Assembly: GCA_965262915.1 (NCBI GenBank)
Contig: OZ253564.1
Span: 192,001-256,000 of the forward strand
DNA: 64,000 nucleotides
Source: Candidatus Spongiisociaceae bacterium
Lineage (GTDB): Bacteria; Actinomycetota; Acidimicrobiia; Spongiisociales; Spongiisociaceae
Direction: 5' to 3'
Shown here piece after piece: positions 1 to 64,000 of this stretch (its first letter is position 1; each line of letters opens with the position of its first letter). The translations under genes were made by a program, and so were the position numbers. The notes under the pieces are model-generated. The model worked only from the letters and a program-made list of their open reading frames with translations. It was not told the origin of the DNA and made no database searches.

Positions 1-499
1 ATTTCAGGATCGCGTTGAGTGACGCTCTTGTGAGGTCCAGCCCCGGTGGGACCTGATCGGCATACCGGACGGCCAGCCTGGTCACGATCCGAAACGACTG
101 CGGGTTCCCCTCAAAACCCTCCTCAAGACAGCGATCACGCATTGCCGTGCAGATCACGTCCTCACCGCCATGGCCGAATGGCGGGTGACCGAGGTCGTGA
201 GCAAGGCCGGCCGTCTCCACAACGTCGGGATCAGGCCCTCCGTACGCCTTCAACAAATCGGGGGATGACTTCTTGCTGAGGCGCTCGGCCATCCGGCGTC
301 CTACCTGTGCCACCTTGAGTGAGTGGGTCAGACGGTTGTGGAAGACATCACCTTCGATTGCCGACACGACCTGCGTGACCCCGCTGAGACGACGGAACTC
401 GTCCGAGTAGAGAACCCGATCGCGATCACGCTGGAACTCGCTCCGGTACTCGTCCTCTTTCTGCTCGGATCCCGAGTATCGATCCTCCCGTGCGTTCAT
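1..499 (-). CDS. dgt: dGTP triphosphohydrolase (HD-domain dNTPase), runs off the window start
   Basis: Manual translation from ATG 499 gives [73 protein letters not shown], which are diagnostic dGTPase motifs. Not in the ORF track because there is no stop in the window. Confidence 0.93.
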
Positions 500-750
500 C
501 GACGGACTAGACGAATGCCCTTGATCGTCGTATATAAGTGTCCGCGACTCATAAGTTCGGATACCGCTATGCACACGTGCGCGTGGCTGAACTCCGGATC
601 ATCGAGCCGACGCATCACCTCTCGCACGTTCAAGATCAGAGGTTCGTCCTCGAAGAGCTTCAGTACCCGTCGTCTACGCTCCTCGCGCGCGGCCATCGCC
701 TGCATTACTCGATACCTGCGGTTATCGCGCGCCGTGGCGGCCTGCTGCAT
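496..750 (-). CDS. Small hypothetical protein, possible winged-helix DNA-binding protein
   Basis: 84 aa; stop overlaps the dgt start (ATGA); helix-helix-helix-strand pattern ([10 protein letters not shown]...[17 protein letters not shown]). Confidence 0.6.
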
Positions 751-775
751 GGTGGTCCCCTATCCGTAGTCGGAG

Positions 776-789
776 TTACACCAATGTAA
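776..789. promoter_or_regulatory. Inverted repeat TTACA-N4-TGTAA, candidate operator
   Basis: Perfect 5-bp arms about 26 bp upstream of the ATG at 750. Confidence 0.4.
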
Positions 790-830
790 TAACACAAGGG
801 TGTGACAGAGCGTATACGGCCGGTCTTTCT

Positions 831-1802
831 TTAGGCGCACCTGATGTCGTCGGGATCCCAGCGGAAGGAGACCGGCGGCTCACGAGAGATGCGCTCCCGC
901 GTTTTCAGCCACAGGTCCCGCCACACGCCCGGATTTCTGACGACGGACTCCGGATCGGCCTCGCTGCGGACCAACACGCTGGGCGCCCAGTCCCTGCCGG
1001 TGGGTTGGCCGACCGGTGAGTAACGAAGGTCGAAGCTCCAGCGCAGGTCGTCGCTCAGGTTCGGGAGGGAGGAGTGCACGGTCCGCCGGTGCATGAACAG
1101 GACATCTCCCGGTTCCATCTCAACCGGTACCGCTCCCGGCGGGACACGCTCCTCCGGGATGTGCAACCCTTTGGTCGTCGGTGTGTCCAGGCAGTGCAGG
1201 ATCAGGTCATCCCGATGGCTACCGGGAACCACCACGACGCATCCGGTTTCGACGCTGGCCACGGTCAGCGGGATCCAGACCGTAAGGATGTCGGTGCTGT
1301 CACCGGCCTCATGCACCACACTCTGATCCTGATGCCAGACGGTCCTAGAGATCATCGTGTTGAAATACAGTTCTTCGGGCACCAGGTGCTGCGGCGGCTT
1401 CATCCGGGCGTGCTGCACCGGGTGGACGAGGATCTCCGGACCGATGAAGGTCTCCGCTGCGTCCAGCAACCTCTCGTTGGCCAGCAGACCGAAGACCGCC
1501 GGGCCGAGATGGATGGGGGTGTCCATGGTCGTCCGGGCGCCCGGTAAGCAGATGTCCGTATACCGGAAGATCTCCCCGCCCGTATCCACGGCGAGGCGGA
1601 CCACCCGTTGGCCGAGCGGCAGGTCCGAGTAGCGATCCGAGATCACGTCATCCGCCTGCAGCCGGGCGGAGGCCTCTTCGATCAGATCCTCGTACTCCTC
1701 GAACAGCGGCAGGAGATCCGCCACGGGGTCGAGCAGGCCTCCCCAGACGACGTAACCGGCTTCCTCCAAGGCTCGTTTCCGAGTCAAATCGGTGACGATC
1801 AT
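831..1802 (-). CDS. Phytanoyl-CoA dioxygenase (PhyH) family Fe(II)/2-oxoglutarate dioxygenase
   Basis: WHQD motif, TVWIPL, VVPGSH, MEPGDVLFMH..H...N, RWSFDLRY; GGAGG RBS before ATG 1802. Confidence 0.9.
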   Translation of the reverse strand: MIVTDLTRKRALEEAGYVVWGGLLDPVADLLPLFEEYEDLIEEASARLQADDVISDRYSDLPLGQRVVRLAVDTGGEIFRYTDICLPGARTTMDTPIHLGPAVFGLLANERLLDAAETFIGPEILVHPVQHARMKPPQHLVPEELYFNTMISRTVWHQDQSVVHEAGDSTDILTVWIPLTVASVETGCVVVVPGSHRDDLILHCLDTPTTKGLHIPEERVPPGAVPVEMEPGDVLFMHRRTVHSSLPNLSDDLRWSFDLRYSPVGQPTGRDWAPSVLVRSEADPESVVRNPGVWRDLWLKTRERISREPPVSFRWDPDDIRCA

Positions 1803-1946
1803 CGTGGCCTCCAACCGCTTTTCCCAGGGACCGCAACAGGCAAGGTGCCGGCAACCCGTCGACCCGATGCCCTCGCCCTGGTCCATGCGAATCGTAGTGA
1901 GAAGGTACACGGAGAGGTATGTGTCTCGCGAAGAATATGCCACGCG

Positions 1947-2164
1947 AAGGGGTTGACCCCGTCACAGTCATGTCGCGCTATGGGTATTGCCAAACACCGC
2001 GCGGTCTCGAACCCGACGTCATTCGACCGCCCGAGGGATCATCGAATCTCGGAACGAAGTCGCCTCCTGCAGGCAGGACAGGACGCGTTCCGAGCCCAGG
2101 CAAGGTGGTGGCGGGGGTGGGCCCGGAGGGAAGGCCGGCGCCGGCTGTTTTCGCGACCTGAGGG
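1947..2164 (+). repeat. Dispersed intergenic element, copy 1
   Basis: Collinear similarity to 30925-31141 (minus strand) and 23366-23638. Confidence 0.7.
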
Positions 2165-2309
2165 TCTGCTGTAGCCCACCCGGCTGGCAAAGGCGTCCAA
2201 TCCTGACTGCGCCGGGCGTCTTCGGATCCCCGCTGGGGTCAAGCGTCCGAGGGCTACACTCGGCCACCGGCGGCGAGGCATTCCTACAGGATCCGGACCG
2301 TCCGAGCCC

Positions 2310-3821
2310 TTGTTTCCCCCAGAGGTCGCCAACTTGCTCCCATCTTCCATAGCCGGGCATCTCGACGGTTACCTGCAGGACCGGCGCGCAGCGGATGTGC
2401 TGGTCGTCGGAGGGGGAACGGCGGGATTCGTGGTTGCCATCGCCGCGGCCCGAAACGGCGCCGAGACCATCCTCGCCGAGTACCTGCCGTTCCTGGGAGG
2501 AACGCATGGGGGCGGAGCGATGGTGATGGGGACCATCGGTTTCCGGCCGACCGGCGAGAGCAGCCATCGGGTGGAGGCGGCGGGTGAATTGATGGTAGGC
2601 GGCATCCCCTTGGAGTACTACGACCGGATGCTCGCGGGGCGGGCCACGTCCGGCATCCCCGGCGATCCCAGCAATGCCTGGCCCAAGGACCTAGAGATCA
2701 GCAAGGTCGTCATCGAGGAGATGGTCTCCGAAGCCGGGGCGGACATCTGGTTCATGACCCAACTCGTGGATGTCATCGTCGACGACGGCGCGGTCGTGGG
2801 CGCCCTCGTCACCAGAGGAGGCGGTCTGGTGCGCATCGACACCCGGGTCATCGTCGATGCCAGCGGCGACGGCATCGCCTCGGTTCAGGCAGGCGCCCGC
2901 TACGAGGTCGGAAGGTCGAGCGACAACAAGAGCGAGGCCGCCACGCTGTACTTCGAGATGGCCGGTATCGACCTGGACGGCTTGCTCGACTACTTGGCGG
3001 ACCATCCGGAGGACATCAGCCACCATCACCGCAACCGGGGGGTCTCGGCGGCGACCCTCCGCCGGGACTGGGAGGCCGACGGCCCCTTCGTCGTACGTCT
3101 CGGGGTCAAATACGCCTCTTCGAGCAAGGCCGGGCTCCTCCCCACACCGGTGGGCGCCGAGCACTCGGCCCACACCGAACCCAGCCTGGGAACGTTCTGG
3201 ATGCACTGGCGGGACGGCCGGTGGGTGGCCTCGAGCTTCTCGGTCAACATGGACACCACCTACGGTCTGGACCCCCGCGACCGCGATGCCTACGACGACG
3301 CCCTCGTAGCTACCCGCCGGTTCGTACTGGACATGGTGCGCTACTACCAGGCCAACGCCCCCGGCTTCGAGAACGCCTACCTGCTGAGGTTCGCCACGTT
3401 GCTGGGGGTCCGGGAGGGCCCCCGCATCCTCGGCCGGTACCTGCTGACCGAGGAGGATGTGAGAGCAGCCTCGGACTTCCCGGATGCGGTGGGCCGGTGC
3501 GGCGTCCGGATCGATATCCATCCCGAGGACCCGGGCGGGCGGGAGTTCCTGCTCTCGGACGTGGGCGGGGAGCGCGGCTGGTACCAGATCCCCTACCGGG
3601 CGCTGGTGGCCGCCGATGTCGACGGTCTGATGATGGCCGGACGCAACATCTCGGCCGACCACGTCGCCCACGGGTCGGCCCGCCACCAGGTCACCTGTAT
3701 GATGATCGGCCAGGCAGCAGGCACGGGCGCAGCCATCGCCACCAGTCAAGGGGTGGCGCCACATGACATCGACATCACGCTACTCAAGTCCACCTTGCGG
3801 CGTCAGGGAGCGATCATATGA
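2310..3821 (+). CDS. FAD-dependent oxidoreductase (FAD_oxidored family)
   Basis: DVLVVGGGTAG Rossmann motif, VDASGDG, YQIPYRAL, AGRNISADH; start position uncertain. Confidence 0.88.
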   Translation: MFPPEVANLLPSSIAGHLDGYLQDRRAADVLVVGGGTAGFVVAIAAARNGAETILAEYLPFLGGTHGGGAMVMGTIGFRPTGESSHRVEAAGELMVGGIPLEYYDRMLAGRATSGIPGDPSNAWPKDLEISKVVIEEMVSEAGADIWFMTQLVDVIVDDGAVVGALVTRGGGLVRIDTRVIVDASGDGIASVQAGARYEVGRSSDNKSEAATLYFEMAGIDLDGLLDYLADHPEDISHHHRNRGVSAATLRRDWEADGPFVVRLGVKYASSSKAGLLPTPVGAEHSAHTEPSLGTFWMHWRDGRWVASSFSVNMDTTYGLDPRDRDAYDDALVATRRFVLDMVRYYQANAPGFENAYLLRFATLLGVREGPRILGRYLLTEEDVRAASDFPDAVGRCGVRIDIHPEDPGGREFLLSDVGGERGWYQIPYRALVAADVDGLMMAGRNISADHVAHGSARHQVTCMMIGQAAGTGAAIATSQGVAPHDIDITLLKSTLRRQGAII

Positions 3822-3851
3822 ACGGCTTCACGAGCCCGGACAGGACTCCCG

Positions 3852-4652
3852 GTGCTAGGTGACCTGAGCGGCCGGACCGCGGTCGTCACCGGTGCCGGAG
3901 GGGGCCTGGGCAGGGCGATGGCGCTCGCCCTGGCCGAGTACGGCGCCCGGGTGGCAGTGACCGACCTGCACGAGACCCGGGCCCGGGAGACCGCCGGCCT
4001 GCTGCCCGGCGACCCGCTGGCCCTCGAGCTCGATGTCACCTCGCTCGAATCCGTTTCGGCGGGCGCCGAGTCAGTAATAGAGGCTATGGGACCACCCCAC
4101 ATCCTGATCAACAATGCCGGTATCGCGTCCGCCACCATGGGACGGGAAGGCGCCCTCGACCGAGACGAGGACTGGACCGCCATCCTGCTGGTAAACATCC
4201 AGGGCACCGTCCGCTGCTGCGAGGCTTTCCTCCCCGGCATGAAGGAGAGACGTCGGGGAAAGATCATCAACGTCGGCTCGATGGCCGGTCATGCCGCCCG
4301 CCAGATCGGCGGTGCCTACGCCACCAGCAAGGCCGCCATCCTCCGATACACCAAGGGCTTGGCGGTCGAGGTAGCGCCGTTCGGGATCAACGTGAACGCA
4401 GTCTGCCCGGGCGCGGTGTGGACACCCCTCCAGGAGCGGGGCATCGCCTACCGTCAGAGCCAGGACCCCGAACTCGCAGCCAGGGACCCGTACGAGGTCT
4501 TCACCTCCAACTACGCGCAGACGATTCCACTCGGACGGCCGCAGACCACCGAGGAGGTCGGCGCGGCGGTCGTCTTCCTGGCTTCGAGCGCCGCCGACAG
4601 TATCACCGGACAGTGCCTGCACGTGGACGGTGGCGCCATCCTCCGGGATTGA
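3852..4652 (+). CDS. SDR family oxidoreductase
   Basis: TGAGGGLG, NNAG, YATSK, ITGQCLHVDGG. Confidence 0.92.
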   Translation: MLGDLSGRTAVVTGAGGGLGRAMALALAEYGARVAVTDLHETRARETAGLLPGDPLALELDVTSLESVSAGAESVIEAMGPPHILINNAGIASATMGREGALDRDEDWTAILLVNIQGTVRCCEAFLPGMKERRRGKIINVGSMAGHAARQIGGAYATSKAAILRYTKGLAVEVAPFGINVNAVCPGAVWTPLQERGIAYRQSQDPELAARDPYEVFTSNYAQTIPLGRPQTTEEVGAAVVFLASSAADSITGQCLHVDGGAILRD

Positions 4653-4689
4653 GTGGCCTCGGGGCGGCGAGGGTGAGAGGGGAAGCTCC

Positions 4690-5811
4690 ATGAAGACAGT
4701 CGGCCTCAGGTTCTCCTCGTACCGATGGCAGAGACCTCGCCCGATCCACAACGGGCTGTTCACCTACTCGGAGGCGTGCGTGGGGCTGGTCGAGATCGAG
4801 ACCGACGAGGGCATCACCGGATACGGCCTGACCACCGATCCCCTCATCGGGAACGGGAACCTGATCATCTCCGAGACGATCCGCACCCTGGCCCCGGTGA
4901 TCCTCGGGCGCGATCCGCTGCGCAACGAACACATCTGGGCCGATCTGTGGCGGCCCAAGCTCATCGGGCGCCGTGGCCTGACCACGAGGGCGATCAGCGC
5001 CGTGGACATAGCCCTTTGGGACATCAAGGCCAAAGCCGCCGGCCTGCCGCTCGACATACTGCTCGGCGGGTACAGGGACCGCATACCCGGCTACGTCGCC
5101 GGTGGCTACTACGAGGAGGGCAAGGGTATCGGCGAGCTGCAGGAGGAGGTGTCCGGGTACGTGAGCCTGGGCGCCAAGGCGCTGAAGATGAAGATCGGGG
5201 GTATGCGGATACGTGAGGACGTGGAACGGGTCGCAGCGGTTCGGGATGCGGTCGGTCCCGACATCGACATCCTGCTGGATGCAAACGGCGCATACATGGT
5301 GTTCGACGCCATCAAGATCGCCCGCGCCCTCGAGCCGCTCGACATCTTCTGGTTCGAGGAACCCATACATCCGGAGGACTACGAGGGGCTGGCCCGGGTG
5401 GCGCACAGCACCACCATCCCCATCGCCGCCGGGGAGAACGAGTACACCAAGCACGGCTTCCGTGACCTGATCGAGCGGGGCGCCGTCAGCATCCTCAACG
5501 CCGACGCCCAGATCCTGGGCGGCATCACCGAGTTCATGAAGGTGGCGGCGATCGCCCAGGCGCACAACATCCCGATCGCCCCGCACGGTCACCAGCACAT
5601 CCACACCCCGCTGGTGGCGGCGATACCCAACGGGCTGATCATCGAGTACTACCCGTCGTCGGTGGTACCGGGAGCGACCGCCATGCTGCGCCGGACCGTC
5701 GGCTTCGACAGCGACGGCTACGTGCGGCCGCTGGAGGATCCGGGCCTCGGCATCGAGATCGACCCCGATGTACCGAGCGAGCTGCACTTCGAGATGGGCC
5801 TGTCGCCCTGA
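4690..5811 (+). CDS. Mandelate racemase/muconate lactonizing enzyme family (enolase superfamily)
   Basis: SAVDIALWDI, KMKIG, LLDAN, WFEEP, GENE, APH. Confidence 0.92.
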   Translation: MKTVGLRFSSYRWQRPRPIHNGLFTYSEACVGLVEIETDEGITGYGLTTDPLIGNGNLIISETIRTLAPVILGRDPLRNEHIWADLWRPKLIGRRGLTTRAISAVDIALWDIKAKAAGLPLDILLGGYRDRIPGYVAGGYYEEGKGIGELQEEVSGYVSLGAKALKMKIGGMRIREDVERVAAVRDAVGPDIDILLDANGAYMVFDAIKIARALEPLDIFWFEEPIHPEDYEGLARVAHSTTIPIAAGENEYTKHGFRDLIERGAVSILNADAQILGGITEFMKVAAIAQAHNIPIAPHGHQHIHTPLVAAIPNGLIIEYYPSSVVPGATAMLRRTVGFDSDGYVRPLEDPGLGIEIDPDVPSELHFEMGLSP

Positions 5812-5847
5812 GGACGCCACCGGACGGATTCGAGATGGAGAGGCAGG

Positions 5848-6978
5848 ATGGCTGACCGGATCGAACGCATCGACGTACGGATCGTCTCGGTCCCGCTGCC
5901 GGTTCCCGTGGCGTGGTCGAACGTGCGGGTCTCCGAGCGGGAGTACGTGCTGGTGTGGATCCATACCACCGACGGAGGCACCGGCGTTGGTTTCACGGTA
6001 GGTTCCCGGTTCCGGGGCGGCGCGGCCGTGATCCGCTCCGCCATACAGAACGCCTTGAGCCCGGTCATCGTGGGGCGGGATCCGGCGGAGATCGAACGGT
6101 TGTGGGAGGACATGGCGTTCGAGACCCTCCTGCTGGGCGCTCGGGGAGCGGTGACCCGTGGCCGCTCCGCGGTCGACATCGCCCTATGGGACCTGCTCGC
6201 CAAGCGAGCCGGCCTGCGCCTCTGCGACCTGCTCGGCCGGTACCGGCTCCGGGTACCCGCCTACGCCAGCGGCGGCTACTACTACCACGACGACCCGGAG
6301 CGGGACCTCGAGAATCTCGAGGAGGAGGTGAGGCGGCATGTCGGGCTGGGCTTCGGGGGCGTCAAGATCAAGATCGGTCGGCTCCCGATCCGGGACGACC
6401 TGCGGCGGGTCGAGCGAGTACTCGAAGCGGTCGGACCGGGGGTGAAGGTGGCGGTGGACTGCAACCACGCCTGGCCCGACGCATCCAGCGCCATCCGCAA
6501 CCTGCGTCACCTGGACGATCTGGGGCTGTGGTGGATCGAAGAGCCGGTCCTGCCCGACCGCATGAAGGCCTCGGCTCGGATCGCCGCGGCCCTCACGACG
6601 CCGGTGGCGACCGGGGAAATCGAAGCCGGCCTCGCCTCCTTCCAGCGACTCATCGACATGGGGGCCGCCGGCATCCTCCAGCCCGACGCCACGGTCGTGG
6701 GCGGGATCACGGAATGGGTGAAGATCGCCCATGCGGCCGAAGCCCAGGACATGGTCCTGGCCCCGCACTGGGTACCGGACATCCACGTCCATCTGGGCGC
6801 GGCCACCCCCAACGTCGAGGTGCTCGAGTACTTCCACGCCGGGGTGGGGGTTCTCAACTTCGAGAGCCTCCTGGAGGAGACCCTGCGGTTCGAGAACGGT
6901 GAGCTCCTGGTCCCGCCCCGTCCCGGGCACGGGATCAGACTCGACAAGGATGCGATAGACAGATTCGAGGTGCAGTGA
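5848..6978 (+). CDS. Mandelate racemase/muconate lactonizing enzyme family (enolase superfamily)
   Basis: SAVDIALWDL, KIKIG, VDCN, WIEEP, TGE, QPD, APH. Confidence 0.92.
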   Translation: MADRIERIDVRIVSVPLPVPVAWSNVRVSEREYVLVWIHTTDGGTGVGFTVGSRFRGGAAVIRSAIQNALSPVIVGRDPAEIERLWEDMAFETLLLGARGAVTRGRSAVDIALWDLLAKRAGLRLCDLLGRYRLRVPAYASGGYYYHDDPERDLENLEEEVRRHVGLGFGGVKIKIGRLPIRDDLRRVERVLEAVGPGVKVAVDCNHAWPDASSAIRNLRHLDDLGLWWIEEPVLPDRMKASARIAAALTTPVATGEIEAGLASFQRLIDMGAAGILQPDATVVGGITEWVKIAHAAEAQDMVLAPHWVPDIHVHLGAATPNVEVLEYFHAGVGVLNFESLLEETLRFENGELLVPPRPGHGIRLDKDAIDRFEVQ

Positions 6979-7760
6979 TGCCAGACTGGGGCTTGGTCGG
7001 CAGCGTGGCTCTCGTGACGGGCGCCGCCGGTGGCATCGGACAGGTCATCGCCAACCGGCTTGCCGAGGCCGGAGCGCGGGTGTACGCGAGCGACATGGTG
7101 CCCGAGGGCGTGGACCAGGGCGAGACCGGCCTGATCGTCCCGATCGAGCTGGACGTGACAAACTGCCATGCCGTCCGCGAAGTGATCGGGCGCATCGCAG
7201 AGGAGTCAGGGAAGCTGGATGTGCTGGTCAACAACGCCGGCCTCATCAGGCCCGCCGGCCTGTTCGAGTTGACGGAAGCCGACTGGGACGTGACGCTGGA
7301 TGTCAACACCAAGGGTCTGCTGTTCTGCACCCAGGCCGCCGCCGTGGTGATGCGAGCCTCGGACGAACCCGGCCCGGCGGGCCGGTCGATCGTGAACATC
7401 GCCTCCACCGCCGGGCGGGACGGGCGCACCATGTCCCCTCCCTACGCCGCCAGCAAGGCCGCCGTCATCAACATCACCCGCTCGACCGCCCGGATCCTTG
7501 CGCCGGACGGTATCCGGGTGAACGCGGTATGCCCCGGCGTCGTCGACACCGCCTTCAACGCCCGCCTCGGCGAGCAGTTCGCCCCGGCGGAGGGGATGGA
7601 ACCGCGGGCGTGGGTCTTACGACGAGCGGAGCACATACCAATGGGCAGGCTGGCGGACCCCGACGAGGTGGCGACCGTGGTGCGGTTCCTGGCGTCGTCC
7701 TACGCCTCCTACGTGACAGGCCAGTCGATCAACGTCGACGGCGGGCTCTTGATGAACTAG
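6975..7760 (+). CDS. SDR family oxidoreductase
   Basis: TGAAGGIG, NNAG, YAASK, VTGQSINVDGG. Confidence 0.92.
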   Translation: MMPDWGLVGSVALVTGAAGGIGQVIANRLAEAGARVYASDMVPEGVDQGETGLIVPIELDVTNCHAVREVIGRIAEESGKLDVLVNNAGLIRPAGLFELTEADWDVTLDVNTKGLLFCTQAAAVVMRASDEPGPAGRSIVNIASTAGRDGRTMSPPYAASKAAVINITRSTARILAPDGIRVNAVCPGVVDTAFNARLGEQFAPAEGMEPRAWVLRRAEHIPMGRLADPDEVATVVRFLASSYASYVTGQSINVDGGLLMN

Positions 7761-8589
7761 GGCGTGTTCACCTAAAGTTACACTGATGTGATATCATTAC
7801 GATATGACAATAACACAAGAACAATACCAACTCATAGTAGACGTGTTCCCGAAACCCCGCGGTACCGTCAAGGTATCCAACCTCCAAGCCCTCAACGGCA
7901 TCCTGTACGTACTGGAGCACGGCTGCAAGTGGCGGGCGCTTCCCGAACGGTTCGGGAACTGGCACACCGTTTACATGCGGATGAGCCGCTGGGCGGCCAG
8001 CGGCGTCTTGGACCGGGTGTTCCAGCGTCTACAGCAGGAACAGCTCATCGACCTCGAAGTTCTGGGCCTGGACAGCACGTCGGTCAAGGTTCATCCCGAC
8101 GGCTGTGGTGCTCTCCGAAAGCGGGGTCCCCAGGCCATCGGTCGCTCCCGGGGAGGGTTGAACACCAAGATCCACATGGTCGCGGCCAGCGCTTGTAGCG
8201 CCGTCTTATTCGCTCTTTCCCCAGGTCAGGACCATGATGCTCCCCATGGGCGGGAGCTCCTCAAAAAGATGGGCCCACGAAAAAAGGAGCAGGAAGGGGA
8301 GCAGCTAGAGCTGTTCCTGGTAGCGGACCGCGCCTATGAAGGGGACGAAACACGGCAACTGGCCGTCGCTCTGGGCTACACGCCGGTCATCCCACCCCGA
8401 AGCAACCGCCGCCACCCGTGGGACTACAACCGTCCGATATACAAGCGACGGAACGAGGTCGAACGGCTCTTCCGACGGCTCAAAGGCTACCGGCGTGTCT
8501 TCACCCGCTACGACAAACTCGACGTGATGTTCCTAGCATTCATCACCCTCGCGCTCATACACGACACGCTCAGAAACGTGAACACGCCC
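7760..8589 (+). mobile_element. IS5-family insertion sequence (IS427-like)
   Basis: Terminal inverted repeats GGGCGTGTTCAC / GTGAACACGCCC, flanked by duplicated (C)TA(G); inserted at the SDR stop codon. Confidence 0.88.
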
Positions 8590-8592
8590 TAG
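7804..8592 (+). CDS. IS5-family DDE transposase
   Basis: GCKWRALPERFGNW, LDSTSVKVH, IGRSRGGLNTKIH, ADRAY, YKRRNEVERLFRRLK. Confidence 0.93.
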   Translation: MTITQEQYQLIVDVFPKPRGTVKVSNLQALNGILYVLEHGCKWRALPERFGNWHTVYMRMSRWAASGVLDRVFQRLQQEQLIDLEVLGLDSTSVKVHPDGCGALRKRGPQAIGRSRGGLNTKIHMVAASACSAVLFALSPGQDHDAPHGRELLKKMGPRKKEQEGEQLELFLVADRAYEGDETRQLAVALGYTPVIPPRSNRRHPWDYNRPIYKRRNEVERLFRRLKGYRRVFTRYDKLDVMFLAFITLALIHDTLRNVNTP

Positions 8593-8686
8593 GTGCCAGG
8601 TGCCAGGTGCCAGGTGCCAGGTGCCGGTTGCCGGTTGCCGGTTGCCGGTTGCCGGTTGCCGGTTGCCGGTTGCCGGTTGCCGGTTG
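8592..8686. repeat. Heptamer tandem repeats (GGTGCCA)n followed by (GGTTGCC)n
   Basis: Directly visible. Confidence 0.9.
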
Positions 8687-8688
8687 TT

Positions 8689-9864
8689 CTATGGCCACCT
8701 ACCTGAACCCGCCACCTCATTCGCCAAGTCGAGAACCGTGACCGCTTCGATATCCTCGGCGATCCTATAGCGCTCGTCGCCTGGGTAGACGACGAACTTG
8801 GCTTCGGGGCGCACGTCTTGGCTGCCGCTGTGAAAGCCCTTGCGTGGTCGCGGGTCGAGGCTGCGCTTGACCTCGATTGCCCAAGGCTCTCGGCCGGGCA
8901 GCGTCAGGATGAGGTCGATCTCGGCCCCGCCCGACGAGCGGTAGAAGCTCGCCTCGGCACGGTTCGGCGCGACCGACAGGAGGGTCTCGATCACGAACCC
9001 CTCCCAACTCGCGCCGACGACGGGGTGACCGACGATGTCCTCCTTGGAGGCCAGACCGAGCAGGGCGTGCAGGATGCCGCTATCGCGGATATACACCTTC
9101 GGCGATTTGACCAGACGCTTTCCGACATTGCGGCGCCATGGCGTGAGGCGGCGCACCAGTAGAAGGTCCACCATGAGGTCCAGGTACCGGGAGACCGTCT
9201 TGCCGGACACGCCAAGACCACGTGCGAGGGCCGCCGCGTTGAGGATTCCTCCCTGCGTGTGACCCAGCATCGCCCAGAAACGCCTGAGCGTCTCGGCAGG
9301 AATACGGGGGCCGAACTGGGGGACGTCTCGTTCGAGGTACGTCCGTATGAAGTTCTCCCGCCACTCGAGGCTCCTGCGGTCGTCAGCCGCCAGGAAACTG
9401 TCAGGGAAACCACCCCGTACCCAGAGCGCATCCTGGTTGCTTTCACCGACCTCCAGCACGTCGAACGGACCGAGTTCGAGGTATGCGATACGGCCGGCCA
9501 GCGTCTCGCCGGACTGCCGCAACAGATCCATGGAGGCGGATCCCAGCAGGAGGAACCGCCCTGCTCGCCTCCCTCTCCGCCTCCCGCGGTCGATGAGGCC
9601 GCGCAGACTCTGGAACAGGCCCGGCAGGCGATGGACTTCATCGAGGATTACCAGCCGGTCCTCATGATCCGCGAGATACAACTCGGGATCGAAGAGCCTG
9701 GCGAGATCGGCGGGGGATTCCAAGTCGAGGTACACCGAGTCCACGACCTCGGCGATTTCCAGGGCGACGGTCGTCTTACCGACCTGCCGCGGTCCGATCA
9801 GGGCGACAGCCGGGTATTCCGCGAGCAGGTCGTGGAGCCTTGCATGCAAGCGACGGCCGATCAT
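8689..9864 (-). CDS. AAA_14 ATPase with DUF4143 domain
   Basis: GPRQVGKT, ILDEVH, LLGSAS, GGFP, KSPKVYIRDSG, EIDL...AIEVK. Confidence 0.92.
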   Translation of the reverse strand: MIGRRLHARLHDLLAEYPAVALIGPRQVGKTTVALEIAEVVDSVYLDLESPADLARLFDPELYLADHEDRLVILDEVHRLPGLFQSLRGLIDRGRRRGRRAGRFLLLGSASMDLLRQSGETLAGRIAYLELGPFDVLEVGESNQDALWVRGGFPDSFLAADDRRSLEWRENFIRTYLERDVPQFGPRIPAETLRRFWAMLGHTQGGILNAAALARGLGVSGKTVSRYLDLMVDLLLVRRLTPWRRNVGKRLVKSPKVYIRDSGILHALLGLASKEDIVGHPVVGASWEGFVIETLLSVAPNRAEASFYRSSGGAEIDLILTLPGREPWAIEVKRSLDPRPRKGFHSGSQDVRPEAKFVVYPGDERYRIAEDIEAVTVLDLANEVAGSGRWP

Positions 9865-9901
9865 CCTTGTAATTATGGACTATCGTGCCAGAATTGCAAG
9901 G
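9865..9901. promoter_or_regulatory. Inverted repeat CCTTGTAATT-N17-AATTGCAAGG directly upstream of the AAA/DUF4143 start
   Basis: 10-bp arms with one mismatch. Confidence 0.45.
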
Positions 9902-9982
9902 TTATACGCAAAAATATGCGCAACGGACAGCAACCGGTAACCGGCAGCAGGGGGGATGATTCGCTTGCATTACCGTTGTCCC

Positions 9983-10738
9983 ATGGAAGGACTCTCCGGA
10001 AAGGTAGCCATCGTCACCGGCGCGGCTATGGGGATCGGCGCTCGGATAGCCGAATTGCTCCTGCAGGCCGGGGCGAGAGTCGTGGTCGGCGACATCGCCT
10101 ACGACGCTCTCGACGAGCGGTTCAGCGGTGTCGAGAATGTCCGGATTCGTCATGCCGACGTCAGGCGGAGATCGGATTGCGAAGCTCTCGCAGTTGCTGC
10201 GATCAGCCGGCACGGCCGGGTGGACATCCTGATCAACAACGCCGGCATCACCAGACGGGCACCGCTGGAGGACACCACCGACGAGCTGTGGGACAACGTG
10301 CTACAGACCAACCTGGCCAGCGCCTTCTACATGGCGCGGGCGGTGGTCCCGACGATGCAGGCCCAAGGGGGTGGAGCGATCGTCAACGTAGCGTCGATCA
10401 ACGCCATCCGGGGCAACCTGGAACTCACCGCCTATGGCGCCTCCAAGGGCGGGATGACCGGAATGACCCGGGTAATGGCTATGGAGTTGGCTCCCGACAA
10501 CATCCGGGTGAACGCCCTGTGTCCCGGCGCTGTGGACACGCCGATGAACGACCGGTACCTGGCGTCCGTCGCGGACCCGGAAGCGACCATGGAGATGCTC
10601 GTCGCCAAACATCCCCTAGGTCGTATCGCCACGGCCGACGACGTTGCCTGGGCAGCACTCTTCCTGGCCTCGGACAGGGCATCCTTCATCACCGGCGTGT
10701 CGCTGCCGGTCGACGGCGGACGTCATCTGGGCAGATGA
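9983..10738 (+). CDS. SDR family oxidoreductase
   Basis: TGAAMGIG, NNAG, YGASK, ITGVSLPVDGG. Confidence 0.92.
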   Translation: MEGLSGKVAIVTGAAMGIGARIAELLLQAGARVVVGDIAYDALDERFSGVENVRIRHADVRRRSDCEALAVAAISRHGRVDILINNAGITRRAPLEDTTDELWDNVLQTNLASAFYMARAVVPTMQAQGGGAIVNVASINAIRGNLELTAYGASKGGMTGMTRVMAMELAPDNIRVNALCPGAVDTPMNDRYLASVADPEATMEMLVAKHPLGRIATADDVAWAALFLASDRASFITGVSLPVDGGRHLGR

Positions 10739-10783
10739 AGGTTCCGTAGACGGGCGGCTGAAGCAGCCGAGAGGAGGAAGGTC

Positions 10784-11812
10784 ATGACGCTGATGAGAGC
10801 CATCGTCTTCGGGGACGACCGAACTATCCGGCTGGAAGAGGTCCCGGTCCCCGAGGTGGGAACCGGCGACGTGCTGCTGCGCCCCCACTTCTGCGGGATT
10901 TGCGGAACCGACCTGCACGCTCCTTCCATGACCGCCCCCTTCCGCTCGGGGGTCGTCATGGGACACGAGTTCTCGGGCGAGGTGGTGGCGACCGGCGAGC
11001 AGGTGCAGGGATGGGAACCCGGCACGCGGGTGGTGGTGAACCCCAACGGGAACCTCTGCGGAACGTGCGGGGCCTGCCGGGACGCCAGGTTCAACCTCTG
11101 CCGCTCGGCCGTGTTCGACAACGGGATCGGGATCCGGCACCCCGGCGGCATGGCGGAGTTCGTAACGGTCGACCCGAAGGTACTCCATCGTCTGCCCGAT
11201 TCCGTCAGTTCCGAGCAGGGCGCCTTCGTCGAGCCGCTGGCCACCGCGATACGGGTAGTACGGCGCTCTCGCTTCCGCCTCGGAAGCTCCGCAGCGGTGA
11301 TCGGGACCGGACCCGTCGGCCTGCTGGTCATCCAAGCCCTGCGACGCGCCGGCGCCGCGACGATTACCGCCATCGAGTTGTCGGCGTTCCGGCGCCAGGC
11401 AGCCTTGAACCTGGGCGCCGACCTCGCTCTCGATCCCGAGACGGAACCACCGGCCGACCTGTTCGGAACCGAACTCGAACCCCCCGAGTTCGTCTTCGAA
11501 TGCTCCGGAGCCCAGGGCACCCTCGAGCTCGCAATCGACATCGTCCGCTACGGCGGACGGGTCGCCCTTACGGGTCTCCCCTCTCGCCCAGTCGAGCTAA
11601 CCGCCACCACAGTGATCGGCAAAGAGGTCGACATCGTCGGGAGCATCATCTACGTCGAAGAATTCCCCCTCGCCATCGACCTGCTGGCCAAGGGAGCCTT
11701 CGACATCGAGAGCCTCATCTCCCTCGTTCTCCCGATAGCCCGTTTCGACGAAGCCTTCGCAGCTCTCGCCAACCCCGTCTCGACCCTGAAGGTCCTGCTC
11801 CACCCCGGCTGA
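10784..11812 (+). CDS. Zinc-dependent medium-chain dehydrogenase
   Basis: GICGTD, GHEFSG, CGTCGAC...C, GTGPVG. Confidence 0.92.
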   Translation: MTLMRAIVFGDDRTIRLEEVPVPEVGTGDVLLRPHFCGICGTDLHAPSMTAPFRSGVVMGHEFSGEVVATGEQVQGWEPGTRVVVNPNGNLCGTCGACRDARFNLCRSAVFDNGIGIRHPGGMAEFVTVDPKVLHRLPDSVSSEQGAFVEPLATAIRVVRRSRFRLGSSAAVIGTGPVGLLVIQALRRAGAATITAIELSAFRRQAALNLGADLALDPETEPPADLFGTELEPPEFVFECSGAQGTLELAIDIVRYGGRVALTGLPSRPVELTATTVIGKEVDIVGSIIYVEEFPLAIDLLAKGAFDIESLISLVLPIARFDEAFAALANPVSTLKVLLHPG

Positions 11813-11861
11813 CCACGAGGCGCTTGTCGCGTCTCGTGCTGTCACAGGAAGTGGTCTATGA

Positions 11862-11873
11862 TGGACTAGTCCA
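11862..11873. promoter_or_regulatory. Palindrome TGGACTAGTCCA, candidate TA operator
   Basis: Perfect 12-bp palindrome about 20 bp upstream of the antitoxin. Confidence 0.55.
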
Positions 11874-11893
11874 CTGCGGGGAGATGCGAGGCC

Positions 11894-12172
11894 ATGACTG
11901 ATGCCGGAGCGGCGCGGGTTTGGACCGTTGCCGAGGCCAAGGGCCGTCTCTCCGAGATCCTGCGCCTCGCGGAAACGGAGGGACCGCAGCACATAGGTGT
12001 CCACCGGTCGTTCGTGGTCGTTCCCGCAGCCACGTGGTACGAGAAGGCGCCACCTCGCCAACCTCTGGGGAAGTGGTTGATAGAGAACGTCCCGCGCGGC
12101 CTGAACCTTGATGTGCCGAGCGATAGACGATCCGAAAGAGAGATCCCCTTCAGCGAACAGGCACCGGATTGA
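11894..12172 (+). CDS. Phd/YefM-family antitoxin
   Basis: WTVAEAKGRLSEILRLAETEGPQ; overlaps the PIN toxin start. Confidence 0.85.
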   Translation: MTDAGAARVWTVAEAKGRLSEILRLAETEGPQHIGVHRSFVVVPAATWYEKAPPRQPLGKWLIENVPRGLNLDVPSDRRSEREIPFSEQAPD

Positions 12173-12588
12173 ACGGCTTTCTCCTGGACGCCAATGTGGT
12201 GTCGGAACTGACAAGAGATGATCCTTCGCCGCACGTCATCGGGTTTCTGGCTGATCATGACGACTTGTGGCTGTCGTCGATCACCATACATGAGCTGGAA
12301 TACGGCCTGCGGTTGCTCCCGGCCGGACAGCGGAGGGATCGCCTCAGCGCGATGGTCTCGAGCATCGTCTCCATATACCAGGACCGCATCCTGACGCTTG
12401 ACAGGACCGGAGCAGAGTGGTCCGCTCGATTCCGAGTACAGGAGCGCCGATCCGGACGAGTCCTCGACCTCGGAGACGCACTCATCGCCGGAATCGCCCG
12501 TGCCAACGATCTGGCGGTCGCAGCCCGCAACGTAGACGACTTCCAGTTCCTCGCCATAGAAATCTTCAACCCTTGGCGACCCGGGTAG
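12169..12588 (+). CDS. vapC: VapC-family PIN-domain toxin
   Basis: FLLDANVVSE, ELEYG, DALIAGIA, RNVDDF, NPW. Confidence 0.9.
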   Translation: MNGFLLDANVVSELTRDDPSPHVIGFLADHDDLWLSSITIHELEYGLRLLPAGQRRDRLSAMVSSIVSIYQDRILTLDRTGAEWSARFRVQERRSGRVLDLGDALIAGIARANDLAVAARNVDDFQFLAIEIFNPWRPG

Positions 12589-12899
12589 TCCCCATCCTTC
12601 ACGCTGTAACACCCGATCATGCAGCAGCGGGAGCCCACTGGCTCACCGTACCCGCCTGTGCAGATCCAAGTACATGCCCAGATGAGCTATTTGTCTCATA
12701 TGGACAACATGTGCGTTCACACACATATCCTGAAAACCTGGCTTACCGAGCGCTTCGTCAGTCAGAGCGGCCAACCGCGGACACGACGGCGACCCTTGAG
12801 TTGCCCTGAAGATCGTTTTGTGCAACACCAGCAAGTCACTATACTGAGCATATGAGGCCCCGCCGGTGGGCCGTACCGGAGTACAGCGAGGGGTCTACG

Positions 12900-13967
12900 A
12901 TGGCGCGCCTACCCAGCCCCGCCGCGACCCGGCGACTGTTCAACATGGCTGCCGAAGAGATTGAGGCCTTCCTGCCCGATGCCTGGAAGCTTGACGTCAT
13001 CGGTCGATCCGATACGGGCGGATCGGTTCGCGTGGCTGCCCCGGACGATGCCGCCGCCATCATCACCGTCATGGTCCGCGATCGGCTGGCCGCTCGGGAG
13101 GCCGCTGCTCTCCCCGAGCCGGGCGGACCGACGATCATCGCGGCGCCCTGGTTGAGCCCGCGCACCCGGGAACTGCTCGAGAAGGGCGGGTTCAACTACA
13201 TCGACCAGACCGGCAACACCTCTATCAAGGTCAACCGGCCTGGACTGGTCGTGCGCACACAGGGCGCGCTCCGTGATCCGTCACCCCCTCCGCGAACGCG
13301 TCCTAGCCTCCGTGGCCCGCGCTCCTGGGCCCTGATGCGAACACTGGTCGAGGTGGAGCCTCCCTACGGCGTGACCGACCTCTCGCGAATGCTGGGAATG
13401 GACCCGGGCTACGTGTCGCGCCTGCTCACCACCCTCTCCGAAGAGTTGCTGATCACCCGCAAGCCCCGCGGTCCTGTCGAGAGGGTCGCATGGGAGTCCC
13501 TGCTGCGCCAGATCGCCGTGGACTACTCCCTGTACAGGTCCAATGAGACCACCAGCTGGACAGCCGGCACCGGTCCCGAACAGTTCCTCCGGGACCTAGC
13601 AGCAGAAGACGAGACAGGGTGGGCGATCACAGGGTCCTTCGCCGCGGAGAGGCTCGTTTCGGTAGCACCGGCCGTGGTGGCGGTCGTCTATACCGAGGAT
13701 CCCGAGCACTTGGCCGAGGTCGCAAGACTCCGCCAGGTACGAACCGGCGGGAACGTGAGGCTCGCCCGTCCCTACGACCCGATCGTGTTCGAGCGCACGT
13801 GGACCAGGGACAGCGTGGTCTACGTGTCGACTGCCCAGGTCGCCGTGGACTGCCTGACCGGCCCGAGCAGGATGCCTGCCGAGGGAGAAGCCCTACTCGC
13901 CTGGATGCGCACTCGCCTCGCCAATTGGCGATGCCCGCCGCTCCGAGGCGGAGAAGGCACCGTATGA
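12900..13967 (+). CDS. AbiEi-like (type IV TA) antitoxin / HTH protein
   Basis: APWLSPRTRELL..GFNYIDQTGN, central HTH (GVTDLSRMLGMDPGYVSRLL), QVAVDCL; coupled (ATGA) to a nucleotidyltransferase. Confidence 0.7.
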   Translation: MARLPSPAATRRLFNMAAEEIEAFLPDAWKLDVIGRSDTGGSVRVAAPDDAAAIITVMVRDRLAAREAAALPEPGGPTIIAAPWLSPRTRELLEKGGFNYIDQTGNTSIKVNRPGLVVRTQGALRDPSPPPRTRPSLRGPRSWALMRTLVEVEPPYGVTDLSRMLGMDPGYVSRLLTTLSEELLITRKPRGPVERVAWESLLRQIAVDYSLYRSNETTSWTAGTGPEQFLRDLAAEDETGWAITGSFAAERLVSVAPAVVAVVYTEDPEHLAEVARLRQVRTGGNVRLARPYDPIVFERTWTRDSVVYVSTAQVAVDCLTGPSRMPAEGEALLAWMRTRLANWRCPPLRGGEGTV

Positions 13968-14815
13968 CTCAGCCCATGTCGCCGGCTTTCGAATACGTGG
14001 CGGCCCGGCGCGTCCTGCTCGATGCTCTGGTCGCTCTCGAGCCGCACATAGACGCGATGGTCGTGATAGGCGCTCAGGCTGTGTATCTGAGAACCGAAGA
14101 TCAGATGCCGAGCTACCAGCCCTTTACCACCGACGCCGACCTGGTCATCGACCCTGGCCTGCTCGCGGAAGCCCCGCTGCTCGGAGACGCAATGCTCTCG
14201 GCGGGCTTCAACAAGAGAAGGGAGCCCGGAATCTGGATCCGACGTATTGCGCATCCCGCCTTCGACCATGACATCGCAATTCCCGTAGATCTGATCGTTC
14301 CCTCACAGGTAGCGCCGAGTGCGGGCCGACGGGGCGCCCGCCTACCAGGAGGGCACGGGAATAGGGCGGCTTGCAAGACCAGGGGCGTCGAAGGCGCACT
14401 CGTAGACAACGACCCTCTTCTCATCGAGGCGCTCGATGCCCAAGATGATCGCCGTCTGATCGTGAACGTCGCCGGAACTGCCGCACTCGTCGTCGCCAAA
14501 GCCCACAAGCTAGGCGAGCGCCTGGCCACACCCTCCCGTCTCATAGCCAAGGACGCCGGCGACCTGTACCGGCTGTTCGAGGCGACCACACTGGCACAGA
14601 TGGCGGGCACGACCGCACGGTTGCTTGCCGATCAACGCTCGGCTGCGGTAACCGAGCAGGCCCTTGACCATCTCGTCCAACTGTTCGGAACGCCCGGTAG
14701 TCCGGGAGTCGAACTCGCTAGCCAGGCACTCGCCGATGTAGCGGACGCATCGACCGTCGCCGCGATGATCGTCGGATACACCCGCGACCTGGCCCAAGCC
14801 GCGAGCGGCGGCTAG
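13964..14815 (+). CDS. Nucleotidyltransferase-fold toxin (AbiEii/MenT-like)
   Basis: VVIGAQAV...TTDADL NTase motif, LVVAKAHK, KDAGD. Confidence 0.72.
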   Translation: MTQPMSPAFEYVAARRVLLDALVALEPHIDAMVVIGAQAVYLRTEDQMPSYQPFTTDADLVIDPGLLAEAPLLGDAMLSAGFNKRREPGIWIRRIAHPAFDHDIAIPVDLIVPSQVAPSAGRRGARLPGGHGNRAACKTRGVEGALVDNDPLLIEALDAQDDRRLIVNVAGTAALVVAKAHKLGERLATPSRLIAKDAGDLYRLFEATTLAQMAGTTARLLADQRSAAVTEQALDHLVQLFGTPGSPGVELASQALADVADASTVAAMIVGYTRDLAQAASGG

Positions 14816-15369
14816 CAACCGCAAGCCCACTCAGCGCTGGGGGGCGGATGCTCCGACAACGTATGCTGAATTCGGAACGGTCCAGTCCGTGCGTTTTGAG
14901 CCAAGACGGCGGTCCATGTGGGTTGGAGGGAGGGCGGGCGGCTACCTCTAACCCATCAGGACCCGCTCCATCCATAGAAGCTGATGACCTCCACTAGTGT
15001 CCCAATTCCGAGATCCGCCGACGATATCCGTACCAGCACCGGGCTACCACCCGGAGCCCGAGAACGCGAGCAACACCGGACCTGTTGCCTCCGGCGGGAA
15101 ACTCATCGAGCCGGACATCGTCGTAGAGGGCCTGACGGTCGACCAGTTCATAGCGGAAGCTACCGAAGACACATTGACTAACGCACACCTCCGGGACCTC
15201 TGGCTGCTGTACAGGACCGCGTTGGTAGAGCGGTAAATTTATCGGACTACCCACCTTAATCTACTGTAACAGCTCTTAACTGTTGGCAGCGCTCCGCCCT
15301 TTGCGCTTAGGACACTAGAATAGGAATTGTGTACAACAAACATGACACCGCGAGCCATCGGGGAAAAGC

Positions 15370-16224
15370 TTGACGCTCAACGCCAGTTTCGTTCGCGCTG
15401 TGAGACAGGTGGGCCGCTACGGTGAGGGTCGCGGCGGTCATGGGCTAGCCCTACTGGTGCGATCAAGAGCAGGGGGAGGAATCCGGAAGTCTTGGATTCA
15501 GCGGATTCGTATAGACGGGCAAACTACGAACATCGGCCTCGGTCCCTATCCAGTGGTCACATTGGCTGAGTCTAGAAGGCGTGCCCTAAAGAACCGCAGA
15601 AAAGTCGGTAAGGGGATAGACCCGCGTCGTAGTACTGGCAACGGCCATGTGCCGTCGTTCGCAGAGGCGACTGACGCCGTCATCGCCATATACCGAACTG
15701 GTTGGAAGCTGGGTGGCCGCACCGAGCAGAAATGGCGGACGACGCTGCGGGACTATGCGTTTCCGACATTAGGGGCCAAGCCGGTTGACAAGATAACGAC
15801 AGCCGCTGTCATGGCTGTCTTAGTTCCTATCTGGCACGAGAAGCCCGTACTGGCCAGGACCCTCAAGCAACGGATCGGTGCGATCATGCGCTGGGCGGTC
15901 TGCCAAGGGTTCCGAGCAGATAACCCGGCTGGGGATGTCATCGGGGCAGGGCTCCCGAAGCAGAATGGTCACACCAACCACCATCGCGCCGTGCCCCACA
16001 ACCAAGTCGCATCGGTTATCGACGCGGTCCGCCGGTCAGCGGCTCTCCCAACCACGCGCGCCTGCTTCGAGTTCCTAGTCCTGACTGCCGCTCGGACTAG
16101 CGAAGCCAGGCTAGCGCGCTGGTCGGAGGTTGATATGGAAGGAGCTGTGTGGACCATTCCTGGAGAGAGGATGAAGTCAGGCCGGGAGCACCGGGTACCT
16201 CTCTCGGTGCGGACGCTCGAAGTC
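15370..16224 (+). pseudogene. 3'-truncated P4-type tyrosine integrase
   Basis: Arm-binding N-terminus, LTAARTSE, MKSGREHRVPLS; lacks HxxR and the catalytic Tyr; paralogous to 46845-48032. Confidence 0.85.
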
Positions 16225-16910
16225 ACCAGGAAGCGCACCGCTCCCAGTCCCTCCACGAGACGCCGGTCCCGGTAACGGGTGAGTATCAGCTCGAGCATCA
16301 CGTAGTTGGTGAGCAGGATGTCGGGCGGTTGGTGCTGGATCCGGTCCCGGGTCTCATGGTCATCCTGGCCCGTGTAACGCTCGAAGGTCACCGGGCTATC
16401 CACCCACGGCCCGTAGTCCAGAAACTTGGAGAGTTCCTCCATCTGGCTGTTGGCCAAGGCGTTCATCGGGTACACGACGACGGCCTTCACGCCGGTGCCG
16501 GAGCCGGTGCGGAGCACATGATCGACGATGGGGATGATGTAGGCCAGGCTCTTGCCAGAGCCCGTTCCCGTCGTGAGTACGTAGTTGCGGTCGTTGGCTG
16601 CAACCCGTATCGCCTCTGTCTGGTGGCGGTACAGCGACAGAGGCCTGCCAACCGCATCGGTAGGCGACTTCTGCAGGCGGAAGATCGAGGGGGCACCCGG
16701 ATGTAGCAGACCTTCCTCTACGAGATCCTCGATAGTCCCGCCTTCCTCGAAGGCCGGGTTCAGACCCACTCTCGGATGGGGCCAGAGTCTTCCCGAGTCG
16801 AGCGCCTCCTCCACGCAGGTCCGGATGCGGTCGTCACGGATGCGCATGAAGCTGGTGGCGTAATCACGGTAGGTGTCGATAAGCCCTTCGCGCAGGTCGA
16901 ATACATCCAT
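16224..16910 (-). pseudogene. 3'-truncated DEAD/DEAH-box (SF2) helicase
   Basis: LYRHQ, TTGTGSGKSLAY, VYPMNALANSQ, PDILLTNYVMLELIL; breaks at RFLV just before the Walker B DExH. Confidence 0.85.
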
Positions 16911-19198
16911 CAGCCGGATCTCGACATATCCGGCTGCCAGAACTGATGCTGGCCGATTTCGGCCTGGCGGTGTTCGAAACGGTCGACCACATAGACCAGC
17001 GCCTCGCTGGGCAAGTCGTCATAGAGCAAGACCAGGACATCCCGGGCTCTCGTCATAGCCACGAACAGCTGTGAAATCTCCAATTCCCGCGCCTCGGCGG
17101 CTTCCTCGACGGTCTGGTCGCGCTTGGGCTTCCTCGGAAAGCGACCCCTGGTTAGGTCAGGGAGGAACACCACTTTGAACTCGAGACCCTTGCCCCGGTG
17201 GAACGTTCCTACCTTGATGCGGTTGTTCGGTCTCCCGCTGTAGTTCTCGAGTCGTTGTGCTGCGGAGGGCGTCCGTTCGATGCGATCACATACCTTCTTC
17301 ACCTGATGCTTCATCGGCACGAGAACCGCTATATCGCCGGGTCCGATGTTCTTGTCCGCCTTGGTGATCTCGCCGATCCTGCGAACGATCTCATCGAGTT
17401 GGGCATCCAATCCCGATGCATTCACCAGCAACGGGCGTAGGCCCCGCCGAGAGGTGTCCGCCCGCTGATCACCTCGCCGGAAGTCTTCAGCGAGGTCATG
17501 GATTTCGTTGTCGCCGGCCACCGCCATGGCCGCGCCGAGGATCTCGTCGGTGTTGCGGTAGTTGACCGATAGGACCGTAGTTCGGCCCCGAACCTCGATC
17601 CCGGCCTGGCGGAGCGTGTAACCACCGGGATAGATACGCTGAGCGCCGTCGCCGAGGATGAGCATCCCGTTGGGCCGGTCGCTGTCCGGGTGGGGGGCGT
17701 TGACGAGAGCCCGCAGAAGCAGGAGCCCGGCCATCGTGATGTCTTGGGCTTCGTCGACGATGACGGCCGAGTAGAGGGGCACGTCGAGGCGGCGCGCATG
17801 GTGGAGCGCCCGCAGGACGACATCGGGGAAGTCGACCACCAGCCGGCCAGCCATCTCCTCATCCCAAGCCTCCCGGAGACCCCATACCTGGGCTCTCAGA
17901 TTCCGACCCATCGGAACCCGCCTGCCGACCCGAGCGATCCGGAGGTACTCGTCGAGCGAGTCGATGGCTCGGCCCTTGATGACCACGGTTATCTCCTCGC
18001 GTAGGTATCGCTCGGTGAACGCGCTGCGGGCCAACGGCGAGCCGGGGGCGACGATCCTCATGAGGGCTGCCCTGAAAGCCGCATCCACCAGTTTCCTGTT
18101 GACGATCAACCGTTCGCCTGCCGCGTGGCATACCTTGCGGGCGAGGCGGTCGACATTGACGAACTCCACCTCACCGGCGAGGGCTTCTGGCAGGCGCAGA
18201 TACAGCGCCTGGAAAACCGGTGGCAGCGTCTTGATGAACGTGGTGAACAGGACGGGCCGTACCGTTTCGCCGGTCCGGATGAGCTGCGCCCTCCGTTCGT
18301 GTTTGAGAGCCGAGTTCCGCTTGGCAAGCCACACCGCCCTATGGAGGCCTACCACGGTCTTGCCTGTACCAGCGGAGCCGCGGACCCTTGCCGGCCCCGC
18401 GTATTGCCGACTGATCGCCGACCTCTGGTCAGGATGGAGGAAGATCATCCAATCTTCGATCGGCTGACCCATGACTTCGGCCAGGAACTCCGGCTCGACA
18501 CGGGTGAACCACGCACCCATCAGGTCTCCCGCCAGATGGCGCTCAATCTCGCGGTCCTCCTCGGTGACTTCCGGAGGCACCGGGTCCTCCTCAAGATCGA
18601 GTCCGGGGGCTGCGGCTCGCTCACCGTCCGGGTGCCCGTGTGCGATCAGGTTGTAGGCAGGCTCGAAGTACCGAAGGCCGAGTTCGTCCTCAAGGTCGAG
18701 AAACTCGTAGTCGCTATCGACACGGCGCAGATTGGCTACGACCGGCTCCGGGAACCCGAAGGATGCGAGTTCCGCGTCGGTCCAGGCCATGAACAGCTTG
18801 CCGACTTTCTCCCTCTGGCGCTGGTAGGTCTGGTCGACACCCGAGTCGGTCGCCTGCTCGAAGACGGTGTAGGCCCGGGTCGCCGGATCGATGTCAACGC
18901 GCATCCGCCTGATCCGGTCGTAGACCTTATGGGTCCCGTACAAGAGGAGGACGATGGTGTTGTTGAACAGCTGCCAGACGATCCGGCGGTCACTGGCCCG
19001 TCCGCCCACATCCGAGGCGTACACCTTCTTCCCGTTGGTCGCCACCCCGACACCATGCGTGCTCAGCTTGGGGTTCCGGAACGGCTTGCGACCAAGCTGG
19101 GTGAGCGAGTCCACCAGGGCGCCCTTGTACGCGTCGTCGCGGCGCATCGAGTAGACACAGTCCCAGAACGACTGCGCCTGCACGACCTGGTAGTCCAT
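16910..19198 (-). CDS. UvrD/SF1 helicase with N-terminal RelE/ParE-like domain
   Basis: FLHPDQ, GSAGTGKT, VDEAQD, GDGAQRIY, NYRNT, TFHRGKGLEF, LFVAMTRARD; N-terminal ~100 aa end in RIVW...VLLLYGTH..VY. Confidence 0.85.
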   Translation of the reverse strand: MDYQVVQAQSFWDCVYSMRRDDAYKGALVDSLTQLGRKPFRNPKLSTHGVGVATNGKKVYASDVGGRASDRRIVWQLFNNTIVLLLYGTHKVYDRIRRMRVDIDPATRAYTVFEQATDSGVDQTYQRQREKVGKLFMAWTDAELASFGFPEPVVANLRRVDSDYEFLDLEDELGLRYFEPAYNLIAHGHPDGERAAAPGLDLEEDPVPPEVTEEDREIERHLAGDLMGAWFTRVEPEFLAEVMGQPIEDWMIFLHPDQRSAISRQYAGPARVRGSAGTGKTVVGLHRAVWLAKRNSALKHERRAQLIRTGETVRPVLFTTFIKTLPPVFQALYLRLPEALAGEVEFVNVDRLARKVCHAAGERLIVNRKLVDAAFRAALMRIVAPGSPLARSAFTERYLREEITVVIKGRAIDSLDEYLRIARVGRRVPMGRNLRAQVWGLREAWDEEMAGRLVVDFPDVVLRALHHARRLDVPLYSAVIVDEAQDITMAGLLLLRALVNAPHPDSDRPNGMLILGDGAQRIYPGGYTLRQAGIEVRGRTTVLSVNYRNTDEILGAAMAVAGDNEIHDLAEDFRRGDQRADTSRRGLRPLLVNASGLDAQLDEIVRRIGEITKADKNIGPGDIAVLVPMKHQVKKVCDRIERTPSAAQRLENYSGRPNNRIKVGTFHRGKGLEFKVVFLPDLTRGRFPRKPKRDQTVEEAAEARELEISQLFVAMTRARDVLVLLYDDLPSEALVYVVDRFEHRQAEIGQHQFWQPDMSRSG

Positions 19199-19427
19199 CC
19201 TCCAACCTCCATCCACCGCCGCCACGGATAGAACAGCAGTGCAGGGTAGTGCGCGAATATTCCATCACAGTAGAAAGGAGTTGCCACGCTCCGCAGCGGA
19301 CCCGGAACTGCTCCCTAGCTGACGTGCGCCGGATGTTCGAGGCGGCCCATCAGGGGCGATCGCGGTAGGGGTACCTCACGTGCACGGGTAGTCGGAGCCA
19401 GAGGGAAGACCGGCCCGGATGCTCCGT

Positions 19428-20672
19428 TCATCCGGCTTCACCACCAGTACCCGCCATGAACGCTTCCATCTTCCCGATCATGGGGCGGATCCCTCGGGGT
19501 GTGCGGTCTATGAGACCCAAGGCAATGAGTCGGTTTATGTCGCGGGTGACGGTCTTGGTGGTTTTTCCGGCGTAGGCCGCCGCCAGTTGCGGTGTGAGTA
19601 GCGTGATCTCGGAGCGAGGCGTGGGTTCGGATGGCGATAGTGAAAGCACGAGTTCGCGCTGGCGCCTACCAGCGGCCGTGTCGTAGCTGTGCATCGCCTC
19701 TTCGACATAGCTCTGCCACGCCAGAGCCAGATGTTGGGCCCTGATCCACTCCGCCTGCTCTTCGAGACCGTCGACAAAGCCATCAAGTGCATAGGCGATG
19801 AATTCGACCGGTGACCAGGGCCTCATCCGGCTCGACCTGTCGAGTACCTGGTAGTAGCGGCCGCGGGTGTGGTTGTAGTGGTTGGACAGGAGATGGACCG
19901 CGGGCGTGGGCACCATTCGTGACGCGGCGAGAAGATGGAACTCCACCAGTCTCGCGGTACGTCCGTTGCCGTTCCCGAAGGGGTGGATCCACGCAATGTA
20001 GAGGTGCGCCAAGAGCGCTCGGGTCAAGACGCGCGCGAAAGCAAACGGATCGTCCTCTTTGATCTCGAAGTCGGAGCATGCGAGCCAGTCACATAGTCGA
20101 TCGAGAAGGTGGGCACAGTCCCCGGCCTGAGGTCCCCGGTAGCGGCCAACCCGAGTGTCGTGCGTACGGATACTGCCCGGCCGGATCCGGTCGTCCCACT
20201 CCACATCCTGCAGAACCAACTCGTTGTACGAACAGATGAGTTCGGCAGTCAGCGTGAGATCCTTGCCGGTTTGCATGCCTTCGACGATACTCCGGAAGGC
20301 GTCGAGCACGTTCCGTACCTCTTGTCCCAGGTAGCGGCGTGAGGGCGGTAGGCCGAGTTGACCGTCCAGCAGCCTGGATACCTCTTCCTCCGTGAGCGTG
20401 TTGCCCTCAATGGCGGTGGTCGCGTGGGCGCCCTTGCTCAAGTAGGTCCGGTGCAACAGGTCAGCCACTCCCGGCCTGAGGGGCGTCCCCGTGAGATGAG
20501 CGCACCCGGCCTGCGCCCTACCGAACGACACCCACTCCCGCGGCCCGAACCCGGCGATGTCAAAGCTGAATGACAGCCAAGGATGTGTCTCCTGGTACCG
20601 GTAGTCGATTTCGGATCCCTCCTGACGACTAGGGGGTAGCAGACCAGTCGCCTCGATTATACGCACGGACAT
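19428..20672 (-). CDS. Fic family protein
   Basis: HPFGNGNGRTAR Fic motif; ATTAIEGN; C-terminal HTH-like segment. Confidence 0.92.
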   Translation of the reverse strand: MSVRIIEATGLLPPSRQEGSEIDYRYQETHPWLSFSFDIAGFGPREWVSFGRAQAGCAHLTGTPLRPGVADLLHRTYLSKGAHATTAIEGNTLTEEEVSRLLDGQLGLPPSRRYLGQEVRNVLDAFRSIVEGMQTGKDLTLTAELICSYNELVLQDVEWDDRIRPGSIRTHDTRVGRYRGPQAGDCAHLLDRLCDWLACSDFEIKEDDPFAFARVLTRALLAHLYIAWIHPFGNGNGRTARLVEFHLLAASRMVPTPAVHLLSNHYNHTRGRYYQVLDRSSRMRPWSPVEFIAYALDGFVDGLEEQAEWIRAQHLALAWQSYVEEAMHSYDTAAGRRQRELVLSLSPSEPTPRSEITLLTPQLAAAYAGKTTKTVTRDINRLIALGLIDRTPRGIRPMIGKMEAFMAGTGGEAG

Positions 20673-20730
20673 GTCCCTCAGATTGTCCCTTGTTCGTGTC
20701 CGTTCCGCGGGACAGCGGGTTCCGCGTCGC

Positions 20731-22137
20731 TCAGGCGAGTTCGTCTGTGACTACTCCGGACAGGTGGCGGGCGACGGAGCGGGCCGTCTCCATGGTGGGG
20801 GCCTCGACCATGACCCTTATGACCGGCTCGGTACCGGAGGCCCGGACGAGGATGCGCCCGTCGTTGCCCAACTCGGTCTCGGCATCCCGGACCGCATCCC
20901 GTAAGCGGGAGGCCGCCTCCAGGTCCTTGGACCGGACGGGCACGTTCCGGAGCACCTGGGGGAACTCCACCAGGGACTCGCGGCGCAGGTCGCGGACGGA
21001 TCGTCCGGTGACCACGACCACCTCAAGGAGCCGGACCGCGGTCCGGAGACCGTCCCCGGTGGGGGCCCAATCGAGCTGGATGACGTGACCGGACTGCTCG
21101 CCGCCTAGGACGGCGCCGTGCCGGAGCATTGCCTCCAACACGTACCGATCGCCTACCCGCGTCTCCACGAAGTCGATACCCGCCTGGCGCATGGCCTCGC
21201 GGAATCCCAGGTTGGACATGACGGTGGCCACCACCGTGTTGTTGGGGAGTTCTCCCCGGTCGCGCAGGTACCGGGCGATGATCGCCAGTATCACGTCGCC
21301 GTTGGCCACCCGGCCGTCCTCATCGATGACCATGAGCCGGTCGGCGTCACCGTCGAAAGACAGCCCGATCCGGCCCCCGGACACCGCGGCAAGGTACTCG
21401 GGGGTGGCGGCCCCGCAACTGTCGTTGATGTTCATACCGTCGGGCGAAGCGAAGTGTTCCACCACATCCGCTCCCAGCGAGGAGAACAGGTCGGGCGCCG
21501 CCCGGGAGGCCGCCCCGTTGGCGCAGTCGAGGGCCAGCCGGAGCCCTTCCAGGGAGCGAGGTGCCTGGCGGTGGATCCCGGACACGTAGCGCTCGATCGC
21601 ATCCGGAACGCGACGGCGAACACCGATGCCGGCTCCGGTCGGGGCCTTCCACGGCGCACCTCCCCGGAGCCGGGTCTCGATCTCCGCCTCCCTGGCGTCG
21701 TCCATCTTGCTGCCCTGCGCATCGAGGAACTTGACGCCGTTGTCCGGGGCCGGGTTGTGGGAAGCCGAGACCATGACCCCGAGCCGGGCCCCTAGCTCGG
21801 GTATCAGCGAGGACAACCCACCCACCGGGATCACGCCCGCATCCAGGGTGTCCACCCCCACCGAATGGAACCCGGCCTGGAGGCCGGCCGCCAGCATGTC
21901 ACCGGAGCGGCGGGTGTCGCGACCCACCACGACCGGACCAGCCCCGATCAGCTCCCCGGCGGCCCGGCCCAGACCGAACACGAGGGGGACGTCCAGGTCG
22001 ACGTTGGCAACCCCTCTGATGCCGTCGGTGCCGAACAGGCGATGTCCGGGGAAGGGTAGATCAGGAACCGGGGACGACGCCGACAGGGGCGGCGACCGCA
22101 CGCCTAGTGGTCTGTCTGTGAAATGGCCGCGCGGCAT
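20731..22137 (-). CDS. glmM: Phosphoglucosamine mutase (true start may be further downstream)
   Basis: FGTDGIRG, SASHNP, DGDADR, VGDRYV, GGEQSGH, RASGTEP. Confidence 0.95.
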   Translation of the reverse strand: MPRGHFTDRPLGVRSPPLSASSPVPDLPFPGHRLFGTDGIRGVANVDLDVPLVFGLGRAAGELIGAGPVVVGRDTRRSGDMLAAGLQAGFHSVGVDTLDAGVIPVGGLSSLIPELGARLGVMVSASHNPAPDNGVKFLDAQGSKMDDAREAEIETRLRGGAPWKAPTGAGIGVRRRVPDAIERYVSGIHRQAPRSLEGLRLALDCANGAASRAAPDLFSSLGADVVEHFASPDGMNINDSCGAATPEYLAAVSGGRIGLSFDGDADRLMVIDEDGRVANGDVILAIIARYLRDRGELPNNTVVATVMSNLGFREAMRQAGIDFVETRVGDRYVLEAMLRHGAVLGGEQSGHVIQLDWAPTGDGLRTAVRLLEVVVVTGRSVRDLRRESLVEFPQVLRNVPVRSKDLEAASRLRDAVRDAETELGNDGRILVRASGTEPVIRVMVEAPTMETARSVARHLSGVVTDELA

Positions 22138-22267
22138 GCGCCGGCAGCGGCTTTTCTCGCAAGGCCCGCCGACGAAGGCGTGCCCTCAGCGTACGTCGAG
22201 GAGGCGGAACGAAGCGAGGGGCGTCGAGGACAAGCAGGGCACGGCGAGTTGATTTGCAGGCGGACCA

Positions 22268-22660
22268 CTAGCGCTTGGTGTACTGAGGCGCCCGCCTGGC
22301 CTTGCGGAGACCGTACTTCTTGCGTTCCACCACCCGGGCGTCCCGAGTGAGGAGCCCAGCCCTCTTGAGGTCCGTACGCAGATCGGGATCGAGGGCGATC
22401 AGCCCCCGAGCGATACCGAGGCGTATGGCGTCGGCCTGGCCGCTGACCCCGCCGCCGTGGAGCTGGGCGACGATGTCGTAGCGGCCTTCGGCGTTGGCCA
22501 CCCTCAGCGGTTCCAGCACCCGCATGCGCCGTGCCACGGTCGGGAAGTAGCGTTCGAGCGGACGCCCGTTGAGCGTCACCGTTCCGGTTCCGTGGTAGAA
22601 ACGGACCTGGGCCACCGCCTCCTTGCGACGGCCGACCGCCCGTACCAGCGCCTCGGCCAT
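22268..22660 (-). CDS. rpsI: 30S ribosomal protein S9
   Basis: [35 protein letters not shown]. Confidence 0.97.
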
Positions 22661-23127
22661 CACGCACCTACCTTGCGGAGTCCGAGGTCGAGATGCTCCG
22701 GACGCTGGGCTCTGTGCGGGTGGTCGGGACCCGCGTAGACCTTGAGCTTGCGGATCATCTGCCTCCCCAGCTTGGTCTTGGGCAGCATTCCCCGCACCGC
22801 CCGCTCGATCACGGCCTTGGGACGGCGGTGGATCAGGCTCTCGAACGATTCCTCCTTGAGGCCGCCCGGGTATCCGGAGTGCCGGTAGTAGATCTTGTCC
22901 TGGCTCTTGTTCGAGGTGACCGCAACCTTATCGGCGTTGATCACGATCACGAAGTCGCCTCCGTCCACATGGGGGGCGTAGTTGGGCTTGCGCTTGCCGG
23001 AGAGGATCGGGGTGAGCAGGGAAGCGAGGCGACCCAGCGGCGCACCGGTGGCGTCGACGACAAACCAGCGGCGCTCGATGTCGCCCGGCTTGGGGGTATA
23101 GGTCTTCAGTCTGTTCACCCTGGTCAC
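22660..23127 (-). CDS. rplM: 50S ribosomal protein L13
   Basis: [28 protein letters not shown]. Confidence 0.97.
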
Positions 23128-23365
23128 CGTCTCAATCGGAAGGTTGCATCATATGGGATCGGCGATCCCGGGACCGTGTGGGCCGCGAGCCGCACCCGGC
23201 ACCGCGATGGCGGAGGATCGCCACCCGAGCCGCGGCCGCAAACCCGGATCGGGGGACCCGTAGTGTAGCCGTCCTCAGCGCTAGGTGCCAGACAGCCTCG
23301 CGAGACAGCAGCGTCGCACGATGGACCGCCCGTGGCCCGGAGGACGAGCACGGCCCCCCGAAGCA

Positions 23366-23638
23366 CAAGGGGGTTGTCGCTGCCCGGTGCATACTGAGTG
23401 ATACCGTCAGCACAAACATCGCCGCAGTTCCGGAAGCGGTGATCATCAACGGGGTCTCGTTCCCCTGGCAGGTAGCCCATCCCGGGCTCGTGAACCAAAG
23501 GGGAGCGGCGGACAGACCGCAGGCAGGGGTCTCGGAAACCCTAGCCATGTCGCGTTCGCCGGACCGATCTCGGAGGTGGCGGTGGGGGTGGACCCACCCG
23601 GGGAGGCGAAGCCGGGACGTTTTTCGCGAGCTTGAGGG
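23366..23638 (+). repeat. Dispersed intergenic element, copy 2 (longer, more diverged)
   Basis: CAAGGGGGTTG head, CATACT, CGCGTTC, (GGN)6-CCC core, TTTTCGCGA..TGAGGG tail. Confidence 0.6.
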
Positions 23639-23671
23639 GCACCCTATCTGCTAAGGACCGTTCCGGCGGCT

Positions 23672-24403
23672 TTAGTAGTCGACCTGCCAAAGCACCAGAC
23701 CGTGGGGCGGAGCAGCCCCGCGAGCCGCATTCCGGTTCCTTGCTTCGAGAACCCGTGGGGTCGCATCCGGTCTCAACCGGCCCCTACCCACTTCGGCGGA
23801 GAAGGCGACGATTGACCGCACCATCTGGTGGCAGAAGGCCGAGCCGACGATCTCCAGTTGAACCAGGTCGTCGGACCGGGCGGTCCAGCCGGCCGACAGG
23901 ATCGTCCGGACCGTCGAGCGGCCCTCGGATTTGCGACAGAAGGAGGCGAAGTCGTGCTCCCCGACGAGGTACCGGACGGCCCCGTCCATCGATCCCACAT
24001 CCAGGGGTTCCTTCACATGCCACGTGACGGCCCGCCGGAGGGGATCGGGGAACGGGCGGTTGAGGATCCGGTAACGGTAGGTACGCCGGATCGCGCTGAA
24101 GCGGGCCGAAAAGCCGCCCGGTACCTGCTCGCAGCGGTACACGACGATCTCGGGGCCCAGCAGCCCGGTCAGCGCTCTGGCCAGGCGGCCGCGATCGACC
24201 GGTATCTCCGTGAGGAAGGACACCACCTGATGGCGGGCGTGGACGCCCGCATCCGTGCGGCCCGCCACCTCGGTCCGGACCGGTTCGAGGATCCGGGCCA
24301 TGGCCTCCTCTAGTTCGCCCTGAACGGTACGCACGTCCGGTTGCCGGGCATAGCCGTGGAACCCGGATCCGTCGTAGGAGAGATCGATGCGGTAGGTGGG
24401 CAT
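23672..24403 (-). CDS. truA: tRNA pseudouridine synthase A
   Basis: YDGSGFHG, AGRTDAGVHA, GEHDFASF, MVRSIV. Confidence 0.96.
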   Translation of the reverse strand: MPTYRIDLSYDGSGFHGYARQPDVRTVQGELEEAMARILEPVRTEVAGRTDAGVHARHQVVSFLTEIPVDRGRLARALTGLLGPEIVVYRCEQVPGGFSARFSAIRRTYRYRILNRPFPDPLRRAVTWHVKEPLDVGSMDGAVRYLVGEHDFASFCRKSEGRSTVRTILSAGWTARSDDLVQLEIVGSAFCHQMVRSIVAFSAEVGRGRLRPDATPRVLEARNRNAARGAAPPHGLVLWQVDY

Positions 24404-24520
24404 GGCCGGCCCGGCCGGGTCAGATCGCCGGCGGGCGGGGCTGGTGGTCCCTCGCCCCGGCCTCGGCAGGCGAAGACATGGGAAGTGGACCTCCCGATTC
24501 TCGTCGCCTGCTCCACATGC

Positions 24521-25012
24521 TCAAAACGTGAGCGTTCCCCTGTACAGGATCGTCCCTATGTACCAGCCCAGCACCCCGGCGCCGGCCGCGAAGCTGTCCT
24601 CGGGGTGGTTCAGGTCGAACTGGGAACCCGCAACGATCCGGAGGGCGAAGAAGAACCAGACAATGGACGCGACGGTGAAGGCTGTCGACACTCTCCCCAG
24701 CCAGGGATTCACCGCTATCAGGATGAAGGCTACGTTGGCGAAACCGACCAGCCGGAAGGTAACCGTCAGCTCACCGTAGCGTCGGAACAGGTAAACACCC
24801 GACGCCCATACGGCCCCTGCCACGAGACCCGCACGCAGGATGCCCCACAGCATGGCCGCTACCGCGTCGACTACCGAGAAGGAGTGGAACACGGGAAGGA
24901 GCCCCACGATGGCGACGACCACCACCGCGTTGCCGGTGGCGTAGTTGTCGTAGAGCAACGACGTGTAAAAGGATCTGCTCAGTCGCCCTGCGCGAACCAT
25001 CTGGCGTAGCAC
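24521..25012 (-). CDS. Hypothetical integral membrane protein
   Basis: 163 aa with several hydrophobic segments. Confidence 0.7.
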   Translation of the reverse strand: MLRQMVRAGRLSRSFYTSLLYDNYATGNAVVVVAIVGLLPVFHSFSVVDAVAAMLWGILRAGLVAGAVWASGVYLFRRYGELTVTFRLVGFANVAFILIAVNPWLGRVSTAFTVASIVWFFFALRIVAGSQFDLNHPEDSFAAGAGVLGWYIGTILYRGTLTF

Positions 25013-25094
25013 GACACCCTCGCTGACATGGGATATTCAGGTATCTCGGAGGCTACCAGGTCGCAGCCCTTCCCCGATCATCCAAGCCGGAGGA

Positions 25095-25445
25095 TTAGAC
25101 GAGCTCGATGACGGCCATCTCCGTGTTGTCACCCCGGCGAGGTCCGATCTTGACGATTCGGGTGTAGCCGCCCGGGCGTCTCCTGTACCGCGGAGCGACC
25201 TCGTCGAACAGCTTGGTGACGACCTCCAAGTCCGTGATGTCCTTGAGGACCAGGCGGCGCGAGTGGAGATCCCCGCGGCGGGCCTTAGTGATGATCTTCT
25301 CGACGTACGGGCGGAGCACCTTGGCCTTGGTGAGCGTGGTGGTGATCTGCTCGTCCCAGATCAGCGACTGTGCCAGGTTCGACAGGATCGCCTTCTGGTG
25401 GGCGGGGTCACCTCCCAGCCGCTTGCCCCTCCTCGGGCGGGGCAT
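25095..25445 (-). CDS. rplQ: 50S ribosomal protein L17
   Basis: [23 protein letters not shown]. Confidence 0.97.
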
Positions 25446-26398
25446 CAGGCACCGTTCCTGTCTCGGGCGGCGGAGATGCCGAGTCCCAGCTCGTCGAGCT
25501 TGGAGACCACTTCCTCAAGGCTCTTCTGCCCGAAGTTGGTGATGTCCAGCAGGTCCTCCCTCGTCTGCTGCACGAGGTCCCCCACCGTATCGATCTGGGC
25601 CCGCCGCAGGCAGTTCCGGGGCCGCTCGGAGAGATCCAGCGCCTCGATGGGCAGGTCAAGGTCCTGGGAGACCGAGTCGGTGACGGCCAAGTCTCCGAGT
25701 TCCAGCCCCACCCCCTCTCCCACGTCGGCGAAAAGGCCCAGTAGCTCGCGGAGGGTCTTGCCCGCCGAGGACAGCGCCTCGGCCGGCCCGATCGATCCGT
25801 CGGTCTCCACGTCCACCACCAGCCGGTCGAAGTTGGTCATCTGGCCCACCTGGGTGCTCTCCACCCGGTAGGAGACCTTGCGCACCGGGGAGAAGATCGA
25901 GTCGATCGGGATCGTTCCTATCGGATCGTTGCGCTTGTTCTTCTCGGCGGTCCGGTAGCCGACGCCCTGCTCGACGGTCAACTCCATCTCCAGCGTGGCG
26001 CCGTCCGAGAGGGTGACGATGTGGAGGTCCTTGTTCACGACCTCCACCCCGCTGGGCGCCGCCAGGGCGGCGGCCGTGACGGCGCCGGCGCCCGACACCG
26101 CGAGTTCCAGGGTGAGTGGCTCCGGATCGTCCATCCGCACCACCAGACGCTTGATGTTGAGGATGATGTCGACCACGTCCTCCTCCACGCCGGGAACCGT
26201 CGTGAACTCGTGATAGATGCCATTGATCCGCAGCGACGATACGGCTGCTCCGGGTATGCGGGAGAGCAGTGTCCGCCGCAGGGTGTTCCCGAGCGTGTAA
26301 CCGAAGCCCGGCTCCAGCGGTTCGATCAAGAAACGTGCCCGGAACTCGCCGACCACTTCGGATTCGATCTGTGGACGTTGGACTATGAGGGCTTGCAC
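25445..26398 (-). CDS. rpoA: RNA polymerase alpha subunit
   Basis: [39 protein letters not shown]. Confidence 0.98.
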
Positions 26399-26482
26399 GG
26401 CCTCTTCCTCTCGGTCTCTGTGTGCGTCAGTCGTTGGTAGGTAATGGGAATGCCATCGATGGGTCTGTGTCGTTCGGGAGGC

Positions 26483-27100
26483 CTACCGGGAATACAACTC
26501 GACAACCAGTTGCTCCCGGACGGCGGTGTCGATCTGCGCCCTCGTCGGGACATCGCGGACCACGATCCGACGCTCGTCGAGCCCGACATCCAGCCACTCG
26601 GGAACCCGGCGGTCCCCGGACGTGTCGACCGCGTGCCGGATCACGATGATCTCCGTGGACTTCGGCTTGACCGTCACCACGTCTCCGGCCCGCACCCGGT
26701 AGGAAGGGATGTCGACCTTGCGCTCGTTGACCCGGAAGTGCCCGTGGTTGACCAGCTGCCTGGCCTGCGGCCGGGTCCTGGCCAGACCCGACCGGTAGAC
26801 CACGTTGTCGAGACGGCACTCGAGGATCTGGAGCAGGTTCTCGCCGCTTATCCCCCGGTGCCGGGCCGCCTCGTGGTAGTAGCGGCGGAACTGGCGCTCC
26901 AACACCCCGTAGATCTGGCGTATCTTCTGCTTCTCGCGCAGCTGGTGGAGGTAGTCGGAGTCGTTGCTCCTCCTACCGCGGCGCCGACCGTGCTCGCCGG
27001 GCGGGTAGGGGCGGCGGTCGTAGTACTTAGCTTTGTTGTCGTCGAGGAGCTGTCCCAGACGTCGACTCTTCCGCGTGCGGGGACCTAGGTAGCGGGCCAC
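26483..27100 (-). CDS. rpsD: 30S ribosomal protein S4
   Basis: ARYLGP, QLREKQK, RLDNVVYR, VVELYSR. Confidence 0.97.
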   Translation of the reverse strand: MARYLGPRTRKSRRLGQLLDDNKAKYYDRRPYPPGEHGRRRGRRSNDSDYLHQLREKQKIRQIYGVLERQFRRYYHEAARHRGISGENLLQILECRLDNVVYRSGLARTRPQARQLVNHGHFRVNERKVDIPSYRVRAGDVVTVKPKSTEIIVIRHAVDTSGDRRVPEWLDVGLDERRIVVRDVPTRAQIDTAVREQLVVELYSR

Positions 27101-27103
27101 TCT

Positions 27104-27496
27104 TCACCCCCTCCGGCGCTTCTTCGGGCGGCAGCCATTGTGGGCCAGCGGTGTCACATCCCTGACGCCGGCGATCTCGATGCCCATGTTCTGGAGGGTA
27201 CGGACGGCTGTGTCCCTCCCCGCCCCGTTACCGCTCACGATGACGTCCAGCTTGCGAATGCCGTGCTCGCCGGCCCGGCGAGAGGCCTCCTCGGCCGCCA
27301 CCTGCGCTGCATAGGGAGTGGACTTGCGGGAGCCCTTGAAACCCACCGATCCTCCCGATGTCCAGACGATGGTGTTGCCGTTCACGTCGGTAATGTTGAT
27401 GATGGTGTTGTTGAAGCTCGCCTTGATGTGCGCCTGGCCGAACGCGATGTTCTTGCGCTCGCGGCGGCGGACCCGCTTCTGCTGCTTCCTAGCCAC
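27104..27496 (-). CDS. rpsK: 30S ribosomal protein S11
   Basis: [25 protein letters not shown]. Confidence 0.97.
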
Positions 27497-27536
27497 GACA
27501 TCCTCCGGATCTCACGTTCCCGCCTTCCTGCAACAT

Positions 27537-27914
27537 TTACTTCTTCACCTTCTTCTTTCCGGCGATCGCCCGCCGGGGGCCCTTGCGGGTCCGGGCGTTC
27601 GTGTGGGTGCGCTGCCCGCGTACCGGGAGACCTCGGCGGTGGCGCAGACCCTGGTAGCAGCCGATCTCCATCTTTCGCTTGATGTTCTGGGCCACGACCC
27701 TGCGCAAGTCACCCTCCACCCTGAGTTGGGACTGGATGTAGGTGCGGATCCGGCTCACCTCCTCATCGGTGAGGTGGCGGACCCTGGTGTCGGAGTCGAT
27801 CCCCAGTTCGCTGCACATCCGGCGGGAAGTGGTGATCCCGACTCCGTATATGTAGGTAAGGCCGATCTCAAGGCGCTTCTGCCTGGGGAGATCGACGCCC
27901 GCGATGCGTGCCAC
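27537..27914 (-). CDS. rpsM: 30S ribosomal protein S13
   Basis: [27 protein letters not shown]. Confidence 0.97.
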
Positions 27915-27925
27915 CGGCTACCGCC

Positions 27926-28039
27926 TCATCCTTGACGCTGCTTGTGCCGCGGGTTCGAGCACACGACCCACACGCGGCGCCGCCGCCGGATCAACTGGCA
28001 GTGGTCGCACATTCTCTTGGCGGAGGGTCGTACTTTCAC
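27926..28039 (-). CDS. rpmJ: 50S ribosomal protein L36
   Basis: Manual translation from GTG: [37 protein letters not shown]. Confidence 0.95.
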
Positions 28040-28161
28040 GGTTACCTCTTTGACGTCGCCTAGCTCCGGGAACTCGTATCAGAACCCGATTATTCCGGCC
28101 GACCTTCCGCCATGGCGGGGGAGGGCACACGAAAGCGCCGACCGTAGGTCGGCAGGCAATT

Positions 28162-28935
28162 CTAACCCATCGGCTGGGAAGTCAGCAAGTCGCTCACCGT
28201 CATGACCACGGGGCCGTCCGAGGTGAGGGCCACGGTGTGCTCGAAGTGGGCCGACCGGCGGCCGTCAGCGGTCACCACCGTCCATCCGTCCTCCTTGGTG
28301 ACGGTGTCCCCGGTCCCGAGATTGAACATGGGCTCGATGCAGACCGCCATCCCCTTCCTCAGCCGGTACCCCTTGCCGGGCACCCCGTAGTTGGGGATCT
28401 GGGGGCTCTCGTGCATCGACCGCCCGATGCCATGACCGACGTAGTCACGGACCACGCCGTATCCGTGGGGCGAGGCGACCTGCTCGACGGCGTGGCCGAT
28501 GTCACCCACCCTGGCTCCGTTCCGGACCTGGTCGATCCCGGACCAGAGGGCCTTCCGGGTGACCTCCAGGAGCCGGGCCGCCTCCTCGTCGATCGGCCCG
28601 ATACCCACCGTGAGGGCGGCGTCGCCGTGGTAGCCCTCGTAGATGGCGCCGGCATCGATGGAGAGGATGTCACCGGGACTGAGGCGGTAGTCGCCGGGGA
28701 TCCCGTGGACGATCACATCGTTGGGCGAGGCACATATGTGAGCCGGGAACCCGTGGTAGTTGAGGAAGGACGGCCGGCAGCCCCAGGCCCGGATGACGGT
28801 CTCCGCCACCTGGTCCAGTTGCCGGAGGGCGACTCCCACTTCCGCTGCCTCCACCACCGCCTCGTGAACGGCTGCCACGCAGGCTCCGGCCCTGGCCATC
28901 TTGCGGAACTCGCGATCGTTCTTGATGGTGATCAT
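28162..28935 (-). CDS. map: Type I methionine aminopeptidase
   Basis: VHGIP, GYHGDAA, GHGIG..MHE.P, IEPM, SAHFEHT. Confidence 0.96.
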   Translation of the reverse strand: MITIKNDREFRKMARAGACVAAVHEAVVEAAEVGVALRQLDQVAETVIRAWGCRPSFLNYHGFPAHICASPNDVIVHGIPGDYRLSPGDILSIDAGAIYEGYHGDAALTVGIGPIDEEAARLLEVTRKALWSGIDQVRNGARVGDIGHAVEQVASPHGYGVVRDYVGHGIGRSMHESPQIPNYGVPGKGYRLRKGMAVCIEPMFNLGTGDTVTKEDGWTVVTADGRRSAHFEHTVALTSDGPVVMTVSDLLTSQPMG

Positions 28936-29495
28936 GCTCGGGGCAAACCGGCGAGGGCCTCCAGGATGCGATCGGTTATGGCCTCTATCCGGCCGGTGCC
29001 GGGTACGTGCACCGCGATGTGGCGGCCCTGGTAGAAACCGATGAGTGGCGCAGTATCCCTCTCGTAGACGTCGAGGCGGTTCCGGACCGAGGGCTCGGTG
29101 TCGTCCGCCCGGCCCCGGGCCAGCATCCGTTCGACGAGGACCTCCACGGGTGCTTCCAGGACCACCGCCGCGTCGAGGGCGTCCGCGCCGATAACGTCGT
29201 CGAGAGCCCGAGCCTGCGGGAGGGTGCGGGGAAACCCGTCGAGGATGTACCCGTCCGCGGCGTCGGGCAGGCCGATGCGGGCGGTGAGCATCTCGACGGT
29301 GAGGGCGTCGGGTACGAGGTCACCGCGGGCGAGTATCCTGCTCACCCGCTTGCCGAGCGGCGTGCCTTCCGCGATGTGCCGCCGGAACATGTCGCCGGTG
29401 GAGATGTGGACGATACCGAGGGCGATTGACACGTTCGCCGCCTGCGTACCCTTTCCCACCCCCGGCGGTCCGAGGAGCAGGAGCCTCAGCCTCAT
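28932..29495 (-). CDS. adk: Adenylate kinase (short, LID-less type)
   Basis: GPPGVGKGTQ, HISTGDMFR, LDGFPR, RGRADD. Confidence 0.96.
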   Translation of the reverse strand: MRLRLLLLGPPGVGKGTQAANVSIALGIVHISTGDMFRRHIAEGTPLGKRVSRILARGDLVPDALTVEMLTARIGLPDAADGYILDGFPRTLPQARALDDVIGADALDAAVVLEAPVEVLVERMLARGRADDTEPSVRNRLDVYERDTAPLIGFYQGRHIAVHVPGTGRIEAITDRILEALAGLPRA

Positions 29496-29544
29496 GGCTT
29501 CGATCTGACCCGCCCCGGGGGAGCAGGCCGGCAGAACCGGACGC

Positions 29545-30867
29545 TCAAGTCAGGAACCCCTCGTAGTTCCGCATGGTCAGCTGGCTCTCGATCTGCTTCA
29601 TGGTCTCCAGAGCCACCCCCACCACGATGAGGATCGACACGCCCGAGAAGCCGACCGGGATCGCCCAGATGGCCGAGGCTATAGCGGGCAGGATCGAGAT
29701 CATCCCTAGGAAGACCGCACCGGGGAGGGTGATGCGGTTGAGGATCCTCTCCAGGTAGCGGGCAGTCTGCTGGCCGGGACGCTGGCCGGGGATGAAACCC
29801 CCCTGCCGCTGGATCATCTCCGATTGGCGTACCGGATCGAACTGGATGGCGGTGTAGAAGTAGGTGAAGAACACTATGAGGAAGAAGAGCACCGCTATGT
29901 ACACCCAACTCGTGGCCCCGCTCGCGTACCCGGACGGCGCCAGGTGCACGTTTATGAACTCCCGCACGGTGGAGAAGAATCCCTCGGTACTGGGGATCGA
30001 GGTGGAGATCAGCACCGGGAAGAACAGGATCGAGGTGGCGAAGATCACCGGGATGACCCCCGCCATGTTGATCTTCAGCGGGATGTAGGTGCTCTGGCCG
30101 CCCATCACCCGCCGGCCTCGGATCCGCTTGGCGAACTGGATGGGTATACGCCTCTGGCCCTGTTCCACATAGATGATGCCGATGATCATGGCGATGAACA
30201 GCGCAATGATGAAGACGAAGATGGGCGCCCGGCCGGCCGGCACCGTGAACTGCCAGATCAGGGTGAACTGGCTGGGCAGGGCGGCCACGATGCTGATGAA
30301 GATGAGCAGCGACATGCCGTTGCCGACCCCGCGCTGGGTGATCAACTCGCCCAGCCACATTACGAACGCCGTCCCGGCGGTCATCGTCACCACCATCAGC
30401 ACCACCCGGGTGGGGGTGTAGTCGTCGATCAGCACCACCCCGCCGGTGAAGCTGCTGCCCCGGCTGAACAGGTAGGTGATGCCGGTCGATTGGAGAAGCG
30501 CCAGCACGACGGTGACGATGCGGGTCCACTTGGTGATGATGGCCCTTCCCGACTCGCCCTCGTCCTGGAGCTTCTGGAGCTTGGGGATGACCACGGACAG
30601 CAACTGCATGATGATGCTGGCGGTGATGTAGGGGAGAATTCCGAGGCTGAAAACGGACAGGTTCTCCAGAGCGTTACCCGAGAAAAGGTTCAGGAGGCCG
30701 AAGGCGCCTCCCTGCCGCTGTCCCGCCAAGGCCTCCAGGCGGTCCAGCTCGATGCCGGGCACCGGGACGGCCGCCCCCAGGCGGTAGATGGCGAAGATGG
30801 TGAGAGTGAAGAAGATCTTGCCGCGCAGGTCGGGGATCTTGAACATGTAGCGGTAGACGTTCAGCAT
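29545..30867 (-). CDS. secY: Preprotein translocase SecY
   Basis: FSLGILPYITASII, GVGNGMSLLIF, AGVIPVIFA, IPGQRPG. Confidence 0.97.
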   Translation of the reverse strand: MLNVYRYMFKIPDLRGKIFFTLTIFAIYRLGAAVPVPGIELDRLEALAGQRQGGAFGLLNLFSGNALENLSVFSLGILPYITASIIMQLLSVVIPKLQKLQDEGESGRAIITKWTRIVTVVLALLQSTGITYLFSRGSSFTGGVVLIDDYTPTRVVLMVVTMTAGTAFVMWLGELITQRGVGNGMSLLIFISIVAALPSQFTLIWQFTVPAGRAPIFVFIIALFIAMIIGIIYVEQGQRRIPIQFAKRIRGRRVMGGQSTYIPLKINMAGVIPVIFATSILFFPVLISTSIPSTEGFFSTVREFINVHLAPSGYASGATSWVYIAVLFFLIVFFTYFYTAIQFDPVRQSEMIQRQGGFIPGQRPGQQTARYLERILNRITLPGAVFLGMISILPAIASAIWAIPVGFSGVSILIVVGVALETMKQIESQLTMRNYEGFLT

Positions 30868-30924
30868 CGGCCCGGCCTCCCGTAGCTGTTGCCATGGCAT
30901 TGGTGTGTCCTGGCTTCTGACGGA

Positions 30925-31141
30925 TCAGTTCGCGAGAATCGTGCCGGGGGCTCGGCCCGCCGGGCCCGCCCCCACCTCCACCTGTCCTCGGTTCGGAGCG
31001 CGCTTCGCCCGGCTTGCCGGATGTGGCCGCTCCGGAGACCTGATCCCTCTGGCGGTCGGACCGACCTCGAGTGCCGAGACCGCGCAGGTGCTTGGTACTC
31101 ATCAAGTATGGAGCCGTGGTGTGACAGGATCAACCCCCTTG
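30925..31141 (-). repeat. Dispersed intergenic element, copy 3, with a sigma70-like promoter (TTGATC-N17-CATACT)
   Basis: Reverse complement aligns by eye with 1947-2164; -35 at 31133-31128, -10 at 31110-31105. Confidence 0.7.
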
Positions 31142-31198
31142 TCGGGGTACGCCTCGGCGAGGTCGGGACCTGGCGGATCATCGGTGGTGGTGAGATCG

Positions 31199-31657
31199 TC
31201 ACCGGACGATCACACATGATCCACCGGCTGCCTCGATCTTGTGGCGGGCCGATCCGCTGAAGGCATGCGCCTCCACGCTGAGGGCCTTGTGGATCTCGCC
31301 GCGGCCGAGCACTTTCACCTTGCCGCCCTTGCGGATCAGACCATTCTCGTGAAGGCATGCGAGCGACACGGTCGTGCCGACACGGAAGACATCGAGCCTG
31401 TCCACGTTCACAACCGTGAACTCCTCCCGGTTGTAGGGCTTGAAGCCCCGCAACTTGGGGATGCGGACCTGGAGAGGCGTCTGGCCACCCTCGAACCCGG
31501 GACGGACCGTGCGACGGGCCTTCAAACCCTTGGTTCCGCGCCCGGCCGTCTTGCCGCGCCGTCCGGCCTCGCCACGCCCGACGCGGATCTTCTTCCGCTT
31601 CGAGCCCTTGGCGGGTCGGAGATGATGGAGCTTCAGTTGGTTCCTCTTGGTGGCCAC
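31199..31657 (-). CDS. rplO: 50S ribosomal protein L15
   Basis: RVGRG...GKTAGRGTKG, GFEGGQTPL..RIPK. Confidence 0.96.
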   Translation of the reverse strand: MATKRNQLKLHHLRPAKGSKRKKIRVGRGEAGRRGKTAGRGTKGLKARRTVRPGFEGGQTPLQVRIPKLRGFKPYNREEFTVVNVDRLDVFRVGTTVSLACLHENGLIRKGGKVKVLGRGEIHKALSVEAHAFSGSARHKIEAAGGSCVIVR

Positions 31658-31768
31658 GGTCGGCCCCCTCCCGGATAGCCTTGCTGTCATGTCGTCCGGG
31701 CGACTCTCGCCCGTGTCTCGGTCTGTCGTTCGAACGGATACTTGCTGGTGGTGCTTCCTCGGCCGCGG

Positions 31769-31960
31769 TCAGGCCTCCTCCACCTCGACGAGGTGACGGA
31801 CCCGATGGACCATTCCCCGGATGTCGGGGGTATCGGCATGCTCCACCGAAGCGTGCAGTTTCCGCAATCCCAGACTCCGAACGGTAGCCCGCGCCTTCGG
31901 CTTCTCGCCGATGAGGCTCTTCCGTAGGGTGATCCGGAGTCTCGACTCTGGGCGGGCCAT
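31769..31960 (-). CDS. rpmD: 50S ribosomal protein L30
   Basis: ITLRKSLIG, LGLRK, IRGMV..V.HLV. Confidence 0.95.
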   Translation of the reverse strand: MARPESRLRITLRKSLIGEKPKARATVRSLGLRKLHASVEHADTPDIRGMVHRVRHLVEVEEA

Positions 31961-31962
31961 CC

Positions 31963-32532
31963 TCATCCTCCGGAAGCTCGGAGCATCTCGGTCGATCGGT
32001 AGGCCGCCAGCAGTCCCGGCGGTGTGATCTCCTCGGGCGTCTTGCCCCTGGCCCTCGCCACGTCCTCCGGACGCCGCTGGCCCTTGAGACCGTTCACCGT
32101 TGCCCTGGCCACGTTGAGGTGGGTCGGGGAGCCCAACGACTTGGTGAGGGCGTCACGCACCCCGGCCGCCTCGAGGATCTGACGCACCGAACCGCCCGCT
32201 ATCACGCCGGTGCCGGGCGACGCGGGCTTGAGGAGGACCCGTGAGGCGCCGTGCCTGCCCACCACCCGGTGGATGAGCGTCGTGCCGGCCATCGGGATCG
32301 TGAACATCGACTTGCGCGCCGATTCGATGGCCTTCTGGATGGCGGTCGGGACCTCCTTGGCCTTGCCGTAGCCGATCCCGACCCGTCCCTTGCCGTCCCC
32401 GAGCGCCACGAGGGCGGTGAACGAGAAACGGCGGCCGCCCTTGCTCACTTTGGCCACGCGGTTGATCTCGATGACCCTCTCGTCGTACTGGGGACCGGAG
32501 TCGATCCCGCCTCTGCGTCTCCTAGAAGTCAA
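31963..32532 (-). CDS. rpsE: 30S ribosomal protein S5 (probable TTG start)
   Basis: [31 protein letters not shown]. Confidence 0.96.
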
Positions 32533-32875
32533 GTCCCGCCTCCCTTGCTGCCTGCGCCAATGCCTCCACCCGACCGTGGAAGGGATGCCCTCCGCGGTCA
32601 AACACCACACCGGTCACGCCGGCCACCGTACCTCTGCCGGCGATGAGCCTCCCGACTTCGGCCGCCGTGGCCGAGGTCAGGGTCCTCGAGCGGAGCGTTT
32701 CCTCCTGCGAAGAGGCCGCCGCCAGCGTTCGGCCGGCTACATCGTCGATGATCTGCGCGTATATGTAACGGTTGCTCCGGAACACGGCCAGACGCGGCCG
32801 GGCAGCGGTTCCGCTCAACCGCTTCCGCACCCGCCGGTGGCGCCGGATCCGCGCCTGGTAACGCGTGCCGCTCAT
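32522..32875 (-). CDS. rplR: 50S ribosomal protein L18
   Basis: [21 protein letters not shown]. Confidence 0.96.
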
Positions 32876-33417
32876 CGTGCCGCCACCCCGGTCTTACCGC
32901 TCTTGCGCCGGACGTGCTCGTCGTGGTAGCGGATGCCCTTGCCCTTGTAGGGCTCGGGTGGGCGAACCCTGCGGATGTCGGCCGCCACCTGCCCCACCAG
33001 TTCCTTGTCGATGCCGTTGATGACGATGGTGGTCGCGTTGGGAACCTCGAAGTCGATCCCGTCCACGGGGGGGATCGGAACGGTGTGGCTGAACCCGACC
33101 TGGAGTTCCAGCCCCCGGCCTCTCGGGAGTACCCGGTACCCGACGCCGACGATGTTGAGCGTCTTGCGGTAACCCAGGGAGACCCCTGTGACCATGTTGT
33201 TTACCAACGCCCTGGCCAGCCCGTGGTAGGCGCGGCTGCGGCGCTCTTCGTCCCGCCGGGTCACCACGCACTTGCCGTCCACCAACGCGAAGCTGACGCG
33301 GTCCTCGAAGGTGCGTCGCAGGGAACCCTTCGGTCCTACGACCGTCACGTCCGCCCCGGAGACGGTGACCTTCACACCGGCGGGCACGGGGACCGGGATC
33401 TTTCCTATCCGGCTCAT
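32872..33417 (-). CDS. rplF: 50S ribosomal protein L6
   Basis: [24 protein letters not shown]. Confidence 0.97.
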
Positions 33418-33419
33418 GA

Positions 33420-33821
33420 TCACCAGACCTCGCACAGCAGTTCGCCGCCCAAGCGCCGGCGCCGGGCTTCCCGGTCCGGGAGCAACCCCTGGGAGGTGGA
33501 CACGATCACCGTTCCGAGCCCTCCCTGCGATCGGGGCAACTCGTCGGCGCCCTTGTATATGCGCCGGCCGGGGCGGGACACCCGCCGCAGGCCGTGGAGT
33601 ATCCGGTCGCGGTTGCCCTTGCCCGCGTACTTGAGGCGGATGGTCAACTCGGTGCCCCGTGTGGCCGGGGCCACGTCGTACCCGTCCACGTAACCCTCCG
33701 ACGCCAGCAGCTTGGCGATCTGCTCCTTGAGCTTCGACGAGGGCATGGTCACCGTCGCGTGCAGCACCAGGTTGGCGTTGCGTATCCGGGTCAGCATGTC
33801 GGCGATGGGGTCGGTCATCAT
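33420..33821 (-). CDS. rpsH: 30S ribosomal protein S8
   Basis: TDPIADMLTRIRNA, SRPGRRIY, STSQG, GGE. Confidence 0.97.
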   Translation of the reverse strand: MMTDPIADMLTRIRNANLVLHATVTMPSSKLKEQIAKLLASEGYVDGYDVAPATRGTELTIRLKYAGKGNRDRILHGLRRVSRPGRRIYKGADELPRSQGGLGTVIVSTSQGLLPDREARRRRLGGELLCEVW

Positions 33822-33828
33822 GTCGGTA

Positions 33829-34134
33829 TCACCACGAGGACTTCATCACGCCGGGAAGCTCGCCGCGGTGGGCGAGTTCCCGTAGCGCGATACGGGACAT
33901 TCCGAACTGGCGGAGGTAACCCCGCGGGCGCCCGGTGATCCCGCACCGGTTCCGGTACCGGGTGGCGCTGGCGTCGCGCGGCATCTTGGCGATGGCCGCG
34001 TAAGCCTGCCGTTTGGCCTCCAGAGTGGCCTCGGGGTCCTTGATGACCTCGACCAACTCGGCTCGGCGCTCGCGGTAGCGCTCGACGAGCTCCCCCCGCC
34101 GCTTGTTCTTGGCAACCATCGACTTCTTGGCCAT
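33829..34134 (-). CDS. rpsN: 30S ribosomal protein S14, long 101-aa zinc-free type
   Basis: MAKKS..., [29 protein letters not shown]; only one Cys. Confidence 0.96.
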
Positions 34135-34151
34135 CGTTCTCGCCTCACATC

Positions 34152-34721
34152 TCAGTTGGTCAGGGGCGCCGTCCGCCGGAACGGAAAGCCGAACGCGTCC
34201 AGCAATACCCGTGCGCCCCGATCTTCGGAGGCGGTCGTGCAGATGGTTATGTCCATACCGCGGACCGCCGTCACCTTGTCATAGTCGATCTCGGGAAAGA
34301 TGAGCTGCTCGCTCACCCCGAAGCTGTAGTTACCGCGACCGTCGAACGAGGCCGGGTTGAGACCACGGAAATCCCGGATACGGGGGATAGAGATGGTAAT
34401 CAACCTGTCCAGAAACTCCCAGGCCCGGTCGCCCCGGATGGTCACGGAACACCCGACCGGGTTGCCGGCACGCAGCTTGAAGCTGGCAATCGACCGGCGG
34501 GCCCGGTTGAGCCGCGGCTTCTGCCCGGTGATGGTGGCCAGGTCGTCCATGGCGGCGTGGACCTGCTTGGCGTCGCCCACGGCCTCGCCGACACCCATGT
34601 TCACCACGATCTTGTCGATCGTCGGCACCAGCATGGGGTTGTCGAGGCCGAGCTGCTCCATGATCCGGGAGCGCACGGTGTCCCAGTACCGTTGCTTGAG
34701 GCGGGGGACGGTCGGGTTCAT
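34152..34721 (-). CDS. rplE: 50S ribosomal protein L5
   Basis: [30 protein letters not shown]. Confidence 0.97.
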
Positions 34722-34746
34722 CGGTCGCACCGTTTTCTCATGGGAC

Positions 34747-35052
34747 TCATACCTCCGAGCCGCACTTCACGCAACGCCGGAACTTCCCGCCCGCCTCGCT
34801 GAACGCTGCCTCCACCCTCACCGGCCCGCACTCGTCGCAGACCAGCATGACGTTCGAGATGTGGATGGGCAGGTCCTTGTCGACGATGCCCGCCTGGAGG
34901 GTCCGGCCCCGGGCCTTCTGGTGGCGCTTGGCGGTGTTTATACCCTCGACGATCACCTTGCCCTCTTTGGGGAACACCCGGGCAATCCGCGACTCGCGGC
35001 CCCGGTCCTTGCCGGAGACGACCATCACCTTGTCGCCCTGCCGTATCGACAT
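34747..35052 (-). CDS. rplX: 50S ribosomal protein L24
   Basis: [14 protein letters not shown] motif, PIHISNV. Confidence 0.96.
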
Positions 35053-35420
35053 CAGATGACCTCCGGCGCCAGGGAGACGATGCGCATGAAGCGGCGGTCC
35101 CGCAGCTCGCGGGCCACCGGCCCGAAGATGCGAGTGCCGCGGGGCAGGAGGTTCTCGTTGATGATCACGCAGGCGTTGTCGTCGAACCTGATGTAGGTGC
35201 CGTCTCTGCGGCGCTGCTCCTTGGCGGTACGCACCACCACGGCCCTGACTACCTCGCCCTTCTTGATCGCCGCCCCCGGGCTGGCCTGCTTCACGGTGGC
35301 CACGATGACGTCACCGATCCTGGCATAGCGACGGCGCGACCCGCCCAGCACACGGATGCACAGCACCTCGCGGGCGCCGCTGTTGTCCGCAACCTTGAGC
35401 CGCGACTCCTGCTGGATCAT
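35052..35420 (-). CDS. rplN: 50S ribosomal protein L14
   Basis: [24 protein letters not shown]. Confidence 0.97.
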
Positions 35421-35674
35421 CGGGCCCGCTCCAGTATCTCGACCAGACGCCACCGCTTGGTCTTCGACCGCGGGCGGGTCTCCGTGATCAGCACCCGGTC
35501 TCCGTTGCGGGCGTCGTTCTCCTCGTCGTGCACGTGCAGCTTCTTGGCCGTGCGCACGATCTTGTCGTAGCGCCGGTGGCGGGTGGCCCGCTCGATCCTC
35601 ACAGTGATCGTCCGGCTCCGGGCGTCCGAGACCACGACGCCCACACGGCTCTTGCGGGGGGCGCGCTCAACCAT
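35417..35674 (-). CDS. rpsQ: 30S ribosomal protein S17
   Basis: GVVVSD, HDEEN, ETRP.SKTKRW. Confidence 0.96.
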
Positions 35675-35888
35675 GGTGTCCTGCCCTAGTTCCGGCCTCC
35701 TCCAGGACGGCCTCGTGCATGACGGTCTTTATGCGGGCGACCTGGCGTCGGAGACGTCCCAACGACGCGGTGTCCTCCGATTGGCTCACCGCCAGTTGGA
35801 ACCGGAGGTTGAACAGCTCCTCCTTGGTGTCGTCCAGCATGTCGACCAACTCGGACGGAGTCAGGTCGCGCAGTTCCGAAGCCTTCAT
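35667..35888 (-). CDS. rpmC: 50S ribosomal protein L29
   Basis: ELR, KEELFNLRFQ, ARIKT. Confidence 0.95.
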   Translation of the reverse strand: MKASELRDLTPSELVDMLDDTKEELFNLRFQLAVSQSEDTASLGRLRRQVARIKTVMHEAVLEEAGTRAGHHG

Positions 35889-35931
35889 ACCCCTCCCCCG
35901 ATCATCGGTTCCGCTATCACCGGTACTCGCA

Positions 35932-36345
35932 TCACAGTGGCTCCCTCGTGACGAACTTGGTCTTGATCGGAAGCTTATGGCCGGCCTTGCGGATCGCCTC
36001 CCGCGCCAACTCCTCGGTCACGCCCGAGAGTTCCATCATCACCCGGCCTGGCTTGACCACCGCCACCCAGTACTCGGGATTGCCCTTGCCGGACCCCATC
36101 CGGGTCTCGGCCGGCTTGGCTGTCATGGGCTTGTCGGGAAATATGTTGATCCACACCTTCCCGCCCCGGCGCACCGTCCTGGTGATCGCCACCCGGGCCG
36201 CCTCGATCTGGCGCGCGGTGATGTGGGCCGGCTCGAGAGCCTGGATACCGTAGTCACCGAAGCACACCGACCTGCCGCCCTTGGCATAGCCCTTAATCCG
36301 GCCTCGGTGTACCTTGCGGTACTTGGTGCGTTTCGGCATCAACAT
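35932..36345 (-). CDS. rplP: 50S ribosomal protein L16
   Basis: [25 protein letters not shown]. Confidence 0.97.
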
Positions 36346-36349
36346 CGGC

Positions 36350-37318
36350 CTACCTCCGCTTGCCGCCGGGCGTGCTCTTGCCGGGACCGGGCTTACCACC
36401 GCCCCGAGCAGGCTGACCCCTCCCAGAAGCCGGCTTACCACCGCCCGTCTGGGTGGACTCGGCCTCGGCCCGGGCCGTGTCGTAGACCGACTTGGCCTCC
36501 GCGGCGGTGATCTTGCGGCCGCCCCCGGCTTCGATGATTCTCTTCCCGCCGCCGGCCTCGATGACCCGCGTGGAGCGGCGTCCGCCTGCTCGTTGTTCGG
36601 CGCGGCTCTTGGCCGGCGTCATGCGACGCCCGGCCGGCCGGCCGGCTGCCAGGGCTGCCTCGGCGGCGATCTTCTCTCGTGTGGTCTTGAGCGAGGTGAC
36701 CACATCACCCTTGTAGACCCAGACCTTCACCCCGACGGCCCCCACCGAGGTGGCTGCAGTGGCCTGGCCGTAGTCGATGTCGGCCCGGAGCGTGTGAAGC
36801 GGCACCCGGCCCTCGCGGTACCACTCGCGCCGGCACATGTCGGCGCCGCCCAGGCGACCGGCACACTCCACCCTGACCCCCTCGGCGCCCGCCTTGAGGG
36901 CGGTCTGCACGGTTCGTCTCATGGCACGCCGGAAGGCCACCCGGTTCTCGAGCTGGTCGGCTACCCCGCGCGCCAGGAGCTGCGCATCGGTCTCGGGATC
37001 CTTGACCTCGATGATGTTGAGCTTGACCCGGCGTCCGGTCATCTTCTCGATCCCGGAGCGGATCCGCTCGGCCTCGCTGCCCTTGCGGCCGATTACCGCC
37101 CCCGGCCGGGCCGTGTGAACGTCGACCTGGAGCCGCTCCCTCGTGCGCTCTATGTCCACCCGCGACACGGCCCCCCTCTTCAGTTCCCGACGGAGGTAGT
37201 CGCGGATCCGGAAATCCTCGTTGGCGAGCGCCGTGTACTCCTTCTCGGAATACCACCGCGACTTCCAGTCGGTGACGATCCCGAGGCGGAACCCGTACGG
37301 ATGCGTCTTCTGGCCCAT
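36350..37318 (-). CDS. rpsC: 30S ribosomal protein S3 with long C-terminal extension
   Basis: [33 protein letters not shown]. Confidence 0.97.
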
Positions 37319-37683
37319 CAGTCTGTCTCCTCCCGCCCGTCTGAAACCACGATCGTGATATGGCAGGTGCGTTTGCGGATCCTGGTGGCCCGGCCCCGGG
37401 CGCGGGGTCGGAAGCGCTTGATGGTCACGCCCTCATTGGCATAGGCCTCCACAAGGGTGACCTCGTCGGCCAACTCGTCGAGATCCTGGCCCAACTCGAA
37501 CTTGGAGTTCATGTTGGCCAACGCCGACCGGAGGCACTTGAGGATCGGCTGGGCGGCGCGCCGATTGGAGAACCGGAGCGCCACCGTGGCGCTGGCGGCG
37601 GACATACCTCTCACATGGTCGAGCACCACCCGCACCTTGTAGGGCGACTGGCGGACGTGGCGGGCGTGGGCGACGGCTCTCAT
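37318..37683 (-). CDS. rplV: 50S ribosomal protein L22
   Basis: [25 protein letters not shown]. Confidence 0.96.
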
Positions 37684-37693
37684 CTCGAATCTC

Positions 37694-37978
37694 TCATCTC
37701 CAGGACGCCCGTTCCCTCTTCGACCCGGCGTGGCCCCGGAAGGTACGGGTCGGGGCGAACTCGCCCAGCTTGTGATCCACCATCTGTTCGGTGATGTAGA
37801 TCGGGGTGTGCTTGCGCCCATCGTGGACGGCGATAGTGAGGCCGACCATCTCGGGGATGATGGTGCTCCGGCGGCTCCACGTGCGGATCATCCGCTTGTC
37901 CCCGGTCCGGTTGTAGACCTCCACCTTCTTCATCAGGTGCTCGTCCACAAAGGGACCTTTCCTGCGGCTGCGTGCCAT
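37694..37978 (-). CDS. rpsS: 30S ribosomal protein S19
   Basis: [22 protein letters not shown]. Confidence 0.97.
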
Positions 37979-37981
37979 CGT

Positions 37982-38815
37982 CTACCTCCGACCCTTCTTG
38001 GTGCGGCGCCGCACGATATCGCGGTTGCTGGCCTTGTTCCGATTCCGGGTGCTCCCTTCGGACTTACCCCAGGGCGAGACAGGATGGCGGCCGCCCGACG
38101 AACGACCCTCCCCGCCGCCCAGCGGATGGTCCACCGGGTTCATCGCCACACCGCGTGTCTGGGGCCGTACCCCCTTCCAGCGGTTGCGTCCCGCCTTGCC
38201 CAACTTGATCAGCTCCGCCTCGCGGTTGCCGACCTGCCCGATGGTGGCGCGGCAGTCGAGCGGCACGTAGCGAACCTCCCCGGAAGGAAGGCGCAGGAGG
38301 GCCCGCTTTCCCTCCTTGGACATCAACTGGACTCCGGTACCCGCGGCCCTCGCCATCCTCGCCCCGCCTCCGGGTCTCAACTCGATGGCGTGCACGACGG
38401 TCCCGGCCGGGATGTTCCGGAGCGGCAGCGCGTTACCGGGATGGATCTCCGCGCCGGGACCTGACTCCAGCATGTCGCCCACCGAGACCCCGACGGGATG
38501 GAGTATGTAGCGCTTCTCCCCGTCGACGTAGTGGAGGAGGGCCAACCGGGCATTCCGGTTCGGGTCGTACTCGACCGCCGCCACCCGGGCCGGTACACCG
38601 TCCTTGTTCCTGCGGAAGTCGACGATGCGGTAGCGGCGCTTATGACCGCCTCCCCGGTGGCGTGAGGTGATCCGCCCGTGGACGTTACGGCCCGACGAAC
38701 GCTTCTTCTTGGCCAGCAGCGATTTCTCCGGCTTCGACTTGGTGATCGTCCCAAAGTCCGAGACGGTCTGGAACCTTCTCCCCGCCGACGTGGGTTTTCT
38801 CTTCTTCACCGCCAT
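37982..38815 (-). CDS. rplB: 50S ribosomal protein L2
   Basis: [30 protein letters not shown]. Confidence 0.98.
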
Positions 38816-38830
38816 ATCACACTCCCCGTC

Positions 38831-39118
38831 TCACACGCCGAAGATCCCGACCGTGTGACCCCGCGGCAGGGTCACCATGGCCCGCTTGCTGTCGGCCCGC
38901 CTGCCCGTCACGAACCCGGTTCGCTTGCGCTTGCCCTTGCGGTTGAGGGTGTTGACCTTGAGCACCGGGACCTCGAAGAGCACTTCGACAGCCTTCCTGA
39001 TCTCCTCCTTGCGGGCCCGGCGGTCCACTATGAAGGTATAGGTGTTGGTCCGCTCGATGAGGTCGTAGGACTTCTCCGATATCACCGGAAGCAGGATGAC
39101 GTCGCGCGGGTCCTTCAT
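38831..39118 (-). CDS. rplW: 50S ribosomal protein L23
   Basis: PVISEKS, KVNT, K.A.VTL. Confidence 0.96.
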   Translation of the reverse strand: MKDPRDVILLPVISEKSYDLIERTNTYTFIVDRRARKEEIRKAVEVLFEVPVLKVNTLNRKGKRKRTGFVTGRRADSKRAMVTLPRGHTVGIFGV

Positions 39119-39870
39119 GCTGAACCTCCTCCGAGCCCGACCCCTGCGACGGCACCGGCATCCCCGACGGAGTCGTCGTCCCGGATGAAGTCGTCGTCCG
39201 ACACGTCGTAGGGACCGGGAGCCCAGTCGACCGGCGACCCGGTGGTCTCCTCCAGGGCCCGGCCCGAGAAGACCACGGTGTCGGACCAGAGCACGTCGTA
39301 GGTGTTGAGATACCCGGCGCGTCTCAGCACGACGGGGGGGAGGTTACGGAAGGAGCGGGCCGCGGTCGCCTCGGACCGGTCCAGAACCACCAGCGCCTTG
39401 CCCTGTATACCGATCGCCTCGAGCAGGGCGGCGGCCCGCTTCGTCTTGGGCGACTCCCAATCGAAAACGTCGACGATCTTCACCGCTCCCTCCGAGGCCC
39501 GGGCCGACAGGGCGCTGCGCAGCGCCAGGGCCTTCATCTTCTTGGGGGTGCGCTGAGCGTAGCTCCTGGGCCGGGGACCGTGGGCCACCCCGCCGCCGAC
39601 CCAGATGGGAGAACGGATGGAACCATGGCGGGCCCTCCCCAGACCCTTCTGGCGCCACGGCTTGCGGCCTCCGCCCCGCACCTCGGCCCTCGTCTTGGCC
39701 TTGGCGGTGCCGGCCCGGATCCCGGCCAGGTACGCCACCACCACTTGGTGCATGACATCCCGGTTCGGTTCGATGCCGAACGCTTCGGAGTCGAGCGTCA
39801 CCTCTCCCTTGCGGACGCCCTCCGCGTCGTACAGGAATGCAACCCGGTCAGGCATCTCCCTCTCAACCAC
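39115..39870 (-). CDS. rplD: 50S ribosomal protein L4
   Basis: [24 protein letters not shown]. Confidence 0.97.
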
Positions 39871-40504
39871 CCTTCACCGCTTCGCGCACGAACACCAATC
39901 CGCCCTTGGGACCCGGTACGGAGCCTTGCAGGACCAGCAGGTCACGCTCCGTGTCGACACCCACCACCACGAGGCTCAGGATCGTGGTGCGTTCCCCGCC
40001 CATGCGGCCGGGCAGCTTGGTGCCCTTGAAGACCCGGGCAGGAGTGGCGCAGGCCCCGATGGCGCCGGGCGATCGGTGGGTCTTGTGGACGCCGTGGCTG
40101 GCGCCCTGACCCCGGAAGTTGTGGCGCTTCATGACCCCCTGGAATCCCTTGCCCTTGGAGACACCGGTCACATCGGCCATGCCGCCCGCCTCGAACAGGT
40201 CACCGACCCGCAACTCCTGGCCCAGCTCGAAGGTCCCGATGTCGTCGACCCGTACCTCGACCAGGTGGCGGGCCGGCTGGACCCCCGCCTTGGCGAAGTG
40301 CCCGGCCCGCGGCTTGTTCGCCTTGTGGGGGGGCATCCTGCCGTAGGCCAGTTGCACCGCCGTGTAGCCGTCGTTCTCCTCGGTACGTATCTGGGTGACG
40401 TGGCAGGGGCCAGCCTTGATGACCGTCACCGGGATGGCCCGCGCCTGCTCGTCGAAGATGCGGGTCATCCCCAGCTTCTCTCCCAGGAGAGCGGCGGGGA
40501 TCAT
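39863..40504 (-). CDS. rplC: 50S ribosomal protein L3
   Basis: [24 protein letters not shown]. Confidence 0.97.
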
Positions 40505-40809
40505 GTCTCGATCTCCACTTCGACACCCGCCGGCAGGTCGAGCCTCATCAGCGACTCGATCGTGTTGTGGGTGGGCCGGAGGATGTCGATGAGGCGCTTG
40601 TGCGTGCGTATCTCGAAGTGCTCGCGGGAGTCCTTGTAGACATGGGGCGAGCGGATCACGCAGTATCGGTGGACCCTGGTCGGAAGCGGAACCGGACCAT
40701 GCACTATGGCCTGGGTACGTATGACCGTCTCGGCGATCTTGCGCGCCGACTCGTCCACCACCTGGTGGTCGTAAGCCTTCAATTTGATCCGGATCCGTTG
40801 TTCTTTCAT
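40501..40809 (-). CDS. rpsJ: 30S ribosomal protein S10
   Basis: [28 protein letters not shown]. Confidence 0.97.
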
Positions 40810-40862
40810 GACGCTTTCCCGCTGATATCCGAGCTATTCGCCCGTTTCTCGTCTTCCATCCG

Positions 40863-42050
40863 TTACTTGGTGATTTTGGTGACGGTGCCCGCACCTACAG
40901 TACGACCACCCTCCCGAATAGCAAACCGCAAACCCTCATCCATAGCAATAGCAAACCCCAACTCCACCGACATATACGTATTATCACCCGGCATCACCAT
41001 CTCCACACCCCCAGGCAACCCCACCCGACCAGTCACATCCGTAGTACGAAAATAAAACTGCGGCTGATACCCAGGAAAAAACGGATTATGCCGACCACCC
41101 TCATCCTTAGTCAACACATACACCTGCGCATCAAAACACGTATGCGGCGTAATCGAGGACGGCGCAGCCAACACCTGCCCCCGCTCCACATCCCCCTTAC
41201 GAACCCCCCGCAACAACACCCCAATATTGTCACCAGCCCGACCCTCATCCAACAACTTCCGAAACATCTCCACCCCCGTCGCCACCGTACGACGAGTCTC
41301 CCGAATCCCCACCACCTCAACCGTCTCACCAACCCGAACCACACCAGCCTCCACCTTCCCAGTCACCACCGTCCCCCGACCAGTAATCGAAAACACATCC
41401 TCAATCGGCATCAAAAACGGCCGATCCACCGGACGATCAGGAACCGGCACATACGAATCAACCGCATCCATCAACTCCAACACACCCCCAGCCGCCACCG
41501 GATCACCCTCCAACGCCCCCAACGCCGACACCGGAACCACCGGCACGTCATCACCCGGAAACCCATAATCATCCAACAGCTCCCGAACCTCCAACTCCAC
41601 CAACTCCAACAACTCCTCATCATCCACCAAATCAACCTTATTGAGCGCCACCACCACACACGGCACCCCCACCTGACGAGCCAACAAAACATGCTCCCGC
41701 GTCTGAGGCATCGGCCCATCAGCCGCCGACACCACCAACACCGCCCCATCCACCTGCGCCGCACCCGTAATCATATTCTTGATATAATCCGCATGACCCG
41801 GCATATCCACATGAGCATAATGACGAGCAACAGTCTCATACTCCACATGAGCAATAGCAATCGTAATACCCCGCTCACGCTCCTCAGGCGCCTTATCAAT
41901 CTCATCAAACACCGTAAACACATTCCCAGACACACGCTCAGACAACACCCGAGTAATCGCAGCAGTCAACGTCGTCTTACCATGATCAATATGACCCATA
42001 GTCCCAACATTCACATGCGGCTTAACCCGCTCAAACCTAGCCTTCGCCAT
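40863..42050 (-). CDS. tuf: Elongation factor Tu
   Basis: [34 protein letters not shown]; anomalous G/T-ending codon usage. Confidence 0.98.
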
Positions 42051-42056
42051 GGTTCA

Positions 42057-44177
<2,121 letters not shown>

Positions 44178-44238
44178 CGCTTATTCTCTTACACCGAATC
44201 GTTCTGTTTCCCTGCTTCTGGTACTGCCGCGCCGGTTC

Positions 44239-44706
44239 TCACCAGCGGTAATGGGCGAAGGCCTTGTTGGACTCCGCCATCTTGTGGAGGTCTTCCTTGT
44301 GCTTGTGGGCCGTCCCCGTCTGGTTGGAGGCGTCCAGGATCTCGTAGGCGAGGCGCTCGGCCATGGTCTTCTCCCGGCGCCGCCTTGCATAACCGACCAA
44401 CCAGCGGACCGCCAGCGTCGAGGCACGCCGGGGCCGGACATCCACGGGTACCTGGTAGGAGGTTCCGCCCACCCGGCGGGAGCGGACCTCCACCTGGGGT
44501 CGGAGGTTGTCGATCGCCCTCTTGAGAACCACCAGGGAGTCCTGGCCACTGCGGCGGGCGACAAGTTCGAGGGCCCGGTAGACGATCTTGCGGGCCTTCT
44601 CCTTCTTGCCCTTGAGCAGGACCTGGTTGATGATCTGGCCGACGAGGATGTTGCGAAATACGGGGTCGGGCTCGATGGTCCGCTTCTCGGCAGGCGCTCT
44701 CCGCAT
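44239..44706 (-). CDS. rpsG: 30S ribosomal protein S7
   Basis: [24 protein letters not shown]. Confidence 0.97.
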
Positions 44707-44708
44707 GA

Positions 44709-45080
44709 TCAGCGACCCTTCTTGGAGCCGTAGCGGGAGCGGGCCTGCCGGCGGCCCTCGACCCCTGCGGCATCGAGCGTGCCCCGGATGACCTTGTAGC
44801 GAACACCGGGAAGGTCCTTGACCCGGCCACCGCGCACCAGCACGATGGAGTGTTCCTGGAGATTGTGGCCCTCACCCGGTATGTAGGCAGTCACCTCCAC
44901 GCCGGAGGTGAGGCGGACCCGGCATACCTTGCGGAGGGCCGAGTTGGGCTTCTTGGGCGTGATCGTGTAGACGCGGGTACACACACCGCGCCGCTGGGGC
45001 GACCCGGCCAGACCCGGTGTCTTCTCCTTGCGCGCCTTGGGCTTGCGACCCTGACGCACCAACTGCTGGATAGTCGGCAA
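44709..45080 (-). CDS. rpsL: 30S ribosomal protein S12 (TTG start)
   Basis: [31 protein letters not shown]. Confidence 0.97.
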
Positions 45081-45425
45081 GTTTGCTCCTCGGGACAGGC
45101 AGGCAGTTACCCGCCCGGTCTCGTCCTCGATGTTCCGAGGATGACCGTGCGGGGACCGCATCCTATCGCGTACCGGTCGGCATAACCCCGTTACCGCCGC
45201 GCGGGCGGTCGTCGGCTGCCGAACCTTCCTACCTAATTGTGCTGGCCCCATGCCCAGAGTTCGTACCGACATGGGGTCACACCGGTAGCCCGTCAGGACA
45301 CGGAAAAACAGACGTGCATATGCACGGAGCGCAGTATATGGGATATGTACGGGATCGTCAATGGGAGAAGGGCCGGACGGCTTGGGGGGTGACCTCAAGG
45401 GGACACGGGGGGGGGGGGGGGGGGG

Positions 45426-45499
45426 CGCGGCCGGGAGGACTCGAACCCCCAACCTTCTGATCCGTAGTCAGACGCTCTGTCCATTTGAGCTACGACCGC
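45426..45499 (-). tRNA. tRNA-Arg(ACG)
   Basis: GCGGTCGTAGCTCAAATGGACAGAGC-GTCTGACT-ACG-GATCAGA...GGTTCGAGTCC; CCA not encoded. Confidence 0.95.
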
Positions 45500-45616
45500 A
45501 AGCGTTCAGGCGGGAACCTGGTGTGCGGTCCAACGGTAGTCGCCCCGTCCGGAAACCCAAAGGCCGGGAGCCGGTAACAGAGTGACCGCTACCCCACGAG
45601 ACAGCGGCCTGCACCC

Positions 45617-46450
45617 TCAGCGGGAGTAGGCACCTGCTCCGTGGGCGCGTCCGGGGGGCTCGCGGCCCAGCAGGTCCATCATCCTTCCACCGGTGCCGGT
45701 CATCCAATCGAACAGGATCTTGACGTCGCTGCCGATGCAGAAGTGCTTAACGCCCAGATCCAGGTACCGCTCGGCCCCCTCCCGGCCCCCCAGCTCGGCG
45801 CGGGGTGCTATACCCATCCGCAGGGCGGTCTCAATGACGTGCTCCTCGGCCTCCCTGACGCGAGGGTGGTCGACCTGCCCCGCCAGGCCGATGCTCATCG
45901 AATAGTCGGAGGGACCGAACTGGACCATGTCAACCCCCTCGACCGAGAGCAGCGCCTCCAGGTTCTCCACCGCGTCGTCCTTCTCGATCATCAGCGCCAC
46001 GACCGCCCGGTCGAGAGCTTCCACGAACGCCGGGGTGCCGACCTCGAGGACCAGACCTACGTCCCGGCGCATCCCGACACCGTGACGGCCGCCCGATCCC
46101 GGGGCCTCGGCCCGCACCGCGCTCACGCACTCCTCCACCTCTTCAACGGTTCTGGGATCCGAGAAGAGCAGGTTCTGGATCCCAGACCCGAGAGCCCTGA
46201 CTGCCAGGTAGGTGCGCGGTTCCTGTTCGATCTTCATCATCGACGACATGTGGTCGAATAGCTCGACAGCCCGGCCCAGGTTCTCCAGCGCGTAGAGGTC
46301 GTACGGTCCGTACTCCGCAACGAACTCCACATAGTCGAACATGCCGGAGTGCCCCACCAACTCCACGATCGACGGCCATGAACTCAGCAGGTGGGTTCCC
46401 AGGCTGGGCTGGTCCCCGTCGAGCAACTCCCGCAGTCGGTTCCGGCGCAT
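45617..46450 (-). CDS. HpcH/HpaI aldolase family protein
   Basis: FDYVEFVAEY, LMIE, EGVDMVQFGPSDYS.SIG. Confidence 0.88.
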   Translation of the reverse strand: MRRNRLRELLDGDQPSLGTHLLSSWPSIVELVGHSGMFDYVEFVAEYGPYDLYALENLGRAVELFDHMSSMMKIEQEPRTYLAVRALGSGIQNLLFSDPRTVEEVEECVSAVRAEAPGSGGRHGVGMRRDVGLVLEVGTPAFVEALDRAVVALMIEKDDAVENLEALLSVEGVDMVQFGPSDYSMSIGLAGQVDHPRVREAEEHVIETALRMGIAPRAELGGREGAERYLDLGVKHFCIGSDVKILFDWMTGTGGRMMDLLGREPPGRAHGAGAYSR

Positions 46451-46504
46451 TCGACAATCCTCCTCGGGAAGGCACAGGGTCACGCTCCGGCCGGCGCGAC
46501 CCCC

Positions 46505-46594
<90 letters not shown>

Positions 46595-46844
46595 CGTGAT
46601 CCGCACCAGCCTAGCCCGAGTGCCCTCCTGTGGACGCTGCGGGGATGTCCTCGCGTCCGTCCTCCGGCCGCGGAGGGAGTGACCGCCGTTTGTTGGTCTC
46701 ACATGGTTTCTCAACATCCCAGGTCTCTTTTGAACACCCTGGTTATAGGGTATTTCTTGCTTCTTGCGGTCTCAGACCGTATCGTTTAATCCCACCGATA
46801 AAGTGATAACCCTAGGTGATAACCAAAACGGGGAGGGGAGGCAG

Positions 46845-48032
46845 GTGAAACGTCCACGAATCCTATCAGCCGCGTTCGTGCGCACCGTCACCCAACCGGG
46901 ACGTTACGGCGACGGGCGGGGCGGGTACGGTCTCAGCCTGTTAGTCAAGCCAACCGCGAACGGGCGGCTTTCCAAGACGTGGAGCCAGCGGGTCCGTTTC
47001 CACGGGCGGGTCACCAACATCGGCCTAGGCGCCTATCCGATTGTCACTTTGGCCGAAGCCCGAAAAAAAGCGGTCGCGAACCGGCGGACGATCGAAGCGG
47101 GCCTCGACCCCCGCGGTAGCCGTGTACCCAGCTTCGAGGAGGCCACCGAAAAGGTTATCGCTATTCACGCGGCCGGGTGGAAACCGGGCGGCAAATCAGA
47201 AGCCCAGTGGCGGTCGTCGCTCATCACTTACGCGTATCCGCGTCTGGGACGCCGACCGGTGGATCGGATCACCACCGCGGATGTGATGGCTTGTCTGCTC
47301 CCGATCTGGCACACCCGCCCCGAGACAGCGCGGCGGGTACGACAGCGCATCGGAGCCGTCATGCGCTGGGCCATCGCGCAGGGATACCGGACGGACAACC
47401 CAGCCGGGGACGCGATCGGTGCCGCGCTTCCCTCCAACATGGGAAGACGTCGACACCACCCGGCGCTGCCCCACACCGACGTGGCGGCGAGTATCGCTAC
47501 CGTCCGGGCCTCCGCCGCGTATCCGACCACCGTCTTGGCGTTCGAGTTCCTAGTCCTCACAGCTTGCCGCTCCGGTGAGATACGGGGTGCACGATGGGAC
47601 GAGATCAAATCGGGCGAAGCCACCTGGACGATCCCCGCCTCCCGGATGAAAACCGCCCGCCAACACCGCGTACCCCTCCCCTCCCGCGCTCTCGAACTGT
47701 TGGCCGAAGCCGACCGGTTCCGGGACCGCAGCGGGCTGGTGTTCCCATCAGCCACCGGACGGGAACTATCCGACGCGACACTGTCCAAACTAATGCGAGA
47801 ACACAACATTCCCGCAGTACCCCACGGCTACCGGTCCAGCTTCCGGGACTGGGCAGCGGAGCTAACCGACACACCCCGCCAAATCTGCGAACTCGCACTC
47901 GCCCACGTCAACAACGATCGGGTCGAAGCCGCCTACCAGCGAAGCGACCTCTTCGACCGACGCCGCCAACTCATGCAAGACTGGGCCGACTACCTACACA
48001 ACCAGACTCCTGCTCTGCCAAACCCGGACTAG
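46845..48032 (+). CDS. P4-type tyrosine integrase with arm-binding domain
   Basis: GRYGDG..GL.L, LTACRSGE, MK, HGYRSSFRDW, LAH, AAY; two GTGATAACC direct repeats just upstream. Confidence 0.93.
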   Translation: MKRPRILSAAFVRTVTQPGRYGDGRGGYGLSLLVKPTANGRLSKTWSQRVRFHGRVTNIGLGAYPIVTLAEARKKAVANRRTIEAGLDPRGSRVPSFEEATEKVIAIHAAGWKPGGKSEAQWRSSLITYAYPRLGRRPVDRITTADVMACLLPIWHTRPETARRVRQRIGAVMRWAIAQGYRTDNPAGDAIGAALPSNMGRRRHHPALPHTDVAASIATVRASAAYPTTVLAFEFLVLTACRSGEIRGARWDEIKSGEATWTIPASRMKTARQHRVPLPSRALELLAEADRFRDRSGLVFPSATGRELSDATLSKLMREHNIPAVPHGYRSSFRDWAAELTDTPRQICELALAHVNNDRVEAAYQRSDLFDRRRQLMQDWADYLHNQTPALPNPD

Positions 48033-48855
48033 GGCCCAGACCCCGACCAGCCGCCACAACCCGCCTCGTCTACGACCGCTCGGCAGACAGCAACTTGCTG
48101 AGGACCCTACGACGTATGCAGCCACGCTCTCCGAAGCGTTGCGGCGATGTGCCTGGTGGACCTTACGGAGGCGACCGTTGAAGAGCCTCACGCTTGCAAG
48201 CACCGATGGCAGCGGGCGGAGAACGATGAGCTGGGGATACAAGCCGAAAGAACACCTACCGGTGGGGAATCCCCCCGAACATCACGTAGAGGCCTTATCG
48301 GATGAACGGCTGACTCCGGACCGGCTCCGGGGTCTTGTCCGTTGCCCTCAGCCGGGAGATGGTCTGGGCCTGTGGTGTGTTGCTCGCGTCCAGCAGCCCG
48401 GTGGCGGGCCGAGAAGGTGAGCCCGATTCGCACGGTGCCCACTCCGGGTCGTGATGCCGACGAGATTGGCCTCTTCAGCCCGGCTGAGCACCGAAGCTTA
48501 GCTGCCCTCAAGGTGCTGGTGTCGACCAGATCAGGGTGACCAACACAGGAGACTGACACCGAGGGAGGCCAGTATCCGCGCAGCGTGACGGCGATCAGGG
48601 GCACTCGCGAGGGTGGCGCCTGAGGGCGGCCTGCGGCGGGTCCCACCCTTTCGAGAGGTGGCTGGTCTGCTCTCCCATGGCTCGACGTGAGACACGCGCT
48701 AATGCGCCAGATTCTCGGCGTTGATGTCCTCGTCCTCATCAGCTGTCGCCGACCGGTGGAGCGGGAGTCGCGCATGTAGCCCGATCTGAGATGGTGGGGC
48801 GGTCTAGCCCGGTTTCAGTTCCTCGGCGAACCTCTCCTTGAGCCCCCGCTTTAGG

Positions 48856-50288
48856 GGCTCTTCGGAAATGAGTGGGGAGTAGGGGATCTGCGGGGGGAGT
48901 GGTAATCCACTAGAAGTGATGGGGGGTCCTCCATAATCGGGTGTTGATAAGCGACATCCGAGGCAGGAGGACCCCTGTGGAAGCTGATCCTACGCGCATG
49001 TGCGAGAAGTTGGTAGGCCTAGGTGAGGTTGATCTGGTGGGGATCAACGACCCGGGCGAGGAGGCACCTTTGGAGGTGGTGATCGGGTCCCGCAAGGCCC
49101 GCCCGTTGTGTGTGGCATGTGGCGGGTCGGTGTGGTCGAAGGGCTATCGGACGGTAGTTTTGGTGGATTTACCGGCGTTCGGTCGGCCTGTGCGGCTGCG
49201 GTGGCGGAAACGGCGCTGGACGTGCCCGAACACCGACTGTGCGCTCAGGTCGTTCATCGAACAAGACCCCAAGATTGGTCCCCAACGGGCGTTGTTGACA
49301 TCGCGAGCGGCGAGGTGGGTGACCATCCAGGTCGGTCGGCGGGGCCGTCCGATCCAAGAGGTCGCCGCCGAGTTGGGTTGTGATTGGCATACGGTGAACA
49401 AAGAGGTTGGCCGCTGGGGCGAAGCGCTGCTGGAAGCAGACACCGATCGGATAGGCGAGGTCGGAGCTGTGGGCATCGACGAGACGTTGTTCTGGCGTCA
49501 GGGACAGTGGCGCACCAAAGTCTGGTGCACCTCTGTCGTCGACGTTGGCGGCCACCAGCTGATCGACATAGTCCCTGGTAGAACAGCAGAAAGCGCCGCA
49601 GCCTGGTTCCGATCCCAACCCCCCGAGTGGCTCGACGGGATCCGCTGGGCGGTGCTGGACATGTCCGGTCCTTACCGGAAGGCGTATAACCGGGTGTTAC
49701 CGAACGCTCTCCAAGTAGCAGACCCCTTCCACGTCATACGCCTCGCCAACCAGCGACTCGACGAAGTACGACGAAGAGTCCAAAACGAAACCCTGGGACA
49801 CAGAGGCCGCAAGGACGACCCGCTGTATCGGATACGGCGGCTCCTCACCGCTGCGCATGAGAGGATCAGCGACCGCGGCCAGGTCCGCTTGCGTGGTCTC
49901 CTCGATGCCGGTGACCCCTACGGGGAGGTACGCACAGCCTGGCACGCGAAGGAAACGGTCCGGGGCATCTACGGGATCGACACTCCGGTCCTTGCTCTCC
50001 GATACACCCTCCAGCTCGCAGACGACCTCCAGCACGAATCCTGCCCACCCGAGATCAACAAGCTCGGACGTACCATCGCCCGCTGGACCCCCCAGATCAC
50101 CAACTGGCACATCTCGAAGGTAACCAACGGACCCACCGAAGCCCTCAACAACCTCATAAAGCGGATCAAACGCATCGCGTTCGGGTTCCGCAACTTCGCG
50201 AACTACCGAATCCGCGCCCTTCTCTACGCCGGGAAACCCAACTGGGACCTCCTCGCCACCGTCACTCCCCACTGAAATCCGAAGAGCC
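48856..50288 (+). mobile_element. ISL3-family insertion sequence
   Basis: Terminal inverted repeats GGCTCTTCGGA / TCCGAAGAGCC; 8-bp target duplication GCTTTAGG. Confidence 0.93.
48941..50275 (+). CDS. ISL3 transposase
   Basis: CxxCG...CxxxxC zinc finger, GIDET, LDMS, DPFHV, TNGPTEALN..IK.IKR..FGFRNF.NY. Confidence 0.94.
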   Translation: MLISDIRGRRTPVEADPTRMCEKLVGLGEVDLVGINDPGEEAPLEVVIGSRKARPLCVACGGSVWSKGYRTVVLVDLPAFGRPVRLRWRKRRWTCPNTDCALRSFIEQDPKIGPQRALLTSRAARWVTIQVGRRGRPIQEVAAELGCDWHTVNKEVGRWGEALLEADTDRIGEVGAVGIDETLFWRQGQWRTKVWCTSVVDVGGHQLIDIVPGRTAESAAAWFRSQPPEWLDGIRWAVLDMSGPYRKAYNRVLPNALQVADPFHVIRLANQRLDEVRRRVQNETLGHRGRKDDPLYRIRRLLTAAHERISDRGQVRLRGLLDAGDPYGEVRTAWHAKETVRGIYGIDTPVLALRYTLQLADDLQHESCPPEINKLGRTIARWTPQITNWHISKVTNGPTEALNNLIKRIKRIAFGFRNFANYRIRALLYAGKPNWDLLATVTPH

Positions 50289-50319
50289 GCTTTAGGCGGT
50301 CCGGCATCACGAAACACAA

Positions 50320-51207
50320 CCCATCTGGACAATCCCGTCGGAGAGCGGCTCTGGCGGTACAGAGCGAGCGACAAGGTGAATCCGTCGCCCGTGGTGTCCG
50401 GCGGCGCGGTGTACGCCAGGTCTTTCGGCGGTGCTGTGCACGCTATGGATGCCGCCTCGGGAACGCCGCTTTGGGAACGCAACCCGGGAGGGCACTATCT
50501 CCTCTCGTCGCTCGTCCTGTCGGATAGCGCGGTGCATGTCGAGTCGTTTGACGATCGAAGCGTCTATGGGCTGGACACCGTCACCGGAGCGCTTCTCTGG
50601 CGATACCGGACGAGGGGAGAACCCCACTCACCCGCGTCGTTCGAGGGCGTCGTGTACGCGCAATCGAGCGACGGCGCCAGCGACTACGTGGCAGCCCTCG
50701 ACGCGGCCAACGGACAGGTGCTCTGGGAATACCGAACCGGCACCACCGGGGACGGCGGCACCGCGGATCATCCACCCGTGGTGTCCGGCGGCGCCGTGTA
50801 CGTGGTCACCGGCGGGTACCTGGACGCGGTGGACACCGTCGGCGGGGAACTGCGCTGGAGATACGAGCCGGGTCTGCCCGGCGTCTATCTGCCCATGGCG
50901 TCGGGCGGGGTCGTCTACGTCCGCTCGGAAGGCTACGAGGGTGGCTACCTCGATGCGTTGGATGCTTCGACCGGAGCCCGGAAGTGGCGATACGAGGGCA
51001 CGTGGTCGTGTACGTCCGCAGTGTTTCGGTGGCCGGGTGTACGTGGGCGGATTCGGAGGCGAAGTGCACGCAGTGGATGTGGCGACGGGCGGGCTGCACC
51101 AGCGATACACCACGGGTAGCGGTTACGTATCCTCGATCACCGTGTCCGGCAGCATCGTCTACGTGGGATCGAGTTCGGGGGTGCACAGCATCAAGCCCGA
51201 CTCTTGA
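50320..51207 (+). pseudogene. PQQ/BamB-like beta-propeller repeat protein, 5'-truncated and frameshifted near 51025
   Basis: Repeats AxDaxtGxxxW in the 50376 frame continue in the 50431 frame; a further repeat lies upstream of the first start codon. Confidence 0.75.
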
Positions 51208-51719
51208 CGGCGATGTCAACACCCACCGCCGACTCATCCCGGGCAGACAGTCGGATCTAGGCTGTGCCCGGATCAGATGACTAGTGCCTAGCCCCAATCC
51301 TTTAGGCTTGGAGGGCTACGCCGCCAAATAACAGTGCAGCAAGGACCTCCGACCTGGGATTATGAGTGTTGACGAGCCCCGGGTGTCCCATAACAGGCGT
51401 TTCGCCCGCAGGGTGATACGGCGAATACCAGCCTTTCACGGCTCCTACCTGGCCGGTCGTAGGCTCTTGGCCCGTGTGTCTGAAGAACCACGGCTAGTCG
51501 GTAATCGGCGATCGGTGGTTAGCGTAAGATCGGGTCGTTTTCCGGCCTCGCAAGCGCCGTCCGAGTTTCACGGCGCGCCGAGGGGTGCCTTCAAAAACTG
51601 AAGATAGTGGACCCGCGGCAAGAGAGACAGACGGATTCGAGTCACAGCTGTGGTGCGCAGTCGTTGTGTACCGATGGTTCAGTGTGATCGCTCCAGTCGG
51701 ACGGCTTGGAACTAATCAT

Positions 51720-52298
51720 CTAGGCTCCGGGCGCCCTCCGAGCAATCGTCGTGCCCATCACCTTATCGTGCAGCGCCTGGTTGTTCTCGTCCCACAACGC
51801 CCACAGATGATCGAGCAGCCACACGATCAGAAGAACGAACGACAGCCCGGCAGGGACTCCGGCATCACCCATGACGAGGCCGGAGAGGAAGTTCACCCAG
51901 AAAACGAACCCCTTGACGAGGAACTGCCTGACGAACATGCGGCCCCAACCGGTCGTCTCGCCGGTGGCAACGTCAACCGCCCGAATGCCGACAATCTGCT
52001 TACCCGGAGTCTGCCCGTTCCTGAGGGCGAAAAGCCACCATATCAAATAGGCCAAGACCAGAACCATGCCGATCAGCAGCAGCCCGATCGCGACCTCCAC
52101 CCAATCGGCCGCCTCATCCGCGAACGCGAAGAACAATGTGGAAAGAATCGCTACGCCGGCACTAAAGATCAAAAACGTGCCGCCTATCATGATCATCACC
52201 CAGTCCAGAACGAGCGCACCCAGGCGCGTCCCGATGCTGGCCAACTCGTATCGAGGCCCTTCCATCACGTCCTCCCCATCAATCCCGCGCAATGACAT
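51720..52298 (-). CDS. RDD family membrane protein
   Basis: RLGALVLD, GQTPGK, QALHDK..GT. Confidence 0.88.
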   Translation of the reverse strand: MSLRGIDGEDVMEGPRYELASIGTRLGALVLDWVMIMIGGTFLIFSAGVAILSTLFFAFADEAADWVEVAIGLLLIGMVLVLAYLIWWLFALRNGQTPGKQIVGIRAVDVATGETTGWGRMFVRQFLVKGFVFWVNFLSGLVMGDAGVPAGLSFVLLIVWLLDHLWALWDENNQALHDKVMGTTIARRAPGA

Positions 52299-52717
52299 AC
52301 GGGGGCTTCCACCAGCGACCGATCACCCGGTGGGTCGTGATCTACTCGTGAACATGCCTTGTCCCTAGCTGAGGCTATAGGTGAACCGTACCGGGTTTCC
52401 CGGAGAGTGTTTTACTTGAGTCCAGCTAGCTGGACTCGGTTCTGCTCACGATGGTAGTTGGCCTCCTTTTCTGCTGGTGGGATGTCTCCGATGGGTTCGA
52501 GGAGTCGGCGGTGGTTGAACCAGTCGACGTATTCGAGGGTGGCGTACTCGACTTGGTCGAGGTCCTTCCAGGGAGCGCGTTTGTGGATGAGTTCTGTCTT
52601 GTATAGGCCGATGACGGATTCGGCGAGGGCGTTGTCGTAGGAATCCCCAACCGAGCCGACTGAGGGTTCGATGCCGGCTTCGGTGAGCCGGTTCGTGTAG
52701 CGAATGGACAGATATTG

Positions 52718-55109
<2,392 letters not shown>

Positions 55110-55339
55110 GACTCCATTATCTCCCAACTAATCGAGTCTCCGGGAAACCCGGTGCGGTTCAAGGAGACCATGGGTGTGAGAGGCTGTGACTTATTGGTGA
55201 CCACAGTGGTGAATTGCCGGTTACAGCCGGTGCTGTGAGGCTGGGTAGCGGGATACACTAACCGCAGAATCCCACCGAGAGCGACGCTCAGCCTTGAACC
55301 GAGCAGAGAAACCGGACGCGAATCCACAACGTCAGCCGC

Positions 55340-55510
55340 TGGGAGATCGCCTCTCCCGCATGAGCCCAGGCCAGCATCCGCATCACCGAGACCCTGGACC
55401 TGAACACCGTGCTGCAGGGAGTGGTAGACGGGGCCTGTTCCCTGACCGGCGCCCGGCGCGGCGGTCTCACCGTCCTCGACGACGGAGGACAGGCGCCAAT
55501 CTTCATCCAG
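55340..55510 (+). pseudogene. Fragment of a GAF-domain sensor protein
   Basis: DRLSRMS / ASIRITETLDLNTVLQGVVDGACSLTGARRGGLTVLDD across a frameshift. Confidence 0.5.
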
Positions 55511-56766
55511 CATCGGTGTGGTTCAGAAGAACTTGACGGTGGGCGTCTACCTGTCTGCTCGGATTGTGACGGTCACGAATCTTGGATCGTTCGGGATCAG
55601 CCTCGACGAGTACGTGTTGTCTTGGACTGACGATACCGATTCGGGCAGTTATGAACATCCGATAGAAGACGTCACGGTGGCGGCCGGGTCGTCTCATGTG
55701 TTCGGTGTCGACAAGCCGCTTTCGGCTTCGGTGACGTTGAACAACCGGTACGCTCTGCAAGTAGCCTCCAGGGCAACCCGGTTACTCACGTTCCCGGCGG
55801 CTGCGGGCTGCCGGTGTCGTCGGGCGGGGGTCCCGGGCGCCTCGGTGAGTTGCCCTATCCGGAACACCCCACCATCACCGACAGCAACCGTCAGAGAAGG
55901 TCAACCGCGCCTGGTAGCAGTTCAACCCTGTAGCCCGATCAGATCCCGACGCCCGGCACTTGACGCGGGGTGGTTCTGCTCTCGGGGCGGTCAGAGGCGG
56001 GGGTACGATCCCGGTTGTCGCGGTCGGGTCCACGATGGTTGGCGTCGTCGCTCTCGAAGTGGAGACACCCGGCCCCCACCGACCTGCTGGCGCATACCTG
56101 GTCGTCGGCTGTGGTGGGCTTCCGACGACGACCTGGTGGCGGCGGACACTGCGGGCTGTGAATGGCGGGTGACCGAGATCGTCTCGTCGGGGCATCCGCT
56201 GTTGGTCTGGTACGACAACGACATGGGCGTGTGATCCGCAACGTCGCCCTGGGGCTGCGCACCGCAGTGGCTCGCTGTGTCGCCGACGCAGCGGGCCCAA
56301 GTCGAGGCGGCCGACAGGCGGCTGCTGAAACGGGTCGGGCTGGACGCTGCCGAGCACGACAAGTGGCTGGGCGGTTGGTGTGAGGTGGGGGACACGCCGG
56401 AGTCGAACTGTGTGTGGGGCATCCGCTCCCCGGTGTGTGGCAGTGGTCTCTGACGATCGGCTGGCGGAGTCCGGTTGGGTACCGGCAGCGGGACTTGACG
56501 GTTGCTTTGGGGATTACCCGGTTTTGGCGGTTCTCCGACGGGTTGGACAGACCGTAGCGGGTTCCGGGTGGCGGGCCGGGAAGGCGAGCACCTCGGGTGG
56601 CCACACCAGCCGCTCGTCGGCGGTGCTGGGCCGGTGGCTCACTCGGTAGGTGGCAGTGTGGTCGTAGTGGCCGCGGTCGTAAACATTGGGGAATTATATA
56701 TTTAGCTTGACGAACCCGGCGAATGCTGCTTAGATACTGGTATACAGCAGATGAGGATAGAACACA

Positions 56767-57780
56767 ATGACAGCTAAGGCCACTACCAGGGCACCGGGCC
56801 GGTCAGACCGCGAAGGCCTTTCGGTTATCGAACTGTTCGACATGTTCCCCACCGAGCAGGCCGCGGTGGAATGGTTCGAGAACATCCGCTGGCCCAACGG
56901 TGTGGACTGCTGCCCGCGCTGCGGTGAGATCGGCAACGTCTCCCCCGTAGCCTCCGGCAAGCCCATGCCTTACCGCTGCGCCGCCTGCCGGAAGTACTTC
57001 TCGGTACGCACCGGCACCGTCATGGAATCCTCACGGCTGCCTATCCGCAAATGGGTTGTCGCCCTGTATCTGTGCTCGACGAACCTTAAAGGCGTCTCGT
57101 CGATGAAGCTGCACCGTAACCTGCGGGTGACTCAGAAGACCGCATGGTTCATGCTGGGCCGCATCCGTGAAGCCTGGGCGGACGCCGCGAACGTCGTCTT
57201 GGACGGCACCGTAGAGGTTGATGAGACCTACATCGGCGGTAAGGAGAAGAACAAGCACGCTTGGAAACGTCAGAACGCCGGACGCGGCACCGTCGGCAAG
57301 GCCGCTGTCGTGGGTGCCCGGTCACGGGACCGGAAGGTTACTGCCACCGTCGTTGACGACACCACCCGCAAGACGCTGCACGGGTTCATCCACGATCATG
57401 TAGCCGACGGGTCGAAGGTGTTCACCGACGGAGCCGACGCCTACCGGGGAGTCGGCGAAGGCCACGACCTGGACCACGATGCGGTTCGGCATTCGGTCGG
57501 TGAGTATGTGCGGGGTGAGGTCCACACGAACGGCATGGAATCGTTCTGGTCCATGCTGAAGCGGGGCTACTACGGCACCTATCACAAGATGAGTTTCAAG
57601 CACCTACGCCGGTATGTGGCTGAGTTCGCTGCCCGTCACAACGTGCGGGACTTCGACACGATCGACCAGATGGCGGCGTTGGCTAAGGGCATGGAAGGCA
57701 AACGGCTCAAGTACTCGGATCTGACAGCCGGGGGACAGGTCTGCGGACCGCCACCCGGCACGTTCATCCGCTACGCCTGA
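56767..57780 (+). CDS. IS1595 transposase
   Basis: RWPNG..CPRCG...C..C, VEVDETYIGG, FTD, HTNGMESFWSMLKRG. Confidence 0.95.
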   Translation: MTAKATTRAPGRSDREGLSVIELFDMFPTEQAAVEWFENIRWPNGVDCCPRCGEIGNVSPVASGKPMPYRCAACRKYFSVRTGTVMESSRLPIRKWVVALYLCSTNLKGVSSMKLHRNLRVTQKTAWFMLGRIREAWADAANVVLDGTVEVDETYIGGKEKNKHAWKRQNAGRGTVGKAAVVGARSRDRKVTATVVDDTTRKTLHGFIHDHVADGSKVFTDGADAYRGVGEGHDLDHDAVRHSVGEYVRGEVHTNGMESFWSMLKRGYYGTYHKMSFKHLRRYVAEFAARHNVRDFDTIDQMAALAKGMEGKRLKYSDLTAGGQVCGPPPGTFIRYA

Positions 57781-58322
57781 TCCAGAGGTTCTTCAGCTTC
57801 TAAGCGGATAAGTTCATCCCGCAGCATTATCACGAGAACAGCACTCACCTGTTCGCGTGCGATACCGTGCTCATAGGCAACAAGGCGAGTTCTCTTGCCC
57901 ATAGGGGTAGCTACGAACTCCTCATCATCGTACACCAGGTACTCGAAACACTTCTCCTCGATAAGATCGGGCGGGTCACCTCTAACGCGCACCCGAAACG
58001 ACTGGACCGTTTCTTGTACCCATTTGTCTGCTTCTAGTTCTTGGGCTACCTCTTCACCGAATTTGGTTAGACTCAGCGGACTGGCTCCCTCGAGAGTCAA
58101 GCCACCTTCGTGACCAAATACCGTGAGGAGGAGCCGCTTGACCTCTCTCCGTAGCCTTGAGATAGAGGTTTTTGTCTCCGTCATGTGAGTGTCCACTCTT
58201 TTGACCCATTTGGGAGTCCACCCCCTGAGTGCAGCGATGCCAGTGGCGGTACCCACCAGCGACCCGACGGTGATAGCGCTGTAGAATATGATCAGAAGCC
58301 AGGTCGGGACTTCAGCCATCAC
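57771..58322 (-). CDS. Passenger hypothetical protein with an N-terminal transmembrane helix
   Basis: 183-aa ORF inside the IS1595, convergent with the transposase; lower GC than the surroundings. Confidence 0.7.
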   Translation of the reverse strand: MMAEVPTWLLIIFYSAITVGSLVGTATGIAALRGWTPKWVKRVDTHMTETKTSISRLRREVKRLLLTVFGHEGGLTLEGASPLSLTKFGEEVAQELEADKWVQETVQSFRVRVRGDPPDLIEEKCFEYLVYDDEEFVATPMGKRTRLVAYEHGIAREQVSAVLVIMLRDELIRLEAEEPLDQA

Positions 58323-59537
58323 GACCCCTGACTACGTGTCCGCCTCTGGTCGGCTTGGGCGAAGATGGCCCGCGCTAGGTCCTGGGGGCTACGAGGGGGC
58401 CGCGCCTCTGCCACCCGCCGCTTCGACGATCTCGCAGGCTTGCGAGTATTGCTTCGAGAGTCGGCGAAAGCAGCCATGGCAGGGTCCCTCCTCGGTCGGC
58501 GAATTCGCTGTTCGCGTTAAAACGCCTACAGCGAATTCTAGCAGGTCTGTCAAATTCTTGGCTGGAGAACGCAAGGTCGACCGTCCCAGGTCTCAGCAGG
58601 TTCCCCGATAAGCCCTAGATGTCTCGGGGGTTCTGCTAGAGCAGGTGTCCGCTGTCCGGCAACGGGAACCTTACAGGACTTACAACAGTGTAACTTTACG
58701 ATGCGTTGCGGAGGGTCGGCCCTATCGGTGGCAAGGGCTACAGAAGGCGTGTAGAGTGGGGGTTGACTGGTTGTGCTAGCCGCTACAAAGTCAAACGGGA
58801 CAGGCGACGGAAGCCAAGTGCCGAGCGGTCGTTTCGGGGTTCACCTGGCTATTATCCGTCGCCTTCTCGTATCCTACCCCCTGCTCCTACTCACACGCTT
58901 GTAGTTCCCGAACCCTATCGGCACGAACCGCCCGGCGTCACGCTAAATATATAATTCCCAAACATTGAGGGTCGCCAGATCGCTGTGGAGGTGGTCGGGC
59001 GACCGGAAGGTGGCAGCGTGGTCTCCGAGGCTGCGTACCCGCTTAGCTTGGAAGGTCTTGGCGGTGTCCACGCGTTGTTCCTTTCGCCCCTTGTCCTGTC
59101 AGATACGAACGTTACCCCCGCGCGCAGATTGGTACAAGAGACTGCTGAGAGGCCTCCAGACGCTTGGGAGCGGCGCTTCGGGTGTTCGGGGGGGGTCTGG
59201 GGCCCGGAATTCGCCGTTTTGTGAGGGGGACGGCCCAAACGGGGCCCGAAACCTTGGGGGTGTTATTGGTGGAATCGGTCGGTTGCGGGCCGGGGAGTGG
59301 CGACGGCGCGTCGCGGTGCTCATCCGAGGCAGCCAGGGCACAGCCCGAGACCTTACCCGGACGCGTTGGCAGGTCGGTGCCATCAGATCCGACGACGGAA
59401 GCAACGATTGGCCATACCCTTCCCCGGATCCGGAACGGCCTCCCTACCCATCGACGTGGCCGATCCGGCTAGCCGGGATGACCCCGAGTCGCCGACGCGT
59501 GACGTCGGTAGCATCGGCATACCCTGACGAGATACCG

Positions 59538-60016
59538 ATGACCCAGCCGACCACATCATCGTTGCCTCCTACACCCGCCGGTAGGGTCGTTCGGCGGCGG
59601 GTGCCTCTGACCGTGGCGGACCTACCGCCGCTCATGTCGGTCCCGCCCAGTGTGTTGACACCAGCCCGTACCGCTTCCCGCTGTCGCAGCTCAATTTAGG
59701 ATTGGAACGTTGCGGACGACCGGCCGACACTGATAGCCGAGGCCCCCATCTACAGAGGGCCCTGACTGGCTGTTGCTCCCCGGCGGTCACCGTGGCTGTC
59801 CACGCGCTGGCAGACCGTGGCGGGGTGCCCCTGCCGGGCTGGGTGTTCCGCTATCACTCCCCCCACGACGTGATGCAGTTCCCTTGGAGGTTCGACGGGG
59901 CCTACGCCCGGTGGGTACGTCCGCGGTCGCCGGCCGTGTGCGCCTACCATCGGGTCTGGTTCCACCCCCGGACGCTTGATAAGCGAACCCCCGCCCGGTG
60001 GCTGCCCTGGGACTGA
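59538..60016 (+). pseudogene. Degenerate hypothetical gene spanning two frames
   Basis: Protein-like C-terminus AVHALADRGGVPLPGWV...ARWVRPRSPAVCAYHRVWF; upstream part in a different frame. Confidence 0.35.
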
Positions 60017-60157
60017 GGTGCCCCCGGACGCTGGCGGTGCCCTGACCGTGGAGGGTTGTGGGGTCTGTTCGCGGCGGTGGATAACGTTGTCGCCCCCGCG
60101 GGTGTCATACGCCGACAACCGCAGATGAACGCAGCTGCGGGCTTATCCACAACCGTC

Positions 60158-60493
60158 CTATGAGCAGATGTCGATCGCCGGGGTTTGGTGGGGTTCGGTG
60201 GGTGTGGGGGTTAGCCAATAGGAGTGGACAGCTTGGGCTGATACCCCTATGAGGTTCCCGATCTGTCTCAGAGTGGCGCCTGTGTTGTGGAGTTCGGTGC
60301 ACACGGCTCGTAGTTCACGGTTTGTGTCCCCCAGGGCTGCCTGCTGTTGGCGGCGCCGCTCGGCGATCTGGGGGGCGCGTACCCACGGGGAATGGTAAGA
60401 AGCCGACAGCTCCGGCGACTTCGCCGGTCTGGCGTTGCGGGTACTGGCGGCGCGGCGTCGGGGTGGTGGCCTCTTTCTGCGTCGTCTAGCCAT
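60158..60493 (-). CDS. Small HTH-containing protein
   Basis: LHNTGATLRQIGNLIGVSAQAVH helix-turn-helix. Confidence 0.55.
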   Translation of the reverse strand: MARRRRKRPPPRRRAASTRNARPAKSPELSASYHSPWVRAPQIAERRRQQQAALGDTNRELRAVCTELHNTGATLRQIGNLIGVSAQAVHSYWLTPTPTEPHQTPAIDICS

Positions 60494-60956
60494 CGTCTCG
60501 GTTCCCTTTCCTCAGACCCCAGTTAGGTGACTGGCATCTGTTACCCCGCCGGGTCCGGCCGCCCGGGGTCCTGCGACGGGGCATTGACCACTTCTGGTGG
60601 GCAGCCGAGCTGACCAGGCCGGGCCGTGACAGGTGCGGGACGACCGGCCAGGACCGGCCACAGTTGCAGATGCTGTCGGGATCCGATGAACCGGCCGCCC
60701 GGCCCGGTCGTGCAGCCCGACCGCCTCCAGCTCCCCGCACAGCCGCCTTCTGAAGTCGGGGACGCCAAGGCCCCGGCGGGAGACCCGCAGGGAGCTGGGT
60801 GGCCCCTTTTGCGGAGCCGTAGCGTCCGGGCTTTTGGGGGTTGGTGTCATGCTGCGGGTCGGAGACCGTTGAGCCAGTCATACACTTCGTGGTGTAACCA
60901 ACCCACAGCGCGCGACCGCTCGCTCAAAGGCGCGCTCGCCGCCAAAAGGCGCGCTC

Positions 60957-61672
60957 GCGAGCGCGCTCGTCTCTGACCTGGGGTTCCGCGACACCACAGA
61001 TACCGCCCCACCCCTCCCAACACCCGACCCCCAACATGAGATTGCCCATCCGGGTACCGCTGTACCCACCAGGTCCGTGCCCGCGTCGTGAGACAAAGAA
61101 AGGTCGTGCTCTTTGGTTTCTCATCTCGGGGTTTGCTTTCCGATCGAATTCCTGTATTTGGTTGCTGCGGCCCTCCGATAGGAGAGCCCCGCTATTTGGT
61201 CGGCGAACGTAGCGGCCCAGACCGTGCGCGACCGTGCGTTTAGCCCCAAACCGTGCGACTAACCGTGCGACTAACCGTGCGTCTGTCTCTGACCTGGGGT
61301 TTCGCGGCACCACAGATACCCCGTCCTACTCCCCTTCAACACCCGACCCGCAACATGAGATTGCCCATCCGGGTACCGCTGTACCCACCAGGTCCGTGCC
61401 CGCGTCGTGAGACAAAGAAAGGTCGTGTTGTCGGTTTCTCATCTCGGGGTTTGCTTTCCGATCGAATTCTGTTCTTGGCTGCTGCCCGTCCTGCCCGTGG
61501 GGGAGAGCCCCGCTATTTGGTCGGCGACCGTAGAGGCACCAACAGCGCGAGCGCGCTCGTCCCTGACCTGGGGTTCCGCGGCACCCGAGATACCGTCCTA
61601 CCCCCCTTCAACACCCGACCCCCGACACCAGATCGCCCCCACCTGGTATCCCTGTACCCCCGGTCCGTGCCC
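60957..61672. repeat. Long imperfect direct repeats (two ~250-bp units plus one partial) with ACCGTGCG x5 between units 1 and 2
   Basis: Units at about 60957-61212, 61285-61533 and 61547-61672, each starting CTGACCTGGGGTT. Confidence 0.9.
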
Positions 61673-62455
61673 CCGCCAAAACGGTCCCGGAGCGGCTACG
61701 AACAGGGCCGGATACCGCTGTACACCCTGCATCCGATGAGGTGTCGCGGGCCTAGGCACGGTAGGAGCCCTCAACGTTTGGAGGGGATCGCCGTCATCTC
61801 CCGCCTGCTGCCCCGCAAACCCGGTGTCCCAACCCCTTACCCGCCGGACGAGTGCCAGGTTCTGTGATGCCGGGGGAAGAGCCGGGGAGGTGGGGCTGTT
61901 GGACGGGTGTCTGTCGGATGGTCCCGGGACGGTGCGGGGTGTGGGACTGGGAGGAGGCCTTATGGGCCTGTTCGAGCTGGGGGTAGAGATCATGGCCGAT
62001 GTACGGGGGTAGTGGAGTACCCGGGGGTTAGTACCGGAGTATCCGATCGGGGGGGGGGGGGGGGGGGGGGGGGGTACGTGGGTATCGGGGGTGGGGTCGT
62101 GACCGGGGGTGAGAGGGTGTGTCAACCCGGGTTAAAAGCGAGGCACGTTTGCATTGAAATGCGGAAGCACGGTACCCCCCTGAGGTACCGCGGTACCCCT
62201 CGTTGGGTATTGGGGTGCCGCACCCCTGGAGTGCGATCAGGTGGCCTGTTTGGCTGGGTGTCCAACTCTCCACGATCCTGCGTGGGCGACTCGTGTACGC
62301 GGAGGGAGAGGTCACGGGCCGGGGGCCCGGTCGCGGAAGGGTGTGTAGCCCTATGGTGTAGCCGGCCGGATGGCCAGACGGTTTGCTACATTCTGTGTCC
62401 TGCCGCATCAGGCGTCTCTGGCCACGGCAGTTTGACCATCGAACCGGGCAAATCC

Positions 62456-64000
62456 ATGGACACACAACACATCGCGTTTCTGGACTTGTTCAACTCGCAG
62501 GTGCAGTACGTAGTGCCGCGTTGGCAGCGCCGCTACTGCTGGGGTCAGTCCGACATCGAGAGGCTGGTCGAAGACCTCTTGGCCGTGGCACAATCGAAGT
62601 TGGGTTCTGAACCGGCTCACTATGGAGGCACCCTCCTCACCTTCCCGGAGTCACGGGCCGCGCAGCCGGTGACAGTCCACCGTGTCGTCGACGGGCAGCA
62701 GAGACTCACCACAGTCAGCATCCTGCTCGCCTGCATAGCGAGAGAGCTTGGTCTCGACGGGGAATGCGGAGTCTGGACCGGGCGGACCATCATGGACGAT
62801 CGCCTTACGAATCCGGGGAAGAGTGCCGACCGGTTCCGCAAACTTCGGCTGCAGGACGGTGATGAAGATGAGTACCGGTCGGGCCTCGACGGCAACCCGC
62901 ATGGTCCGGGCGCGGTTGCCCAAGCTTGGAGGATCGCTCGAAGGCTGGTCCGGCGAAGTGACATGGCATTGCTTCTGAAGGGTCTGGAACGGCTCCGAGT
63001 GGTGAGTATCGGCCTTGGAGACCACGACGATCCCCAACAGATCTTCGAGAGCCTGAATGCCACGGGACGGCCCCTCACCGAGAGCGAGAAGCTCAAGAAC
63101 TGGCTGCTCATGGGTTTGGAAGATGCGGAACAGCAGGAGCTCCACGATCGCTATTGGAAGCGGATAGAAGCCACGCTGGATGCGCGGTACTCTACCGATC
63201 CGATCGACATCTTCCTCCGCGACTTCCTGCGGTGGCAGACCGGCGAGTTGCGAGGTGTCAAGCGGGTCTACGAGGATCTGCGGCGGTGGGCCGTGCGGAC
63301 CGGCAAAGGAGAGGATCGACGGGCGCTCCTAGCCGATCTGGCCGACCTCGCCGCACACTATGGCGTCCTGATAGGTGCAAGCAAGCACCCGTACCGGGCT
63401 GTTGAACGGGAGCTCCGTCACCTGCGGGACATGGGCTTCGATACCCACCGACCCCTGACCCTGCGTCTCCTCCATGAAGCCCCTACGGCAGACGAGGTCG
63501 ACTGGACGGAGGCAACTCTGAGCAGAGTATTGGCTGGGATCGGGACCTGGGTTACTCGTTTCTGGCTATCAGACCGCCCGATGGCTGGGATGAACAAAGC
63601 GTTCGCCGAGCTTGCCCGCCGGCGCGGTCCGAGCAGTGAAGAAGATCCGGCCGAGTGCTGGCTGGAACGGATACGAAGGCTCCGCAACCAGCGCGTGGAA
63701 GTCCCCGACGACGAAGCGGTTCGGGCTGGGATCCGAAGTCGAAAGGCGTATGGCGGCAGCGCAACGCGTGCCACGAAGGCGGTCTTGTGCGCCATGATGG
63801 AATCGGAGCAGCGCGGCGACGCTCCCGCCCGACGACATCTTACGGTCGAGCACGTGATGCCTCGAAAACTCACCGACGAGTGGAGGTCGGTGTTGGGAGA
63901 GGACGCAGAGCGGATCCACAAGTCTTACTGCCACCAGCTCGCCAACCTCACCCTGAGCGGGGTGAACGCGGAAATGGGGGCGAAGCCCTTCGCGGAGAAA
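62456..64000 (+). CDS. GmrSD-family (DUF262 + DUF1524/HNH) modification-dependent restriction endonuclease, runs off the window end
   Basis: Manual translation: YVVPRWQRRYCW, VVDGQQRLTT, IFESLNATGRPL, TVEHVMP, LANLTL. Not in the ORF track. Confidence 0.92.
   Translation, partial: MDTQHIAFLDLFNSQVQYVVPRWQRRYCWGQSDIERLVEDLLAVAQSKLGSEPAHYGGTLLTFPESRAAQPVTVHRVVDGQQRLTTVSILLACIARELGLDGECGVWTGRTIMDDRLTNPGKSADRFRKLRLQDGDEDEYRSGLDGNPHGPGAVAQAWRIARRLVRRSDMALLLKGLERLRVVSIGLGDHDDPQQIFESLNATGRPLTESEKLKNWLLMGLEDAEQQELHDRYWKRIEATLDARYSTDPIDIFLRDFLRWQTGELRGVKRVYEDLRRWAVRTGKGEDRRALLADLADLAAHYGVLIGASKHPYRAVERELRHLRDMGFDTHRPLTLRLLHEAPTADEVDWTEATLSRVLAGIGTWVTRFWLSDRPMAGMNKAFAELARRRGPSSEEDPAECWLERIRRLRNQRVEVPDDEAVRAGIRSRKAYGGSATRATKAVLCAMMESEQRGDAPARRHLTVEHVMPRKLTDEWRSVLGEDAERIHKSYCHQLANLTLSGVNAEMGAKPFAEK

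Follow-up and report, generated by a model that had tools for sequence, protein, structure and literature searches.

In gBGC and in the asymmetries of replication and transcription, base composition follows from a bias in how heteroduplex mismatches are handled, or from one strand being exposed more than the other; gBGC favours G/C over A/T and is strand-symmetric. Abdulkarim and Hughes are said to have described, in 1996, the concerted evolution of tufA and tufB by gene conversion. We take the E. coli layout to be one tuf gene after fusA and the other behind a tRNA where the secE-nusG region begins. According to the available part of a later study, the two tuf genes of Salmonella and E. coli stay near-identical through conversion tracts that end at the gene ends, and initiation in the Salmonella conversion model is uniform and bidirectional (Paulsson et al. 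2017, PMC5485169). That work describes no G/T recoding of these genes, whose hosts use MutS and MutL.

A widespread recoding of repeated genes was described in 2021 under the name GRINS (PMC8256042). They are defined there as duplications of more than 500 bp with more than 80% DNA identity and with mean |GC skew| and mean |TA skew| both above 0.15 (150-nt windows, 30-nt step). The accessible portion of the paper reports intense, correlated GC and TA skews that are strongest at third positions, a shift toward amino acids with GGN and GTN codons, and a link to gene conversion. The genes that most often overlap GRINS are transposases, and one example has, in the same module and within 1 kb, an AT-domain segment rich in G+T and a post-AT linker rich in C+A. 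The main text of PMC8256042 contains neither "tuf" nor "elongation factor", no 5'/3' positional rule and no mention of NucS. Literature searches on tuf keto skew returned nothing relevant, and those on codon usage of Acidimicrobiia elongation factor Tu returned nothing; for tufA/tufB gene conversion and codons in Actinobacteria, none of the matches listed mentions the skew in its title or the opening of its abstract.

The locus described here lies in a window of 64,000 nucleotides (the whole stretch of DNA analysed) from a 5.05-Mb genome, G000. Its features, in window positions, are:

40863..42050, minus strand: tuf (EF-Tu) coding sequence, 395 codons plus TAA, identified from its open reading frame and translation; one of two copies in the genome
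40890..42047, minus strand: G/T-skewed tract, tuf codons 2-387, with A and C depleted wherever the protein permits
40866..40889, minus strand: 3'-terminal tuf codons 388-395, where the skew stops or flips (third positions C C C C A C C G)
42057..44177, minus strand: fusA (EF-G), directly upstream of tuf, an unskewed control
40501..40809, minus strand: rpsJ (S10), directly downstream of tuf, an unskewed control
41088..42104, plus strand: stop-free 338-codon antisense frame over tuf, recognised from the ORF list and composition as a by-product of the skew

We measured recoding as GT3, the share of codons whose third base is G or T. Of the 395 sense codons of tuf, 222 end in G, 160 in T, 11 in C and 2 in A, which makes 382 G/T-ending codons and a GT3 of 0.967. 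The original prediction that the gene is almost entirely G/T-ending, without exception over its first 89 codons, and that its protein is intact is borne out: the 395-codon frame is uninterrupted, and the earliest A/C-ending codon is Ile90 (ATC). The others are codons 136, 168, 274, 298 and 385, which with codon 90 are the only six within the tract of codons 2-387, and codons 388-394. The final eight codons read GGC ACC GTC ACC AAA ATC ACC AAG, so the reversal that had been noted at the 3' end is real. Recoding goes beyond third positions, as the maximal-G/T synonym is chosen in 380 of 394 codons and Leu is TTG in 25 of 27. Four-fold sites are G112 T66 C5 A1, and the G/C/T/A counts for the gene are 192/68/60/76 at first, 73/91/128/104 at second and 222/11/160/3 at third positions. 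The whole-tract keto skew of 0.43 exceeds the maximum of 0.35 among 2000 random 1190-bp windows. The scarcity of T and G on the antisense strand leaves few stop codons there, hence the stop-free antisense frame over tuf, which is not a gene.

The neighbouring genes are ordinary, as had also been noted. GT3 is 0.455 in fusA (third positions G271 C349 A36 T50) and 0.47 in rpsJ; the final 20 codons of fusA, which ends 7 bases before the tuf ATG, have a GT3 of 0.35, and four more ribosomal-operon ORFs near tuf range from 0.445 to 0.59. Judging from the usual str-operon arrangement, fusA and tuf are probably co-transcribed. In G000, 16,672 ORFs reach 100 aa or more; their GT3 has a median of 0.49 and a 99th percentile of 0.68, and the two tuf copies rank first and second; genome-wide codon usage like that of tuf was not found in G000. 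The 24 other ORFs with GT3 of at least 0.80 are all short (101-186 aa) and seem to be frames inside G/T-rich repeat ends, according to a check of a few and otherwise to their positions and odd translations.

The suspected duplication of tuf is confirmed. The second copy (G000:4696906-4698093), dispersed from the first by 591 kb, is identical to it from ATG to last sense codon (1185 of 1185 coding bases), and the coding sequences differ in the stop codon alone (TAA versus TGA). Similarity between the flanks is lost at position -3 on one side and at the stop codon on the other, and the repeats measure 1191 and 1192 bp by self-alignment. The second copy is preceded by a tRNA, as in the layout that we assume for E. 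coli, with rpmG next, and its transcribed leader is unskewed.

Set against the GRINS definition, the tuf duplication extends over 1185 identical coding bases within these repeats, with identity of 100% over sense codons and 99.9% over the HSP, mean |GC skew| of 0.49 and mean |TA skew| of 0.35 (150-nt windows). The skew threshold is lenient by itself, since 170 of 2000 random 1190-bp windows pass it. As described for GRINS, tuf's skews in GC and TA are correlated, are strongest at third positions and are accompanied by an amino-acid shift. Unlike the GRINS of PMC8256042, tuf is an essential housekeeping gene with two dispersed copies, its skew is almost one-sided, and the skew is conserved over genera and families of a class. 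We lean toward the reading that tuf is a GRINS, a repeat held identical by conversion whose silent sites are driven to one base class, with a polar mechanism that may be filtered by NucS; tuf would then be almost solely G/T-ending because its two copies keep overwriting each other.

The tuf genes of other Acidimicrobiia, including the single-copy relatives whose comparison had been proposed, separate by copy number and copy identity. In genomes with near-identical pairs (at least 98.1% identity; range 98.1-100%), GT3 is 0.55-0.98 (31/31 genomes) and at least 0.63 in 30 of the 31. It is 0.40-0.51 in the four genomes (G038, G057, G062 and G096) with diverged pairs (85-89% identical), and 0.39-0.52 in all ten genomes with single-copy tuf, a set drawn from assemblies of at most 10 contigs; L027 (from G022), an unskewed comparison row that bears on none of the conclusions, has a GT3 of 0.44. 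Thus, across Acidimicrobiia, the tuf skew arises only where two copies are kept near-identical, and the tie to continuing homogenisation that had been postulated extends over the class. The evolution of tuf is concerted in the manner of tufA and tufB: identity stops at the gene ends, and paralogues are closer than orthologues, with 31 within-genome pairs at 98.1-100% whereas G000 and its congener G004 differ at 20 of 74 four-fold sites even in the part that is skewed in both.

The change at the 3' end is general across homogenised tuf genes. A-ending codons make up 10.9% of the last 12 codons in 33 such genes, against 1.2% in their remainder and, for the same terminal stretch, 2.3% in 11 genes that are single-copy or diverged. 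G004 has its flip further upstream (GT3 1.00 over codons 1-80 and 0.14 over codons 361-395). The two G004 copies are identical over the whole coding sequence, yet their 3' third is oppositely skewed, so the sign of the skew must depend on more than homogenisation. Horizontal transfer, already thought a poor fit when the skew was first noticed, was rejected on protein comparison: even for the unskewed 3' part of the G004 EF-Tu, the nearest proteins are those of its genus, with L007 and L008 at 0.94-0.96 identity.

The substitutions between G000 and G004 do not agree with the pure C>T/A>G process first supposed. Where both are skewed, G/T makes up 18 of 20 four-fold differences; where they differ in skew, the 74 four-fold differences comprise 22 G/C transversions and equally many T/C transitions. 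Of the 83 differences between copies, 19 are C/G exchanges. It is by class (G and T versus A and C), not by transition, that bases are sorted: G and T are interchangeable, and A and C are purged. The use of amino acids, too, is shifted toward those with G/T-rich codons. At codon positions 1 and 2, G and T make up 0.57-0.60 in the most skewed tuf genes versus 0.47-0.52 in unskewed ones, and this fraction rises with GT3 (r = 0.72, n = 46, the genomes not being independent of one another).

Strong skew is not confined to this gene, as the original prediction had it, and marks repeats throughout G000. A |keto skew| of at least 0.15 occurs in 123 of 485 repeat 1-kb windows versus 135 of 4570 non-repeat windows. 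Transposons are among the skewed repeats, as are an amidohydrolase pair and a MarR pair, and some carry the opposite sign on the coding strand. We defined D as the keto skew of the left third minus that of the right third of an element, read on the plus strand. Among repeat families from a genome self-megablast, whose counts may be lower bounds, D is positive in 49 of 60, in 30 of 33 with |D| of at least 0.2 and in 23 of 25 with |D| of at least 0.3. The controls are balanced (999 of 2000 random windows and 515 of 1040 non-repeat genes positive), and none of the non-repeat genes reaches |D| of 0.3. Profiles run from +0.5 to +0.67 at one element edge to -0.3 to -0.57 at the other, non-coding ends included. 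The repeats of G000 thus follow a new rule, by which G and T prevail toward the 5' end of each strand and A and C toward its 3' end, and tuf is a one-sided case with its switch point almost at the 3' end. D reads alike on either strand, so positive values alone cannot prove independence from gene orientation. An Rfam scan of eight strongly skewed regions gave one tRNA match, one Ms_IGR-7 sRNA match and nothing else; the skewed tracts therefore fit no RNA family described in Rfam.

A role of replication in setting the sign is not supported. With dnaA at 405 kb, a GC-skew trough at 0.2-0.7 Mb and a peak at 2.85 Mb, both tuf copies are co-oriented with replication, and the tuf coding strand is thus the lagging-strand template. 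A replication-strand rule was nevertheless rejected, as replichore agreement was found in 71 of 123 strong repeat windows (33 of 52 at a higher threshold) versus 65% of all windows. As in gBGC and strand asymmetries, composition would be driven here by mismatch handling or by exposure of one strand. Unlike the tuf skew, skews from replication and transcription are weak (median |keto skew| 0.04 in G000) and are not limited to repeats.

The same 5'-keto, 3'-amino order was found in the repeats of G005 and G006. All six IS1182 transposase genes examined from other Actinomycetota follow the rule (D +0.19 to +0.41), as do nine of ten transposase ORFs of two further Acidimicrobiia, G002 and G010 (mean D +0.35). 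In ten transposase ORFs from three proteobacterial genomes with MutS and without NucS, D is positive in eight and averages +0.08, and three E. coli IS families give +0.08 to +0.11; this contrast between NucS and MutS hosts comes from small samples without phylogenetic control. The proteobacterial ORFs were chosen by Pfam DDE_Tnp_1 matches because a tblastn search of plasmids with IS1182-like and IS1380-like transposases yielded hardly anything but Actinomycetota (26 of 26 records, and all names listed among 97, of which 4 groups carried no name), which blocked a contrast within the same families. The GRINS example with an AT domain and a post-AT linker suggests the order seen here, if the linker sits downstream of the domain (PMC8256042, in the portion available).

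The class sorting has a counterpart in the specificity of NucS/EndoMS, a protein of Actinobacteria and Archaea. A profile search identified NucS (PF01939) in G000 at 125.9 bits, and no match to the MutS_V domain (PF00488) was found in this single-contig assembly of 96% completeness. G138, with a tuf GT3 of 0.985, likewise encodes NucS and gave no MutS match. NucS is also present in all four genomes with diverged, unskewed tuf copies and is thus at most necessary, not sufficient. Four proteobacterial tuf genes from hosts with MutS and without NucS show a weak skew of the same sign (GT3 0.71-0.755). According to the accessible parts of the papers on this system, oligo-delivered G-G, G-T and T-T mismatches are removed more than 500-fold in M. 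smegmatis and all other tested types escape (PMC11551767); repair is in short patches, such that a G-T mismatch 5-6 bp from an A-C leaves the A-C untouched (PMC11551744); and homeologous recombination is reduced 3- to 10-fold by NucS (PMC5290159). This specificity splits the bases into the same two classes as the skew (PMC11551767, PMC11551744, PMC6159521, PMC5290159). In the available parts of these sources NucS is described only as a system against replication errors and recombination, unlike the role that we propose for it. Among titles and the beginnings of abstracts, no literature on the subject was found that joins GRINS with NucS. Matching specificities, together with small and phylogenetically uncontrolled contrasts, point to a possible link between NucS and the skew.

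We propose, tentatively and with rather more doubt than conviction, that the keto/amino skew of GRINS is a footprint of NucS/EndoMS, in which class filtering of the heteroduplex, site by site, and the entry of tails from the edges with fixed strand polarity would give the 5'-G/T, 3'-A/C gradient on each strand of every repeat. In the mechanism that we lean toward for tuf, when copies pair, the heteroduplex at a given place in the repeat would tend to hold the same strand from the same partner, and the single-stranded 3' tails would enter from the repeat edges, giving strand polarity. NucS/EndoMS, the sole mismatch-repair system found, would remove G·T, G·G and T·T in short patches and would ignore A·C, A·A, C·C, A·G and C·T. 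Since only the first three would be seen, differences between copies would be passed on or erased according to base class: G or T in the incoming strand could not displace A or C, the reverse could occur, and G and T would swap freely. Over many rounds one strand would become trapped in A/C and its complement in G/T, and the effect would weaken with distance from the edge of tail entry. The sign would depend on assumptions about where lesions fall and which D-loop strand NucS corrects; breaks inside the repeat with deamination of the exposed tail would yield the same sign. A version of the model based on the lagging-strand template has no support in the replichore agreement given above. The polar footprint differs from the uniform, bidirectional initiation modelled in Salmonella (PMC5485169, in the part available).

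Deamination could act without NucS. Strand-specific conversion of C to U and A to hypoxanthine in single-stranded DNA, exposed by recombination between copies or by heavy transcription, agrees in direction, since it is the coding, non-template strand, also the lagging-strand template, that has lost C and A. By our own derivation, if breaks fell inside the repeat, resected 3' tails would make the profile bipolar with the sign seen, and the GRINS authors name cytosine deamination as a possible contributor (PMC8256042, accessible portion). We nonetheless regard deamination as an unlikely source of the skew: transitions alone are insufficient given the G/C, T/C and C/G counts above, and lesions in the flanks would predict the opposite sign. 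Nor is there skew in fusA and rpsJ next to tuf (taken to be co-transcribed with it), in the transcribed leader of the second copy, or in any of the ten single-copy tuf genes, which are expected to be as highly expressed.

The GRINS paper also raises error-prone, tautomer-biased recombination synthesis, in which one base class is miscopied by a polymerase through its stabilisation of keto/enol or amino/imino tautomers (PMC8256042, in the part available). Such a process would be class-based (G and T versus A and C), as in our data, and bound to recombination-associated synthesis, hence to repeats. The polymerase is hypothetical, however, and as described it would produce C>T and A>G only, without the G/C exchanges that we see; the homogenised yet oppositely skewed 3'-terminal codons would also go unexplained. 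We think this origin quite improbable.

Selection on the tuf mRNA or its translation would favour a C-poor, G/U-rich message that evades Rho, folds weakly, avoids an RNase or toxin or suits the tRNA pool. That the skew starts at the start codon and spans the coding sequence of the most abundant protein speaks for it. tRNA-based selection, though, usually does not favour U-ending two-fold codons or TTG for Leu. The same skew is found in transposons, including their non-coding ends, and in the amidohydrolase and MarR paralogues, some of them with the opposite sign on the coding strand. The contrast by copy number, with skew absent from all 10 single-copy and all 4 diverged-copy tuf genomes of the same class, largely refutes this explanation, which we consider very unlikely.

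RecA is reported to pair G/T-rich single strands best in in-vitro selection work. Alleles that alter the G/T content of the invading strand could thus change their own chance of being overwritten, and such a drive on recombination initiation would be strand-specific, tied to repeats and polar, like the data. A one-base difference should hardly alter a filament, however; the drive offers no filter per site, and the purge is nearly complete (380 of 394 codons), so that we give it scant probability. A foreign origin or an assembly or sequencing artefact, suggested by the dip in local GC to 0.52-0.61 at tuf versus 0.65-0.70 in the rest of the window, is of negligible probability, because the skew is present in both copies, independent assemblies of many related genomes, across genera, agree, EF-Tu protein similarity follows the genus, and no genome turned up with such codon usage throughout.

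We return to tuf as a probable GRINS, recoded through conversion between its two copies. GRINS of this kind were already known; the 5'-keto, 3'-amino repeat rule and the NucS proposal are new here. GRINS matter for the diversification and engineering of polyketide synthases, and the positional rule, together with the mismatch classes of NucS, makes the origin of their skew directly testable. The tuf genes of Acidimicrobiia provide a simple natural system, with two copies, a highly conserved protein and lineages that hold one, two homogenised or two diverged copies, in which the skew switches on with homogenisation only. If the link to NucS is true, the rule would be expected in polyketide-synthase GRINS, in actinobacterial transposons and perhaps in archaeal or viral skew tracts, and the tuf of Acidimicrobiia would be its cleanest natural read-out. 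A mismatch-repair enzyme would then shape codon usage, amino-acid composition and the evolution of repeats in Actinobacteria, and extreme codon bias in a highly expressed gene would be the product of molecular drive, not of translational selection.

The tuf gene of the window is almost entirely recoded to codons ending in G or T, and the genome carries two copies of it. These copies, and a reading frame opposite the first, are:

Window 40863..42050, minus strand: tuf, encoding an intact EF-Tu of 395 residues (from ORF and translation).
G000:4696906-4698093, minus strand: second tuf of the 5.05-Mb Candidatus Spongiisociaceae genome (G000), with sense codons identical to the window copy (1185/1185 bases).
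Window 41088..42104, plus strand: stop-free antisense frame of 338 codons across tuf, rejected as a gene and explained as a by-product of the T/G-poor antisense strand.

The window corresponds to G000:192001-256000. Third positions of tuf comprise 222 G, 160 T, 11 C and 2 A, giving a fraction of sense codons ending in G or T (GT3) of 0.967. As the original prediction stated, G/T-ending codons run from the start, with Ile90 the earliest codon that ends in A or C, and the skew reverses to C and A endings in the final eight codons (GGC ACC GTC ACC AAA ATC ACC AAG). The described contrast with the neighbors also holds, GT3 being 0.455 in fusA (0.35 in the final 20 codons, which lie directly before the tuf ATG) and 0.47 in rpsJ. 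Genome-wide, the median is 0.49 and the 99th percentile 0.68, and the two tuf copies have the highest values of all 16,672 ORFs that are 100 aa or longer. The recoding extends past the wobble position: TTG accounts for 25/27 Leu codons, and the synonym richest in G and T is used at 380/394 codons. Ile90 (ATC, window 41781..41783, in the DYIKNM motif) is a C-ending codon inside the skewed tract at a position common to many lineages, and other lineage-shared C-ending codons occur at alignment columns about 94-96, 266, 277, 309 and 337. A T at these sites might make an unwanted A/T-rich motif, which could be why they seem to escape the drive.

The second near-identical tuf, for which the original prediction proposed a search, differs from the window copy in its stop codon (TGA vs TAA in the window copy). 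The flanks are unrelated, upstream from position -3 and downstream from the stop codon; the window copy sits after fusA and the other between a tRNA and rpmG. The dnaA gene lies at 405 kb, and the detrended cumulative GC skew is lowest at 0.2-0.7 Mb and highest at 2.85 Mb. Thus, both copies are on one replichore, co-oriented with replication. The nearest named relatives of G000 are Acidimicrobiia MAGs. In many Acidimicrobiia (G030, G080, G019, G117, G031, G046, G106 and others) only 17-45 kb separate the two tuf copies, which are direct repeats; genes running from rpmG-secE up to the str operon would be expected to fill such a distance. In G000 the distance is 591 kb. One of these genomes also has a third tuf-like sequence (L199, G019:C1:16-1227), with 72% identity to the query protein and a 1231-bp contig to itself; it may be an additional, divergent copy or a contaminant.

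Across the class, the skew behaves as a trait of lineages and goes together with homogenised duplicates. In the genus, family and order of G000, tuf GT3 is mostly 0.86-0.98 (others 0.42-0.57), with values up to 0.985 and 0.91 in named Acidimicrobiia MAGs. It is 0.40-0.65 in Streptomyces and in most of the other phyla sampled, and 0.71-0.755 in a few Proteobacteria. We surveyed 111 genomes, 81 of which had a full-length tuf match, and retrieved the genes; since the genomes are mutually related, the counts are not independent trials. Two copies were listed in 36 genomes, 35 of them comparable (the pair of G010, with GT3 of 0.97 and 0.96, is outside the identity count as its predicted starts are unlike). 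Homogenised pairs (98.1-100% identical, 31 genomes) have GT3 of 0.55-0.98, with at least 0.63 in 30/31, vs 0.40-0.51 for diverged pairs (85-89% identical, 4 genomes). The comparison with single-tuf relatives, also suggested at the outset, agrees: single-match genomes in assemblies of at most 10 contigs (n=10) have 0.39-0.52. In eight single-match drafts of 20-160 contigs GT3 is 0.39-0.89; here the copy number is uncertain, since assembly can break or collapse copies that are identical. Three genomes with partial or three matches (G059, G082, G128) and the second copy of G006 were left out, and no conclusion rests on L027, one unskewed comparison row from G022.

The closest known kind of sequence is GRINS, defined as regions of >500 bp that are >80% identical to another region and have a mean |GC skew| and a mean |TA skew| each >0.15 (PMC8256042). 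The tuf gene qualifies as a member (1185-1192 bp, 100% identity, |GC skew| 0.49, |TA skew| 0.35). It also has the descriptive traits, with third positions most skewed and amino-acid usage shifted toward G/T-rich codons (G/T fraction of positions 1 and 2 of 0.57-0.60 vs 0.47-0.52; r = 0.72, n = 46 tuf genes). The words 'tuf' and 'elongation factor' are absent from the main text of the GRINS paper, whose authors state the mechanism as unknown (PMC8256042). The pair fits the tufA/tufB concerted-evolution model, although the excerpt of PMC5485169 describes no such skew for it. In the literature searched we found no published description of a skewed tuf, and none on the subject naming both GRINS and NucS, judged by title or abstract start.

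The original prediction was right about duplication with homogenisation, but the skew is not confined to tuf. A |keto skew| (G,T vs A,C) of at least 0.15 occurs in 123/485 repeat vs 135/4570 non-repeat 1-kb windows of G000, and of at least 0.20 in 52/485 vs 35/4570. Repeats (at least 80% identity, at least 500 bp) cover 477,833 bp in 276 regions, or about 9.5% of the total. Skewed examples outside the window are:

G000:1023665-1025346, 2799555-2801312, 693468-695410 and 684557-686247: DDE transposon families by Pfam (loci L038, L042, L203), with IS1380-like and IS1182-like labels taken from plasmid annotations of relatives.
G000:3692038-3693093 and 3695416-3696393: tandem Amidohydro_2 pair (L201), 97.5% identical.
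G000:4447619-4448209 and 4080426-4081049: dispersed MarR-family pair (L202), 97.2% identical.

GT3 is 0.24 in the Amidohydro_2 pair (C 179, A 62, G 63, T 13) and 0.23-0.25 in the MarR pair, with A-ending codons near 20-27% and a skew opposite in sign to that of tuf. Therefore, both signs are found on coding strands. Within the window, a member of an 11-copy family lies at about 52379-54780 (G000:244379...; mean length 2405 bp, D, the keto skew of the left third minus the right third on the plus strand, +0.36), and a 580-bp repeat at 56107-56686 (G000:248107-248686) is 94.1% identical with a keto skew of +0.21. Elsewhere, positions 948-1360 of L036 (G000:4154501-4158000) hold a tRNA gene followed directly by a ~330-bp tract that is nearly pure G/T on the plus strand. 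This tract covers the end of a gene resembling a transposase (576 aa, weak DDE_Tnp_1_6 match) plus the adjoining spacer. Positions 2789-2907 of L039 (G000:1726789-1726907) match the actinobacterial sRNA Ms_IGR-7 in Rfam (45.3 bits vs a gathering score of 45).

The skew follows a positional rule: on each strand, repeats are G/T-rich at the 5' end and A/C-rich at the 3' end. In tuf of the congener G004, GT3 falls from 1.00 (codons 1-80) through 0.68-0.75 (161-280) to 0.25 and 0.14 (321-395), below the 0.34-0.51 of unskewed genes in the same bins. The copies are identical throughout and the protein of the 3' part is nearest to its own genus, so the skew changes sign and does not merely fade. Averaged over 32 homogenised genomes, GT3 starts at 0.87-0.93 at the 5' end, has dropped to about 0.73-0.82 around codon 360 and reaches 0.38 in the final bin; A-ending codons make up 10.9% of the last 12 (33 homogenised genomes) vs 2.3% in single-copy or diverged genes. 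This sign change predicts D > 0 for any repeat. D is positive in 49/60 repeat families of G000, some of them related to one another (30/33 at |D| of at least 0.2; 23/25 at 0.3), vs 999/2000 random windows and 515/1040 non-repeat genes (SD 0.075, none reaching 0.3). An antisymmetric profile looks alike on either strand, and D > 0 alone is no proof of independence from gene orientation. In the L038, L042 and L203 families, the plus-strand keto skew declines across the element from about +0.6 to about -0.5. Transposon profiles fall steadily from +0.5 to +0.67 at one element edge to -0.3 to -0.57, non-coding ends included, and six copies in G006 and a single full copy in G005 show them as well. 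On plasmids of Mycolicibacterium, Rhodococcus, Dietzia and Streptomyces, D is +0.19 to +0.41 in 6/6 IS1182 transposase genes, and it is positive in 9/10 distinct DDE_Tnp_1 ORFs from G002 and G010 (mean +0.35).

The substitutions do not support the pure C>T/A>G process originally proposed. At four-fold sites where the skew of G000 and G004 differs, T/C and G/C differences are equal (22/74 each); where both are skewed, 18/20 differences are G/T. Between copies within genomes, the 83 differences are C/T 26, C/G 19, G/T 19, A/G 11, A/C 6 and A/T 2. Changes from G:C to C:G are usually among the rarest substitutions. The G/T exchange and the frequency of C/G therefore point to a force that separates G,T from A,C, a sorting that deamination (C>T, A>G) does not achieve. 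In C. glutamicum mutation accumulation, as given in an excerpt of PMC6159521, transitions are two thirds of changes and A:T<->G:C 75% of transversions.

We propose the non-canonical mismatch repair enzyme NucS (EndoMS) as the cause. Of NucS and the MutS_V domain, the two looked for in G000, NucS was the only system found, and no MutS_V was identified. Excerpts of the published work report that oligonucleotide-delivered G-G, G-T and T-T mismatches are removed >500-fold in M. smegmatis while other tested mismatches escape (PMC11551767), that C. glutamicum EndoMS cuts G/T, G/G and T/T in vitro (PMC6159521), that short-patch repair leaves an A-C mismatch in place when a G-T only 5-6 bp away is repaired (PMC11551744), and that NucS reduces recombination 3- to 10-fold between sequences of 85-95% identity (PMC5290159). 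We infer that NucS acts on heteroduplexes between repeat copies. Assuming that the incoming strand is corrected there, as with oligonucleotides, an incoming G or T facing a resident G or T would be erased, an incoming A or C would always survive, and G/T differences (A·G or C·T mismatches) would pass in both directions. The incoming strand would drift to A/C, and the strand complementary to it to G/T. With 3' tails entering from lesions in the flanks, each strand would be incoming mainly near its own 3' end, which would yield the observed sign, a sharp onset at the homology boundary, inward decay and a reversal toward the opposite end. For tuf, tails would enter mostly from the 5' side.

Small samples favor the link to NucS: transposase ORFs (n=10) of three proteobacterial genomes with MutS and without NucS have a mean D of +0.08 and a GT3 drop of 0.04, vs +0.35 and 0.31 in G002 and G010, and IS30, IS5 and IS1 of E. 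coli K-12 have D of +0.08 to +0.11. We also count in its favor that PKS GRINS are reported as common among actinobacteria but rare among proteobacteria and bacteroidetes (PMC8256042). Against it, the weak D values of MutS lineages carry the same sign (8/10 and 3/3), four proteobacterial tuf genes have GT3 of 0.71-0.755, NucS is present in the four genomes with diverged, unskewed tuf copies, the sign of skew does not track replichore in G000, and breaks inside the repeat with deamination of the exposed tail would produce a skew of equal sign. What stands out most is the positional rule, and with it a candidate cause for GRINS that is concrete and testable.
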